A stretch of 64,000 bases of DNA, from NCBI GenBank assembly GCA_943840615.1, contig CALSVI010000019.1, forward strand, positions 6,362 to 70,361. Direction: 5' to 3'. The position numbers were made by a program, and so were the translations under genes. Below are positions 1 through 64,000 of the stretch, piece after piece (position 1 is the stretch's first letter; every line of letters starts with the position of its first letter). Source of the stretch: an uncultured Luminiphilus sp. (GTDB taxonomy: Bacteria; Pseudomonadota; Gammaproteobacteria; Pseudomonadales; Halieaceae). The notes beneath the pieces were generated by a model, which saw nothing but the letters and a program-made list of their open reading frames with translations, did not search any database and was not told the origin of the DNA.

Positions 1-1648
1 GTGATCAGTCGCGGGCCAATTTCAAATCTGGTCCCGGTCGAGAATGCGAGCATGCCAGACCGCACGGTTATCCAGTGGGATAAAGAAGATATCGAGGCGC
101 TGGGGCTACTCAAGGTCGATATCCTCGCGCTTGGCATGCTCTCGGCCATTCGCAAAACACTGGAAATGGTCAACCGGGATCACCCTGATATCCGTTGCAT
201 ACAGGATATTCCGCGGGAAGACGCCGCCACTTACCGAATGCTGCAACGGGCCGACACGCTGGGCGTCTTTCAAATAGAGTCTCGCGCACAAATGTCCATG
301 CTGCCGCGACTGAAACCCGTCTGTTTTTACGATCTGGTGATCGAAATCGCCATTGTGCGACCTGGTCCTATTCAGGGCGATATGGTCCACCCATATCTAC
401 GCCGTAAAGCTGGATTGGAAGCCGTCAGCTACCCCAACAAAGACATCGAGTCGGTCCTGTCGCGCACACTGGGGGTCCCTATTTTTCAAGAGCAGGTTAT
501 CCGTCTGGCCATGGTCGCCGCCGGATTCAGCGGCGGAGAGGCCGATGCATTGAGACGCGCTATCAGTAACTGGGGAAAGAACAGCAAGCTGCTTACCTTT
601 GAGCGCAAACTCAAACAGGGCATGATCAATAAGGGATACACACCGGAGTTTGCTGAGCGCCTGTTCAATCAGATCAAGGGATTTGGTGGCTACGGATTTC
701 CAGAGTCACACTCTGCAAGCTTTGCCTTACTGGCCTATGTATCTTCCTGGCTGAAATGCCATCACCCGGCCGCGTTCTATGTTGGACTGCTCAACAGTCA
801 GCCAATGGGCTTTTATTCGCCTTCACAGTTGATACAGGATGCCCGACGGCACGATATTCTGATCTTGCCCGTTGATGTCAATCACAGCAGCTGGGACCAT
901 CAACTGCTGTCTGCAACAAACCAGCAGCAGCCGCCCATCAGGCTAGGGACTGAGATTAATCAAAGGCCTCAGTGAGACAGCAGGGAAGCGTATTAATGCG
1001 GCACAGCACGAACGTGCTTTCTCTGATGTCGCAGATTTACGACAGCGGGCATCGCTCGATCGCAGTCATCTGGAAGCACTCGCCGCCGCCGATGCACTCA
1101 CCAGTATCAGTGGCCATCGCTACCAGTCCCACTGGCAGACTATGGCGTTAGAAGATCACCGCCCGCTACTCTCGGATGATCCCGGATTGCGTCATCATCA
1201 TGATGACGGGGTCGTCTTACCGGCACCTAGTCTGGCCGAAGAGGTGATTGCAGACTATCAGAGCACAGGTCTGACTTTGCGTGCGCACCCCCTGGCGCTG
1301 CTACGCCAACAGCGACCCTTTGATCAATGCAGACGGCAAACGGAACTCGAGACGCTAGGCAATCACCGCTTCGTGCGAGTAGCAGGGCTAGTGACCTGTC
1401 GCCAACGACCGGGCACCGCATCGGGGGTGGTATTTCTGACGCTTGAGGATGAAACCGGCAATATCAATGTCATCGTCTGGCCCGCCATACAAGAGCGCTA
1501 CCGACAAAGTTTGATGACTGCCCAGCTACTGCTAATCAAAGGAACGGTAGAGTCACGTGAAGGTGTCGTCCACGTGATAGCCGGAACACTCGAGGATTGC
1601 AGCGACCACTTGGCTGCATTGACCGTGCAATCCCGGGACTTTCATTGA
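1..1648 (+). CDS. dnaE2: Error-prone DNA polymerase III alpha subunit DnaE2, C-terminal part; 5' end outside the window, one frameshift near 946
   Basis: ORF 1..975 has [27 protein letters not shown] and [14 protein letters not shown]. Removing one G at ~946-948 restores [12 protein letters not shown] and joins the ORF ending 1648, which has [12 protein letters not shown] and the DnaE2-typical C-terminal SRDFH. Confidence 0.92.
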
Positions 1649-1721
1649 CCGACGCTGATCTGCCTTAACACAGCGGTCTTTCGCAGCAACGTGGGGTGAT
1701 GGAAACACTCGCCAGCGCGCC

Positions 1722-1919
1722 CTAATCGACGTCAGACCGCACCTCAGCTTCTAGCCAGCCTCCGGCGTCCTCCCGCAAACGAAATTCAATCGGCCGACAG
1801 CAAACCTGACAATCCTCTATGTAGTCGACACCCACATCCTCAGGGTTCAGCAACACCTCAACCGACTCACCGCAGTAGGGGCAGTAGATACTGCTTTCCT
1901 GCAACCCCGGGTTAATCAT
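1722..1919 (-). CDS. Small CPXCG-motif cysteine-rich protein
   Basis: 65 aa with CPYCGE and EDCQVCCRP; directly downstream of the monooxygenase on the same strand. Confidence 0.85.
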   Translation of the reverse strand: MINPGLQESSIYCPYCGESVEVLLNPEDVGVDYIEDCQVCCRPIEFRLREDAGGWLEAEVRSDVD

Positions 1920-1925
1920 GCGTCA

Positions 1926-3476
1926 TTAACTGGCCTCTTGAAGCGCAGCAGATTCAGCCACCACCACTGCACGCTCGAGCACCAGTGAATCGTCCTCTAT
2001 CGGATCGTCGCGGAACATCTTTCGGTCTTTTCGATAGTTCTGCGGATTCATCCAAGGCATCTGATCACCCTGCTTCGGGAAGCGATGCATCACACGCTGC
2101 ATGTAACCAGCGGAAAAATCGTCGATCCAAAAACGCTGGCTCATTGACCCGGAGAGCTCCTCGGCGATACGAGGGGTTGCCGTGGTCTTACCGGTCACAC
2201 GCATTTGATTGAGTAGTCTGCAGACCCAGGTAGCAATCAAATCCGCGCGCAGCGTCCAGGACGCATTGACATAGCCGAATGTGTGCACCATGTTGGGAAC
2301 GTTCGAGCACATCATGCCCTTGTAGGTCCACTCATTGGCAAGATCGATGGTCTCACCATCGAGGGTGAACTCGGCCCCCCCCAGAACGACCAACTCGAGC
2401 CCGGTTGCGCAAACAACAATGTCAGCGTCGAGATGCTCACCCGACACCAACTGCACCCCTTGCTCGGTAATCTTTTCGATATGGTCAGTCACCACTGACG
2501 CCTTACCCGACTGAATCGCGCGGAACAAATCGTCGTCGGGTACCAAACACAAGCGCTGATCCCAGGGGTTGTAACGCGGACTGAAATGCTTCTCTACATC
2601 CACCATTTCACCGATTTCGTCGCGGACCTTTTTCAGTAGTGAACGCTTCAAAATGCCCGGAGCCACACGACTGAGCTTATACATCCACTGCTGCCAAATC
2701 GTATTTCGCCATCGAACAAGTCGATATGCGAGCTTGGGTGGCAGGCGCCGGCGGAGCCAATTGGCAAGGCCATCAATAGACGGTCTGGAGACCACGTAGG
2801 TAGGTGACCGCTGGAGCATTGTCACATGTGCCGCCTGCCGAGACATATTAGGGACCAGCGTCATCGCCGTCGCCCCCGAACCGATCACCACCACTTTCTT
2901 TTCAGCATAATCCAGGTTGTCTGGCCAGAACTGGGGGTGAATCCACTCCCCTTTAAACGACCCCTTACCCTCAAAATCGGGCTCGTAACCCTGGTCATAG
3001 CTGTAATAACCCGCGCACATCATCAGAAAACCGCAGCGGTACCGCCGAACACCGTCTGGCGTTTCAACCGTTAGCTGCCATTGGCTGCGCTCACTGCACC
3101 AGTCTGCACCAAGGAGCTTTTGGCTAAAGCGGATACGCTCGCGAAGGCGGTGCTCATCGGCTGTCTCGTTGACATAGCTAAGGATAGAGGGGCCATCGGC
3201 AATGCTTTTTTCCGCTTCCCACGGCTTAAAGTCGTACCCCAACGTGTGCATGTCGCTGTCAGAACGGATCCCGGGATAGCGGAACAGGTCCCAAGTCCCG
3301 CCGATCGCCTCGCGACGCTCAAGTAAGATGAAGTCACGATCTGGGCAGTCGCGCTGAAGGCGAACCGCGGTGCCTATACCCGATAGGCCCGCGCCAATAA
3401 TGATGACATCGAATGCTTCAGCGTCCGCCTGCTGCATGGCAGGAATATCGACAGTTGAGTTCATCGGGCTCTCCAT
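1926..3476 (-). CDS. Flavin-containing Baeyer-Villiger-type monooxygenase (EthA-like)
   Basis: Two GxGxxG/A Rossmann motifs (GAGLSG, GSGATA), GGTWDLFRYPGIRSD, and the FxGxxxHxxxWP fingerprint (FKGEWIHPQFWP). Confidence 0.9.
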   Translation of the reverse strand: MESPMNSTVDIPAMQQADAEAFDVIIIGAGLSGIGTAVRLQRDCPDRDFILLERREAIGGTWDLFRYPGIRSDSDMHTLGYDFKPWEAEKSIADGPSILSYVNETADEHRLRERIRFSQKLLGADWCSERSQWQLTVETPDGVRRYRCGFLMMCAGYYSYDQGYEPDFEGKGSFKGEWIHPQFWPDNLDYAEKKVVVIGSGATAMTLVPNMSRQAAHVTMLQRSPTYVVSRPSIDGLANWLRRRLPPKLAYRLVRWRNTIWQQWMYKLSRVAPGILKRSLLKKVRDEIGEMVDVEKHFSPRYNPWDQRLCLVPDDDLFRAIQSGKASVVTDHIEKITEQGVQLVSGEHLDADIVVCATGLELVVLGGAEFTLDGETIDLANEWTYKGMMCSNVPNMVHTFGYVNASWTLRADLIATWVCRLLNQMRVTGKTTATPRIAEELSGSMSQRFWIDDFSAGYMQRVMHRFPKQGDQMPWMNPQNYRKDRKMFRDDPIEDDSLVLERAVVVAESAALQEAS

Positions 3477-3563
3477 TAACCCCTGAAAAAGCGGTTTAAG
3501 TCCTACCTACCCGACGCACTGTTAGCGCATCCTAGGCGTGCCTCTTCAGGCCATTCGGACCCA

Positions 3564-3577
3564 AACAGACGTCTGTT
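3564..3577. promoter_or_regulatory. Perfect 14-bp palindrome, candidate repressor operator of the monooxygenase
   Basis: AACAGAC-GTCTGTT about 90 bp upstream of the monooxygenase start. Confidence 0.45.
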
Positions 3578-3644
3578 CAAGGGCAAGCTTGGTGTTGGAC
3601 TACTGTACACGGTTTTATGATGACCAGCGTTAGCCACTGAGGCC

Positions 3645-3667
3645 ATAAAGCGGGCATCAGATCCCGC
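3645..3667 (-). terminator. Probable weak intrinsic terminator after argG
   Basis: Minus strand GCGGG-ATCTGATG-CCCGC-TTTAT right after the stop codon. Confidence 0.45.
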
Positions 3668-3668
3668 A

Positions 3669-4889
3669 CTACTGGTGCTCACGCCCTTTGTTAGCCGCAA
3701 TACGTAATCGCAATGCATTCAGCTTAATAAAGCCCTCAGCATCCGCTTGGTCATACGCACCACCATCGGCTTCAAATGTCGCAATATTTTCGTCAAATAG
3801 TGAATCAGACGACTGTCGGCCGGTAACCGTAACATTGCCCTTGTAAAGGGACACTCTGACCTCACCGTTGACCACCGACTGCGTCTGATCAATGGCCGCC
3901 TGCAACATATCGCGTTCGGGGGACCACCAATAGCCGTTATAGATCAGTTTGGCATAACGGGGCATCAACTCATCCTTCAGATGGGCTACCTCGCGATCCA
4001 ACGTGATCGATTCGATCGCTCGATGTGCACGCAGCAAAATACTGCCGCCCGGAGTCTCGTAACAGCCACGAGACTTCATTCCGACGTAACGATTTTCCAC
4101 AATATCGGCGCGCCCAATCCCGTTGGCACCGCCTCGCTCATTCAATGTAGCCAGCACCTGCGCCGGCGTCAGGGGTTGTCCGTCGATCGCCACTACGTCC
4201 CCTTGCTCGAATGTGAGCGTCAATTCCTCGGCTTGGTCGGGAGCGTTTTCCGGGCTCACAGTCCAGCGCCACATATCCTCCTCCGGCGGCAACCAGGGAT
4301 CCTCTAGCACGTCGCCTTCATAGGAAATATGCAAGAGGTTGGCATCCATGGAATACGGTGACTTTTTCTGCGCATTGGCAAAATCTACGGGAATGCTGTG
4401 CTGCTCGCAGTAGGCCATTAATGCCTCCCGCGAGTTGAGATCCCACTCACGCCACGGAGCAATCACCTTTATTCCCGGTTTGAGTGCATAGGCACCCAGT
4501 TCAAAGCGCACCTGATCATTTCCTTTTCCCGTCGCACCGTGAGCGATCGCGTCTGCTCCAGTTTCATTGGCAATTTCAACCAGGCGCTGCGCAATGAGGG
4601 GCCTTGCAATCGAGGTGCCCAGAAGATACTCGCCCTCATAGACCGTATTGGCCCGAAACATCGGAAACACAAAGTCGCGCACAAAAGGTTCGCGAAGATC
4701 CTCGATGTAGATCTCCTTCACCCCAAGCGCCTGAGCCTTGGCATGTGCAGGCTCGACCTCCTCACCCTGGCCAATATCCGCCGTGAAAGTGACCACCTCG
4801 CACTGATAAGTATCCTGCAACCAACGCACGATAACGGAGGTATCCAAACCTCCCGAATATGCCAAAACGACTTTATTTATCGCCGCCAT
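3669..4889 (-). CDS. argG: Argininosuccinate synthase
   Basis: [35 protein letters not shown] motifs. Confidence 0.98.
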
Positions 4890-5009
4890 AACTCTGCCTA
4901 CGAAAAACGGGGGGCGTAGTGTACGTCTGCGGTTGGCTCCGCGCCATAGAGGAAGCTGGCATCGACCGACCTCTGCTACACTGCACCCACTTGATAGGTG
5001 CCCGCAAAC

Positions 5010-6050
5010 ATGACCTCGCTGAACCTGACATTACCCGATGATTGGCATATTCACCTGCGAGACGAGGCGGCACTGAGCACAACGGTTCCGGATGTTGCGC
5101 GCTGGGCGGGTCGGGCGATTGTAATGCCGAATCTGACGCCACCCGTGCTGAGCGTGGCCGATGCCCTGAACTATCGGGAGAGAATTCTGGCCCATGTCCC
5201 TGAGGGCAATAGTTTTCAGCCCCTGATGACCCTGTATCTCACTGACCATACAACACAGACCATGGTGTCAGACGCCGCCGCGAGCCCTTTTGTGCACGGC
5301 ATCAAACTCTATCCCGCCGGTGCTACCACTAACTCTGACGCCGGGGTAACCGCGTTGGAAGCACTCTACCCGATCATCGAAGCAATGCAGACTCACGACC
5401 TCCCGCTGCTGATTCACGGCGAAGTCACTGACCCAAGCTGCGACATTTTTGACCGCGAAAAAGCCTTCATTGAGTCGGCACTGATCCCCCTCACGGCACA
5501 ATTTCCCGCTTTGCGCGTCGTCTTTGAACACATCACGACCCTCGATGCGGTCCAGTTCATCGAAGCTGCTGGCAAAAACGTCGCCGCTACGGTCACCGCA
5601 CACCATCTGCTTTACAACCGCAATGACCTCCTGGTGGGCGGCGTCAAACCTCACTTGTTTTGCCTGCCCGTGCTAAAACGAGACCAGCATCAGCTGGCGC
5701 TGCGCAAGGCAGTCACCTCGGGCAACCCCCGTTTCTTTCTCGGCACTGACTCTGCTCCCCATACCCGGGATGATAAGGAATCGAGCTGCGGCTGCGCGGG
5801 CTGCTACACCGCCCACGCGGCACTCGCGCTGTATGCCGAGGTATTTGAAGAAGAAGGGGCGCTAGATCGTCTAGAGGCCTTTGCCAGCTTTCATGGTCCG
5901 GATTTCTACCGCCTGCCGCGTAATGCCACTTCGGTGACGCTCAGCAAGACTCCACAGGCTATCCCGGCTGAATTTCAGCTGGGAACCGATGCTTTGGTTC
6001 CGATTCGCGCTGGAGAAAGCGTGGGCTGGACGGTGACACCGGCGTCCTGA
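5010..6050 (+). CDS. pyrC: Dihydroorotase (homodimeric type)
   Basis: [33 protein letters not shown] at 5010 chosen as likely start. Confidence 0.96.
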
Positions 6051-6700
6051 TGACGGCTTCGAACCCGCCATCGATTCGAGACCGTTTCCGCGGCTTTCTC
6101 CCAGTCGTAGTCGACATAGAGACCGGCGGTTTTAACTGTCAGACCGACGCGATCTTAGAGATCGCCGTCACGATGCTGTCAATGACGGATCAGGGCGAGC
6201 TGGTGATCGACGAGACTCATAGTCGCAATGTCGAGCCTTTCGAAGGGGCTAACCTCGATCCGTCGGCTCTCGAGTTCACGGGCATTGATCCCGAAAACCC
6301 CCTTCGCGGAGCCGTTCCCGAAGACATCGCGCTGGGAGAGCTTTTTGGCATTGTCCGCCAGGCAGTGAAAGCTCACCAATGCAACCGTGCCATCCTTGTG
6401 GGCCATAACGCGCATTTTGATGCAGGATTTCTGAACGTGGCCACGGAGCGGCTGAGGCTCAAGCGCAATCCTTTTCACCCGTTTTCGCATTTCGATACCG
6501 CCACGCTGGCCGGCCTTGCCGTGGGACACACTGTGCTGGCGCGCGCCTGCGCACTGGCAGAGATCCCTTTCGATAACAACGAGGCTCACTCGGCACATTA
6601 CGACGCGACGAAAACCGCTGAGCTATTCTGCCTTATCGTGAATCGGTGGCAGTCGCTGGGAGGCTGGACGCCTCCGGCGCCGACTGAGGCCCCCGAATAA
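6050..6700 (+). CDS. rnt: Ribonuclease T
   Basis: [41 protein letters not shown] (DEDDh); overlaps the pyrC stop (TGATG). Confidence 0.96.
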
Positions 6701-8393
6701 CCCGTCCCGGATATTTCCCAGTGCTCACTCCACTGTGGAACGTCACCTGGCCAGACTTGATCGTGTAGTCATAACCCGAAGCGGTTTGCAGCAAGCGACG
6801 CCCTCCCGCCGGCAAATCAAAAGCGATCGTCGGAAGATGGAGTTGCAGCGACTCGAGATCAATGACGTTGAGGTCCGCCAGTAACCCCGGCGCCAAAACG
6901 CCCCGGTCTTCAAACCCATAAAGCCTCGCCGTGTCATGGCACTGGCGCTTGATCGCTTGCGCTAATGTCATGCGGTTTCCGTCTCGATCCCGAACCCAAT
7001 GCTGCAACATAAACGTTGTGGCCGCTGCATCGCAGATTGTCCCGCAATGGGCACCGCCGTCTGAGAGAGAATTGACACAGTCGTCGGAGTCGAGTGCTCC
7101 TTCGAGAAAGTCCAGATTACCGTTGGCGTAGTTGAGAAGCGGGAAATAAATAAGTCCCGAGCCGTTCTCACGCATCATGAAATCGTATACATATTCTTCC
7201 GGTGCCACCCCCGCCACCTGCGCTCTCTGCTCGATCGTCTGCTCGGCCGTGGGTTCGTAATTAAACCCGGGGAGCATTTCATACTGCATGGAGAAAGCGC
7301 TCTCCATGAGATCTGCAATCAGCTGTAAATCGCTGCCGGTCGGCTCGCCCCGCTCTGCCAGCAGCCTCGCTCGGAATTCGGCGTCCTGCAGGGACTGCCA
7401 CTGCTCCTCCCAGGGCTTGTCGGCAATCGCCTTCCAGCTGGGGCGCTGAGAAAAAGGATGGAAGGTGGCACGCCAGCCGAGGATCAGGCCCGTACCTCGC
7501 ATGGAGATCTGCGCAACAATGTTGCCGCCTTTGGCGTTCTGGTCGCGCATTTCGCCGAGCTGGTCCTTAAAAGGCAAGCTCTTTATCGGAGATTCGAGCG
7601 CGGTAAACGTGACCGGCGCACCTGTCTCCCGGCTTAGATCGCCCATCCACTCGAACTCGTTCCACTCGGGCAGAAGATCACTCGCCATCTCGAACACCCC
7701 GTGCCCTGCCCGCTTTAACGCGCGACCAATACCCAGCAACTCCTCTTTCGTCGCGGTCGTTCCCGGCACCAGTTCACCCTCAATCGACTTGTGGAGGATA
7801 GTGCGCGAGGTGGAGAAACCAACAGCCCCTGCCGCCAGTCCTTCCTCAACGATGGCCGACATCCGCGCAATCTCAGTCTCTGTCGGCTCTTGATTGGCTG
7901 CGCCCCGATCGCCCATTACGTAGGCACGCACGGCGCCGTGCGGGACTTGAGCGGCCACATCAACCGTGCGATCCAATCCTTCAAGTGCATCGAGATACTC
8001 AGGAAAGGACTCCCAGTTCCAGGTCATACCCTCGGTCAGAGCACTGCCGGGAATATCCTCAACGCCCTCCATCAGTCCGACCAACCATTCCCGCCGATCC
8101 GGGGCGGCCGGTGCGAACCCGACACCACAATTACCCATTACGACAGTCGTTACACCATGCCACGATGACGGTGCCATCTCCTGATCCCAGGTGGCCTGAC
8201 CGTCATAATGCGTGTGAATGTCGACGAATCCGGGTATGACTACTCGACCTCGGGCATCAATTTCTTCTGTGGCCGCCTCTGACAGGTCGCCCATGGCAAT
8301 AATGCGATCGCCGACAATGCCGATGTCCATGATCTGCCCTGAAGCACCTGTGCCATCAACGACCAAGCCGCCAGAAATTTTCAAATCAAACAT
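6633..8393 (-). CDS. N-acyl-D-amino-acid deacylase family amidohydrolase
   Basis: [37 protein letters not shown]. Start placed at MFDLK. Confidence 0.88.
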
Positions 8394-8450
8394 CTCTATT
8401 TTCTCCTGCCATCTCGGGATCACTCGGCGAACCGCAAGCCGGAAAGTCAG

Positions 8451-9053
8451 TTATTCCCGCGCTTCCCCGCTGAGGTCAACCAATATCTTATCCATTTCTT
8501 CCAGCAACTGCTCGACCGAGGTCAGACCCTGCAGCTGATATTTGATTGCTTCGTCGATGGGGAGCAACTGTGCAAGCTGGGCACTCACACACCATGCATC
8601 GGTCATGTCGCTGTTCAGTTGCAACCGCCGGATCTCGGGATGTCTGAGCAGACCCTCAAGGACCTCGGCCAGGCCGATATAAGCATCAGGCAAAGCAACG
8701 GGTGCAGACGTGTCATGCAGCAGCACTTCGGCTTTCACTAATCCATCCGGTTCGCGCCAAACCGACTGCACATCAAACCGCTGCTGGCCCTCAATCAAGA
8801 TGCCCAACAGTCCATTGGGGAGCTGATCCCAGTCGACAATCCGGGCGTAAGTGCCGTACTCCCCAACATTCGGCGCATCGAGCGTTCCCCCCGATACTTC
8901 CGAACCCTGCTGCAACCACACAACCCCAAAACCCTCGTTCTCACGCATACAGCGCGCGACCAGATCGAGATATCGCTGCTCGAAAATCTGCAATGACAGT
9001 CGACCTGCTGGCAGCAGCACGGATGACAACGGAAACAGTGCGATCTCTGACAT
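8451..9053 (-). CDS. LON peptidase substrate-binding-domain protein (no protease domain)
   Basis: N-terminal LFPL..VLLP..RLSLQIFEQRYLDLV typical of the family. Confidence 0.88.
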   Translation of the reverse strand: MSEIALFPLSSVLLPAGRLSLQIFEQRYLDLVARCMRENEGFGVVWLQQGSEVSGGTLDAPNVGEYGTYARIVDWDQLPNGLLGILIEGQQRFDVQSVWREPDGLVKAEVLLHDTSAPVALPDAYIGLAEVLEGLLRHPEIRRLQLNSDMTDAWCVSAQLAQLLPIDEAIKYQLQGLTSVEQLLEEMDKILVDLSGEARE

Positions 9054-9057
9054 CAGG

Positions 9058-9315
9058 CTACGAAGCCGTATCGCGCTCTAGCGCGCCCAACAGCACAAGC
9101 GCCTCATCGCGACTGCGGCCACAGGTAGACGGCTCTGGTTGAAATTGCTCACAAACGGCGGGGCGTCGCGAGTCATCGAACAGCCCGCACCGCGCATCGG
9201 ATAACAGGTGTGCGCAAACCTTACCGGCCGGTTTGCCGTTGGGCATACCCCAGAAAGGCCGGGTAATAGCCGGTGCAATACAGCAAGCGCCGCAATACGG
9301 ACGGCAATCCATCAA
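9058..9315 (-). CDS. YkgJ-family zinc/iron-chelating cysteine-cluster protein
   Basis: CRPYCGACC, GKPAG.VC.HL, RPAVC. Confidence 0.88.
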   Translation of the reverse strand: MMDCRPYCGACCIAPAITRPFWGMPNGKPAGKVCAHLLSDARCGLFDDSRRPAVCEQFQPEPSTCGRSRDEALVLLGALERDTAS

Positions 9316-11837
9316 CGAGCCTCTGGTCCGAACGGCCTGAAAATCATGATTAACTGCGGGAGCAACAGCAGGGCCCCCGCCACGGCAGTGATCATCGCGA
9401 CCACGGTCAGCACTCCGAAGTAAAGACTCGGGGTAAAGTTGGACAAGGTGAGCATGGCAAAACCCACCACCACGGTGAGCGTGGTGTAGTACATCGCCCT
9501 GCCAATACTACCGTGACTCCGCAGCATCGCAGCGCGGTAATCGTGATCAACCGCAATCTCTGTCCTAAAGCGATGTAGATAATGGATGCAATCATCGACA
9601 CCGATGCCCACGACAATCGCAGCAATCGTGATAGTCATGATGTCCAGAGGAATGCCGGCCAACCCCATCAACCCCAACACCAACCCAGCAGCGAGCACAT
9701 TAGGAGCGAGCGCCAACAAAGCGATGGAGAGTGATCTGAACAATATCCAGAACATCAGACCTATCGCCAGAAAAACCGCGCCAAGTGTCATAATTTGCGA
9801 CTGAAATAAGCTCTGCAGCACATTGTTGTAGAGCACCAGTAGCGATGTGAACTGCAATCGATCGGGCGCTATTCCTGTTTCCTCGAGAATCTGTTCCCGC
9901 AGCTCGCGCAGATAGGCATCGCGCCGCAGCGATTCACTGGTCTCCATGACCCGAACACTCAGTCGCACCTCTTGCTCATCGGGAAAATAAAAGGGTGTCA
10001 CGAGCGCGTCATTCACATCGTCGGGCAGGCTGTTCTCAATAAGGGCCAGCTCTACCCCGCCCAATTGTCCACCATAGAGGTCGTCCATCACCTCGAAAGC
10101 CGTAGAGAGCGATAGCACCTTTCCTGATTCTTGTCGGCTCTCGATGATGCTGTGCACCTGATCGACCAACCGACGCCCCGGTACTGAAAACCAATAGCCT
10201 GTTTTAACGCTGTCTTCGGCACCAAAGCCGAAATCAATGTCGAACGCATCATCAAAAAATCCGTCATCGTCCCAGTCTTCATCCCCGACCACTGCGCTTT
10301 CCTCTGCAGCATCTTGCGCCATCTCTGTCGGTGCCCGAAGAATGACATCGAGCGGGATCGTGCCACCGAGTCTGGCGTCGAGGAGCTCCATCCCCTGATA
10401 GATCTCGGTGTGCTCCTTGAAGTAGTCGATGAATCGATTCTCGACCTCGAGCATACGGATCCCCACAGCAGAGAGCGCCACCAACCCCAGTGTCACGGCA
10501 ATGACGGCGCGCCCATGTTGCTGTACGACTCCCGCAAAGCGCGCAGTGAAGGGCTTGTCGGGCTGACTGCTTGCCGGCAGCGGTCTGTCGGGAATAACCA
10601 CCATCAGAGCGGGCACTACCGTAAATGCGGAGCAAAACCCCAGAACGATGCCGGTTGTCATCATCCAGCCGAAATCGATCACCGGTTGCAAACCCGCCAC
10701 CACCAGTGAGGCGAAAGCGACGATGGTGGTCATAGCGGTATACAGACAAGGTACGAGCATCAATCTTGCCGCACCCGCTGAGAGCAACCGACGCGGCGTC
10801 TCAGGTTCCTGTCTTTGTAATTCGCGATAGCGCACGACGAGGTGAATGGACAGTGACAAGGTCACAATCAATAAAACGGCCACAGAATTTGACGAAATTA
10901 CCGTCATACGCCAATCGGACCCCGCCAACACGCCTAACAGCAGTGTGGCCGTAGCACTGCACGTCACCAGTGGAATGAAAACCCATTTCAAACTCCGAAA
11001 GATAAGCCACAACATCATCGCCATAACCGCGAGAATGGCAGTGCCAAATGTGACCAAATCCGAGCGCACAAAAGTCATCATGTCTGCCGCGATCATGGGC
11101 ACGCCGCCAACAAAAATCTTGGCGTACGGTCGGAAGCGCTCTGCTACGTCACGAACCGCTGCCACCATTCGATCTCGCTCACTACCGATCCTTGCCAACG
11201 CGAGATCGTAGTCCGCCTCCACCTGCTCCAACCGACTCTGACCGGAGGCATTTAATTCGCCTGCGCGCGCGCGGCCTCTCAAACGCTCCCGTTCGTCTAA
11301 TAACGCCTCCGCCTGCTCATCGGCTTGCAAAGCCACTTGAACCGCCGTCAGGTCACCGCTCTCACTGACCAACAGGTTGCGATAAATGGGGCTGGTGGTT
11401 AGCTCAGTGAGCGCTAAGCCCCGATCTACATCAGGATCACGCAGCGTCGCGATACTGTCTGCGCGGGCGAGATCGGTGAGAGACAGAGGCGGACTTTCCA
11501 GCAGCGGCACATCGAGTAGCGTCGTTACACCTGCCACACCCGGCAAACGGGCCAGTTCATCTGCCATCGCGGAAAGCGGCTCTAGCGAGTCTGGCGAAAG
11601 CAGCGGTACGCCTGGCTCCCAGGTCAAAATCAGAAACTCGTCTCCCGCATACTTTTCAGCTGACTCCCGAAAATAGGCCAGATCAGGATCGCCCTGCAGT
11701 AGCAGTGAATCCGAGGAAGCATCCAGCCTTAATTTGGGCAGTTGGATCAGTGCCACACCGATCACCAAGGCGAAACACAGCAGTATCCACAAGGGTTTGC
11801 GCAAAATCAGCGCATAGAATCGCTCTACCATCGTCAC
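9312..11837 (-). CDS. MMPL/RND-family exporter
   Basis: 841 aa, two TM bundles each preceded by a large periplasmic loop; GIGVDDCIH motif. Confidence 0.88.
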   Translation of the reverse strand: MTMVERFYALILRKPLWILLCFALVIGVALIQLPKLRLDASSDSLLLQGDPDLAYFRESAEKYAGDEFLILTWEPGVPLLSPDSLEPLSAMADELARLPGVAGVTTLLDVPLLESPPLSLTDLARADSIATLRDPDVDRGLALTELTTSPIYRNLLVSESGDLTAVQVALQADEQAEALLDERERLRGRARAGELNASGQSRLEQVEADYDLALARIGSERDRMVAAVRDVAERFRPYAKIFVGGVPMIAADMMTFVRSDLVTFGTAILAVMAMMLWLIFRSLKWVFIPLVTCSATATLLLGVLAGSDWRMTVISSNSVAVLLIVTLSLSIHLVVRYRELQRQEPETPRRLLSAGAARLMLVPCLYTAMTTIVAFASLVVAGLQPVIDFGWMMTTGIVLGFCSAFTVVPALMVVIPDRPLPASSQPDKPFTARFAGVVQQHGRAVIAVTLGLVALSAVGIRMLEVENRFIDYFKEHTEIYQGMELLDARLGGTIPLDVILRAPTEMAQDAAEESAVVGDEDWDDDGFFDDAFDIDFGFGAEDSVKTGYWFSVPGRRLVDQVHSIIESRQESGKVLSLSTAFEVMDDLYGGQLGGVELALIENSLPDDVNDALVTPFYFPDEQEVRLSVRVMETSESLRRDAYLRELREQILEETGIAPDRLQFTSLLVLYNNVLQSLFQSQIMTLGAVFLAIGLMFWILFRSLSIALLALAPNVLAAGLVLGLMGLAGIPLDIMTITIAAIVVGIGVDDCIHYLHRFRTEIAVDHDYRAAMLRSHGSIGRAMYYTTLTVVVGFAMLTLSNFTPSLYFGVLTVVAMITAVAGALLLLPQLIMIFRPFGPEAR

Positions 11838-13204
11838 GCTGTTGCCCGCGCCTCCAGTTGTGTCATGAGCTGATGATGGAGACCGCCAAAACCCCCGTTA
11901 CTCATCACCACGATGGTATCGCCGGAAGTGGCCAACGCCAGCGCTCTGTCAATCATTGTATCGATACTTTGAAAGACCTCTTGTTCTGGCGCAGCGCCTA
12001 CGGCACTGCCCAGCTCCCAGTTCATCTCTGCCGGCTCAAACCACAGGGTGTGGTCTGCCGCCCGAGCAGCCGCGGCGAGATGTGCCCGATGCTCTCCCAT
12101 CCGCATGGTATTGGATCGGGGCTCAATCAGAGCGATCAGCTTGCCTGCCGACGTTTGCGGCCGCAGCGCTAAAAGCGTGCTCTCGATAGCAGTGGGATGA
12201 TGCGCAAAATCGTCATAAACCGCTATATCGCCGGGTTTGCCGAGTAACTCCAGTCGACGCTTGACCCCCTTGAATGTGGTCAGCGCCAAGACCGCGTCTT
12301 CCAATGAAATACCCACATGGGCCGCAGCCGCAATCGCGGCCGCTGCATTGGCCGCGTTGTGAGCCCCAATGAGGGACCATTGTAGTGAAGCCACAGCGCC
12401 ATCGGGAGTACCGATCTCCACCCTGTCTGCCTGCGCAGACAAGGCTCGCCAAGACCAGCCGTCATCGGCTGACGCTTGCACAGTCACCGTAGGACTCCAG
12501 ACACCTCGCTCCAGCACCCGGTCGATCGCGGCACCGTCACCCCGAATAATTAAGCCCTCAGCCGGAATACAGCGCACCAAATGATGGAACTGAGTCTCGA
12601 TAGCGGCCAGATCCGGAAAAATATCGGCGTGGTCATACTCCAGATTATTGATGATCACGGTCTTAGGGCGGTAATGAACAAACTTGGAGCGCTTGTCGAA
12701 GAAGGCAGAGTCGTACTCGTCTGCTTCCACCACAAAATAGCGGCCACCGCCCATTCGCGCCGACACACCGAAATTGGAGGGCACGCCACCAATGAGAAAA
12801 CCCGGCTCAAGCCCGGCGCAATCCAAAATCCACGCCAACATACTGGCAGTGGTGGTTTTACCATGGGTTCCCGCCGCTGCTAGTACCCATTGATCATGCA
12901 GAATATGTCGTCCCAACCACTCGGGCCCCGACGTGTAGTGAAGGCCCTCATTGAGCATTGCCTCAACAACGGGCTGCCCACGAGACAGCGCATTGCCCAC
13001 CACCACGCATCCTGGCGCTGGTGACAATTGCTCGGCCTCATAACCGTCTACCAGGGAAATGCCGCTCTCCAGAAGCTGGGTGCTCATTGGCGGGTAGACG
13101 TTGCGGTCCGATCCGGTCACTGAAAAACCGCGCTCCCGAGCGAGCAGCGCAAGTCCGCCCATGAAAGTGCCGCAAATACCCAGAATGTGAATGTGATCGG
13201 ACAA
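11834..13204 (-). CDS. mpl: UDP-N-acetylmuramate:L-Ala-gamma-D-Glu-meso-DAP ligase
   Basis: HIHILGICGTFMGGLA, GTHGKTTT, EADEYDSAFFDKRSKF, DDFAHHPTAI, EPRSNTM. TTG start at 13204 has GGAG upstream. Confidence 0.95.
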   Translation of the reverse strand: MSDHIHILGICGTFMGGLALLARERGFSVTGSDRNVYPPMSTQLLESGISLVDGYEAEQLSPAPGCVVVGNALSRGQPVVEAMLNEGLHYTSGPEWLGRHILHDQWVLAAAGTHGKTTTASMLAWILDCAGLEPGFLIGGVPSNFGVSARMGGGRYFVVEADEYDSAFFDKRSKFVHYRPKTVIINNLEYDHADIFPDLAAIETQFHHLVRCIPAEGLIIRGDGAAIDRVLERGVWSPTVTVQASADDGWSWRALSAQADRVEIGTPDGAVASLQWSLIGAHNAANAAAAIAAAAHVGISLEDAVLALTTFKGVKRRLELLGKPGDIAVYDDFAHHPTAIESTLLALRPQTSAGKLIALIEPRSNTMRMGEHRAHLAAAARAADHTLWFEPAEMNWELGSAVGAAPEQEVFQSIDTMIDRALALATSGDTIVVMSNGGFGGLHHQLMTQLEARATA

Positions 13205-13307
13205 GGAGATTCTCCACGCAGGGGGGAGATTATCACGGGCAGTTTGCCATTGGGTCTCACGAGGTCTACGGTACGCACTCCTTGTCAGTCCAGCCAAATT
13301 TTTGATC

Positions 13308-14567
13308 ATGAGCAAGCGCAATCTTTTCTATGCCCAGTCCGGCGGTGTCACCCCGGTTATCAATGCCTCCGCGGCAGGTGTCATTCAAACCGCCAGAGCG
13401 CATCCTGAGCGGATCGGTAAAGTCTTGGCCGGGCAAAACGGGATTCTCGGCGCATTGCGAGAGGAACTGATTGACACGTCCCGGGAAAGCCGCCGCGCCA
13501 TTGATGGACTGATGAGCACGCCAGGTGGCGCTTTCGGCTCGTGTCGGTACAAACTGAAAAGTCTCGCCGAGAATCGCCACGAGTACGAGCGGCTCATCAA
13601 CGTTTTTCGCGCCCACAACATTGGTTACTTTCTGTATAACGGAGGGGGCGATTCAGCGGACACCTGCCTTAAGGTGTCCCAGATTAGCGCTCAGATGGGT
13701 TATCCCATTCAGGCCATCCACGTGCCGAAAACGATCGACAATGACCTGCCGCTCACCGACAACTGCCCCGGATTCGGTTCCGTAGCGAAGTACGTCGCCA
13801 TCTCCACTCGCGAGGCAGCACTGGATATCGAGTCGATGTGTGCGACCTCTACCAAAGTTTTTATCCTCGAAGTGATGGGCCGACATGCCGGATGGATCGC
13901 CGGCGCCAGCGCCCTCGCAGCTAGCGAGCGAGGTGATGCACCCCATATCATTTTGCTGCCCGAGATTGCTTTTGATGAGGAGCGGTTTCTCAGCAAAGTC
14001 TCGCAGTGTGTCGACCGGCACGGTTACTGCGTGGTCGTCGCCTCCGAAGGCACCAGCACCGCGGATGGCCGGCTACTCTCAGATCAGGGTGAGCGCGATG
14101 CCTTTGGCCACGCCCAGTTGGGTGGCTTGGCGCCACTGCTCGCAGCAATGGTGAAGGAGCGACATGGGTATAAGCACCATTGGGCGGTCGCAGACTACTT
14201 GCAGCGTGCCGCTCGCCACATTGCCAGTCAAACTGACGTCGATCAGGCCTTCGCGCTGGGTGAGGCCGCAGTAGGGCTGGCGATCGACGGCGCCAATGCC
14301 GTGATGCCCGCCATCGAAAGGCTGTCCACCCGACCCTATCGCTGGCGTATCGGCACTGCGCCGCTGCATCGTGTCGCCAACCGCGAAAAGAAAATGCCTC
14401 GGCGCTTCATTACCAAGGACGGTTTTGGCATCACAGCAGCAGGCAAAGCTTACTTCGAACCGCTCATTGCGGGTGAGGCGTACCCCGATTACCAAAAAGG
14501 GATGCCCCGCTACACGCGCTTAAAAAGGGTGTTGGTGCCCAAGCGCTGCGACCCTTGGTCTGAATAG
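13308..14567 (+). CDS. 6-phosphofructokinase (likely PPi-dependent Pfp type)
   Basis: AQSGGVTPVIN, GGGDS, PKTIDNDL, EVMGRHAGW. GGGD+PKTIDND is the PPi-type signature. Confidence 0.9.
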   Translation: MSKRNLFYAQSGGVTPVINASAAGVIQTARAHPERIGKVLAGQNGILGALREELIDTSRESRRAIDGLMSTPGGAFGSCRYKLKSLAENRHEYERLINVFRAHNIGYFLYNGGGDSADTCLKVSQISAQMGYPIQAIHVPKTIDNDLPLTDNCPGFGSVAKYVAISTREAALDIESMCATSTKVFILEVMGRHAGWIAGASALAASERGDAPHIILLPEIAFDEERFLSKVSQCVDRHGYCVVVASEGTSTADGRLLSDQGERDAFGHAQLGGLAPLLAAMVKERHGYKHHWAVADYLQRAARHIASQTDVDQAFALGEAAVGLAIDGANAVMPAIERLSTRPYRWRIGTAPLHRVANREKKMPRRFITKDGFGITAAGKAYFEPLIAGEAYPDYQKGMPRYTRLKRVLVPKRCDPWSE

Positions 14568-14612
14568 CCCCCTCTTGCAGTCCGTGAGGCCCTGCTGACG
14601 GCCGGGCCGGCT

Positions 14613-15332
14613 TTATATCCCGTCAACAAATCTGGCTAGCAGCGCCGCTGCTTGCGGCTCGATCACCCCCAACATTGCCAATGGCTCATGGGTAATACCT
14701 AACCCGTCCGGCTCTCCCCGCCACAGAGGCATTAGCGTTTCCAGTGATTCCGCGTTTTGGTAATGGCGCGCGACAGGGCGATAGCTGATATGCCAAGCCT
14801 CCGGTGCAACGCCACCCCGGTCGAGTGCATAAGGCTTGAAAAACCCTTCCGCGTCGTCAGCTTGCATCCGCTCATCCAGCCAGCGTGTCATGTCTGAGAA
14901 CACGCCACCCATCTCGTATTCAGTGGGAGACAAACTGAGCTGATAGTCCTCGCTAACCGCTGCGGCGTCCCAAATATCAAGGTCGGTGCCCCAGTGATGC
15001 CTCGACGTACCGGGCAGCGCCGAAAATCGCAAGATGGTGCTCAGCCAGACGACATCGGTTTGTGAAGTTCGCTCCAGTATCTGGCCGTCGGCATCCGTGA
15101 CAGACCGCAGGCCCCGCCATTTATCATTGACAATCCGGAGCTGACGATCATAGCCTCGAAAGGCTGAGGCTATGCGAAGATCATGGCCCTCAGCGGCCGC
15201 TCGCTCTGCCAGCACCTGAAAAGCCGCAGCGGTGTTGGATTCAACCTGCACACCGTCCGCCACCGACACGAGATGGTCAGTCGTGAGCCCCAATGCGACC
15301 AGCGATTCCGGCATAGCTACAGCATTTCCCAC
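14613..15332 (-). CDS. M15 family D-alanyl-D-alanine carboxypeptidase
   Basis: SAFRGYDRQ, SALPGTSRHHWGTDLD, EAWH. Confidence 0.9.
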   Translation of the reverse strand: MGNAVAMPESLVALGLTTDHLVSVADGVQVESNTAAAFQVLAERAAAEGHDLRIASAFRGYDRQLRIVNDKWRGLRSVTDADGQILERTSQTDVVWLSTILRFSALPGTSRHHWGTDLDIWDAAAVSEDYQLSLSPTEYEMGGVFSDMTRWLDERMQADDAEGFFKPYALDRGGVAPEAWHISYRPVARHYQNAESLETLMPLWRGEPDGLGITHEPLAMLGVIEPQAAALLARFVDGI

Positions 15333-16018
15333 TTTCTTACCGAGCGAGGATAGATCCCTCGGGTCGTGATGTCATTGAAAAGGGTATAAACCTCCAATCC
15401 TTCAGCCAAAGCCTGACGTAACTGCGCAGAATAAGTCGGGTCAATATCTGCGGCGGGGGTCACGGACGCGATGCCTTCATGCAAGACACAAAAGATCAGC
15501 GCAGCGCGGTGTCCACGCCGCATCGCCGACCGCAATTCGATGAGATGCTTGGTCGCACGATGACTGACGGTGTCGGGAAAAGCGCCCTTGCCGCCTCCAC
15601 AGTGAAGCGTTACCGACTTGACCTCAAGATAGGTGCCTTGCGCAGAGGGAATAAAGAAATCTGCCCTCGCACCCTCGCACAGCAACGGCTCTCGCTGTAA
15701 CGCCTCACTTTGCGAAAACAGGGTCGGAAACAATCCGCGCCGCAAACCCTCCTCGACGACACGATTTGCCAGTAATGAATGGATGCACACAAGACCGGTC
15801 TCGGTGCTTATCAATTCCCATGTCCAGGCTAATTTTCGGCGGGGACTGTCGTGGTAAGACAGCCACACAGCCGCGTCGAAGGTCTGGCACCCCGTCATAG
15901 CCCCCGTATTTGGGCAATGCACAGTCACTTCGCCACCCTCGTCGGGCAATTCAATGTCTGCCAGAAACCGCTTATATCGCCGCAACAGCCTGCCGACCGT
16001 TAAGGGCGGAAAGTCCAT
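15317..16018 (-). CDS. sfsA: DNA/RNA nuclease SfsA
   Basis: RRYKRFLAD, HCPNTGAM, EVKSVTL, FPDTVS.RA.KHL. Confidence 0.95.
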   Translation of the reverse strand: MDFPPLTVGRLLRRYKRFLADIELPDEGGEVTVHCPNTGAMTGCQTFDAAVWLSYHDSPRRKLAWTWELISTETGLVCIHSLLANRVVEEGLRRGLFPTLFSQSEALQREPLLCEGARADFFIPSAQGTYLEVKSVTLHCGGGKGAFPDTVSHRATKHLIELRSAMRRGHRAALIFCVLHEGIASVTPAADIDPTYSAQLRQALAEGLEVYTLFNDITTRGIYPRSVRKWEML

Positions 16019-16185
16019 ATCAACTCAATCCCGATTCGCCCGTGACACATTCGAAGACCGCCGAGCGAAATTACCCGCCCCAACCAAAATCAGCGGTAGC
16101 ATGGATCGCTGAACTCTGGTAGCTTCCCGTGCCCAATTGGTCCCGACAAAGTCTGTCACGACACTCTACGAGGAACCGCACCATC

Positions 16186-17115
16186 ATGGCCAGTCGAAAA
16201 CCTGCCGCCAAGAAGGCTCCGGCAAAGAAAAAAGCTGTCGCCAAAAAAGCGCCCGCTAAAAAGGCTCCGGCAAAGAAAAAAGCTGCCGCCAAAAAAGCGC
16301 CCGCTAAAAAGGCTCCGGCAAAGAAAAAAGCTGTCGCCAAAAAAGCGCCCGCTAAAAAGGCTCCGGCAAAGAAAAAAGCTGCCGCCAAAAAAGCGCCCGC
16401 TAAAAAGGCTCCGGCAAAGAAAAAAGCTGTCGCCAAAAAAGCGCCCGCTAAAAAGGCTCCGGCAAAGAAAAAAGCTGTCGCCAAAAAAGCGCCCGCTAAA
16501 AAGGCTCCGGCAAAGAAAAAAGCTGCCGCCAAAAAAGCGCCCGCTAAAAAGGCTCCGGCAAAGAAAAAAGCTGCCGCCAAAAAAGCGCCCGCTAAAAAGG
16601 CTCCGGCAAAGAAAAAAGCTGTCGCCACAAAAGCACCCGCTAAAAAGGCTCCCGCAAAGAAAAAAGCGTCTCCGAAGCTCGCTCGGGCTGTCGGTCAGCT
16701 ACAGAAGTTTGATGACTTCAAGCCCTACAAACCCGGGCGCGGCGAAAGCTACATGAACGATGAGCAAATCGAGCATTTCCAGGGCATTTTGTTCAACTGG
16801 CGGGGCGAATTGGTCGATGAAGTCAGTCGAACTGTGTCTCACATGAAAGATGAGGCAGCCAATTTCCCCGACCCCGCGGACCGCGCAACGCAGGAGGAGG
16901 AGTTCAGCCTTGAGCTGCGAACTCGCGACCGTGAGCGGAAGTTGATCAAGAAAATCGACTCGACGCTGGATCGGCTTCAAAACGATGACTATGGGTACTG
17001 TGATGCCTGTGGTATCGAAATTGGCATTCAACGGCTGGAAGCCCGCCCTACCGCAACACTGTGCATCGACTGCAAGACGCTTGCCGAGATCAAGGAGCGG
17101 CAGGAGCTGGGTTGA
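16186..17115 (+). CDS. dksA: RNA polymerase-binding factor DksA with long Lys/Ala/Pro N-terminal repeat
   Basis: C-terminal [28 protein letters not shown] and 4-Cys finger (CDAC...CIDC); AGGA upstream of ATG 16186. Confidence 0.95.
16213..16668 (+). repeat. Coding tandem repeat: 9 copies plus a partial copy of a 48-bp unit (KAPAKKKA[V/A]AKKAPAK)
   Basis: aaggctccggcaaagaaaaaagctgYcgccaaaaaagcgcccgctaaa starts at 16213, 16261, 16309 ... 16597. Confidence 0.97.
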
Positions 17116-17981
17116 GCACCGTAGCGACCGCCAACGACCCCACCCCCTACAGAGGGCGTTTTGCGCCCTCACCCACCGGTCCCCTGCATGCGGGATCTCT
17201 GGTCGCGGCATTGGCCAGCTTTTTAGATGCCAGGCACTGCAGCGGTGCGTGGCAGCTCCGCGTCGATGATATCGACCCACCAAGAGCCGTTGCCGGCAGT
17301 GTGGAAGCCATCACCGGTGCGCTGAGCGCCCATGGTCTTTTTTGGGACGGGCCCCTCGTTTTCCAGTCTGCCTCAGACACCCGATATGAGCGCGCATTGC
17401 AACGCTTGACCAACATGGGATGCTTATTTCGCTGTCGTTGCACGCGGGCAACCCTCTCTGATCGCGGCAGTTGTGGCCAGAATTGCGAAGACCGGGAAAT
17501 CAGCAGCGGTGAGCCGCACAGCCTGCGCGTCAAAACTCATCCGGAACAGATGCACGGATTCGAGGATCGCTTCCTTGGAATACAGTCGGTTTTCGCAGAC
17601 ACGATTCCTAAGGACTTTATCGTAAAGCGCAGAGATGGGCTTTATGCCTATCAACTTGCTGCGGCCATCGACGACGCGCAACCCCATTTCACCCACATCG
17701 TCAGAGGTGCGGATCTTTTGGATTCGACTTATCGGCAGCGATGGTTGCAGCAGCTCCTCAAACTTGAGGCGCCAGCCTATGGCCATGTCCCCGTCGTGCT
17801 GGATGAGGCGGGGAATAAGCTCAGCAAACAGGCAGGCGCAGCCGCACTGGATACCCGTCAGCCTGAGGACAATCTGCGAGCAGGTTTACGTCATTTGGGT
17901 CAAACGGCACCCCCCAGCTCGGCACGGAGCGTGGCCGAGATTCTTACCCACGCCGTCGAATATTGGACAGTGGGAAAATAA
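17112..17981 (+). CDS. gluQ: Glutamyl-Q tRNA(Asp) synthetase
   Basis: [29 protein letters not shown] start overlaps the dksA stop. Confidence 0.94.
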
Positions 17982-18072
17982 TCAACACCTCTGCCTGAAT
18001 GTGTTACTTTTTAACTCGCGCACCGAGAGATCCTCGGTAACATATCGTCTCGCGATACAGGTTTAGGGCTGC

Positions 18073-19422
18073 ATGCGAATACAGTTGGTCGAAAAAGATC
18101 CGGAGTTGTTGGAACAGCTGACCCGGAGACTTGAGGAAGCGGGCGTGAATGTGACCGCCACTGCGCCTCGAAGTGAAGAAGAGCTCGCCCACTGGCAGCC
18201 AGAGGGCGATCTGATTGTGGCCGGCCATCACCCCTTATTTGCAGATCTGAAAGTGCTCGCCCGAAGTGCTTGGCCCAGGCCACTGATCGCGCTGCTGCCC
18301 ACACTTGACCCTTGCGCCATCGTAAAAGCAGCGCGAGCCGGCGCCATGGATGTATTCGACCGAACCGCTGGCATCAACCCGATTGCGGAGTGGATCGTCC
18401 ATTGGCGCGAACAGCACGAGGCATCGCAATCAACTCGTCGCCTCAGCGATCACTTTTATAGTGACACCTGTTCTTTCATGCAAACGCTTCAGAGCACCAT
18501 CGAACGGGTCGCATTAACCGATTCGACAGTGCTGATTGTCGGCGAAACAGGGACTGGTAAAGAACTCGCGGCTCGGCAAGTCCACCGGATCAGCCCACGG
18601 CGAGAGGCATCCATCATCACCGTGAACTGCGCCGCTATTCCCGAAACACTCATTGAATCGGAATTGTTCGGCTACGAGAAAGGTGCGTTTACGGGCGCAA
18701 CGAATAACCGCGTCGGGCTCATCGAAGCGGCGCACGGGGGGACTCTGTTCTTGGACGAAATTGGCGAGCTGCCCCTTGCCGCGCAAGCCCGCCTGTTGCG
18801 CTTCATGCAAGAGGGTGAGATCCGCAGAATTGGCTCAGTGACTAGCAAAAAAGTAGACGTTCGGCTGATCTGTGCGACCCATCGTAATCTTGCAGAGCTT
18901 TCGGAACACAATGAATTCCGCAGAGACCTTTTTTACCGTATCGACGTACTGAGGCTGGACATTCCCCCTTTGCGCGAACGCGAGGGCGATATTATTGCAA
19001 TGGCTAACTGGTTCATCGAGCAACAGTCGCACAAACTGGGGGTTCCCGCTAAACCTCTCTCGAAAAGTAGCCTGCAAATCCTTGAAGCACATCATTGGCC
19101 TGGCAACGTTCGCGAGTTACAGAACGTGATCGAACGCGCGCTGGTCATGTCGATGGGTGCGTCTCTGGAGATCACTTTGTCGACTGGCGCAGTGTCCGGT
19201 TATGCGGAGCATGAGGAAGGCGGCGCCTCAACCACCAGGTTGGGTGCTGATGACAGCTCGCAAGAGCTGTCGCTGGAAGATTATTTCCAGCGTTTCGTGT
19301 TGCAGCATCAGGACGCTATGAATGAAACGGAGCTTGCACAAAAACTGGGCATCAGCCGTAAATGCCTCTGGGAGCGCCGACAGCGATTCGGTATCCCGCG
19401 CGAGAAACAAAAATCTGCGTGA
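18073..19422 (+). CDS. cbrB: Sigma-54 enhancer-binding protein, CbrB orthologue with degenerate receiver domain
   Basis: [40 protein letters not shown]-terminus [37 protein letters not shown] is CbrB-like; located between gluQ and pcnB. Confidence 0.88.
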
Positions 19423-19446
19423 TCGTTCCCTTTGTGGAGAACATTT

Positions 19447-19473
19447 GTAACACTGAGGTGCAAATCCGTAACA
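19447..19473 (+). promoter_or_regulatory. Putative CbrB enhancer subsites GTAACA-N15-GTAACA
   Basis: GTAACA at 19447-19452 and 19468-19473, about 75-100 bp upstream of a sigma-54 box. TGTTAC/GTAACA is the CbrB subsite in Pseudomonas. Confidence 0.7.
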
Positions 19474-19547
19474 CCTACATTCCTAAAGACCGCCGAAATA
19501 CGGTCAAAATCTGGACAACACAATGTTTTTAATGGCTTTTTCGTATG

Positions 19548-19563
19548 TGGCACGTGCCCTGCA
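19548..19563 (+). promoter_or_regulatory. Sigma-54 (-24/-12) promoter
   Basis: TGGCACGTGCCCTGCA with exact GG-N10-GC spacing. Confidence 0.88.
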
Positions 19564-19573
19564 CTTATTAGTG

Positions 19574-19662
19574 CAGAGCCTCAATAATAATAACTGGCCC
19601 AATAAAAACAACGATGTCATAACGGACCTGGGTGGGGAAGGCAACTTCCCCATGTTTCGTTT
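19574..19662 (+). ncRNA. Candidate minimal CrcZ-like Hfq-decoy sRNA; ends inferred
   Basis: Follows the sigma-54 box; AATAATAATAA (19583-19593) and AATAAAAACAA (19601-19611) AAnAAnAA motifs; then hairpin TGGGGAAG-GCAA-CTTCCCCA plus TGTTTCGTTT; sits at the crcZ position between cbrB and pcnB. Confidence 0.65.
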
Positions 19663-19703
19663 AGGGCCACACCTTTTCCCTACTTCAGCACTTCCCCCTC
19701 CCT

Positions 19704-19776
19704 CAACACTTTCCCGCGCCTTTAACACTTTCCCGGCCTTTAACACTTTCCCGGCCGTTAACACTTTCCCGGCCTT
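19704..19776. repeat. Non-coding 18-bp tandem repeat x4 (TAACACTTTCCCGGCCTT)
   Basis: Copies at 19704 (degenerate, 19 bp), 19723, 19741 (one mismatch) and 19759. Confidence 0.93.
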
Positions 19777-19840
19777 TGACAGTAGTCGCTTCCATTGGCT
19801 TTTTCTCTGATGCTTGCGCGCATCGCGGGGCAATCGAATT

Positions 19841-21115
19841 TTGACTGCCAATAAGCCAAAAGCGCTGGCATTTCAGTCTTCAGATTTTTCCCGCGGCGCA
19901 CTTATGGTGGTGGCGCAACTGCAAGAACAAGGTTTTGACGCATTTGTGGTCGGCGGTGCGGTACGGGATCTGCTTCTGGGTGAGCGCCCGAAAGACTTCG
20001 ACGTCGCCACCAATGCCACTCCAGAACAGATCAAACAATGCTTTCGCAATGCGCGCATTATCGGTCGGCGATTCCAGATTGTGCATGTTCGCTCAGCCGG
20101 CGAGATCATCGAAGTCACCACGTTTCGCAGGGGACACGACGTGTCTCACAGCGGACAGGAAGCCCGATCGGACTCGTCCGGGCGTCTGCTTCGGGATAAC
20201 GTGTATGGCACGCTCGAAGAAGATGCTCGGCGGCGCGATCTTACGATCAATGCCCTCTACTACGACACGCAGTCCAACACTTTAATCGACCAACTGGGCG
20301 GCTGCGCAGACGTGGACAGCCGAATCATCCGAATTATTGGTGATCCGGTGGAGCGCTACACGGAGGACCCGGTTCGAATGCTGAGAGTCCTGAGATTTGC
20401 TGCGCGCCTGCAATTTGAACTGGAATCCGAGACCGAGGCAGGGATAGCCAAGACGCTGGCGCTGCTGGAGGACATTCCGTCTGCCCGACTGTTCGACGAA
20501 TGGCTGAAGTTGTTCATGAATGGTTGCTCGGCACCGACCTTCAAATTACTCAGCTCACATCAATTACTGATCCGCCTGATGGGTGAAGGTGTCGATGACG
20601 CCTTGAATCCCGAGCCTGCCCAGAACCTGCAGCTCCTTGCGCTCAGCAACACAGATCAGCGAGTGGCTGATCAACGTCCTGTCACGCCGGCCTTTCTGCT
20701 CGCAGCGCTTTACTGGCCCGCCACGGAGCGGCGCGCTGAGACACTCCTGGCAGACGGAGAATCTCCTATTCAGGCGATGCATAGCGCCGGGCAACAGATT
20801 GTGCATGAGGCATGCCAGCATCTCGCCATACCCAAACGATTCTCTCTCGCTATGCGCGACATTTGGGATTTACAGCCGCGCCTTGAACGCATGCAGCCGA
20901 AAAAAATCAAGGACCTGCTCGCGCACCGATGGTTCCGAGCGGCATTCGACCTGCGCTTGCTTCGAGAAGAAACCGGTGCGCTGGGCGACGACTGCAGCGC
21001 GTTCTGGACCACCCAGCAAAAACAGCATCCAGAGCTCGTAGGGATCAATCGAGGTCGTCAGGATGAGCGCGCCAAGCGCCGACCAAGGCCCCGCCGCAGG
21101 AACCATAATCCGTGA
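19841..21115 (+). CDS. pcnB: Poly(A) polymerase I; start uncertain
   Basis: VGGAVRDLLLG..PKDFDV, IIGRRFQIVHV, RRDLTINAL, EDPVRMLR, Arg-rich tail. Confidence 0.95.
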   Translation: MTANKPKALAFQSSDFSRGALMVVAQLQEQGFDAFVVGGAVRDLLLGERPKDFDVATNATPEQIKQCFRNARIIGRRFQIVHVRSAGEIIEVTTFRRGHDVSHSGQEARSDSSGRLLRDNVYGTLEEDARRRDLTINALYYDTQSNTLIDQLGGCADVDSRIIRIIGDPVERYTEDPVRMLRVLRFAARLQFELESETEAGIAKTLALLEDIPSARLFDEWLKLFMNGCSAPTFKLLSSHQLLIRLMGEGVDDALNPEPAQNLQLLALSNTDQRVADQRPVTPAFLLAALYWPATERRAETLLADGESPIQAMHSAGQQIVHEACQHLAIPKRFSLAMRDIWDLQPRLERMQPKKIKDLLAHRWFRAAFDLRLLREETGALGDDCSAFWTTQQKQHPELVGINRGRQDERAKRRPRPRRRNHNP

Positions 21116-21606
21116 GTCAGATAGCGGTGGCCCTGGGGTCCAATATCGACGAGCCGCTCCAGCAGCTCTCCGGTGCCTATCAGCACTTGGTCCGCCACCC
21201 CGACATTACTCCCGTAGCCGCTTCACGGGTTTATCTGTCGCCACCCCACGGACCTCAGGACCAACCTGACTTTTATAACGCGGTCATTTCCCTCCAGTCA
21301 TCTCTGCCACCCGAGGCACTCCTTGCGGTGCTCCTGAGCACCGAGTGCGCTATGGGCCGACAGCGCAAAAGACACTGGGGCGAGCGTTGCATCGATCTGG
21401 ATTTGATCGCCTATGGCGCAGTGCAGCTGTCCACCAGAACACTGGTGCTACCGCACCCGCGGGCGCACGAGCGCAGATTTGTGCTGGATCCGTTAATCGA
21501 GGTGCTCGGCAGCGAATATGTATTGCCGGGCAGGGGGTCACTGCAATCACTGCAGCCGCGATGCGCGGAACAAGCGATTCGCGTATTGTGTGAATTCCCG
21601 AGATGA
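21112..21606 (+). CDS. folK: 2-amino-4-hydroxy-6-hydroxymethyldihydropteridine pyrophosphokinase
   Basis: ALGSN, QPDFYNAV, WGERCIDLDL, LPHPR..ERRFVL. Confidence 0.96.
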   Translation: MSQIAVALGSNIDEPLQQLSGAYQHLVRHPDITPVAASRVYLSPPHGPQDQPDFYNAVISLQSSLPPEALLAVLLSTECAMGRQRKRHWGERCIDLDLIAYGAVQLSTRTLVLPHPRAHERRFVLDPLIEVLGSEYVLPGRGSLQSLQPRCAEQAIRVLCEFPR

Positions 21607-22313
21607 TGACTGCCTCAGGAGAGATTGCGTTGCCCGAGCAAAATGCCTTATCCGGCCTCTCTTTGCGAGGACGCACGCTACCGACCTACATTGCGATTGA
21701 GGGACCCATCGGCGTTGGAAAAACCACGCTAGCCCGTCGCATTGCTGGCACCTTCGACTACGACCTACTGCTTGAAGAGGCTGAGGTGAACCCCTTCCTC
21801 GAACGCTTCTATCAGGATCGTCAACAGACCGCGCTCGCGACCCAGCTGTTTTTCCTATTTCAGCGAGTCCAGAAAATCACCGAGCTTAAGCAGCGGGATA
21901 TGTTTGATCAGGCTCGTGTCGCGGACTTTGTGCTCGAGAAAGATCCACTCTTCGCTAGAGTGAATCTGGATTTAGACGAATACGCGCTGTATCAGAAAGT
22001 CTTCGAAAAGATGCGCATCGATGCGCCTGTGCCAGATCTGGTGATTTACCTGCAGGCCAGCTCGGATCGGCTACTCGAACGCATTGAACGCCGCGGCATC
22101 GACGCCGAACGAGGGATTAATCGAGACTACCTTGAGCAACTCAACGAGGTGTACAGCGAGTTCTTTCTCCACTACGATTCAGCGCCTTTGCTCATCGTCA
22201 ATGCTAATGAGATTGACCTTGCACAGGGTGACAGGGATTATGAGCAGCTTGTTGACTACATGCTGAACATTAAAAATGGCCGGCACTACTTTAACCCCAC
22301 TTTTTTTAGCTGA
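21603..22313 (+). CDS. Deoxynucleoside kinase family protein
   Basis: IAIEGPIGVGKTT, NPFLERFY, QLFFLFQR, PDLVIYL. Confidence 0.92.
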   Translation: MMTASGEIALPEQNALSGLSLRGRTLPTYIAIEGPIGVGKTTLARRIAGTFDYDLLLEEAEVNPFLERFYQDRQQTALATQLFFLFQRVQKITELKQRDMFDQARVADFVLEKDPLFARVNLDLDEYALYQKVFEKMRIDAPVPDLVIYLQASSDRLLERIERRGIDAERGINRDYLEQLNEVYSEFFLHYDSAPLLIVNANEIDLAQGDRDYEQLVDYMLNIKNGRHYFNPTFFS

Positions 22314-22349
22314 AAACCAGCTCCTAATAAGCGGTAGGGAGTCGACACA

Positions 22350-23144
22350 ATGACAAAGCGCGTCACCATTAGTACCTTGGACAACATGAAGGCCTCTGGC
22401 GACAAGTTCGTCATGATTACGGCCTATGATGCGACTTTCGCAAAGCTTGCGAGCGAAGCGGGCGCTGACACCATTTTGGTGGGCGACTCGCTCGGCATGG
22501 TGCTGCAGGGCCACGACACAACCATCCCGGTGTCGCTGGATGCCATGGCCTACCACACGGAGTGCGTGGCGAGGGCTAGACCCCACTCCTTGATCGTGTC
22601 CGACTTGCCTTTTATGAGCTTCTCCAATGCGGACGACACGCTGCATGCCAGCACCCGCCTGATGCAGGCGGGCGCGCAAATGGTCAAGTTGGAAGGGGGC
22701 ACCTGGCTCAGTGACAGCATTCATCGACTGGTTGAGCGCGGCGTACCTGTCTGTGCGCATTTGGGGCTCACGCCGCAGTCGGTCAACGTTTTTGGCGGTT
22801 ACCGGGTGCAAGGACGGACGCCCAAAGAAGCGAAGTCCATTCTTGCCGATGCCGTGGAAATACAGGACGCCGGAGCCAGCCTGTTGGTGCTCGAATGTAT
22901 TCCCGCCGAGTTGGCTGCCGACATCTCATCAAAGCTCGATATTCCGGTCATCGGGATTGGAGCGGGTGGCGGCACCGACGCGCAGGTATTGGTCCTACAC
23001 GACATGCTGGGCATGACCGAAACGGCCCCCAAATTTGTTCAGAACTTTATGGAGGGCGCGCCCTCAATTCAGGCGGCATTAAAAGCCTTCGTCGATGCCG
23101 TGAAGTCCGGCGATTATCCCAAGGAAGAACATACCTACTCCTAG
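22350..23144 (+). CDS. panB: 3-methyl-2-oxobutanoate hydroxymethyltransferase
   Basis: [31 protein letters not shown]. Confidence 0.97.
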
Positions 23145-23153
23145 GTACAGGCA

Positions 23154-24008
23154 ATGATTGTCGCCTCAACCCCCTCAGCCCTTAAAAAACAGCTCGCGGC
23201 ACTGCGAACGCCAAGCGCTGCCGTCTCCTTTGTTCCTACCATGGGCAATCTGCATGCCGGTCATTTGGCGCTAATGCAACAGGCCCGTCAGGGCGCGGAG
23301 ATTGTGGTCGCCTCTATTTTTGTGAACCCGATGCAGTTTGCCGCGAATGAAGATTTGGCCACCTACCCCCGCACCATGGAAGCGGATCTTGCCGCCCTGC
23401 GCGAGGCCGGCGTAGATATGGTGTTCACGCCCGACGTGGAAGACATTTACCCGGGAGGCAGCACCCTCCATACCGCTATTCATGTTCCCATTTTGGGCGA
23501 CTCACTCTGCGGCAAGGATCGCCCCGGACACTTTGACGGCGTCTGCACCGTGGTGTGCAAACTGTTTCAGATAGTGGAGCCCAATATCGCTGTTTTTGGT
23601 GAAAAAGATCTGCAGCAGCTACTGATCATTAAACAAATGGTCACTGATTTGGGTTTGTCGGTCGATGTGCAACACGGCCCTACCCAGCGCGCTGAAGACG
23701 GTCTCGCGCTGAGCTCTCGCAACCAGTATCTGTCTGACGCTGAACGCGCGCTGGCACCCTTACTTTGGCAAACCCTGCAGGATTGTGCGCAGGCACTCAG
23801 CGCACCTGAAATCAGCGAGGCCGGACGCGTGCTAACCCCGGCCCGTGACGCGCTTCAGCGCGCCGGTTTTGCCGTCGATTATCTGGAGCTGCGCGCACTT
23901 TCGGCTTTAAACCTCATCAACCACGTGACAGAAGACTGCGCCCTGTTTGTCGCCGCGCGCCTCGGTCATACCCGGCTTATCGACAACGTTCAGATTCTAG
24001 TCCCCTAA
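23154..24008 (+). CDS. panC: Pantoate-beta-alanine ligase
   Basis: VPTMGNLHAGH, RPGHFDGV, FGEKDLQQ, GLALSSRN, RLIDN. Confidence 0.97.
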   Translation: MIVASTPSALKKQLAALRTPSAAVSFVPTMGNLHAGHLALMQQARQGAEIVVASIFVNPMQFAANEDLATYPRTMEADLAALREAGVDMVFTPDVEDIYPGGSTLHTAIHVPILGDSLCGKDRPGHFDGVCTVVCKLFQIVEPNIAVFGEKDLQQLLIIKQMVTDLGLSVDVQHGPTQRAEDGLALSSRNQYLSDAERALAPLLWQTLQDCAQALSAPEISEAGRVLTPARDALQRAGFAVDYLELRALSALNLINHVTEDCALFVAARLGHTRLIDNVQILVP

Positions 24009-25729
24009 ATCGATCGGGGTGACACCGGTATCCGAATTTCCTCAACCAATTGCCGGACCGATTCGGGGGGCGGTGCCGTCAGTCGACTGACGAACAGACT
24101 CACCGTGAAGTTCACCAGCGCCCCCACCACACCAAATGCGTTCGGCTCGATGCCAAAGAACCAGTTTGGTGGCCAATCACCGAGGAAGCCGGTTCCTGGA
24201 ATGAACATAATGCCCTTATGCTGGAAGACATAAGCCAGCGTCACACCAATGCCCGAAAGCATGCCCAAAATGGCACCCTCTCGAGTGACTCGCTTGGAAA
24301 AAATACCCAGCAGTAGCGCCGGAAAAAGTGAGGCGGCCGCGAGCCCGAAGGCCAAGGCCACCGTGCCCGCCGCAAAGCCGGGGGGATTCAGACCGAGATA
24401 ACCCGCACCCAGGACCGCCACGGCCATCGCAAGACGCGAGGCCATCAGTTCCTGACGCTCGGAGATATCGGGCATTAACGTCCGCTTGAGAAGATCGTGC
24501 GAAATCGCCGATGAGATTGCCAACAAAAGTCCCGCTGCCGTCGAGAGTGCCGCCGCCAACCCCCCGGCTGCCACCAGCGCGATGACCCAGTTGGGTAAGT
24601 TCGCGATCTCCGGGTTGGCCAGCACAAGGATGTCGTTATCCAACTTCACGAGTTCGTTGGTCTCAGGGTCAGCCGAGTACTGAATCAAACCATCACCGTT
24701 TTTGTCATCAATACCGAGCAGTCCGGTTTGCTCCCAGTTTTTAAACCAGGCCGGACGCTCCTCAATAGCCAGATGCTGGCCGGGCTCTGGCGCCAGCGTT
24801 TGCATAATATTGAGGCGCGCCATCGCTGCCACTGCCGGCGCCGTGGTGTAAAGAACGGCGATAAAGAGTAGCGCCCATCCTGCGGACGCTCTGGCAGCAC
24901 GCACCGTCGGAACGGTAAAAAAGCGAATGATGACATGGGGCAATCCGGCTGTGCCAATCATCAGTGACGCCGTAAACGCAGCCATATTCAGCGTGCTGCC
25001 GCGGACCGAGGTGGTGTATTCCTGAAAGCCCAGATCTAACAGGGTTTGATCAAGCTTTTGCAATAAATAGCTGCCGTCAGCGAGAGTAGAACCCAGTCCC
25101 AATTGCGGGATTGGTTGCCCCGTAAGCTGCAAGCTAATAAAGATGGCCGGCACGGTGTAGGCGAAAATCAGCACACAGAACTGTGCGATCTGGGTGTAAG
25201 TAATACCTTTCATTCCTCCGAGCACGGCATAAAAGAATACGATGAACATGCCTGAAAACAGACCGGTCTCGTAGTCCGTCTCGAGAAAGCGCGAAAACGC
25301 CACGCCAATGCCTTTCATCTGGCCAATCACATAGGTGACCGAGCAGATAATCAGACAAATCACGGCCACCACGCGCGCCGCATCCGAGTAGTAACGATCA
25401 CCGATAAATTCGGGCACCGTGAACTTTCCGTACTTTCTCAGATAGGGCGCGATGAGCATCGCCAGAATCACATAGCCGCCCGTCCAACCCATGAGGAAAA
25501 CAGAGCCGCCATAGCCGTTGTAAGAGAGACCAATGAGTCCTGCCATGGAAATAAATGACGCCGCAGACATCCAGTCAGCGGCGGTCGCCATGCCATTAGC
25601 GACAGGATGGATCCCCTTCCCGGCGACGTAGAACTCCTGAGTCGTGCCGGCACGGGACCGGATAGCAATCAAGATATACAGCGCGAAGGAAGCGCCCACG
25701 ACCCAGTATGTTGTCTCAGTCAGGCTCAT
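24005..25729 (-). CDS. Sodium:solute symporter, cation/acetate permease (ActP-like)
   Basis: NGMATAADWMSAASF, GGMKGITYTQ, GTAGLPHVIIRFFTVP; divergent from acs. Confidence 0.9.
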   Translation of the reverse strand: MSLTETTYWVVGASFALYILIAIRSRAGTTQEFYVAGKGIHPVANGMATAADWMSAASFISMAGLIGLSYNGYGGSVFLMGWTGGYVILAMLIAPYLRKYGKFTVPEFIGDRYYSDAARVVAVICLIICSVTYVIGQMKGIGVAFSRFLETDYETGLFSGMFIVFFYAVLGGMKGITYTQIAQFCVLIFAYTVPAIFISLQLTGQPIPQLGLGSTLADGSYLLQKLDQTLLDLGFQEYTTSVRGSTLNMAAFTASLMIGTAGLPHVIIRFFTVPTVRAARASAGWALLFIAVLYTTAPAVAAMARLNIMQTLAPEPGQHLAIEERPAWFKNWEQTGLLGIDDKNGDGLIQYSADPETNELVKLDNDILVLANPEIANLPNWVIALVAAGGLAAALSTAAGLLLAISSAISHDLLKRTLMPDISERQELMASRLAMAVAVLGAGYLGLNPPGFAAGTVALAFGLAAASLFPALLLGIFSKRVTREGAILGMLSGIGVTLAYVFQHKGIMFIPGTGFLGDWPPNWFFGIEPNAFGVVGALVNFTVSLFVSRLTAPPPESVRQLVEEIRIPVSPRSI

Positions 25730-26001
25730 GCCTCGGGTTCCTCAAGGCCCAGGCGCTTTTCCAGTCGCGCCATGACTCTGGCGTAAATAAAAGTCAATAT
25801 GATAAAAGCGTAGATCGCTCCCTGCTGGGCAAACCAGAACCCCAACTTGAACCCGCCCAACCGGACCTGATTCAGCGGCTCCACCCACAACACACCGCAC
25901 CCCAAACTGACCACAAACCAGATGCTGCCTAAAATCAGCATCCAGCGGCAGTTCTCCCGCCAATAGGTGCGGCGAATTGTTTCAGCGTCAGAAAGAGCCA
26001 T
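25726..26001 (-). CDS. DUF4212-type small membrane partner of the symporter
   Basis: YWREN, GGFKLGFWFAQQG; start at MALSD after GAGG; overlaps the symporter start. Confidence 0.88.
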   Translation of the reverse strand: MALSDAETIRRTYWRENCRWMLILGSIWFVVSLGCGVLWVEPLNQVRLGGFKLGFWFAQQGAIYAFIILTFIYARVMARLEKRLGLEEPEA

Positions 26002-26222
26002 ACCCTCTTCTCGGTTGATTACGGTTACGTATGCACGATGACCAACGCCGTCAATCGGTATCAACCGCGTTGTCTGCTCTGTTCTATGGGCTACAGTCAC
26101 TCAGGCCCAAAGGAATACCGACTGTAGCATCTTGGGCAGCCTCCATAGCACCGGTATCGAGGCTTGTTGTGCGGTACAGGGTCGCCTAACATCGTCGCCT
26201 CTCGCTGAATCGGACTGATTTG

Positions 26223-28154
26223 ATGACTGCCTCACGTTCCTATCCCATCCCCAATAGCTTTAGTGATGCGCATGTCACACCGGAGCGCTACGAGGCGCTT
26301 TATCAGCAGTCGCTTGAGGACCCCACAGCATTTTGGTCGGAGCAGGCAACGCTGCTTGATTGGCATACCCCGTGGAATGAGGTGTCCAATACGGACATCA
26401 GCACTGGAACTGCTCACTGGTTCGTCGGCGCTCGACTTAATGTCTCGGTGAATTGCATTGACAGACATCTGCCGCAGCGCGCCAACGATACCGCCATCAT
26501 TTGGGAAGGAGACAACCCCGACGATAGCCAGTCCTTCACTTATCAAGAGCTGAAAGACCACGTCTGCCGTTTTGCCAACGTTCTGAAAGATCGCGGGGTG
26601 GGCAAGGGCGACCGGGTCTGTATTTACATGCCCATGATCCCCGAAGCGGCATTCGCGATGCTGGCCTGCGCTCGCATTGGTGCTGTTCACTCTGTGGTGT
26701 TTGGCGGCTTCTCTCCCGAAGCCCTGAAGGACAGGATAAATGATGCGGCCTGCAGATTAGTCATCACTGCCGACGAAGGTGTCCGCGCTGGCAAAACCGT
26801 CCCCTTAAAACGCAACGTGGATAAAGCACTGGAGCACGTCAGTTGTGTCGATAGCGTCGTCGTCGTTCGCCGGACAGGTTCAGAGATCCCGTGGCTAGCA
26901 GCGCGTGATGTCTGGTATCACGAGGCAGTTGCGTCAGCCAGCGACAGTTGCGAACCGGAGTGGATGGATAGCGAGGATCCGCTTTTCATTCTGTACACCT
27001 CTGGCTCTACCGGAAAGCCTAAAGGCGTCTTGCACACCACTGCCGGCTACCTCCTTCAAGCTGCCATGTCGATGAAATACGTTTTCGATTATCGGGAAGG
27101 AGAGACCTACTGGTGCACTGCCGATGTCGGCTGGGTCACAGGCCACACTTACATTGTCTATGGGCCTCTCGCCATTGGCGCCCGCACCCTGATGTTTGAA
27201 GGCGTCCCGACCTACCCGGAAGGAGACCGCTTTTGGCGGGTCATTGCCAAGCATCAGGTCAATCTCTTTTTTACTGCCCCCACAGCCATTCGCGCGCTGC
27301 ACGGTCTGGGGGATGAGCTGGTAACACGCCACGACCGCCGTTCGCTTCGCATCATCGGATCGGTTGGCGAACCCATCAACCCCGAGGCATGGGAGTGGTA
27401 TCACCGTGTGGTCGGAGACGGCAGATGTCCTATCGTCGACACGTGGTGGCAGACCGAGACAGGTGGCGTCATGATCACGCCGCTTCCCGGCGCCCACGCC
27501 CTCAAGCCGGGGTTCGCAAGCTTTCCCTTTTTCGGGGTGGAGCCCGCACTGCTGGATGAAGAGGGGCGAGAGATACAGGGTGCGGGTGCGGGCTACCTGG
27601 TGATCAAACGATCTTGGCCCGCTCAGATTCGAACCGTTTATGGCGATCATCAACGCATGATCGACACATATTTCTCTACCTATCCGGGCTACTACTTCAC
27701 GGGTGACGGAGCGTTACGGGATGAGGACGGGTATCTGCGCATCACCGGTCGCGTCGATGACGTGCTCAACGTGTCAGGTCATCGAATGGGCACTGCCGAG
27801 GTAGAGAGCGCTCTGGTGCTCCATCAAGACATCGCGGAAGCGGCCGTGGTGGGTTTTCCCCACGACATCAAGGGTCAGGGAATTTACGCCTACGTGACAC
27901 CGATGAACGGGGTAGAGGACACAGAGTCGCTGCGCGCGGAGTTAATCGCGCTTTGCGTACAGGAAATTGGCGCCATCGCGAAGCCGGACCGCATTCAGTG
28001 GGCGCCAGGGCTCCCCAAGACGCGATCTGGCAAGATCATGCGCCGAATTTTACGTAAAATCGCCGAAAATGAGCTAAATAGCCTGGGCGACACTTCGACC
28101 TTAGCTGACCCTTCAGTGGTTGATGACTTGGTCGCGAGTCGAGTCGAAAACTAG
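26223..28154 (+). CDS. acs: Acetyl-CoA synthetase
   Basis: [42 protein letters not shown]. Confidence 0.97.
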
Positions 28155-28410
28155 GGCACTATCGATGTTGGACTGTCAACCCTAGCGCCCCGCTCGCAAA
28201 GTTCAATTATTTACGTTTTCCTCAACAGCTTTTGGTCTGAGCTCAATTATACTGCCGCCCGGCGGAGCGTCAGCTGCGCCAATACCAGTAAAACTGTGGT
28301 GATCAGGTGGCTAGATCCAGCGGGGTAATCCCCGGTGGCGTTTGCCCTCTCGATTATTGTTATTACCACTGATTATTGTATTCGATGTTTTTTAAACCAC
28401 GGAGAACCCA

Positions 28411-30945
28411 ATGAGATTTCCCATCCGCACACTCGCTGTTGCTGTGGCAACTGCACTGCTCGTGCCGATTCATGCGACCATCGCTCAGGATGAAAACCTG
28501 ACAGAAGAAGTCGTGGTTATCGGTACCCGCACCGAGGGGCGCTCTGCCCTAGACTCACCTGCACCGGTCGATGTGATCGGCGGTGAGACCATGAGCAATC
28601 AAGGCGATACGGACATGAGCAACTTGCTCCGTAACGTCGTCCCCTCCTACAACGTAAATGACCAGCCAATCAGCGACGCGGCAACTCTGGTAAGACCCGC
28701 GAACCTCCGAGGCCTGGCGCCCGACCACACGCTAATGTTGGTTAACGGGAAGCGCCGGCATCGCGCATCGGTCATTACTTGGCTGGGTAACGGTATTTCA
28801 AACGGCTCTCAAGGCCCTGACGCGGCGGCAATCCCCGGAGCAGCGCTAAAGCGCATCGAAGTGCTTCGCGATGGCGCTTCTGCCCAGTACGGCTCTGACG
28901 CCATTGCCGGCGTAATGAACTTCGTCCTGAACGACGCCTCCGAAGGCGGTTCGCTCGAAGTTCGCTACGGCGAATACAAAGAAGGCGACGGCGAGCAGGT
29001 CACGATTGCAGGCAACATTGGCCTGCCTTTGGGCGACTCAGGCTTCCTGAACTTGACTGCCGAGTGGGGCGAGTCCGACCCGACCAGCCGTTCGGAGCAG
29101 CGCGCCGACGCGCAAGGCCTGATCGACGATGGATACCAAGGTGTGCCGGCACCCGCCATGATCTGGGGTCGACCCATTGTGAACGACGACATGAAGCTCT
29201 GGGCCAACTTTGGCGTTGACCTGAGTGACACGCTTGAGCTGTATGGCCACGCCAACTACAACAGCAAAGAGGTCGATGGTGGCTTCTTCTTCCGTAACCC
29301 TACTAACCGCGGTGCGGTTTATAGTGGAGACGGTGGTGAGACCCTGCTGATCGGTGACCTGGCCCCCAACGATGGCGTTGCCTGCCCAGTTGTCGCAATG
29401 AATGGCAACATTCCGGACGCCGACGCCTTTGCCGCGGTGCAAGCTGACCCCAATTGTTTCAGCTTCCAGGAAACCATCACGGGCGGCTTTACGCCGCGAT
29501 TTGGTGGCGACGTCTCTGACATGTCCTTCCTGCTCGGTCTGCGTGGCGAAATCAATGAAAGCCTTCGTTGGGACGTGAGCGCTTATCTTGGTGAGCACGA
29601 AGCTGACTTCTTCATCAATAACACGGTGAATGCGAGTCTTGGCCCAGATACGCCGCGGGACTTTGATCCCGGTCTCTATAAGCAGACTGACACCAACTTC
29701 AACGCCGACCTCAGCTGGACCGTCTCCGATACCCTGAACATCGGTTTTGGTGGTGAGTTCCGTAACGAAGAGTTCGAAATTGGTCCGGGTCAGGTCGAGT
29801 CCTACACTGCTGGGCCTCTGGCAGATCAGGGCTTCAGCACCTCATCCAACGGTTTCCCTGGCTTCCCCGCCGCAACCTCCGGCACGTTCGAGCGCGAAAA
29901 CTATGCGGTCTACGTTGACGCAGAGTGGACCCCGACGGACAGTCTGGTGACACAGGGTGCCATGCGTTTTGAGGACTTTGACGGCTTCGGTAGCACCACC
30001 AACTTCAAGGTCGGTGCGAACTGGGCGATCACGGATAACTTTGGCGTGCGCTCTACCTACAGCACAGGCTTCAAGGCTCCGACCCCCGGTCAGTCCAACG
30101 CGTCGAACACCTCGACCGAGTTGACCAACGTTAACGGTGTGCCAACACTGATCAACAACGGCACCATTCCAGCGACGAATCCGGTCGCTCTGGCGTTTGG
30201 TGGGCGAGAGCTGGACCCTGAAGAGTCCACCAACTTCACTGCCGGCCTGTATGCCACGCTGGGCAACTTTGAGATCACTGTCGATTACTACGACATTGAC
30301 GTTGAAGATCGCATCAACCTGTCCTCTGAGGTCAAGCTGACTCAGGAGCAGATTGACCAGCTAGTCGCGGACAATGTCCCCGGTGCTGGCGACCTCACTC
30401 AGTTCCGGTTCTTTACCAACGACTTTGACACCAACACCCATGGTGTGGATGTTGTGGTATCGACCTATACCGAGTGGCTGGGCGGTACGACCGACTGGAA
30501 TCTCGCCTACAACAACAACCGAACGGAAGTGGAGAAGTTCAACCCTGAGACGATCGGCCCGGGCCGTATCCGACAGATCGAGCAGACCACGCCCGAGACT
30601 CGCTGGAACCTCTCTGGGAATCACACGGTCGGCAACTTCCGCGTCCTCGCTCGCTTGAGCTTCTACGACGAGTGGTACGACAGCTTCGAGAACGACGTAT
30701 TCGGCACCGACGCTGTCTTTGACAGCGAGTATTTGATCGACCTTGAGGTCGAGTACATGATCGGTGACCACTCGAGCATTCTCATCGGTGGTAACAACAT
30801 TACCGACAACAGCGGTCAGAAAGCGACTGACGTCAACAATCTTGGCTTCAATAGCGCAACCATTCTCGGTAACACTTACAGCCAGTACTCACCCTTTGGT
30901 ATCAGCGGTGCTTTCTGGTACGCACGCTACCGCTACAATTTCTAA
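28411..30945 (+). CDS. TonB-dependent outer-membrane receptor
   Basis: Signal peptide, TonB box EEVVVIG, plug motifs LRGL..DHTLMLVNGKR and IEVLRDGASAQYGSDAIAGV, C-terminal YRYNF. Confidence 0.95.
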   Translation: MRFPIRTLAVAVATALLVPIHATIAQDENLTEEVVVIGTRTEGRSALDSPAPVDVIGGETMSNQGDTDMSNLLRNVVPSYNVNDQPISDAATLVRPANLRGLAPDHTLMLVNGKRRHRASVITWLGNGISNGSQGPDAAAIPGAALKRIEVLRDGASAQYGSDAIAGVMNFVLNDASEGGSLEVRYGEYKEGDGEQVTIAGNIGLPLGDSGFLNLTAEWGESDPTSRSEQRADAQGLIDDGYQGVPAPAMIWGRPIVNDDMKLWANFGVDLSDTLELYGHANYNSKEVDGGFFFRNPTNRGAVYSGDGGETLLIGDLAPNDGVACPVVAMNGNIPDADAFAAVQADPNCFSFQETITGGFTPRFGGDVSDMSFLLGLRGEINESLRWDVSAYLGEHEADFFINNTVNASLGPDTPRDFDPGLYKQTDTNFNADLSWTVSDTLNIGFGGEFRNEEFEIGPGQVESYTAGPLADQGFSTSSNGFPGFPAATSGTFERENYAVYVDAEWTPTDSLVTQGAMRFEDFDGFGSTTNFKVGANWAITDNFGVRSTYSTGFKAPTPGQSNASNTSTELTNVNGVPTLINNGTIPATNPVALAFGGRELDPEESTNFTAGLYATLGNFEITVDYYDIDVEDRINLSSEVKLTQEQIDQLVADNVPGAGDLTQFRFFTNDFDTNTHGVDVVVSTYTEWLGGTTDWNLAYNNNRTEVEKFNPETIGPGRIRQIEQTTPETRWNLSGNHTVGNFRVLARLSFYDEWYDSFENDVFGTDAVFDSEYLIDLEVEYMIGDHSSILIGGNNITDNSGQKATDVNNLGFNSATILGNTYSQYSPFGISGAFWYARYRYNF

Positions 30946-30967
30946 GTCGTAGCGACTGCAGACTACA

Positions 30968-30992
30968 AGGGGGGCTTCGGCCCCCCTTTTTA
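30968..30992 (+). terminator. Intrinsic terminator
   Basis: AAGGGGGGC-TTCG-GCCCCCCTTTTT. Confidence 0.9.
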
Positions 30993-31041
30993 TTACTTAA
31001 AATAAGCCTTACGCTCGACGCTTCATTGCAGAGGAACCTTC

Positions 31042-32739
31042 ATGCGAGCGGTCAGACAGGCAATCATTATCCTCGTGACAATCGGCCTCATTGGCTGCGA
31101 ATCATCAGGACTTGAAGCGGAACATTCGCCCGATACCATCGTAATCGGCACGCTGTACACCATGAACCCATTGCAACCCCGGGTAGAAGCCGTCGCAATC
31201 AGAGATGGTGTTTTTGTGTTTGTCGGTGACGAGGCCGACGCGCTTGCGCTAGCGACTCCCGCTACCCGTTTGATCGAACTTAACGAAAACACGGCGCTGC
31301 CGGGTCTCATCGATGCGCATGTCCATATTGCAGGTATTGGCTCAGCCATGCGGTCAGTTGATCTCACGGCAGCGGATAGTTTTGACGAGATTGTCGCGCG
31401 CGTTAAAGAGAGAGCTAGCAGCCTCCCCAAGAACCTCACCGTATTAGGGCGGGGGTGGCACCAGAGCAAATGGCTGACCACGCCAGAGGACGGCGTCGAT
31501 GGGTTCCCGACCCATCACGCTCTCTCGGCAGCGGTACCGTCGCACCCCGTGGTACTCGAGCACGCCAATGGCCACTCTGCCTTGCTAAATCAGCGTGCCA
31601 TGGATCAATTGGGCATTAACGCCGATTCCGTCGCTCCAGAGGGTGGTGTCATCGTCATGCACAATGGGGCCCCTACCGGGCTATTACACGAAACCGCAAT
31701 CGATCTAGCGACACCCCTGCAGGCCTATGACCTGCCGACCGCGGAAGAGCTTGTCGATTTGGCCCAGCGGCATCTGCTGAGTGAAGGCATCACCACGGCG
31801 CACGATGCAGGTGCTCTCAAGGTCGACCTCGATGCGCAGCTGGCAATGGCTGAGCGAGGAGACCTGAACATGCGGCTCTACTCCATGGTTTATGCGAGTG
31901 ACGAGGAAGCACTATTGGAGTGGTTAGACCGAGGACCCCTAATCAATGCGGGGGATTCACGACTCACAGTCCGCTCCATAAAGGTTCAGGCCGATGGCGC
32001 ATTGGGATCGAGAACCGCTTGGCTACACGCTCCCTACGCTGACGCGCCTGATACTCAGGGAGTACTGACTTACGACCTGGCAGCACTGTCGGAACTCATC
32101 AGAGCCTCTCGCGAAGGCCGCTGGCAAATGAGCGTTCACGCCATTGGTGATCGCGCCAATTCTGAAGTGCTGTCAGTGTTTGCGCCCTATACCAATGCCG
32201 ATACCGATCACCGCTTTAGAATTGAACACGCCCAGCATCTAAGGCGCGGAGACGGCCCACTATTTGCCGAACAAGGCGTTATTGCCTCAATGCAGCCCAT
32301 TCACCTCAGCTCGGACCGACTCTGGGCGATCGACCGACTCGGGCCGCAACGCATCGACGAGGGTGCCTATATTTGGCGAGATCTTCTCAACGCAGGCGTG
32401 GTCATCGCCTCTGGCACTGACGCACCGGTAGAGCCGGTCAGCCCGATCGCCAATTTCTATGCCGCGATCACACGCAAAACGCTGACGGGTCAACCTGAAA
32501 GAGGTTTTGAACCTGAGCAAAAGCTAACGCGGCTGGAGGCGCTCCACTCGATGACGTTGGCAGCTGCCTATGCCGGGTTTGAAGAGCAGAGCAAGGGCTC
32601 GATTGAAGTCGGGAAGCTAGCGGACCTGACGGTAATCTCACAGGATCTGCTAACCATTCCCGAAGCGCGTATTTTGCAGACTGAAGTCACCATGACGCTC
32701 GTCGGTGGCGAAGTAATGTATCGTCGAGAGCCACAATGA
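31042..32739 (+). CDS. Amidohydrolase-3 (YtcJ-like) metallo-hydrolase, probable lipoprotein
   Basis: PGLIDAHVH, DGALGSRTA, HAIGDRAN, RIEHAQ, GTDAPV; lipobox LIGC at residues 16-19. Confidence 0.88.
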   Translation: MRAVRQAIIILVTIGLIGCESSGLEAEHSPDTIVIGTLYTMNPLQPRVEAVAIRDGVFVFVGDEADALALATPATRLIELNENTALPGLIDAHVHIAGIGSAMRSVDLTAADSFDEIVARVKERASSLPKNLTVLGRGWHQSKWLTTPEDGVDGFPTHHALSAAVPSHPVVLEHANGHSALLNQRAMDQLGINADSVAPEGGVIVMHNGAPTGLLHETAIDLATPLQAYDLPTAEELVDLAQRHLLSEGITTAHDAGALKVDLDAQLAMAERGDLNMRLYSMVYASDEEALLEWLDRGPLINAGDSRLTVRSIKVQADGALGSRTAWLHAPYADAPDTQGVLTYDLAALSELIRASREGRWQMSVHAIGDRANSEVLSVFAPYTNADTDHRFRIEHAQHLRRGDGPLFAEQGVIASMQPIHLSSDRLWAIDRLGPQRIDEGAYIWRDLLNAGVVIASGTDAPVEPVSPIANFYAAITRKTLTGQPERGFEPEQKLTRLEALHSMTLAAAYAGFEEQSKGSIEVGKLADLTVISQDLLTIPEARILQTEVTMTLVGGEVMYRREPQ

Positions 32740-32818
32740 GGCCAAATGAGCCATAGATCACTGTCAGCCTTGAGTGATGACGCAGCCGACGCAGAAGGCC
32801 AGCACGTTGAGCAGTGAT

Positions 32819-32847
32819 AAAAAAACCGCGGACAAAGCCGCGGTTTT
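32819..32847. terminator. Bidirectional intrinsic terminator (pnp / amidohydrolase)
   Basis: A-tract-CCGCGG-ACAAAG-CCGCGG-TTTT between convergent genes. Confidence 0.85.
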
Positions 32848-32891
32848 CCTTGTTAAAGCGGGCCCCGGATCAGGAGCCGCATCCTGATCGC

Positions 32892-35039
32892 TTACTCTTC
32901 CGCGAGGGACTCTTCCTCTGGTGCCGCATCGCCTTCTCCTGAATCCGCTGGCGCCGCGTCAGCAGCCACTTCGCGCATCGAAAGCTTAATACGGCCGCGC
33001 TGGTCTACATCGAGTACCTTGACCTGAACTTCCTGCCCTTCAGAGAGATAGTCAGTGACCTTTTCGACGCGCTCATCAGCGATTTGCGAGATATGGACCA
33101 GCCCGTCCTTACCGGGAAGGATCGTGACAAATGCCCCAAAATCGACGATTCGGGCCACGGTGCCAGTATAGATTGCGCCGATTTCGGCCTCGGCAGTGAT
33201 GGCTTGAATCATCTCCACGGCGGCGTCGCGCGCTGCCGCATTTTGACCAAACACCTTCACCGTGCCATCGTCATCGATATCAACGGTAGCGCCTGACTCT
33301 TCCGTGATCTGACGGATCATCGCCCCACCCTTACCAATGATATCGCGGATCTTGTCCTGATCAACCTTGAGCGTGGTCATGCTCGGTGCATTTTCTGAGG
33401 TGATCTCGCGGGGAGCGTCAAGGACAGTGTTCATCTGTCCGAGAATGTGCAGTCGTGCTTCCAACGCCTGCTCCAGCGCGCGCTCCATGATCTCCTCATT
33501 GATGCCCTCGATTTTGATGTCCATCTGCAGCGCGGTGACACCCTTGGCTGTACCCGCGACTTTGAAGTCCATATCACCGAGGTGATCTTCGTCACCCAAA
33601 ATATCGGTCAAAACGGCAAACTGATTGCCATCCTTGACCAGGCCCATCGCTATCCCTGCTACGGGGGCTGCGAGTGGGACACCCGCCGCCATCATCGAGA
33701 GTGAACCCACACAAACAGACGCCATTGAGCTGGAGCCATTGGATTCGGTGATCTCAGAGACGACTCTTATCGTGTAAGGGAATTCTTCGTTGCTAGGCAG
33801 TACCGCAGCCAAGCCGCGCCTCGCGAGGCGGCCATGACCGATCTCACGCCGGCTGGTGAAGCCTATACGCCCCGCCTCCCCTACGGAATAGGGAGGAAAG
33901 TTGTAGTGCAGCATGAAGGGGTCGCGGCGCTCACCCTCAAGCGCGTCGATAATCTGCGCGTCACGGGTGGATCCCAGCGTCACGGCACCAATAGCCTGCG
34001 TTTCACCACGAGTGAAGAGTGCAGAACCGTGTGCCTTAGGCAATACATCCACCTCGCAGGCAATCGCTCTGACCGTGCGGTTATCTCGCCCGTCAATGCG
34101 CGGCTCACCCGCCAGAATACGACTTCGCACAATGTTCTTTTCAAGCGTCTTGAACACGTCTTTCACGTCGTCTGCGGCAGGACCATCTTCTGTTGCGAGT
34201 TGGGCGACAAGCTCGTCCTTTACTTGACCGACACGCTCATAGCGCGCAGATTTCTCGGTGATTCGGTAAGCTTCACCTAGTGGTCCGGAGGCGGCCGCTT
34301 CTACCGCCGCAACCAGCTCTGCGTCAGCTTCAGGAGCCTGCCAATCCCAACGAGGCTTGCCCGCTTCGCCGACGAGCTCGTTGATCGCATTGATCACTGT
34401 CTGCATCTCTTGGTGCGCAAACAACACAGCGCCGAGCATTTGGTCTTCAGTGAGCTCTTTAGCCTGCGACTCGACCATCAGCACCGCATCTTTCGTGCCG
34501 GCCACCACCATATCGAGGTGGCTATCAGCCAGCGCTGAATAGGTCGGGTTTAAAATGTAACCATTGGCTTCGGTAAAGCCCACCCGCGCACCCCCGATCG
34601 GGCCGTTAAATGGGCACCCCGAGATCGCCAGAGCGGCTGAAGTACCGATCATTGCGGGAATATCAGGGTCAGTGTCTTTATCCGCTGACATGACGGTACA
34701 GACGACCTGTACCTCGTTCATAAAACCGTCGGCAAAGAGCGGGCGAATAGGACGGTCAATCAAGCGCGACGTCAAAGTCTCTTTTTCACTGGGTCGCGCT
34801 TCTCGCTTAAAAAATCCCCCGGGGATTTTTCCAACCGAGTAAGTCTTTTCGATGTAATGCACACCCAAAGGAAAGAACGCTTGTCCTGGCTTCGCCTTAG
34901 GATCTGCAACGACGGTACACAGCACGCTAGTGCTGCCCATCGATATCAATACTGATCCGGACGCCTGTCGTGCAATACGGCCGGTTTCCAGCGTGACTTC
35001 TTGGTCACCGTACTGGAACGTTTTTTTCACTACATTCAC
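32892..35039 (-). CDS. pnp: Polynucleotide phosphorylase
   Basis: [38 protein letters not shown] and S1 domains. Confidence 0.98.
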
Positions 35040-35091
35040 GTGTTTTCTCCAAATATGACGGGGCCGGCGCTAGGCCGGCCCTTTCTGATCC

Positions 35092-35361
35092 TCAGCGGCG
35101 CAGACCCAACCGCTTAATCAACTCTGCATAGCGGGCGGTATCTTTCTGCTTGAGGTAGTCGAGTAACTTTCGACGCTGGTTCACCATACGAATCAGGCCA
35201 CGTCGAGAGTGGTGATCCTGAGAATGGTCCTTAAAGTGGGACTGCAGTTGCTCAATATTTGCCGTGAGCAGAGCGACCTGTACTTCCGGAGACCCGGTAT
35301 CGCCCTCTGACTGCTGGTAATCGGTAACAATTTGCGCCTTGGTGGCTGCGTCCAACGCCAT
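35092..35361 (-). CDS. rpsO: 30S ribosomal protein S15
   Basis: [26 protein letters not shown]. Confidence 0.98.
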
Positions 35362-35369
35362 GGTACTTT

Positions 35370-35445
35370 CTCCAACCTGCTTGTTAAAAGCGAGCCTATC
35401 CGTGCAGGTTTACAGACAGGTTCGTGGAACGGCTCTTGCCGTTTG
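35370..35445 (-). promoter_or_regulatory. Structured rpsO leader (predicted pseudoknot), candidate S15 operator
   Basis: Stem GAACCUGUCUGU/ACGGAUAGGCUC whose loop AACCUGC complements GCAGGUU next to the GGAG SD. Confidence 0.6.
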
Positions 35446-35446
35446 T

Positions 35447-36369
35447 CTATTGGGCGAGAAGTCTTGTTGGGGCTAATTGCCCGTCATCCCGCACGTTACC
35501 GATGCCAAGGAAGCTTCCTCCTGCGTCGGCGATGCGCACCATACCACTCTGGGCCCCGTTTGGCACTACTACTGACTGCCCCCGTCGAATGTAAAAAGTT
35601 GCGGCCTCAGACAGCGTTACCCGAGGTAAATGATGCAAACTCGCCTCAATGGGCAGAAGGCGTAAATCCAGCCCCGGCTCCGATTCTGCCTCTTTCACCG
35701 CTAACAGCGTGTCCAATGTCACCGCGTCGCCTAGATTAAAGGGCCCCGACTGACACCTTCTCAGCTCGCTCACATGAGCGGGCAAATCAAGCGCAGCACC
35801 GAGATCTTCGGCCAACGACCGCACATAGGTCCCTTTGCTACAGAGGATCTGAACTTTCACGATAACCTGCTCTCCGGGCACAAACGACACCAGCTCGAAC
35901 TGGTGGATCGTCACGGATCGGGGCGCTCGCTCTACCTGCTCGCCCGCCCGAGCGCGCTTGTACAACGGCTGCCCGTCGACCTTCAGCGCTGAATACATTG
36001 GGGGCACCTGCTCAATAGCGCCTGTCAGCGGCTTCATCGCCTGGTGACCCTATCGAGCGTGACCCCGGCAGCAGAGGCCTGCGCAATGATCTCTCCGTCG
36101 GCATCTGCGGTATCAGTGCCAATACCGAGCACAAACGTACTGAGATACCCCTTGTCGGCGTTGAGCAGGAACTGGGAGAACTTGGTGGCCTCGCCAAAGC
36201 ACAGTGGCAAAACGCCCGTAGCTAATGGGTCAAGGCTTCCGGTATGACCCGCCTTGGCGGCACCATACAGCCGCTTAACCTGTTGCAAAGCACCGTTTGA
36301 CGACACACCGGGTGGTTTATCAAGCACCAACAAGCCGTCTACTTGTCGCCCTTTACGACGGCGTGCCAT
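35447..36369 (-). CDS. truB: tRNA pseudouridine(55) synthase, frameshifted near 36043
   Basis: [16 protein letters not shown] in one frame; [10 protein letters not shown] and [10 protein letters not shown] in the other; adding one C (ACC CAG GCG ATG) joins them. Confidence 0.93.
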
Positions 36370-36371
36370 CG

Positions 36372-36788
36372 TCAGTCTAGGGAGTCGGAATCAGCGTCAG
36401 AATCTGTCGATGCACTGCCGTGAAGGTTTGCATCGATTCGACGCACTTCTTGGAGCAAGCTCTCCATGTCGCGGCCGCGACCGACACTCTCGTCGAACCG
36501 GAAACTAATACGAGGTACCGTTCGCATCGCAGACGCCTTTGCCAATTGGGAGCGAAGAAAGCCGGAGGCCTTCGCCAGCACAGCGGTAATCTCTGAGCGC
36601 TCCTCGGGCGTCGTGTCATCCATTAAGGTGAAGAACACCTTGGCGTGAGACAAATCCCGACTGACCTCAACGCCGGTCAGGCTCACCGCCTCAACGCGGG
36701 GGTCTCGCACAGAGTTCTGCAGCAGCCGTGCCAGCTCCTCGTGCAAAAAATGGCTGACGCGCTGAGTCCGCTCAAACTCCTTACCCAT
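36372..36788 (-). CDS. rbfA: Ribosome-binding factor A
   Basis: [26 protein letters not shown]. Confidence 0.96.
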
Positions 36789-36799
36789 GATGGCTGGCT

Positions 36800-39418
36800 T
36801 CAGAGGCTTCGGGCGATTTCGTTGACGTCAAACACCTCTATGAGGTCGCCCACCTTCACGTCGGTATAGTTTTTCACGCCAATGCCGCACTCGGTACCGT
36901 TTCGCACCTCGTTAGCGTCGTCCTTGAAGCGACGGAGGGACTCAAGCTCGCCTTCGTAGATCACCACGTTATCGCGCAGCACGCGAATAGGCTTGGAACG
37001 ATAAATCGTCCCCTCAATAACCATACAGCCAGCAACTTGGCCAAATTTGGGCGACCGGAAAGTGTCGCGTACTTCCGCGATCCCCACTATTTCCTCACGC
37101 ATCTCCGGTGAGAGCATTCCGGACAGAGCCGCACGCACGTCATCGATCAGATCGTAGATCACGTTGTAATAGCGGATCTCGACCCCCTCGTTTTCAGCCG
37201 TCGCGCGCGCCTTACTGTCTGCGCGAGTATTGAATCCGATAATAATGGCCGAGCTTGTCATCGCCAGACTGATGTCCGTCTCAGAGATACCACCCACACC
37301 GCCAGATACGATATTGACCTTGACCTCCTCATTACCCAAGTCGGCCAAAGCGCCCTGAAGCGCTTCAAACGAGCCACGAACATCGGCTTTAATGATGAGG
37401 TTCAGGGTTTCAACTGATCCCGCCGTCATGGTCTCGAACATATTGTCGAGTTTGGCGGCCTGCTGACGCGCAAGCTTCGAGGAACGCATCTTTTCCTGAC
37501 GGAAATCTGCAACCTCTCGCGCTTTTTTCTCGCTCTCCACGGCAACCATTGGATCCCCTGCGTCGGGAGTGCCGTCAAGACCCAGTACCTCAACCGGAAT
37601 ACTCGGACCGGCTTCTTGAATCTGTTCGCCATTCTCATCAAGCATCGCGCGCACTCGACCATACTGCAGACCGGCCAGAACGATATCCCCCTGCTTCAAG
37701 GTGCCCTGCTGAATCAATAACGACGCAACCGCGCCTCGGCCCTTGTCCAAACGTGACTCGATAACGATGCCAGAAGCGGGTACGTCTGCAGGCGCCGTCA
37801 ACTCGAGCAGCTCTGACTGCAACAACAGCGACTCGAGTAATTCATCAATACCCTCGCCGGTATGCGCCGAAACTGGAATAAATTGCGTATCACCACCCCA
37901 ATCTTCGGGGATGACTTCTTTCGCGGCCAGCTCGGTCTTGACCCGCTCGGGATCAGCGCCTTCCTTGTCCATTTTATTGACTGCGACAACAATCGGCACT
38001 CCAGCGGCTCTCGCGTGCTGAACCGCTTCTTCGGTTTGAGGCATCACGCCATCGTCGGCGGCCACGACCAAAATGACGATATCGGTCGACTTAGCGCCCC
38101 GAGCGCGCATCGCAGTAAAGGCCGCGTGGCCTGGCGTATCGAGGAAGGTGATCATCCCCTTACCGGTTTTCACGTGATACGCGCCGATATGCTGGGTGAT
38201 TCCGCCCGCTTCGCCACTTGCAACCCGTGACTCACGAATATAGTCGAGCAGCGAGGTTTTACCGTGGTCAACATGGCCCATTACGGTGACCACCGGAGCT
38301 CTAGGCTCGGGAGTCCCCTCTTGATTGGTGCGTGTTTCTTCAAGCCGCTCTTCGACCTCTTCAGCACTTTTGAGGACGACGCGGTGCCCCAGCTCCTCGA
38401 CCACCAGCGTCGCAGTGTCCTGATCGAGCATTTGGTTAATATTGGCCATCACGCCTAAACTCATTAACTCTTTGATGACCGCTCCGGCCTTGACCGCCAT
38501 TTGCTGGGCCAAATCGCCCACCGTTATATTTTCAGGGACGTTCACGTCATAAATGATTTTCTCGGTGGGCTGCTCAAAACCGTGCTGATTAGGCTCATCC
38601 GACAGCTTCTTGCGTCGGCCTCCCCGACGTCTTGCCACTCCCGCTGACGCGGCCTCTAGATCAGTCATCGAGAGGTTATGTCCACGCTGCTTACCGCGTG
38701 CACCGGGAACGCCACCCCGCTCCAGGCGACCTTTTCCGGGTCGACGACGCAGCTCATCTCGCGGAGCAGACGCACCCTCTTTCGACGGTGCTGCATGCAA
38801 CCGCTTGGGTTTACGATCAGCCTCTTTTGCGGCGGGCTGACTCGTCTTTTCCTCGGCCTGCCTAGCGGCCTCCTCGGCGCGCGCTTTCGCCGCTGCCTCT
38901 AACTCAAGCTGCCGCGCCTGATCCTCTGCCTTACGACGGGCGGCCGCTCGTTGCCTCAGAACCTCTGGGTCATCGGTGTCGGGTTCATCGATCGGCGGCG
39001 GCACGGCTGCCTCGGGTTCGGGTGTTGCCGTCAAGGCTGGCGCTTCAGCAACATCTGCACCTTCTACACTTCTCACCCCTTCCAAGTCTATTTCAGCTTC
39101 AAGTTCCAACGACTCAGGGGCATCTTCGCGCTTGACGTAAGTCCGTTTTTTCCGCACCTCGACATTGACGGTTCGCTTGCCCGCTCCGCCGGCACGTAAT
39201 GTGCTGACAGACTTGCGCTTCAGAGTAATCTTTCTGGGGGCACCCTCGCGCTCACCATGACTCTGCTTAAGATGCGCGAGCAGTGTCTGCTTGTCCTCCT
39301 CAGACACAGCCTCATCAGCCGCGGCGTGAGGCAAACCCGCATCTTTCATTTGCGAAAGCAAGCGGTCTACCGATGCACCCACCGTCTCCGCCAATTGCTC
39401 TACTGTCACTTGTGCCAT
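36800..39418 (-). CDS. infB: Translation initiation factor IF-2
   Basis: [28 protein letters not shown]. Confidence 0.98.
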
Positions 39419-39469
39419 GTCTCTCTCCCTAACCGCTCAGTACCTGAAGTGCCTTACCGCATGACCCAG

Positions 39470-40972
39470 TCAAGCGGTCGCCTCTTCCTCCTCAGCGAAC
39501 CAAGGGGCGCGCGCGGTCATAATGACCTCAGCCGCACGCTCTTCCGTCATTTCTTCAATCTCCAGCAAATCGTCTACCGCCTGCTCGGCGAGGTCTTCCA
39601 TGGTGACGATCCCACGACTCGCAAGGACATAGGCAAGGTGCTTATCCATGCCGTCCATTGTCAGCAGATCCTCAGCGGGTTCGCGAGCATCGAGCTCCTC
39701 TTCCGAGGCAATCGCAAGCGTCAGCAGGGCATCCTTTGCGCGTGCTCGCAGCTCTTCAGAAATCTCCTCATCGAAACCCTCGATGGCATTCATCTCTTCA
39801 AGCGGAACGTAGGCAATTTCTTCGAGCGTCGTAAAGCCTTCCTCGACCAGCACCGTAGCGATGTCCTCGTCGATATCCAGTGCAGACATGAAGCGTTCAA
39901 TTACCTCTCCCGCCTCTGTCTCCTGCTTTTCGATCGCCTCATCCACGCTCATCACGTTGATAGTCCAGCCGGTCAGATCAGACGCTAGCCTGACATTCTG
40001 ACCGCCACGGCCGATCGCCTGAGCGAGATTATCTTCCGCGACCGCCACTTCCATGGTGGAGTTATCTTCGTCGACGACGATGGATTCGACCTCGGCCGGA
40101 GACATCGCGTTAATCACCAGCTGGGCCGCGTTATCGTCCCAGAGAATGATGTCGACCCGCTCATTATCGAGTTCGTTCGAAACGGCCTGAACCCGCGAAC
40201 CGCGCATGCCTACGCAGGCCCCCACTGGATCGATACGCTGATCGCCCGTTTTGACCGCAATCTTTGCCCGGGACCCCGGGTCTCTGGCGGCCGCCCTGAT
40301 CTGGATGACACCCTCAGAAATTTCCGGCACCTCAATCTTGAATAGCTCCACCAGCATTTCCTGGCAGATGCGCGAGAGAATGAGCTGCGGGCCACGGGCT
40401 TCGGTATTGATCTCGGTGAGGATCGCCCGCACCCGATCATTGATACGAAACGTCTCGCGCCCGACCAGTTCGCCCCGGGGCAGCAGGCCTTCTGCGTTGT
40501 TGCCCAAATCCACAATGATATTGTCGCGGGTCACTTTCTTCACGGTGCCCCCGAGCAGCTCGCCCTCGCGGCCGCTATACTCATCCGCAATCTGGGCTCG
40601 CTCGGCATCCCTCACGCGCTGAACAATCACCTGCTTCGCCGTCTGCGCCGCGATACGACCAAAGTCGACGTTCTCGACCGTCTCTTCATGGTAGTCGCCA
40701 GGTTTCAATGAGGTATCGACCTCAGCGGCCTCCTCGGTCGTGAACTGGGTCCCCAACAGAGCGAGCTCTGTGTCAGGCATCACCAGCCAAATGCGCTTGG
40801 TGACGTAATCTCCTGACTCCCGATCAATGCTGACCTGAATGTCTGCCTCTTCGTCGTAGCGCTTTTTCGTGGCTGTCGCCAACGCCAGCTCAATCGCCTC
40901 AAAGATAATATCTTCGGCTACGCCCTTTTCAGCTGAAACTGCCTCAGCCACCATCAAAATTTCTCTGTTCAT
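39470..40972 (-). CDS. nusA: Transcription termination factor NusA
   Basis: [36 protein letters not shown]. Confidence 0.98.
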
Positions 40973-41036
40973 CTTTTCGCTCTCACTTTTCTGGACAGCC
41001 TCATCGTTATCGGGCTTCCCTCAAGGTGGTACCACA

Positions 41037-41513
41037 TCACTTTTTCCCCTGACTGATTTCCAGTCTGGGATGTGCCTTCGCTCGATCTACCGAACGCAAT
41101 GGCAACTCGAATTCATGGTCATCGACACTGACAACGATCATCTCGTTATCTGCCGAAAGCAAAGGCCCTTTAAAGCGCCTTCTGCCGTCTACCGGCAATC
41201 TCAGCCGAATATCGATTATCTCGCCCACATAGGCCAGATAATGCTCGGGGCGGAACAACAGACGATCCACCCCTGGCGAAGACACCTCGAGGGTGTATTC
41301 ACCGTTAATGGGGTCTTCTACATCCAGCACCCCACTCACCTGATGACTGACTTGAGCACAATCATCAACATCGACACCGCTCTCGGCGTCTATGTAGAGA
41401 CGAAGCGTGGGGCGTCTGCCAGGGGAAATCAGTTCTACGCCCCAAAGCGAATACCCCATCGCCTCTATCGTCGGCTGCAACAGCTGCGTCAACTGCGCTT
41501 CCTTGCCCGACAT
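41037..41513 (-). CDS. rimP: Ribosome maturation factor RimP
   Basis: LRLYID, YTLEVSSPGVDR; ATG 41513 after GAGGGAG. Confidence 0.95.
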   Translation of the reverse strand: MSGKEAQLTQLLQPTIEAMGYSLWGVELISPGRRPTLRLYIDAESGVDVDDCAQVSHQVSGVLDVEDPINGEYTLEVSSPGVDRLLFRPEHYLAYVGEIIDIRLRLPVDGRRRFKGPLLSADNEMIVVSVDDHEFELPLRSVDRAKAHPRLEISQGKK

Positions 41514-41548
41514 GTCTATCTCCCTCAGGCCACCTTTCAAACGGCCAC

Positions 41549-41571
41549 AAAAAAGCCCCAAAAGGGGCTTC
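41549..41571 (-). promoter_or_regulatory. rimP-leader hairpin / terminator-like element
   Basis: Minus strand AAGCCCC-TTTT-GGGGCTTTTT between tRNA-fMet and rimP. Confidence 0.6.
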
Positions 41572-41609
41572 CGAGGCGATGGTCAGCGAGCAACGAGCTG
41601 CCATCGAAT

Positions 41610-41686
<77 letters not shown>

Positions 41687-41780
41687 TCAATACTCTCAGT
41701 AAACGCCCCCTTTTAATGCGTCAGAGGACCAAAAGACCCTTTGCCGCAGGCGTCATGGTTGTGCATGCACGACCATCAGA

Positions 41781-41817
41781 GGCGCGGGAGTATAGGAACC
41801 GAGGCTCATGGCGTCAA
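41781..41817 (-). promoter_or_regulatory. Sigma-70 stable-RNA promoter for tRNA-fMet-rimP-nusA-infB
   Basis: TTGACG-17 bp-TATACT followed by GC-rich discriminator CCCGCGCC. Confidence 0.8.
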
Positions 41818-41889
41818 CCCGAATAAAAACCCCTCTTACCGGGAGGAACCACTGGCTTTTTACAAAAACAGGGCAGCGCCGCTGATCCA

Positions 41890-43068
41890 TCAAGCCTGAC
41901 CGGACACCGCTTCCAGCAGCGACTTGATGTCTCGCCGCTCCTGTTTATCCAAGTCGGGGTGCCAGATATCGAAGATCAGTACTACTCGGTCTGCATCGCT
42001 CTCATTCCAGGCCTCGTGACTGATACTGTCATCAAAAGCCCACACTCGGCCACGAGCCACTTCCCGGCGCTCCTCACCCACTCTTAGACCACAACCTGAA
42101 GGTACCACCAAAGGTAGATGGCAAATCAATCTGCAATTAAGAAGCCCGGTGTGTGGATCTATCCGAGCCCCCGGGCGCAACCTAGAGAACAATACCGACG
42201 GCGAAAATCCACCAACTTCGGTCAGCGGAATCGATTCCATTAGCGAGCACAAGGTTGGGTGCTCCGACATCACATCCTCTTGCGCCATGCCGTCTCGCCA
42301 GACAAAAGCGGCGGTCCAGGAGTCGGGATCCTTCATCGAGTCAGGGGTTTGTCCGGGCAACTCCAGCCCACCGTGCACGTAAGGTACGAACTCCCCAGGC
42401 TGACCGGACAAGAAGTGATTCAGCTCCTGATTGATAGCCTCGGTTGCCGACTCCAGTTGCGACACCCAAGGCAAGGTGTCAACGGGGTAGAAAGGCTGGT
42501 AGGGCATATCCGGCAGATAAAAAGCATGGGGCTTTTGTGGAAATGGTCTGGGGTCATGCTCGCGCTCCACTTTGCCCAGCAACATATCGAGTCCGAGATT
42601 GAAGCGTGCACTGGCCGTCTCACGACGATAGCCTCCCGCGCCCAGGCATTCCATGAGATCCGACTGAAACTGGGCAGAGATCTGGACCATGCGATCCTGA
42701 ATGCGGGTCAGATCCTGTCTTAATTGAGCGGGAATATCAGCGAGCGTCGCCGCCAATTGCATGACCAGGTTGTAATACGACAGCGCAGCGCGGCGCTCAT
42801 CACGGCCCAGCAACAGATCGCCCTTAATAATTAATCCTCTGAGATGACGAGGCTCCTGAGACAGCACCTCGTCGACCGCGGTCTCAGCGGTTCGATTGTC
42901 CTCCAAAACTAAAGAAGCCAACGCAAGACCCAGCCAACTGTTCGCGGTGGCAAGCCCTGCATCGATGGCCGCCTGAAACTGATCTCTCGCCTCTGCAGCA
43001 CGAGCGCCCTGCAGCGCCGCAATGCCCGCGCGAAAGTAGGTGTCTTCTGTTTCAGCGGTCGCCGTCAC
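41890..43068 (-). CDS. TPR-containing aspartyl/asparaginyl beta-hydroxylase family 2OG-Fe(II) dioxygenase
   Basis: N-terminal TPR-like helices; C-terminal FSRLRPGARIDPHTG, HLPLVVP, FDDSISHEAWN, RVVLIFDIWHP. Confidence 0.87.
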   Translation of the reverse strand: MTATAETEDTYFRAGIAALQGARAAEARDQFQAAIDAGLATANSWLGLALASLVLEDNRTAETAVDEVLSQEPRHLRGLIIKGDLLLGRDERRAALSYYNLVMQLAATLADIPAQLRQDLTRIQDRMVQISAQFQSDLMECLGAGGYRRETASARFNLGLDMLLGKVEREHDPRPFPQKPHAFYLPDMPYQPFYPVDTLPWVSQLESATEAINQELNHFLSGQPGEFVPYVHGGLELPGQTPDSMKDPDSWTAAFVWRDGMAQEDVMSEHPTLCSLMESIPLTEVGGFSPSVLFSRLRPGARIDPHTGLLNCRLICHLPLVVPSGCGLRVGEERREVARGRVWAFDDSISHEAWNESDADRVVLIFDIWHPDLDKQERRDIKSLLEAVSGQA

Positions 43069-43204
43069 GGTGCCGAGTCTCTCCTTGCGTCATCCGGCAG
43101 TGTGCGGATTGTTAATCCAAGCATCAAGCGCCTCTCCTGCCTGAAGTAAAGTGCAGGCTTTAGACCGGAGCCCCCCATCCAGTCAATGCGGTAGCGCAAA
43201 AACG

Positions 43205-43232
43205 AAAAAGGCTCCCAATATGGGAGCCTCTT
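43205..43232 (-). terminator. Intrinsic terminator after tRNA-Leu
   Basis: Minus strand AGGCTCCCA-TAT-TGGGAGCCT-TTTT. Confidence 0.88.
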
Positions 43233-43239
43233 CAAAGGT

Positions 43240-43325
43240 TGGTGCGGAAGGCGGGACTTGAACCCGCACAGCCATAGGCCACTACCCCCTCAAGATAGCG
43301 TGTCTACCAATTCCACCACTTCCGC
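43240..43325 (-). tRNA. tRNA-Leu (GAG)
   Basis: GCGGAAGTGGTGGAATTGGTAGACAC...TTGAGGG...GTTCAAGTCCC...CCA, long variable arm; downstream of secG (leuU position). Confidence 0.96.
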
Positions 43326-43336
43326 TTGTTGACCTG

Positions 43337-43714
43337 TCACTCCCCGCTGGCGGGGGGCGCATCATCAAAGGGTATGTCACCCTCCGATTCAAAGTCTATG
43401 ACCGGCACATCACTTTCCGGCGCTGCTGCTTCAACCGTCTCATAGACTGGCACTTCGAAGCCCAAATCTTCCTCACTCGCGGTTCGGTTATCCGCGATGA
43501 CGGCAAGCCCAAAGCTGCTGACAAAAAAGATCGCCGCCAACCACGCCGTTGTGCGCGTTAACGCATTGCCGCTGCCGCCACTGCCAAACAAGGTCTGTGA
43601 GGCACCGGCACCGAATGACGCACCCACGTCAGCCCCCTTGCCACGCTGCAGCAATATGAGTGCGATAAGCGCCAGTGCAACGAATAAGTGCACCATGAGG
43701 GTAATCTGTTCCAT
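43337..43714 (-). other. secG: Preprotein translocase subunit SecG
   Basis: LILLQRGKGADVGASFGAGASQTLFGS. Confidence 0.96.
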
Positions 43715-43798
43715 TAATCGTCCCAATCCTGCGCCGAAAACCGGCAGCTCCCGTAGGGCGCGAGATCATACCGGCCGCGTCCCTGTGTCGCAACTGAA

Positions 43799-45136
43799 CT
43801 AATGCGACTGCCGAATCACCTCGGCTATCCCTTCTGCAAGGCGTTGATTTTCGCCCGCATCGGTCCCTTCTATCATGACTCTGACCAGCGGTTCAGTACC
43901 CGATGCACGCAGCACCAGTCGACCGCGGCCTTCGAGTTGCTGCTCGACCCGCCGACTCTCCTCGAGCACCGGCTCACAAGTCTCCAGCGCAAAGCCCTGA
44001 GGTACCACGACATTGATGAGCGTCTGCGGTAATTTATGCAGCGCGCTTTTGAGCGCCAGTAGGCTCTCCCCCGATCGCGCCATCGCAGCGATCACCTGAA
44101 GTGCCGCGATAATTCCATCGCCTGTCGTCGTCAGGTTCCCACAAATAATGTGTCCGGAGGCTTCCCCTCCCAGCGACCAACCCCGCTCTGCCATGAGCTC
44201 CAGCACATAGCGATCTCCCACTTTGGCTCGCGCCAGCGGAATGCCCTTCTTCGCCAGCGCCTGCTCCATTCCGAGGTTGGACATCAAAGTGCCCACCACC
44301 CCGTCGGGAGCGTCGCCATGCCGTAAACGGTCATTCGCGATGACAAACAGCAGCTCGTCTCCGTCAACGACACTGCCGTCAGCCGCAACGCACTGCACCC
44401 GGTCGCCATCGCCGTCGAAGGCGATTCCCACGTCCGCCTGCTCACTCAGCACGCGCGCCTGGAGCGCCGTGGGAGATGTCGAGCCCACATCGCGATTGAT
44501 ATTGTATCCATCGGGCTCAGCGCCCATCACCACGACCGATGCACCCAGCTCGGTGAACACCTGCGGCGCCACCTGATAGGTGGCGCCATGCGCACAATCG
44601 AGAACCAGCTTCACACCACTGAGGCTCAATGCGTCCGGAAATGTATTTTTACAGAACTCCACGTACCGACCGGGCGCGTCCACCATTCGCGAGGCTTTGC
44701 CCAGCTCCTCGGAGGGCACCGTCTCCATGGGTTCAGAGAGCATCCGCTCAATCTTCAATTCCAGCTCATCTGACAGCTTGCTGCCGGCAGCATCAAAAAA
44801 TTTGATGCCGTTATCGGTGTAAGCGTTATGGGACGCACTGATCACAATGCCCGCTGAAGCCTTCTGGCTGCGGGTCAGCATGGCCACCGCGGGCGTGGGC
44901 ATCGGGCCGAGCAAGGTGACGCGGGCACCCGCGGCAACTAGCCCCGCCTCTAGGGCTGACTCGAACATATAGCCGGACACTCGCGTGTCCTTGCCAATCA
45001 GCACGTGGGTTGATCGCTCAGACGAGGCAAACACTTTACCGGTCGCCCATCCCAGTTTCAGCATGAAATCAGCGGTGACAGGGTACTTGCCTACCTCGCC
45101 GCGGATCCCGTCAGTACCAAAAAACTGTTTACTCAT
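43799..45136 (-). CDS. glmM: Phosphoglucosamine mutase
   Basis: [27 protein letters not shown]. Confidence 0.96.
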
Positions 45137-45990
45137 GTTCGGCCACTCTGATTCAGTGACTGCCACATTGCCAGGGCATCAGCAGTAGCGGCAACGTCGT
45201 GTACACGGACTATACGCGCCCCGCGCTCCACTGCCATCGTCGCAAGCGCCACGCTGGCAAAAATACGATCCTCAGGTGCGCGATCGAGCACGCTGCTGAT
45301 CATCGACTTTCTCGATAAACCGACGAGAACCGGATGACCTCTCGCAACCAGCTCTTCCAGCCGCGCTAATAGTTCAAAGTTCTGATCAGCGGTCTTCCCG
45401 AAACCAAATCCGGGATCCACTATTACCTGATCGAGCTTAATCCCGGCCGACGCCAACTCCACAAAGCGCCCATCAAAAAATGCCTCTACGTCACCCATAA
45501 CGTCGTTATAAGAGGGCGCAACCTGCATGGTGTCCGGCTCCCCCTGCATATGCATCAGACACAGTGCCAAACCGGACTCAGCAGCGGCCGCCAACGCCCC
45601 AGGCCGCCTGAAGCCCCGCACATCATTCAGGAGTCCTGCCCCAAGCGCTGCTGACTCTCTCATCACGCAGGGAGTGCTGGTATCGACCGAGATAATTGTC
45701 TCGAAACGCGTGGTCAGCGCCTCCACGGCAGTCAACACACGATCCAGCTCTTCCTCTTCGGACACTGGAGTGGCGCCGGGCCGGGTCGATTCACCGCCTA
45801 CGTCCAAAATATCGGCTCCGGCAGACAGCATCAGCTCGGCGCGACGCAAGAGCGCGTCGGTATCAACGCCATCATTCTGGAAAAGCTGGCCGCCGTCAGA
45901 GAAAGAGTCTGGCGTGACGTTAAGAATCCCCATGATGCGCGGCTGACTGAGATCCAGCGCGCGCGCACCGCAGGTAATCAAGGGACCCAT
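45133..45990 (-). CDS. folP: Dihydropteroate synthase
   Basis: [43 protein letters not shown]. Confidence 0.97.
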
Positions 45991-46038
45991 CGGGGGATGG
46001 AGCAAGGCAGCAGTGAGAACTGCAGGTTCAGCTTTCGC

Positions 46039-47955
46039 TCAGTGCTCGGTGGCTGCACCGCCGATGGGGTTACCGGATGCTTCCGCCTCACCTTCTTCAG
46101 GAGGCGTGCCTCTATCGTCCCCTGACCAGTCCGAGGGCGGTCTAGGCATCTTACCGTCCATGATGTCATTGATCTGTTCCGCATCGATGGTCTCAAACTG
46201 CATCAACGCATCGGCCATCATATCGAGCTTGTCACGGTTGTCTTCGAGCAATTTAAACGCCTTTGCGTAGCACTCATCAATGATGCTGCGCACTTCCTTA
46301 TCAATCGACCGCGCCGTCTCGTCAGACATCGCTTTAGCGGGCTGGCCGGCTGACCGGCCCAAGAAGACTTCCTCGCCCCCCTCGTCATAGAGAAGCGGGC
46401 CCATACTCTCGGACAGCCCCCACTTGGTCACCATATTGCGAGCGACTTCTGTTGCCCGTTGAATATCGTTAGAGGCGCCCGTAGTAATACCGTCTTTACC
46501 CAGCGTCATCTCCTCGGCAACACGGCCACCGAATAGACTGGTGATCTGCGAAATAATGTGGCGCCGACTGTGACTGTAACGATCCTCTTCGGGCAGGAAC
46601 ATGGTCACACCGAGCGCCCGGCCACGCGGGATAATCGATACCTTGTAGACGGGGTCATGCTCCGGCATGAGCCGGCCAACAATCGCGTGCCCGGCCTCAT
46701 GGAAAGCCGTATTGCGCTTTTCGGCCTCGGACATCACCATCGATCGACGCTCGGCGCCCATCATAATTTTATCTTTGGCCAGCTCGAACTGATTCATGCC
46801 TACCAGACGCAGCCCGCCCCGTGCCGCGAACAGTGCCGCCTCGTTGACCAGGTTGGCCAAATCGGCACCCGAGAAGCCGGGCGTTCCGCGAGCGATCTTC
46901 GAGGGATCGACATCCTCAGAAAGCGGAACTTTGCGCATATGCACCTTGAGAATCTGTTCCCGTCCACGAATATCGGGCAGCCCAACCACCACCTGACGAT
47001 CGAATCGTCCCGGTCGCAGTAACGCGGGGTCCAGCACGTCGGGGCGGTTAGTGGCCGCAATCACGATCACGCCATCATTCATCTCGAAACCATCCATCTC
47101 AACCAGCAGCTGGTTCAGTGTCTGCTCTCGCTCGTCGTGGCCCCCGCCCAAGCCAGCGCCACGATGACGCCCCACGGCATCGATCTCGTCGATGAAAATG
47201 ATGCAGGGCGACTGCTTCTTCGCTTGCTCAAACATATCGCGGACACGCGAGGCACCCACACCGACAAACATCTCCACAAAATCGGAACCCGAAATCGAGA
47301 AAAACGGAACCTTCGCTTCGCCGGCAATGGCCTTGGCCAACAAGGTCTTTCCGGTGCCGGGCTGGCCTACCATCAGAACGCCGCGCGGTATGCGCCCTCC
47401 GAGCTTCTGGAACCGACCCGGGTCTCGCAAAAACTCTACCAGTTCCTGCACATCTTCCTTGGCTTCCTCAACGCCTGCCACATCGGCAAACGTCGTTGTA
47501 ATCTGGTCTTCGCCAAGAAGCTTCGCCTTGCTTTTACCGAAGCTCATCGGCCCGCCACGGCCGCCACCGCCACCCTGCATTTGACGCATGAAGAACATAA
47601 ACACAGCAATAATGATCAAAATCGGGAAACTGGCAATCAAGAGCTGCGTCCAGACAGATTGCTGCTCAGGCTGCTTGCCCTCAACCACGATGTTGTGCGA
47701 CAGGAGGTCATCCATCAGCTTGGGGTCTTCCACCATTGGCCTGATGGTCTCAAAGCTGCTGCCATCCTTCCGCTGCGCGGTGATGGTAAGCCCGTCCACC
47801 ATCACCTGAGACAGCCGATCGGTCTGGACTTCGCGAATAAACTCTGAATACCCCACCTGCTCCGTGCTACTTCGCAGATTGAAGTTATTGAACACCGAGA
47901 GCAGCACTGCAGCGATAAGCAGCCACAGCAAAAGATTCTTAGCCATATTGTTCAC
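46039..47955 (-). CDS. ftsH: ATP-dependent zinc metalloprotease FtsH
   Basis: [31 protein letters not shown] start after GAGG. Confidence 0.97.
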
Positions 47956-48062
47956 AACAAGTCCTCTCGGTTCCGAAATACGCGGTCTCAACGTGGCCGC
48001 ACAGTATAACGCTTTGGGCAAAAACCCTTACATCCCGTGTTTTTAGGCCCTACTGCAGTGCA

Positions 48063-48087
48063 ATGGGGCTATTTCTCGCCATTTCAA
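48063..48087 (-). promoter_or_regulatory. Sigma-32 (RpoH) promoter upstream of ftsH
   Basis: Minus strand TTGAAA-13 bp-CCCCAT. Confidence 0.75.
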
Positions 48088-48147
48088 CCCCGCCAAAACA
48101 GCTTGGGCGCTCTTCTTCACCTAATAATCCGGTTCATCCGTTTTAGC

Positions 48148-48777
48148 TCACTGCTCTGCTCTGAACCCGGAAGCGACGATGTAAACCTCTCTGGAGCGCG
48201 GTCGCGAGGCACTAGGCTTACGAGTGGTTACGCGATCGAAGCGACCCCGGATCTCGCGAAACCAGTTCTCAAAACCTTCTCCCTGAAAGACCTTGGTAAT
48301 AAACGCCCCCCCGGGCGCTAACGCGCGTGTCGCCAGATCCGTCGCCAGCTCTACCAAATACATCGCTCGGGGTTGATCAACTTCAGGGAGTCCGCTCATA
48401 TTGGGCGCCATGTCGGACAACACAACATCGAGGGGCCGGTTATTCAGCTCAGCCAGCAGCAGGTCGTAGGTTTCCTGCTCGGTGAAGTCGCCTTGCACAA
48501 AAGTCACATCAGGCAGTGCGTCCATGGCCAAAATATCACTGGCAACCACCCGCCCGCGGTCCCCCACAATCTCCCCCGCCACCTGCGACCAACCGCCGGG
48601 AGCACTCCCCAGGTCCAGCACCGACATGCCGCGGCGAATGATCTGATCTTTGTTGTTGATCTCCATCAACTTGTAGACGGCGCGGGAGCGGTAACCTTCT
48701 TTCTGGGCGCGCTGCACATACAGGTCGTCGTGGTGTTCTTTCAACCAGGCACGGCTAGATGACTTTTTCTTGCCCAT
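48148..48777 (-). CDS. rlmE: 23S rRNA U2552 2'-O-methyltransferase
   Basis: [36 protein letters not shown]. Confidence 0.97.
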
Positions 48778-48865
48778 ATTCCCCTGCAGCAATCGACATT
48801 CACGATCAACATGGCGTTACACTTACGTCCCACAGAGTGTAACGCGATAACCCGGCAAGGCCCTC

Positions 48866-49177
48866 ATGAATAGCCCCAACAGCAAAGAGTTACGTCAGCT
48901 GCGCGCTCAGGCACATGCGCTGCGCCCTGTTGTCACGGTCGCGGGAAAAGGGCTGTCTCCGTCGGTCCTAGAAGAGCTTGAACGCGCGCTCAATGATCAC
49001 GAGCTGATCAAGGTCAAAGTATCGGTAGGGGACCGGGAGCAGCGCGATGCTGCAATCGTCTCCCTGTGCGACCACAGTGGCGCCTATCTTGTTCAGCGTA
49101 TCGGCAATATCGCAACGTTATTGCGCCACAATCCGAAAGCAGATCCCAGAAAATCCAACCTACACCGCAGTCAGTAA
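48866..49177 (+). CDS. yhbY: CRM-domain RNA-binding protein YhbY
   Basis: LRAQAHALRPVV, ALNDHELIKVK, VQRIG. Confidence 0.94.
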   Translation: MNSPNSKELRQLRAQAHALRPVVTVAGKGLSPSVLEELERALNDHELIKVKVSVGDREQRDAAIVSLCDHSGAYLVQRIGNIATLLRHNPKADPRKSNLHRSQ

Positions 49178-49191
49178 CGCCTGCCTGACGC

Positions 49192-49536
49192 ATGGCAGAG
49201 TTACTCGAGTTTCCGACCCGCGAAAAACAGGCTTTTTTGTTTCTGCAGCAAGAGCTTGCCAGCTTGCTGAAAGCCAAGGGCGCTGACGACGCGCTGATCG
49301 ATTACGCCATTACATCACTCACCGATGTCTACGGCGAATTACAGCGAGAATCTGACTGTCACTTTGAAGTGCGACTGCCGAGTCGGCTGTCTCAAGAAGA
49401 GGCGCTGACGCTCCAACAAGACGTGGCCGCGGGCCTCGAGCAACTTCGGCAGGAGCATCATGACCTGACGCTGCGATTAGCTGCTCGGCTGGTGCTCACA
49501 GAATTGCGCCTGTTTCAGCACGAGCGCAAAGATTAA
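49192..49536 (+). CDS. Hypothetical acidic, helical protein
   Basis: 114-aa ORF filling the gap between yhbY and feoB; no family recognised. Confidence 0.7.
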   Translation: MAELLEFPTREKQAFLFLQQELASLLKAKGADDALIDYAITSLTDVYGELQRESDCHFEVRLPSRLSQEEALTLQQDVAAGLEQLRQEHHDLTLRLAARLVLTELRLFQHERKD

Positions 49537-49580
49537 AAAGTAGCCCCGGTATTGTGCCGAGCGCGGAGCGCGATACCGCT

Positions 49581-51434
49581 TTACTGAAACAAAGCGGTGA
49601 CCTGGAAAGTCAGCCAGGCGGCGACCCAGGCGAGGCAAAGGTAAGCCACCACCATCTGGATCGCCAAACGCCAGGAATGAGCCTCCCGCGCAAGAATGGC
49701 GACGGTCGAGACACATTGCAGCGCAATCGCAAAAAACACCAACAGCGCCAGACCTGATCCAAGAGGCAGTGCATTTGCCTGAATCTGCTCCACCAGGGGC
49801 AGAATATTATCCTCCGCGCCCTCAATGCCCATAATGGTACCCAAAGTCCCGACAAAGACCTCTCGTGCCAAGAAAGCACTGACAATTGCCACGCCGTATC
49901 GCCAATCCAAACCAAGCGGCTGAAAGATGGGCTCGATCCACTGCCCGACCATGCCTAACCAGGATCCACCTAAATCGGCACCCTGATTAGGGAAGTAGCC
50001 CAGCACCCAAATTACGACCGTAACGCTGAGAATCACCGCGCCTGCTTTCGTGACAAAGTGCTTCGCCCGATGCACCGACCTGCGTGCGATGGGCAGCAGC
50101 GCAGGCATTCGGTACCCCGGCAATTCCATCATGAAAGGCATTTGGTCCTCCGCAGGGGTAAAGCGATTAACCAAACCCGCAATGACCAGGCCCGCAAACA
50201 TGCCAAAAAGGTAAATCGTAAACAGCGTTAATCCCTGCCATCCCACCAATCCCCAGAGGGCCGTTTCGCGAGGAATAAAAATCGCAATCAGTAGCGTATA
50301 AACCGGCAACCTGGCCGAGCAAGGCATTAATGGAATCGCGAGATAGGTGAGCCGTCTAGCCCTCGGAGACTCGATAGAGCGGGCAGCATAAATAGCCGGG
50401 ATCGCGCAGGCCACACCCGATAACATGGGAATGAAACTCTTGCCGCTCAGCCCAAAGAACCTTAGCGGCCGGTGACAAATGAGCGCGGCACGCGCGAGGT
50501 ATCCCGAATCTTCCAGCAGGCCAATGACGAATGTGAGCACGAATATCTGCGGCACAAAAACCAGGAAGGCACCAATGCCGCTGAAGATGGCATCCGCCAC
50601 AAAATCTCGAAAAACACCTTCGCTCAAATAGGGCAACAACCAGCTGCCCAACCCAATCACACCCGCCTCTACGGCATCCATCACCGGCGCGGACCAAGTG
50701 AAGATTGACTGAAACAAAATCAGCATGATGATGGAAAAGGTGAGTCCGCCAGAGAGCGAACCCAGGAAAAAGTGGTCTAGTCGAGACTGGGCCTGCAATA
50801 AGACATCTGAGGGCGCACCATATTGCTCAGCGAGACGACGAGCCTCGGCATACAGTGCGTCGTCGGCTGCCCCACCTTCGCTCGCCAGTACCGCACCCCC
50901 TGCGTGAGGCGTCTGCGTGACACCGGCCACTTGAGGTGACTCAAGCATAGCAATAATATTGTCGAGGCCCTCTCCAGTGCGTGCTGAAACCAACAACACG
51001 GGCACGCCCAGCGCTGCCGACAGGCCGTCGGTGTCAATCGTCAATCGATGACGTGTGAGAATATCGCCCATGTTGGCGACCACCGTCACAGGACGTCCCT
51101 GATGCTGGCAGGCCCGCACGACCTGTAAACAAAAAAATAAGCTCTTCTCCAGCCTCGTGGCATCCACAACGCAGAGCACCTGCTGTACTTTTGGATCCCC
51201 CAGCGAGGCATCAAAATGCCCAACCGCTATTCGCTCTTCCTCAGAAATTGGGCGCAGTGAATAGGTACCGGGAAAATCAACAAGATCCAGATGCGGCAAT
51301 TTCGCCAAGCGCCCCACTGACAGATCGACCGTAATCCCCGGGTAATTAGCGACCCGCTGATTCAATCCCGTTAGCCGGTTGAACAGCGCCGTCTTACCGG
51401 AATTGGGTGTGCCGACCAGCAAGACATTAGACAC
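49581..51434 (-). CDS. feoB: Ferrous iron transporter FeoB
   Basis: GTPNSGKT, NYPGITV, DFPGTYS, LEDSGYLARAA, PCSARLPVY, AREVFV. Confidence 0.95.
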   Translation of the reverse strand: MSNVLLVGTPNSGKTALFNRLTGLNQRVANYPGITVDLSVGRLAKLPHLDLVDFPGTYSLRPISEEERIAVGHFDASLGDPKVQQVLCVVDATRLEKSLFFCLQVVRACQHQGRPVTVVANMGDILTRHRLTIDTDGLSAALGVPVLLVSARTGEGLDNIIAMLESPQVAGVTQTPHAGGAVLASEGGAADDALYAEARRLAEQYGAPSDVLLQAQSRLDHFFLGSLSGGLTFSIIMLILFQSIFTWSAPVMDAVEAGVIGLGSWLLPYLSEGVFRDFVADAIFSGIGAFLVFVPQIFVLTFVIGLLEDSGYLARAALICHRPLRFFGLSGKSFIPMLSGVACAIPAIYAARSIESPRARRLTYLAIPLMPCSARLPVYTLLIAIFIPRETALWGLVGWQGLTLFTIYLFGMFAGLVIAGLVNRFTPAEDQMPFMMELPGYRMPALLPIARRSVHRAKHFVTKAGAVILSVTVVIWVLGYFPNQGADLGGSWLGMVGQWIEPIFQPLGLDWRYGVAIVSAFLAREVFVGTLGTIMGIEGAEDNILPLVEQIQANALPLGSGLALLVFFAIALQCVSTVAILAREAHSWRLAIQMVVAYLCLAWVAAWLTFQVTALFQ

Positions 51435-51696
51435 CCTGTGATTCTCCTATTGGGCGCACCAACACTTGTTCCGCCAGTTCCTGGTCCAACGAATAGGTAG
51501 CGTTACTGACGCGAAAAACGCGGGGGGCGCCGAACCCTGGCTGCTGCTGACAGCAGATCTCCTCTCCAGCGTGAAAACCAAACTCCTGTAAGCGACCCCG
51601 ATAACGCTCGCTCAAAGATGCCGCGAAACCCACCAGTTCAGCTGAAGCGCGAAGGGGTAAATCCCAAAGCGTGAAGATGTCGGTCTGTGCAGCCAC
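51427..51696 (-). CDS. feoA: FeoA family protein
   Basis: RLQEFGFHAGEEI SH3-like motif, overlaps the feoB start; GTG start after GGAG chosen. Confidence 0.85.
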   Translation of the reverse strand: MAAQTDIFTLWDLPLRASAELVGFAASLSERYRGRLQEFGFHAGEEICCQQQPGFGAPRVFRVSNATYSLDQELAEQVLVRPIGESQGV

Positions 51697-51730
51697 GAAG
51701 GGCTCCCGCAATAAAACGCGGATCATACGA

Positions 51731-51750
51731 TCAATGAGAATGATTTTCAG
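51731..51750. promoter_or_regulatory. Fur box
   Basis: AATGAGAATGATTTTCA closely matches the Fur consensus, directly upstream of feoAB. Confidence 0.8.
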
Positions 51751-51755
51751 TAAGT

Positions 51756-52232
51756 CTAGAGATGCTCGACCGTGTCGATCTCATACGTAACATCGCCGCC
51801 GGGCGCATTCACTGTGACCTCATCGCCCTCCATTTTACCGACCAATGCGCGAGCGATGGGGGAGTTCACAGAAATCAGATTGGCCTTCGCGTCAGCCTCA
51901 TCCTCGCCGACAATGCGGTACGTCACCGTACGGTCATCTTCGACGTCAATCAGCGTCACAGTGACCCCGAAAACAACCTTGCCGGTTAGCGGAATCGTGG
52001 TGACGTCAATAATCTGCGCGTGCGACAGCTTATGCTCAAGCTCTTGAATACGCCCTTCTGCAAAACTCTGCTGCTCTCTCGCGGCGTGATACTCGGCATT
52101 TTCTTTCAGGTCGCCGTGCTCACGCGCCTCGGCAATCGCCTGCGTAATCTCGGGGCGGTCCACCTTCTTCAGCCGCTCTAGCTCCTCCCGAAGGGCTTGC
52201 TCCCCCTGCACTGTCATGGGTACGCGATTCAT
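51756..52232 (-). CDS. greA: Transcription elongation factor GreA
   Basis: [29 protein letters not shown]. Confidence 0.97.
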
Positions 52233-55200
52233 ATGGCAATGCTCTCATGTAAGTCCTGAAGCCGGCGCACCGTGATATCCGTCTCCTGCTCTAGGGCCAT
52301 GCAGACCGCCTCCGCCGCCGCCAATGTGGTGGTATAGAACACATTGTGCTGCTCAGCGCTGGCGCGGATGGAGGCCGAATCGATAATGGCGCGGCGACCC
52401 TCTGTGGTGTTGATAATGATGGCCGCTTCATCGTTTTTGATCAAATCGACGATATGCGGGCGCCCCTCAGCCACCTTATTCACTTTACGAACGCTCAACC
52501 CCGCCTCCTCAAGCGCGCCGGCAGTGCCACCGGTCGCGGCGAGGGTAAAACCGCGCGCCACTAACCGCCGGGCAACCTCCACCGCAGCGGGTTTATCCAC
52601 ATCGCGCACACTGATCAGACAAAGCCCCGAAGTCGGCGGTTCATCGCCTGCACCGAGTTGCGCCCTCGCAAAGGCCGCTGCGAAAGTCTCGCCCGTTCCC
52701 ATCACCTCTCCCGTCGATTTCATCTCGGGTCCGAGAATCGGGTCCGTGCCGGGGAACTTGTTGAACGGCAACACCGCTTCCTTCACGCTGAAGTAAGGGG
52801 GAACGATTTCTCGGGTCACACCCTGACTATCGAGACTCTGTCCCGCCATGCATCGCGCTGCTACCTTCGCCAGAGAGACACCCACCGCTTTAGAGACAAA
52901 CGGCACTGTTCGGGAGGCTCTCGGATTGACCTCGATGACATAAATCTCTTCATCCTGCCAGGCCAGCTGCACATTCATCAGCCCGCACACCCCAAGCTCA
53001 AGCGCCATTTTTCGCACTACCTCGCGCATCGCTTCCTGCACATCAACCGGCAGACTGTAGGGAGGCAAAGAACAGGCCGAGTCACCTGAGTGCACGCCGG
53101 CCTGCTCGATATGCTGCATGATCGCGCCAATAACTACCTGCTCGCCGTCACTCACGGCATCGATATCAACCTCAATCGCGGCGCTGAGGAACCGATCCAG
53201 CAGCACGGGGGAATCTTCAGAGACCCGAACCGCGTCATTCATGTAACGCAGCAGGTCTTCCTCGCGGTAAACAATTTCCATGGCACGACCGCCCAGCACA
53301 TATGAGGGACGAACGACGAGGGGGTAACCAATGTCCGACGCTGCCGAGACAGCTTGTTCGACACTGCGTCACCGTCGTGTTCGCGGGCTGACGCAGAGAC
53401 AGCTGCTCTATCATCTGCTGAAAACGCTCCCGGTCCTCGGCGCGGTCTATCTGGTCCGGGGTGGTGCCAATAATGGGTACGCCGGCCGCCTCGAGCGCCC
53501 GAGCCAGCTTGAGCGGTGTCTGCCCACCAAACTGGACAATCACTCCCGTCGGCTGCTCGAACGCGACGATCTCGAGCACATCTTCGAGCGTCACGGGCTC
53601 AAAATAGAGCCGATCAGAGGTATCGTAGTCGGTTGAGACCGTTTCGGGATTGCAGTTGACCATGATGGTCTCGTAGCCATCCTCGCGCATCGCCAACACC
53701 GCGTGCACGCAGCAGTAGTCAAACTCGATACCCTGTCCGATCCGGTTGGGCCCACCACCCAGAACAAGAATCTTCTTACGGTCGCTGGGCGCTGCCTCGC
53801 ACTCCTCCTCGTAGGCCGAGTACATGTAGGCCGTCGACGCTGCAAATTCGGCCGCGCAGGTGTCCACCCGTTTATAGACAGGCCTGATATTGAGGGACCA
53901 ACGGTGCTCTCTGACCGCGGATTCGGGCACACCCAGCAAATCGGCGATCCGCTTGTCAGCGAACCCCCTGCGTTTGAGGCCCCACATTAGAGCGTGGTCA
54001 ACGGACGCCAAACTCACGTCCTGGAGACGCGCTTCCCATCTCACGATGTCGTCAATCTGAACCAAGAACCACGGATCGACGCCCGAGTAACCATAAATTT
54101 CTTCCAGCTCGAACCCGCTCGGAAAGCGTCCGCCAAATACCAGATACGATCGGCACCCGGATTGGTCAGCCGATCCACCAATTCGGACCGGGTATCTTCG
54201 TCCACCACCTGCATGTGGGGCTCAAAGCCTGCCGACCCGACTTCCAGCCCACGAAGCGCTTTTTGAAGGGACTCCTGAAAAGTGCGGCCGATAGCCATGA
54301 CCTCACCGACCGATTTCATTTGCGTCGTTAATCGGGGATCCGCAGTGGCAAATTTCTCAAACGCAAAACGCGGAATTTTGGTCACTACATAATCGAGCGC
54401 CGGCTCAAAAGAAGCCGGTGTAATGCCACCCGTAATATCGTTTTCGAGCTCGTTCAGGCTGTAGCCTACTGCCAGCTTCGCCGCCACTTTGGCGATCGGG
54501 AAGCCAGTGGCTTTGGACGCGAGCGCCGAGGAGCGTGAGACTCTGGGGTTCATTTCAATGACCACCAGCCGACCGGTATCGGGGCATTGGCCAAACTGCA
54601 CGTTCGAGCCGCCGGTCTCGACACCGATCTCACGCAACACCGCCAACGAGGCGTCGCGCATGATCTGATATTCCTTGTCGGTCAATGTCTGGGCCGGGGC
54701 AACCGTGATGGAATCACCGGTATGCACCCCCATGGCGTCAAAATTTTCGATCGCGCAGACAATAATGCAGTTGTCATTTTTATCTCGGACAACCTCCATC
54801 TCGTATTCTTTCCAGCCGATCAGCGACTCGTCGATCAGCAGCTCGCTGGTCGGCGAGAGTTCCAACCCCGCAGGCAGATCTCTTCGAACTCATCGCGGTT
54901 ATAGGCGATACCGCCGCCGGAACCGCCCATGGTGAAAGACGGTCTGATAATGCAGGGAAAGCCAATTTCCTCGTGCACCGACCAAGCCTCTTCCATACTG
55001 TGAGCCAGCCCTGCGCGGGGCGTCTCCAGGCCGATTCGGCGCATCGCCACGTCAAACTTCTCGCGATCTTCGGCTTTATCGATGGCCTCTTGCGTCGCGC
55101 CGATCATCTCGACCCCAAACTGCTCCAGCACTCCCTCTGAGGCCAGCTTTAACGCACAGTTAAGGGCCGTCTGTCCGCCCATGGTGGGCAATACGGCATC

Positions 55201-55449
55201 GGGCCGCTCACGCTCGATGATCCGGGCGATGGTTTGCCATTCGACCGGCTCAATATAAGTGGCGTCCGCCATCGCGGGATCGGTCATGATCGTGGCGGGA
55301 TTGGAGTTCACCAGAATGACCCGGTAACCCTCTTCCCGAAGTGCCTTACACGCTTGCGCGCCTGAGTAATCGAACTCACAGGCCTGACCGATCACAATAG
55401 GGCCTGCGCCCAGAATCAGAATACTTTCAATATCGGAACGACGCGGCAC
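52229..55449 (-). CDS. carB: Carbamoyl-phosphate synthase large subunit, split by three frameshifts (~54868, ~54110, ~53368)
   Basis: Four consecutive ORFs give [50 protein letters not shown] and [12 protein letters not shown] with no sequence missing. Confidence 0.95.
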
Positions 55450-55469
55450 GGTTCAGTGCTCTCCACTCA

Positions 55470-56602
55470 TTATTTTGTTTTGTCCATTGCTGCAATAAAG
55501 GGCGCAAATAAATTGGCAGCGTCATGCGGCCCGGGACTCGCCTCCGGATGCCCTTGAAAGCTGTAGGCGGGAACATCCTTTCGTGCAATGCCCTGCAAAG
55601 TGCCGTCAAACAACGACCGGTGCGTGACTTCGAGAGTGTCCGGTAAATCCGCTTCAGAGACAGTGAAGCCATGGTTTTGACTGGTTACCATTACCGTACC
55701 GTCAGCCAGATTCTGAACGGGATGGTTTGCACCGTGGTGACCAAACTTCATCTTTTCCGTGCGAGCACCGCTCGCCAGCGCCAGTATCTGGTGGCCCAGG
55801 CAAATACCAAACAACGGGAGCCCCTTACCCATCACTTCTCGAGCAAGGCTAATCGCATAATCGCAAGGCTCGGGATCACCTGGGACCATTAGAGAAAAAG
55901 ATGCCGTCCGGTGAATGCGCCATGACTTCATGCATGGTCGACTGAGCGGGCAACACTGTGACGCGGCACCCTAGGTCCACCAAAATTCGCAAAATGTTTC
56001 TTTTAACGCCAAAGTCCAGTGCGACCACCGCAAAAGATGCCTCAGGGCGAGCGTCGAACGCCACTGGCGGGCAAGCGCCAGGTTCCCTCCGTCCAGTCGT
56101 AAGGGTCTGTCGTGGTCACCACCTTAGCGAGGTCCATTCCCTTGAGGCCAGCAAAAGCACGTGCGCGCTCAAGCGCCTCTGCTTCGGTAGCATCGGGGCC
56201 CGCCATGATGCACCCGCTCTGCGCACCGCCATCGCGGAGGATACGCGTGAGCTTACGGGTATCAATGTCGGCAATTGCCACCGTATCGCCAATGCTTAAG
56301 TAGTCACTGAGGCTTTGTTCTGAACGGAAATTGGAGGCCAGTAAAGGCAGGTCTCGGATAATCAGCCCCGCCGCCTGAATCCCGGCGGATTCTTCATCCT
56401 CGCGGGTTACGCCAGTGTTACCGATGTGTGGATAGGTGAGCGTGACAATCTGACGGCAGTAGGACGGGTCGGTCAAGATCTCCTGATACCCGGTCATCGC
56501 GGTATTGAAAACCACCTCGCCCACCGTCGTGCCGAGAGCACCAATGGACTGGCCGCGAAAAATCGTGCCATCTTCCAGTGCGAGGACAGCGGGTTGAGAC
56601 AA
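55470..56602 (-). CDS. carA: Carbamoyl-phosphate synthase small subunit, split by two frameshifts (~56070, ~55882)
   Basis: [49 protein letters not shown] across three frames; TTG start. Confidence 0.94.
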
Positions 56603-56841
56603 ACGGACCTCCCAGTCGTTGTGGCTACGCGCGTGCTTCAGGTGCACGAGCGGGCCGGGCCAAGTTCACCCTGTGGTCGCAAATAGCAGACGTTAAGCGC
56701 GTGATGGGGCCGAAAATAACCCCGCGCGGGCTGGGTCTGCAGTTTACGGCAAAGGGTCGGGGCTGTCTATTTTTTACGCCTCGCTCCACCTCTGATAGAT
56801 GTCGGGTACACTGCGCGCCCCTAGGTTCAGGATGGCATCTG

Positions 56842-57666
56842 ATGGCACTGATCGATCGCTATTTCGAAGGTAAGACAGCGGCCATATCCGGCGCCGGTGA
56901 CGGCATTGGCCGAGCACTCGCCCAGCGCCTTAATGGCGCTGGCTGTCATTTGTGGCTGTCCGATATCAACACCGAGACCCTGGCAGACACCTGCGCCTTA
57001 CTCGATCAAAGCAGCGCGAAGGTCGTATCGCGCAGGGTCGATTGCGGACAGCGAGACGAGCTGTTCGCCTGGGCCGAGACGGTGGCCAGAGACACACCCC
57101 ACCTCGACGCGCTATTTAACAATGCGGGCGTCGGATACGGCGCCCGCTTCGAAGACTCCACCGAGAAAAATTTTGAGTGGTTGATTGACATCAATTTCTG
57201 GGGCGTCGTGCACGGCACGCGGGCTTTCTTGCCGCTGCTAATGCAATCGGAACGCGGGCATCTGGTCAACCTGTCCTCGATTTTCGGCATGGTGGGTATT
57301 CCCACACAAAGCGCTTATAACGCGGCCAAATTTGCTGTGCGCGGATTCAGCGAATCGCTACAAGCCGAATATCTGCAGTCCAGCCTGGCGGTGACCAGCG
57401 TTCACCCGGGCGGCATTCAAACCAGTATTGCCCGCTCCGCTCGAACAGATGGATCAGGCGCGCTGACCGAAGCGGATGAGCGAGATGAGCAGTTCAAGAA
57501 GCTGGCCAAAACCACACCTGAACAGGCAGCAGAGATCATTCTCCGCGGTACAGCGCGCGGTAAGCGTCGTATTCTGGTCGGCTGGGATGCCTGGCTGATT
57601 CAGCAGCTCATCAAGATCCTGCCCACGGGGTATCACTGGATCACGGCCCGGATCACGAATGACTGA
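56842..57666 (+). CDS. Short-chain dehydrogenase/reductase
   Basis: SGAGDGIG, NNAG, YNAAK, HPGGIQT. Confidence 0.92.
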   Translation: MALIDRYFEGKTAAISGAGDGIGRALAQRLNGAGCHLWLSDINTETLADTCALLDQSSAKVVSRRVDCGQRDELFAWAETVARDTPHLDALFNNAGVGYGARFEDSTEKNFEWLIDINFWGVVHGTRAFLPLLMQSERGHLVNLSSIFGMVGIPTQSAYNAAKFAVRGFSESLQAEYLQSSLAVTSVHPGGIQTSIARSARTDGSGALTEADERDEQFKKLAKTTPEQAAEIILRGTARGKRRILVGWDAWLIQQLIKILPTGYHWITARITND

Positions 57667-58915
57667 ACCCCCCTTCACCGGCTCGCTGGCCGGAACCGAA
57701 CGGCTTGCGCGCGAGCCTCTAATACTGCTATTTCTTGCGCTGTTTGCGACGGCGGCAGGACAGGCGTTTGTCTTTGCCATCTTGCCGCCGCTCGGGCGAT
57801 CTGTCGGCCTCGATGAGATTCGCATCACCGCCATTATTTCAACCTCTGCATTGGTTTTTACGCTGGTCGCGCCCTTCTGGGGGCGCTTTCTCGGACCGGG
57901 TGGGCCGCAAGCCCGTCATTGTGATTGGATTGATGGGTTACTGCATCGGCTCACTCTCATTCGCCGTGCTGTTCTCACTTTGCAGGACAAGGCCTGATAA
58001 CCGGGTTGACGCTGTTTGTCGTCGCACTGATCGTCCGTTCGCTTCAGGCAGCGACCATGTCTGCCACCAATCCGGGGTGCACGGCCTATGCCGCTGATCA
58101 CACCGTGGCACAGTTTCGTATCAAAACGCTGGCGCGACTTTCCAGCGCCAATAGCGTCGGAATGATCATGGGACCCGTCATGGCGGGACTGGTGGCTGGG
58201 CTGGGGCTATTAGCGCCACTGGTTGTCGCGTCGATCCTCTCGGGCCTCGCCGCGATCGTCATCATCGCCTCAAGCTCTCCAAGGGCGTCACACCCCGCAG
58301 CAACGCAAGACCCAGCCTCGTCGCCTGGGCTACTTCGACGCCGCCTGTTCGGGTCTATCTGTACTCTCCGCCATCGGCGCCTTTCACCGGCTTCGCGATG
58401 GTGCAGCAGACGCTGGCATTTCGACTGCAGGACGTGCTGAATCTCTCTGGCGTCGAGACCGCCCAGTACACCGGCTGGGCGATGATGGTGTCGGCCGCCA
58501 GCTCGCTGCTCATGCAGTTTACGTGATCGCGCAGCGCTTTAGCCGGGCCACCCGATTCAACTCGTGCGCTGGGGAGCCGGATTGTTGCTGGCTGGCACCG
58601 TGGTCATCAGCGCACTGGGCAGCTGGCCCGCAGTACTCTCCAGCATGGTCCTGATCGGCGCGGGCCTTGGCTTGCTGATGCCCGCCGTCGCCGCCGGTGC
58701 ATCGCTGGCCGTGGGGCCGAAGAGCAAGGTGGCGTGTCGGGCCTGGTCAGCGCCTGTCCCGCCGCAGGCTTTGTGCTGGGCCCGATCAGCGGCGGGTTCT
58801 TGTCTCAATACCAGCACTATCAGCCCGCGCGGGCTGGGGCGCGACGATCATTCTGGTGGCCATGTTTTTGGTGACCCTTACCCCTCGCAAAGACGCGCAC
58901 GCTCCCCAACATTAG
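57659..58915 (+). CDS. MFS transporter, broken by several frameshifts
   Basis: Hydrophobic segments across frames, motif A (SDRVGRKPVI), GMIMGPVMAG. Confidence 0.8.
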
Positions 58916-59372
58916 CGCCCGGCGTCAGGTCGTCTAGCAGGCAAGGCCTCGATCGCCTGCCTGATTCCCTCGGGGATCAGCGCAGACTGACCGGTTTCAC
59001 GGTCAACAAACGCATGCGTGAAAGTACCCGTCACGCTGCTGTGCTCCGCATCGGGTGCAAAAACGCCCACTTCCCAGCGCACGGATTTCTCACCCATTCG
59101 CTGAATGCGCAGGCCTAAACGTGATTGTGCGTGGGATAACTGATGGGCGAAAAATAGCTGGCGCTGGACTGAACAACATACCCCACCACCGCATCCAGGC
59201 CGGGTTGGAGTCCGCCCTCTTCGATCAGAAATCGGTTCACGACGGAATCGAAGTAGGCGTAATACGCCACGTTGTTGATATGGCCGTAGATGTCGTTGTC
59301 CGCCCAACGGGATTCGAGTGAATAAAATATCGGATAGTCCGACCGAGCGGAGGGCGTCGCACGATCGCTCAC
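58912..59372 (-). CDS. Acyl-CoA thioesterase (4HBT/hotdog), frameshifted near 59120
   Basis: RWADNDIYGHINNVAYY then GLRIQRMGEKSVRW...FVDRETG in another frame. Confidence 0.85.
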
Positions 59373-60521
59373 GCCGAGCCACTCCAGGCAGCGGTATACA
59401 GCGCCAACGCGGCGGCTTCATCGACCTCGACCGGATTGTTTACCAACAGGCGCTGTTGCAGCATGGCGTCAGCGGCCAGCATCGGCAGATCGCGCTCCGG
59501 CACGTCAGCCGCCGACAGCGTGGTCGGCAGTGCAGCATCGGCAATGAGATCCTCAAACCAACTCACGAAACCCTCGACGCCGGGCGCAACTGGCTCGGGT
59601 AGCAGCTTCGCCAGCTCCAGATAGAGCGCCTCGGCGGCACGGCGCATTAAAGCGCAACACCGCAGGTAGCATGAGCGCGTTACTGAGTCCATGGGGCATG
59701 TGGTAGTGCCCTCCCAATGGATAGGCCAGCGCGTGCACCGCGGCAACCGGCGCGTTGGCAAAGGCCTGGCCTGCGAGCGTGGCACCCAACAACATCGCCT
59801 CTCTCGCCGCGACATCGTCGGGATGAGATAGCACGCGTCGCTGATTCGCACTCAGCAGGGTCAGCGCCTGCCTTGCGAGCATGTCGGACACCGGGTTCTT
59901 CTTAATCTTCGAGGTATACGCCTCAATGGCATGCACCATGGCATCGATACCGGTCATGGCCGTCACGTGAGCCGGCAGACCCAGCGTCAGTTCGGCATCG
60001 AGCACCGCGATATCGGGTAACAAGACAGGCGAGCTGATGCCCGCCTTGGTGGTTTCGCCGGTGGTGATGACCGCCACCGGCGTCACCTCGGATCCAGTGC
60101 CCGCGGTGGTGGGAATCAGAATGAGCGGCAGCCGACCCCCGACAACCTTGTCTACGCCATAGGCCTCTGCCAGCGTTTGGCTGCCCGCCGCCAGCACAGC
60201 AATCGCTTTGGCAACATCCATTGAACTGCCGCCGCCGAGGCCGACTACCCCATCTGCCTCGCCCGCCTGCAGCACCGCCAGCGCGTCCAATACCACCGAC
60301 TCGGCAGGGTCAGCGGTCACCTCGGAAAAGAGGGCCACATGCTCGCAAGTCGCCGCCATGGCTTCCTGCACGGGGGTTACCAAACCCACCGCCAACAAGC
60401 CTGGGTCTGTTACCAGCAGCGGTCGCTTGATGCCCAGCTGGGCGCAATACGCCCCCACTTCAAGCGCAGTGCCTAAGCCGACGCGCAGCTCTGGAGCGGT
60501 ATTGAACCGATAGCCGGTCAT
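59369..60521 (-). CDS. Iron-containing alcohol dehydrogenase, frameshifted near 59640
   Basis: GLGGGSSMD, IPTTAGTGSE, DAMVHAIE, HALAY, PHGLSN; tail QRLLVNNP in a shifted frame. Confidence 0.9.
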
Positions 60522-60522
60522 A

Positions 60523-61501
60523 TCAGAATGTGAGAATCACCTTGCCCTTGGCGCGGCGCTCCATCATTGCACCGTAGGCGGCCTCGTACTCTTCAATCGG
60601 GAAAAGATCGGTGATCACCGGCTTGATCTTGCCCTCTTCGAACCACTGCCACAGCGTCTCGATATTTGCTTGATGCACAGCGGGTTCCTCCATGGTGAAG
60701 CGACCCCAGAAAACGCCCACAATCGCGCAACCCTTCAGCAACGTCAGGTTAAGCGGAATACTCGGGAATCGGGCCGGAAGCAAAACCAATCACAAGGTAA
60801 CGACCATTCCAGCCCATCGATCTCACCGCGGGCTCACTGAAATCGCCCCCTACCGGGTCATACACAACATCCACGCCCTTGCCACCCGTGAGTTCCTTGA
60901 CACGATCCTTCAGCGACTCAGTGCTGTAATTGATGATGTGGTCGGCACCCAGTTGGGTACAGAGCGCCAGCTTGTCGTCGCTACTCGCTGCGGCAATGAC
61001 CGTAGCGCCCAGCGCCTTGCCAAGCTCCACCGCTGTGCTGCCTACCCCACCCGCGGCACCGAGTACCAGCAAGGTCTCGCCGGGCTGAATGTTCGCCCGC
61101 TGCACCAGCGCATGGTAGGAGGTGAGATAGGTGATCGTGATGCCGGCCGCCGCTTCAAAAGACAGCGCGGGAGGCTTCGGTAGCACAGCCAGCTCGTTGG
61201 CCACGACCTCCTCGCAGAAGCCGCCGGATCCGCCGCTGTGGATGACTTCATCACCCACTTTCCAGCGTGTCACGGCGGCGCCCACTTCTTCGACCACGCC
61301 TGCGCACTCACCGCCGGGAATAAAAGGCAATTCGGGCTGCATCTGGTACTTACCCTGAATGATCAATACGTCGGGAAAGTTAAGTCCCGCGGCCTTGACC
61401 CGGATACGAACTTCATTCTCGGCCAGCTCTGGAGACGCCCAGTCACTCACGAGCTCCAAGCGATCGGGCAAACCATGCTCACGACAGACGAGTGCTTTCA
61501 C
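60523..61501 (-). CDS. NADPH:quinone oxidoreductase family (MDR), frameshifted near 60762
   Basis: AAGLNFPD, GAAGGVG, DVVYDPVGG, IGFASG; tail IPLNLTLLKG...GKVIL in another frame. Confidence 0.9.
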
Positions 61502-61502
61502 C

Positions 61503-62681
61503 TTAGAAGACCTCAAATAGGCCGGCAGCACCCATACCGCCGCCGACACACATGGTGACCACAACGTATTTAGCACCGCGGCGCTTGCCCTCAATCAAGG
61601 CATGCCCCAGGAGGCGGGAGCCACTCATACCATAAGGGTGGCCGACAGCGATCGCGCCGCCATCAACATTCAATTTGTCATTGTCGATGCCCAACGTGTC
61701 GCGGCAGTGCAACACCTGCACAGCGAAAGCCTCGTTAAGCTCCCACAGACCGATGTCATCAACAGTCAAGCCATGCTGCTTCAACAGCTTGGGAATCGCA
61801 AAAACCGGGCCGATACCCATCTCGTCGGGCTCACAGCCGGCAACCGCAATACCGCGGTAGGCACCCAGCGGATTCAGACCCAGCTTCTCTGCCGTCGCTG
61901 ACTCCATCACGACTTGCGCCGATGCACCATCGGACAGCTGCGAGGCATTACCCGCCGTAATCGTACCGCCCTCAATGACGGTCCGGAGCCCTTGAACCCC
62001 CTCTAGCGTCGACGCGCGAACGCCCTCATCTGCACTGACGGTTGCTTCGGCAGTGGACTGCTCGCCCGTTTCCTTGTTGTAGACGATCCGCTCACACGTG
62101 ACCGGCACCAGCTCATCGTCAAACCTACCCGCTTCATAAGCCGCTGCGGCGCGCTGCTGAGACTGCAATCCGTATTCATCCATGACGTCGCGGCTGATGC
62201 CATATCGTGCTGCCACTACTTCGGCGGTTTGCAACATCGGCATGTAAACGTCCTTGTGCATAGCCAATAGCTCTTCATCGGCCGCGCGGTGGAGGTTCAT
62301 GTGCTCGTTTTGTACCAGCGAGATGGAGTCCACGCCGCCTCCGATGGCGACTTCCATACCATCATGGAGTACCTGCTTGGCTGCCGTCGCCACTGCCATC
62401 ATGCCTGAGGAGCACTGGCGATCGATTGTCATTCCCGAGACGCTGACAGGCAAACCTGCCCGCAACGCCGCGGTACGCCCGATATTGCCGCCTTGACTCC
62501 CTTGGGTCAGCGCAGAACCCATAATGCAATCTTCTATCCTATCCGGGTCTACGCCGGCACGGGCGACCGCTGCAGCAATGGCATGGCTGGCCAATGTCGG
62601 CGAAGCCAAATTATTAAAGCCCCCACGATAGGCCTTGCCGATCGGGGTGCGCGCGGTTGAAACAATCACTGCTTCTCTCAT
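61503..62681 (-). CDS. Acetyl-CoA C-acyltransferase (thiolase)
   Basis: [27 protein letters not shown]. Confidence 0.96.
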
Positions 62682-62698
62682 GCTTTTGTCCTTGTATC

Positions 62699-62729
62699 AG
62701 TCAATCACTTGTTTTTAGTCAATCACTTG
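62699..62729. repeat. 13-bp direct repeat AGTCAATCACTTG x2 in the thiolase leader
   Basis: Copies at 62699-62711 and 62717-62729. Confidence 0.8.
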
Positions 62730-62775
62730 GTCTGGCGTTAGCCGCATCCACTGTTCCCACTTTGAAAAGGGGGCA

Positions 62776-63693
62776 TCAGCTCAAATCGAGGCCCAAACCT
62801 TTCGCCGCCTGGCCGATCATCTTGATGCTCTGCTCGAAGCCCGCCTGCAAAGCGCGTTCGCCGCCCTCAGAAATCTGACCCCAATGAGCCGCAATACCCT
62901 CGGGAGTCTGCTCTGCCTCCGGCAGCCACATCCCCTCGGTTTCGACAATTTTTGCCACCGCGTAGGCGCCAGCGCCAGCCGCAAGGATCGTGCGCGTCGG
63001 GGCATCCTCGGATACGAGATACAAAACGGCGGGGGTCACCGTTTCTGGCGTCAGTAGCGCAAACGCCTTTTCGTCAATGAGGCCTTCAGTCATTCTTGTG
63101 CCGGCGGTGGGCGCCAGCGCGTTGATCTTGACGTTATATTTTGCGCCTTCCTGAGCGAGGGTGTTCATCATGCCAATGACGCCCATCTTAGCGGCTCCAT
63201 AATTAGTCTGGCCGAAATTGCCGTAAAGCCCACTCGAGGAAGAGGTCACCACAATGCGGCCATACTCCTGCTCTCTCATAATTTCCCAGCACGACTTGGT
63301 GCAGTGAACCGTTCCCATCAGGTGCACGTCTGCCACCAAACGAAAATCTTCAACCGAACCTTTAGCAAAGCTCTTATCACGCAGAATACCGGCGTTGTTC
63401 ACGAGGATATCCAGACGGCCCCAGCGCTCCATGGTCTTTGCCACCATATCCTGTACCTGTTCCAGATCCGCGACATTGGCACCGTGCGCCATCGCCTCAC
63501 CTCCCAGCGCTTCAATCTCTGCCACCACATCCAGCGACGCCTGAGAATTGGCGCCCTCACCCGAGACTGAGCCACCGAGATCATTCACCACTACCTTGGC
63601 GCCCCGCTTGGCAAGCTCAATCGCATGGCTGCGGCCAAGGCCCCCGCCAGCGCCAGTCACCACCGCCACTTTGCCGTCATAACGAATTGTCAT
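62776..63693 (-). CDS. SDR, MFE-2-like 3-hydroxyacyl-CoA dehydrogenase
   Basis: TGAGGGLG, VVVNDLGG, NNAGILRD, GNFGQTNYGAAK. Confidence 0.9.
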   Translation of the reverse strand: MTIRYDGKVAVVTGAGGGLGRSHAIELAKRGAKVVVNDLGGSVSGEGANSQASLDVVAEIEALGGEAMAHGANVADLEQVQDMVAKTMERWGRLDILVNNAGILRDKSFAKGSVEDFRLVADVHLMGTVHCTKSCWEIMREQEYGRIVVTSSSSGLYGNFGQTNYGAAKMGVIGMMNTLAQEGAKYNVKINALAPTAGTRMTEGLIDEKAFALLTPETVTPAVLYLVSEDAPTRTILAAGAGAYAVAKIVETEGMWLPEAEQTPEGIAAHWGQISEGGERALQAGFEQSIKMIGQAAKGLGLDLS

Positions 63694-63711
63694 GTTCTGT
63701 CTCCCCAATGC

Positions 63712-64000
63712 TTACCCAATGATCGACATGCCCAGCCACTCAGCATAGATTGCGGGAGTCTCTTCACCCTCAATCTCTACCGTGACCGCCTGCTTCACCA
63801 AAAAGCGATTCGCATCCTTTCGATCCACAGAAAGGATTTCGCAGCAGGCACGCACGCGCTTGCCGGCACGCACCGGATTGAGAAAGCGGACTTTATCCAA
63901 ACCGTAATTGAGACCCATGACGATACCTTCGGGGTAAACGCCATTTTCTGCGCAGAGCTTGGTCATCAGAGACAAAGTGAGAAAGCCGTGGGCAATGGTT
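63712..64000 (-). CDS. MaoC-family dehydratase (5' end outside window)
   Basis: TIAHGFLTLSL at the window edge, NYGLDKVRFLNPV. Confidence 0.9.
   Translation of the reverse strand, partial: TIAHGFLTLSLMTKLCAENGVYPEGIVMGLNYGLDKVRFLNPVRAGKRVRACCEILSVDRKDANRFLVKQAVTVEIEGEETPAIYAEWLGMSIIG

What the first reader, a model, noticed from the sequence alone, without database searches (positions are those of the whole stretch)
17982..19662. Minimal, kinase-less CbrB / sigma-54 / mini-CrcZ module: candidate new catabolite-repression circuit
Seen: a CbrB-like activator, then GTAACA-N15-GTAACA, an AT-rich spacer, an exact sigma-54 box, two AAnAAnAA tracts and a GNRA hairpin with a U-rich tail, all between gluQ and pcnB. 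Known: in Pseudomonas this slot holds cbrA-cbrB-crcZ; CrcZ is a several-hundred-nt RNA that sequesters Hfq/Crc through AAnAAnAA motifs and needs CbrA-phosphorylated CbrB. Inference: this organism has a stripped-down version, with only 91 bp between gluQ and cbrB (no cbrA) and an RNA of about 90 nt. That would be a compact Hfq-decoy system in a non-pseudomonad with a different input signal.
Basis: partly seen in the sequence, partly recalled or inferred. Interest (0 to 1): 0.85.

Follow-up and report, generated by a model that had tools for sequence, protein, structure and literature searches.

The report
Kinase-less CbrB with a mini-CrcZ RNA
A marine bacterium keeps the Pseudomonas-type carbon-preference switch (an activator protein and a small decoy RNA for the RNA-binding proteins Hfq and Crc), but its decoy RNA is only about 89 bases long and its whole genus has lost the sensor kinase that normally controls the activator.

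Summary
Between gluQ and pcnB lie a CbrB orthologue (18073-19422), two GTAACA boxes (19447-19473), a sigma-54 box (19548-19563) and a ~89-nt terminator-ended block (about 19574-19662) with two AAnAAnAA tracts.

The block is a conserved gene. A model built from 22 genus copies finds exactly one copy in 39 of 41 genus genomes (17 of 19 outside the training set). Its mean pairwise identity is 0.81, against 0.52-0.56 for the flanks. It aligns weakly to the 3' module of Rfam CrcZ (15.2 bits; cut-off 95).

cbrA was not found in any of the 41 genus genomes. Two sister genera and all 16 other-family loci that had enough upstream sequence carry it. The receiver phospho-acceptor Asp-52 is Gly in the window's clade and Glu in another. 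hfq, crc and rpoN are present.

Similar ~90-nt RNAs also occur next to cbrA-cbrB in other families, so the small RNA and the kinase loss are separate events.

Best reading: a phosphorylation-independent orphan CbrB drives a minimal CrcZ-type Hfq/Crc decoy. No transcript ends, Hfq binding or input signal were shown. It is a new variant of a known kind.

The parts
17061..17981 (+). gluQ (tRNA glutamyl-Q34 synthetase). It is the gene directly upstream of the activator, where cbrA sits in the canonical locus.
   Evidence: NCBIfam NF004314 at 313 bits, over its cut-off. gluQ is directly upstream of the activator in the 23 same-genus loci that hold the CbrB orthologue.
18002..18042 (+). TGTTAC-N29-GTAACA pair in the 91-bp gluQ-cbrB spacer. 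Candidate CbrB autoregulation site (inferred).
   Evidence: One of only 3 paired half-sites (10-32 nt apart) in the 2.09-Mb assembly. GTAACA/TGTTAC-type hexamers recur upstream of the activator gene in all three genus clades.
18073..19422 (+). Orphan CbrB orthologue: a pseudo-receiver (about residues 1-122), a sigma-54 AAA+ domain and a helix-turn-helix. Asp-52 is replaced by Gly, the conserved Thr by Leu and the conserved Lys by Arg.
   Evidence: NtrC-family hits. Alignment with CbrBs from canonical loci. AF2 model with a (beta-alpha)5 N-terminal domain at block pLDDT 81-93. Tree. GAFTGA and Walker motifs read.
19447..19473 (+). Upstream activating sequence: two GTAACA hexamers 15 nt apart, about 105 and 126 nt upstream of the predicted +1.
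   Evidence: 1 match against 0 expected. Conserved in the genus. Matches the R1/R2 subsites, spaced 12-16 nt, described for P. putida CbrB (PMC6296734, passages) and seen in the canonical locus L125.
19474..19547 (+). AT-rich spacer with a recurring TGTTTT element. Candidate DNA-bending or IHF site (inferred, not tested).
   Evidence: Read. Mean pairwise identity is only 0.55. IHF dependence of crcZ promoters is taken from PMC6296734.
19548..19563 (+). Sigma-54 (-24/-12) promoter box.
   Evidence: A box is present at the same place in 22 of 24 genus loci. rpoN is present in the genome.
19574..19662 (+). Mini-CrcZ-like small RNA gene, about 89 nt. The ends are predicted, not mapped.
   Evidence: Rfam CrcZ local hit at 19576-19662, 15.2 bits, E 0.25, model positions 281-372 of 398. 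Model R1 hit at 103 bits, corresponding to window 19572-19661, the only hit in the genome. One hit in 39 of 41 genus genomes. Identity 0.81 against 0.52-0.56 in the flanks. Contigs of relatives in RNA libraries diverge from the window at 19575 and at 19657-19662.
19578..19598 (+). Stem-loop 1: a 3-bp GCC/GGC stem presenting the first A-rich tract (19583-19593) in a 15-nt loop.
   Evidence: RNAalifold consensus and single-sequence fold. Pairs are kept in 22 of 22 sequences, but only G-U changes occur and none is compensatory.
19601..19611 (+). Second A-rich tract (four A-R-N triplets), predicted single-stranded.
   Evidence: The invariant columns follow AAnAAnAA, and variation falls on the third base of each triplet.
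19634..19662 (+). Intrinsic terminator: 7-bp GC-rich stem, GNRA loop (GCAA), T-rich tail.
   Evidence: The stem is invariant apart from one G-U change in 22 sequences.
19814..21115 (+). pcnB (poly(A) polymerase), the downstream neighbour as in the canonical locus.
   Evidence: TIGR01942 at 450 bits. The distance from the RNA end to pcnB-homologous sequence ranges from 52 to 320 nt in the genus.

Best explanation
The locus is a reduced version of the CbrA/CbrB-CrcZ-Hfq/Crc catabolite-repression module. The CbrB orthologue binds the two GTAACA boxes and, with sigma-54 RNA polymerase, starts transcription near 19574. The transcript ends at the hairpin near 19662, giving an RNA of about 89 nt. Its two A-R-N repeat tracts, one in a hairpin loop and one single-stranded, bind the distal face of Hfq together with Crc. 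This titrates Hfq/Crc away from A-rich sites on mRNAs, as CrcZ does with 5-6 such tracts.

Unlike the known system, the activator cannot be switched by its kinase. cbrA was deleted in the ancestor of this genus, and in the window's clade the receiver has lost the phospho-acceptor Asp and the conserved Thr and Lys. RNA output is therefore most likely set by the amount of CbrB (it has candidate self-binding boxes in front of its own gene) and by sigma-54 activity, not by phosphotransfer.

Shown: gene content, motifs, conservation, loss of cbrA and loss of the phospho-site. Inferred: transcription start and end, Hfq/Crc binding, decoy function and the mode of control.
For: Orthology of the activator:
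- Gene order dksA-gluQ-EBP-RNA-pcnB-folK matches a canonical locus, L125, which reads gluQ-cbrA-cbrB-CrcZ (360 bits)-pcnB.
- The C-terminal helix-turn-helix is almost identical to canonical CbrB.

RNA gene:
- 22 of 24 genus loci show boxes, promoter and RNA.
- Model R1 finds one copy in 39 of 41 genus genomes, 17 of 17 high-quality ones and 17 of 19 outside the training set. The two misses are 83% and 54% complete.
- There is a single copy in the own genome.
- Mean pairwise identity is 0.81, against 0.66 for the last 90 nt of the activator gene and 0.52-0.56 for the flanks.
- Invariant columns follow AAnAAnAAnAA.
- 1- and 2-nt indels argue against coding.

Link to CrcZ:
- The Rfam local hit falls on model positions 281-372.
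- R1 hits the 3' end of a canonical CrcZ at 23.9 bits, E 0.053.
- Rfam CrcZ and R1 hit the same places in 5 other genomes.

Partners:
- The Hfq core is 56 of 58 residues identical to the Hfq in PDB 6o1k.
- Crc lies between rph and pyrE, and its best solved relative is Crc 4jg3 at E 4.5e-54. A Crc orthologue is present in 39 of 41 genus genomes.
- rpoN is present.

Kinase loss:
- gluQ abuts the activator in the 23 genus loci with the orthologue. cbrA abuts it in all 16 other-family loci that had enough upstream sequence and in two sister genera.
- No CbrA orthologue was found in 41 genus genomes; the best hit is 32% identity over the transporter part only. The positive controls score E 2e-261 or better.

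Phospho-site:
- Asp-52 is Gly in 5 of 5 readable sequences of the window's clade, Glu in 9, and kept in 7.
- The receiver fold is retained in the AF2 model.
- Receiver dN is 3.4-4.5 times that of the AAA+ domain in the window's clade; dN/dS is 0.40 in the one unsaturated pair.

Other:
- Only this sigma-54 box in the genome has paired CbrB-type hexamers upstream.
Against: - No transcript ends, strand or level could be read. All RNA runs were assemblies, and some contigs bridge the promoter, the RNA and pcnB.
- The Rfam CrcZ score is far below the gathering cut-off (15.2 against 95 bits) and the reciprocal hit is marginal (E 0.053). Homology to CrcZ therefore rests mainly on position, promoter type and motif design.
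- The stems show no compensatory changes (0 of 10 pairs). The single-sequence fold is not unusually stable (z = -1.5).
- Only two A-rich tracts are present. Whether they compete effectively for Hfq/Crc is unknown.
- Only 3 candidate genes with an 11-nt A-rich tract at a start codon turned up in a crude scan.
- In two genus clades the receiver is still under strong constraint and keeps Asp or carries Glu. 'Signal-blind' may therefore not hold across the genus.
- The own assembly is only 82% complete.
Confidence: 0.65

Rival explanations
1. Same RNA and activator, but the degenerate receiver has become a sensor in its own right. It would bind a metabolite or a partner protein that gates AAA+ assembly, so the circuit keeps a carbon-status input without a kinase.
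For: The N-terminal domain is kept at full length with a confident receiver fold. dN/dS of 0.40 in the window's clade shows that some constraint remains, and the receiver is strongly constrained in the other two kinase-less clades. By recall, sigma-54 activators with degenerate receivers controlled by partners or ligands are known (FleQ type).
Against: No conserved new neighbour gene appears at the locus. The receiver evolves 3.4-4.5 times faster than the AAA+ domain in the window's clade. No ligand site was identified. The AF2 fold leans on canonical CbrBs in the alignment.
Confidence: 0.2
2. The sigma-54 promoter mainly serves pcnB, and the conserved block is a 5' leader or attenuator, not a free-standing regulatory RNA.
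For: pcnB follows on the same strand. The terminator tail is interrupted (ATGTTTCGTTT), so read-through is possible. No sigma-70-like promoter was found between the hairpin and pcnB. Contigs from RNA libraries bridge the block and pcnB in 3 runs, although contigs cannot show a single transcript.
Against: The 52-320 nt between the hairpin and pcnB are unconserved (identity 0.52) and variable in length, and they vary between strains. The same slot holds free-standing CrcZ in the canonical locus. Some relatives carry 2-3 tandem copies, each with its own terminator. The A-R-N periodicity points to Hfq binding.
Confidence: 0.1
3. The RNA acts by base-pairing with target mRNAs as a classical Hfq-dependent small RNA, not as a protein decoy.
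For: The invariant stretch between the second A-rich tract and the terminator (ACGGACCTGG) is conserved without an evident structural role. It could be a seed region.
Against: No target search was done. The design (A-rich tracts, sigma-54/CbrB promoter, position) copies the decoy CrcZ. Crc, which works with Hfq on A-rich sites, is retained in 39 of 41 genomes.
Confidence: 0.1
4. The module is a decaying remnant left after cbrA loss and no longer functions.
For: The receiver is fast-evolving with all key residues lost in the window's clade. The genomes are small (2-3.5 Mb).
Against: The AAA+ and helix-turn-helix domains are under strong purifying selection (dN/dS 0.105 and 0.02). Walker, GAFTGA and arginine motifs are intact. 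The boxes, promoter and RNA are conserved across a genus whose activator proteins are only 50-68% identical.
Confidence: 0.03

Closest known systems
CbrA/CbrB-CrcZ-Hfq/Crc catabolite repression system of Pseudomonas and Azotobacter
   Same: Same gene slot (gluQ ... cbrB-RNA-pcnB). Same activator orthologue with near-identical DNA-binding helix. GTAACA subsites 12-16 nt apart upstream of a sigma-54 promoter. An A-rich RNA ending in a GC-rich terminator. hfq, crc (between rph and pyrE) and rpoN are present.
   Different: No CbrA in the genus. The receiver lacks Asp-52, the conserved Thr and the conserved Lys. The RNA is about 89 nt with 2 A-rich tracts, against about 400 nt with 5-6. Only one genomic promoter has the paired boxes, against 61 ChIP targets reported in P. 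putida (abstract of PMC6296734, listed). The host is not a member of Pseudomonadaceae. Reviews call the system unique to that family (PMC8871633 passages; PMC6296734) and say Crc is found only in Pseudomonas and related groups (PMC10832556 passage).
Rfam CrcZ (RF01675), 3'-terminal module (model positions about 281-372)
   Same: A short stem presenting an A-rich loop, then a second A-rich tract, a linker and a GGGG...CCCC terminator. The local alignment covers the whole predicted RNA. The genus model hits the 3' end of a canonical CrcZ.
   Different: It scores 15.2 bits against a gathering score of 95. The first 280 model positions have no counterpart. The linker sequence ACGGACCTGG is specific to this group and its relatives.
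~90-nt CrcZ-like RNAs downstream of complete cbrA-cbrB pairs in sister genera and other families of the same GTDB order
   Same: Same promoter type, length, two or three A-rich tracts and a near-identical terminator region. R1 matches 14 of 150 genomes in at least 7 families.
   Different: Those genomes keep cbrA and a canonical receiver. Several have 2-3 tandem copies.
Sigma-54 activators with degenerate, phosphorylation-independent receiver-like domains (FleQ/FlrA type), and the NtrC D54E phosphomimetic mutant
   Same: A receiver fold without a usable phospho-acceptor, fused to an intact AAA+ domain. One genus clade has Glu at the acceptor position, the substitution that activates NtrC.
   Different: This is a recent, genus-level derivative of a classical two-component regulator, with intermediates (Asp kept, Glu, Gly) still visible among living species. 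No partner such as FleN was identified.
Protein-sequestering small RNAs such as CsrB/RsmY/RsmZ (recalled)
   Same: The decoy principle: repeated short motifs titrate a translational repressor.
   Different: A different protein (Hfq/Crc rather than CsrA/RsmA), a different motif (A-R-N rather than GGA) and a different promoter control.

Membership tests
CrcZ (Rfam RF01675) | Scores at or above the family's gathering cut-off (95 bits) over the full model | tested here: not met
   15.2 bits, E 0.25, local match to model positions 281-372 of 398. No match in the own genome in the order-wide search at E <= 0.01.
CrcZ (Rfam RF01675) | Gene lies directly downstream of cbrB and upstream of pcnB | tested here: met
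   Same order as canonical locus L125.
CrcZ (Rfam RF01675) | Sigma-54 promoter with CbrB subsites (GTAACA/TGTTAC, 12-16 nt apart) upstream | tested here: met
   Sequence motifs only. The subsite definition comes from PMC6296734 passages. Activation itself was not tested.
CrcZ (Rfam RF01675) | Several (5-6) A-rich Hfq/Crc-binding tracts in an RNA of about 400 nt | tested here: not met
   Two tracts in about 89 nt. Canonical L125 shows six tracts.
CrcZ (Rfam RF01675) | Binds and sequesters Hfq/Crc; levels respond to carbon source | not testable with these tools
   Only the presence of conserved Hfq and Crc could be shown.
CbrB (NtrC-family response regulator of the CbrAB system) | Receiver - sigma-54 AAA+ - helix-turn-helix architecture with a GAFTGA loop | tested here: met
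CbrB (NtrC-family response regulator of the CbrAB system) | Orthology by gene neighbourhood and sequence | tested here: met
   Synteny. 44-50% identity to 17 cbrA-linked CbrBs, with a near-identical C-terminal helix-turn-helix. Other sigma-54 activators in the same genomes match at 33-52% over only part of the query.
CbrB (NtrC-family response regulator of the CbrAB system) | Phospho-acceptor Asp-52 plus the conserved Thr and Lys of the receiver | tested here: not met
   Gly, Leu and Arg at these positions in the window. Asp-52 as acceptor is taken from a PMC8871633 passage.
CbrB (NtrC-family response regulator of the CbrAB system) | Cognate kinase CbrA (SLC5-PAS-histidine kinase) encoded upstream | tested here: not met
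   gluQ abuts the gene. No CbrA orthologue in 41 genus genomes. Positive controls.
Crc (catabolite repression control protein) | Exo/endo/phosphatase-fold protein closest to Crc rather than exonuclease III, encoded between rph and pyrE | tested here: met
   253-aa ORF between RNase PH and orotate phosphoribosyltransferase genes. Best solved relative is 4jg3 Crc at 186.6 bits, against 126.8 bits for the best exonuclease. NCBIfam has no Crc-specific model.
Phosphorylation-independent (atypical) response regulators | Receiver fold retained while the acceptor Asp is replaced | tested here: met
   AF2 (beta-alpha)5 fold, residues 2-122, block pLDDT 81-93. Asp replaced by Gly. Activity without phosphorylation was not tested.

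The most novel reading that the evidence does not exclude
A whole genus of marine gammaproteobacteria runs Hfq/Crc catabolite control without any kinase. The receiver of CbrB has been converted, through a phosphomimetic Glu stage still seen in living species, into either a constitutive module or a direct sensor. The ~90-nt RNA is the ancestral unit from which the 400-nt multi-tract CrcZ of Pseudomonas was built by tandem multiplication. That would give a natural minimal system for asking what signal CbrB itself can read.
Probability: 0.3. Interest if true: 0.8.

Novelty: new variant of a known kind. Interest (0 to 1): 0.62.

Why it matters
- Recent reviews state that CbrAB is unique to Pseudomonadaceae and that Crc occurs only in Pseudomonas and close relatives. 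Here complete cbrA-cbrB-RNA loci appear in many other families of the order. One genus has then removed the kinase while keeping the activator, promoter, RNA, Hfq and Crc.
- This is a natural deletion experiment on an open question: what does CbrA sense, and how much does CbrB need it?
- The living series Asp, Glu, Gly at the acceptor site shows how a two-component regulator becomes kinase-independent.
- An 89-nt, two-tract RNA defines the smallest CrcZ-type unit. It would be a convenient object for Hfq/Crc binding and structural work, and it suggests that CrcZ has a modular origin.
- The organisms appear to be abundant marine heterotrophs, because the locus is held in marine and seawater RNA libraries. 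The circuit may therefore shape substrate preference in the ocean.

Tried and rejected
- **Transcript mapping.** One run search and one lay were used. All four runs (X1, X9, X12, X19, from four studies) are kept as assembled contigs, which cannot show starts, ends, strand or level. The uncovered stretch 19469-19557 in X1 is not evidence. The summed depth of 92.6 in bin 19605-19651, against about 13 over the activator gene, includes contigs of relatives, so I do not count it as evidence of expression.
- **Structural covariation.** 0 of 10 predicted pairs show compensatory change. The fold z-score is -1.5. Structure is neither supported nor refuted.
- **Small-protein reading.** Every copy has a stop-free frame, as expected from AAN periodicity. 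That frame has no start codon inside the RNA (read), and 1- and 2-nt indels break it between clades. Rejected.
- **Crc by family model.** NCBIfam has no Crc-specific model. Crc was identified through solved structures and synteny instead.
- **Target scan.** A crude scan for 11-nt A-rich tracts at start codons gave only 3 candidates. There were no gene calls, so it was not pursued.
- **Other Rfam families.** The only other hits in 17900-20000 are chance-level.
- **Sigma-70 promoters.** None was found in 17900-19900, so the activator's own promoter is undefined.
- **Literature.** Searches listed no report of CrcZ, CbrB or a kinase-less CbrB outside Pseudomonas/Azotobacter. The listings are partial: only 12-25 of up to 949 papers were shown, and subscription journals are not covered. 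Supplementary ChIP-seq tables of PMC6296734 were not consulted.
- **Order of changes at the acceptor site.** The activator tree is unrooted, so the order of the Asp, Glu and Gly states is an inference.
Full report
**What is there**

The window carries these genes:

| Coordinates | Gene |
|---|---|
| DksA match in the ORF 16129-17115 | dksA |
| 17061-17981 | gluQ |
| 18073-19422 | sigma-54 enhancer-binding protein, 449 aa |
| 19814-21115 | pcnB |
| from 21112 | folK |

The 391-bp gap between the activator and pcnB holds, in order:

- GTAACA-N15-GTAACA at 19447-19473 (1 match in the window, 0 expected)
- an AT-rich spacer
- a sigma-54 box at 19548-19563 (3 matches to the degenerate pattern, 0.51 expected)
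- a block from about 19574 to 19662 with two A-rich tracts (19583-19593 and 19601-19611)
- a 7-bp GC-rich hairpin with a GCAA loop and T-rich tail (19634-19662)

gluQ and the activator are 91 bp apart.

**The activator is CbrB**

I fetched a locus from the same GTDB order that carries a full-scoring CrcZ (360 bits). It reads gluQ-cbrA (984 aa)-cbrB (479 aa)-CrcZ-pcnB. The window's protein shares this neighbourhood. Its C-terminal DNA-binding segment is almost the same as in that CbrB. It is 44-50% identical to 17 cbrA-linked CbrBs. Other sigma-54 activators in the same genomes match at 33-52% over only part of the query. The Walker, GAFTGA and arginine motifs are intact.

**The kinase is gone from the whole genus**

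- In the 23 same-genus loci that hold the orthologue, gluQ lies directly upstream of the activator. In all 16 other-family loci that had enough upstream sequence, the C-terminus of CbrA lies there instead.
- Two other genera of the same family have gluQ-cbrA-cbrB-RNA-pcnB.
- A search of 41 genus genomes with CbrA found no orthologue. The best hits are 32% identity over the transporter-like part in three genomes (ORFs of 1138-1156 aa, a different SLC5-type kinase), plus generic kinase-domain hits. In the own genome the only hits are 27-28% matches to kinases that sit next to other activators.
- The same query finds CbrA at E 2e-261 or better, 49-52% identity over the full length, in sister genera and another family.
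- Seventeen of the 41 genomes are at least 90% complete. The own assembly is 82% complete.

**The receiver has lost its phospho-site**

Canonical CbrBs carry Asp-52 in the context SDLRLPG, a conserved Thr, and Lys in AKP. The role of Asp-52 is taken from PMC8871633 (passage). The genus splits into three groups:

| Group | Sequences | Acceptor position | Thr | Lys |
|---|---|---|---|---|
| One clade | 9 | Glu | kept (Ser in one) | kept |
| Second clade | 7 | Asp kept | Ala | kept |
| Window's clade | 5 readable | Gly | Leu | Arg |

In the window's clade the acidic pair is also altered.

- AlphaFold2, run with a 36-sequence alignment, still predicts a (beta-alpha)5 receiver fold for residues 2-122 at block pLDDT 81-93. 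The canonical sequences in the alignment help that prediction.
- In the window's clade the receiver evolves 3.4-4.5 times faster at non-synonymous sites than the AAA+ domain. dN/dS is 0.40, against 0.105 for AAA+ and 0.02 for the helix-turn-helix, in the one pair that is not saturated.
- In the other two clades the receiver is as constrained as in canonical CbrBs.
- On an unrooted maximum-likelihood tree the 17 cbrA-linked proteins form one group (support 100/100, branch 1.01). The Glu-bearing sequences sit nearest to them. The window's clade and the Asp-keeping clade sit on long branches (0.9 and 1.49).
- A sequence of events (kinase loss, then Glu, then further decay) is plausible but depends on the root.

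**The RNA gene**

- Twenty-two of the 24 genus loci show the boxes, promoter and a ~90-nt block. One further locus ends at a contig edge, and one had no CbrB orthologue in the fetched locus.
- The 22 copies align with 83% mean column identity.
- Mean pairwise identities are 0.81 for the block, 0.66 for the last 90 nt of the activator gene, 0.56 for the box region, 0.55 for the spacer and 0.52 for the 90 nt after the terminator.
- A covariance model built from these copies finds one hit in the own genome at 103 bits. It finds exactly one hit, at 96-111 bits, in 39 of 41 genus genomes. That includes 17 of 19 genomes not used to build it; the two misses are 83% and 54% complete.
- Invariant columns follow AAnAAnAAnAA, and variation falls on every third base. 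By recall of Hfq structures, this is the signature of A-R-N triplets read by the distal face of Hfq.
- The predicted structure is simple: a 3-bp stem presenting tract 1 in a 15-nt loop, tract 2 single-stranded, an invariant linker, and the terminator.
- No pair shows compensatory change, so structure is not independently supported.
- The block is not coding. The alignment has 1- and 2-nt indels between clades, and the stop-free frame has no start codon inside the RNA (read; frames counted).

**Relation to CrcZ**

- Rfam's CrcZ model aligns locally to 19576-19662 at 15.2 bits (E 0.25, cut-off 95), using model positions 281-372. That is the last A-rich hairpin, the last tract and the terminator.
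- The genus model in turn hits the 3' end of a canonical CrcZ at 23.9 bits, E 0.053.
- The two models hit the same places in five other genomes.
- Across 150 genomes of the order, the genus model matches 14 genomes in at least 7 families. Rfam CrcZ passes its cut-off in 5 of 121 genomes, in two families.
- Relatives that keep cbrA have similar ~90-100-nt RNAs with nearly the same terminator region. Several have two or three tandem copies, and some have long multi-tract RNAs.
- The small RNA is therefore widespread and predates the kinase loss. It fails membership of Rfam CrcZ as curated, but it matches CrcZ in position, promoter type and motif design.

**Partners**

- The Hfq core is 56 of 58 residues identical to the Hfq chain of the Hfq-Crc-RNA complex 6o1k.
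- A 253-aa protein encoded between rph and pyrE is closest to Crc among solved structures (4jg3, E 4.5e-54), ahead of exonucleases. Orthologues are present in 39 of 41 genus genomes.
- rpoN is present.

**How the boxes compare**

The canonical locus shows TGTTAC-N14-GTAACA-N16-GTAAC upstream of its sigma-54 box. PMC6296734 (passages) describes non-palindromic subsites F1, R1 and R2 spaced 12-16 nt apart, and IHF dependence. The window keeps an R1-N15-R2-like pair.

Genome-wide, 1 of 179 loose sigma-54-like boxes has two such hexamers 40-260 nt upstream, and it is this one. Only three paired half-sites exist in the assembly, where about 1.5 would be expected by my own rough estimate. They are the RNA enhancer, a pair in the 91-bp spacer in front of the activator gene (18002-18042), and one elsewhere. 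Hexamers of this type recur in front of the activator gene in all three genus clades. This suggests autoregulation and a regulon reduced to the RNA.

**Expression data**

RNA-library assemblies from four runs of four studies contain the block. Contigs of relatives match the window only between 19575 and 19657-19662, which marks the conserved unit. They say nothing about transcript ends or abundance. Some contigs include promoter sequence or bridge to pcnB.

**Mechanism proposed**

An orphan CbrB that cannot be phosphorylated binds the two boxes and activates sigma-54 transcription of an ~89-nt RNA. The RNA's two A-R-N tracts sequester Hfq, with Crc, and so relieve translational repression of A-rich mRNAs. 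[quoted passage not shown] The input is open: activator level and autoregulation, sigma-54 activity, or a new signal read by the pseudo-receiver.

**Literature**

Searches listed no report of CrcZ or CbrB outside Pseudomonas and Azotobacter. Reviews state that the system is exclusive to Pseudomonadaceae and that Crc occurs only in Pseudomonas and related groups. These searches cover an open-access library only, and the listings were partial.

**Verdict**

Interest is moderate to high for specialists in bacterial carbon control and two-component evolution.

Noticed in passing
window 19689-19781: An 18-nt tandem repeat of about 5 copies lies between the RNA terminator and pcnB. Contigs of related strains skip or replace 19668-19760 or 19668-19810. 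Another species (L086) has a long array of a different short repeat at the same place. This is a strain-variable repeat hotspot of unknown role.
   Followed up: partly
L001, L002, L003, L145 (two copies each); L105 (three hits); L006 and L110 (long RNAs): Relatives that keep cbrA have 2-3 tandem copies of the ~90-nt module, each with its own terminator. Others have long RNAs with many A-rich repeats. This suggests that multi-tract CrcZ arose by multiplication of a small module.
   Followed up: partly
window 36718-36733 (-) and 58414-58429 (+): Two more matches to the sigma-54 box pattern. The first lies inside an ORF (36372-36788, minus strand). The second lies about 135 nt upstream of an ORF starting at 58564.
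   Followed up: no
window 28354-28364 (-): The only other AAYAAYAAYAA tract in the window. It could be an Hfq/Crc target site.
   Followed up: no
window 16129-17115 (+): The ORF holding dksA is open for 328 aa. DksA models match only residues 197-326. Residues 20-116 give weak hits to histone H1-like models. This is either an over-long ORF call or an N-terminal extension.
   Followed up: no
G000:C9:191054 (outside the window): The third paired GTAACA/TGTTAC site in the genome (GTAACA-N30-TGTTAC). It could be another CbrB site or chance.
   Followed up: no
L128, L129, L130 (genomes G006, G023, G020): Three genus genomes encode a 1138-1156-aa protein whose N-terminal part is 31-32% identical to the transporter-like domain of CbrA. 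It is a different SLC5-linked kinase, not CbrA.
   Followed up: no
L110 (genome G029, another family): A CbrB with a canonical receiver but neither cbrA nor gluQ within 1254 nt upstream. No CbrA hit at E 1e-60 in that 75%-complete, 1.7-Mb genome. It may be a second, independent kinase loss or an assembly gap.
   Followed up: partly
window 19621-19630 (ACGGACCTGG): An invariant 10-nt stretch between the second A-rich tract and the terminator. It is conserved in the genus and recognisable in other families, with no structural role in the predicted folds.
   Followed up: partly
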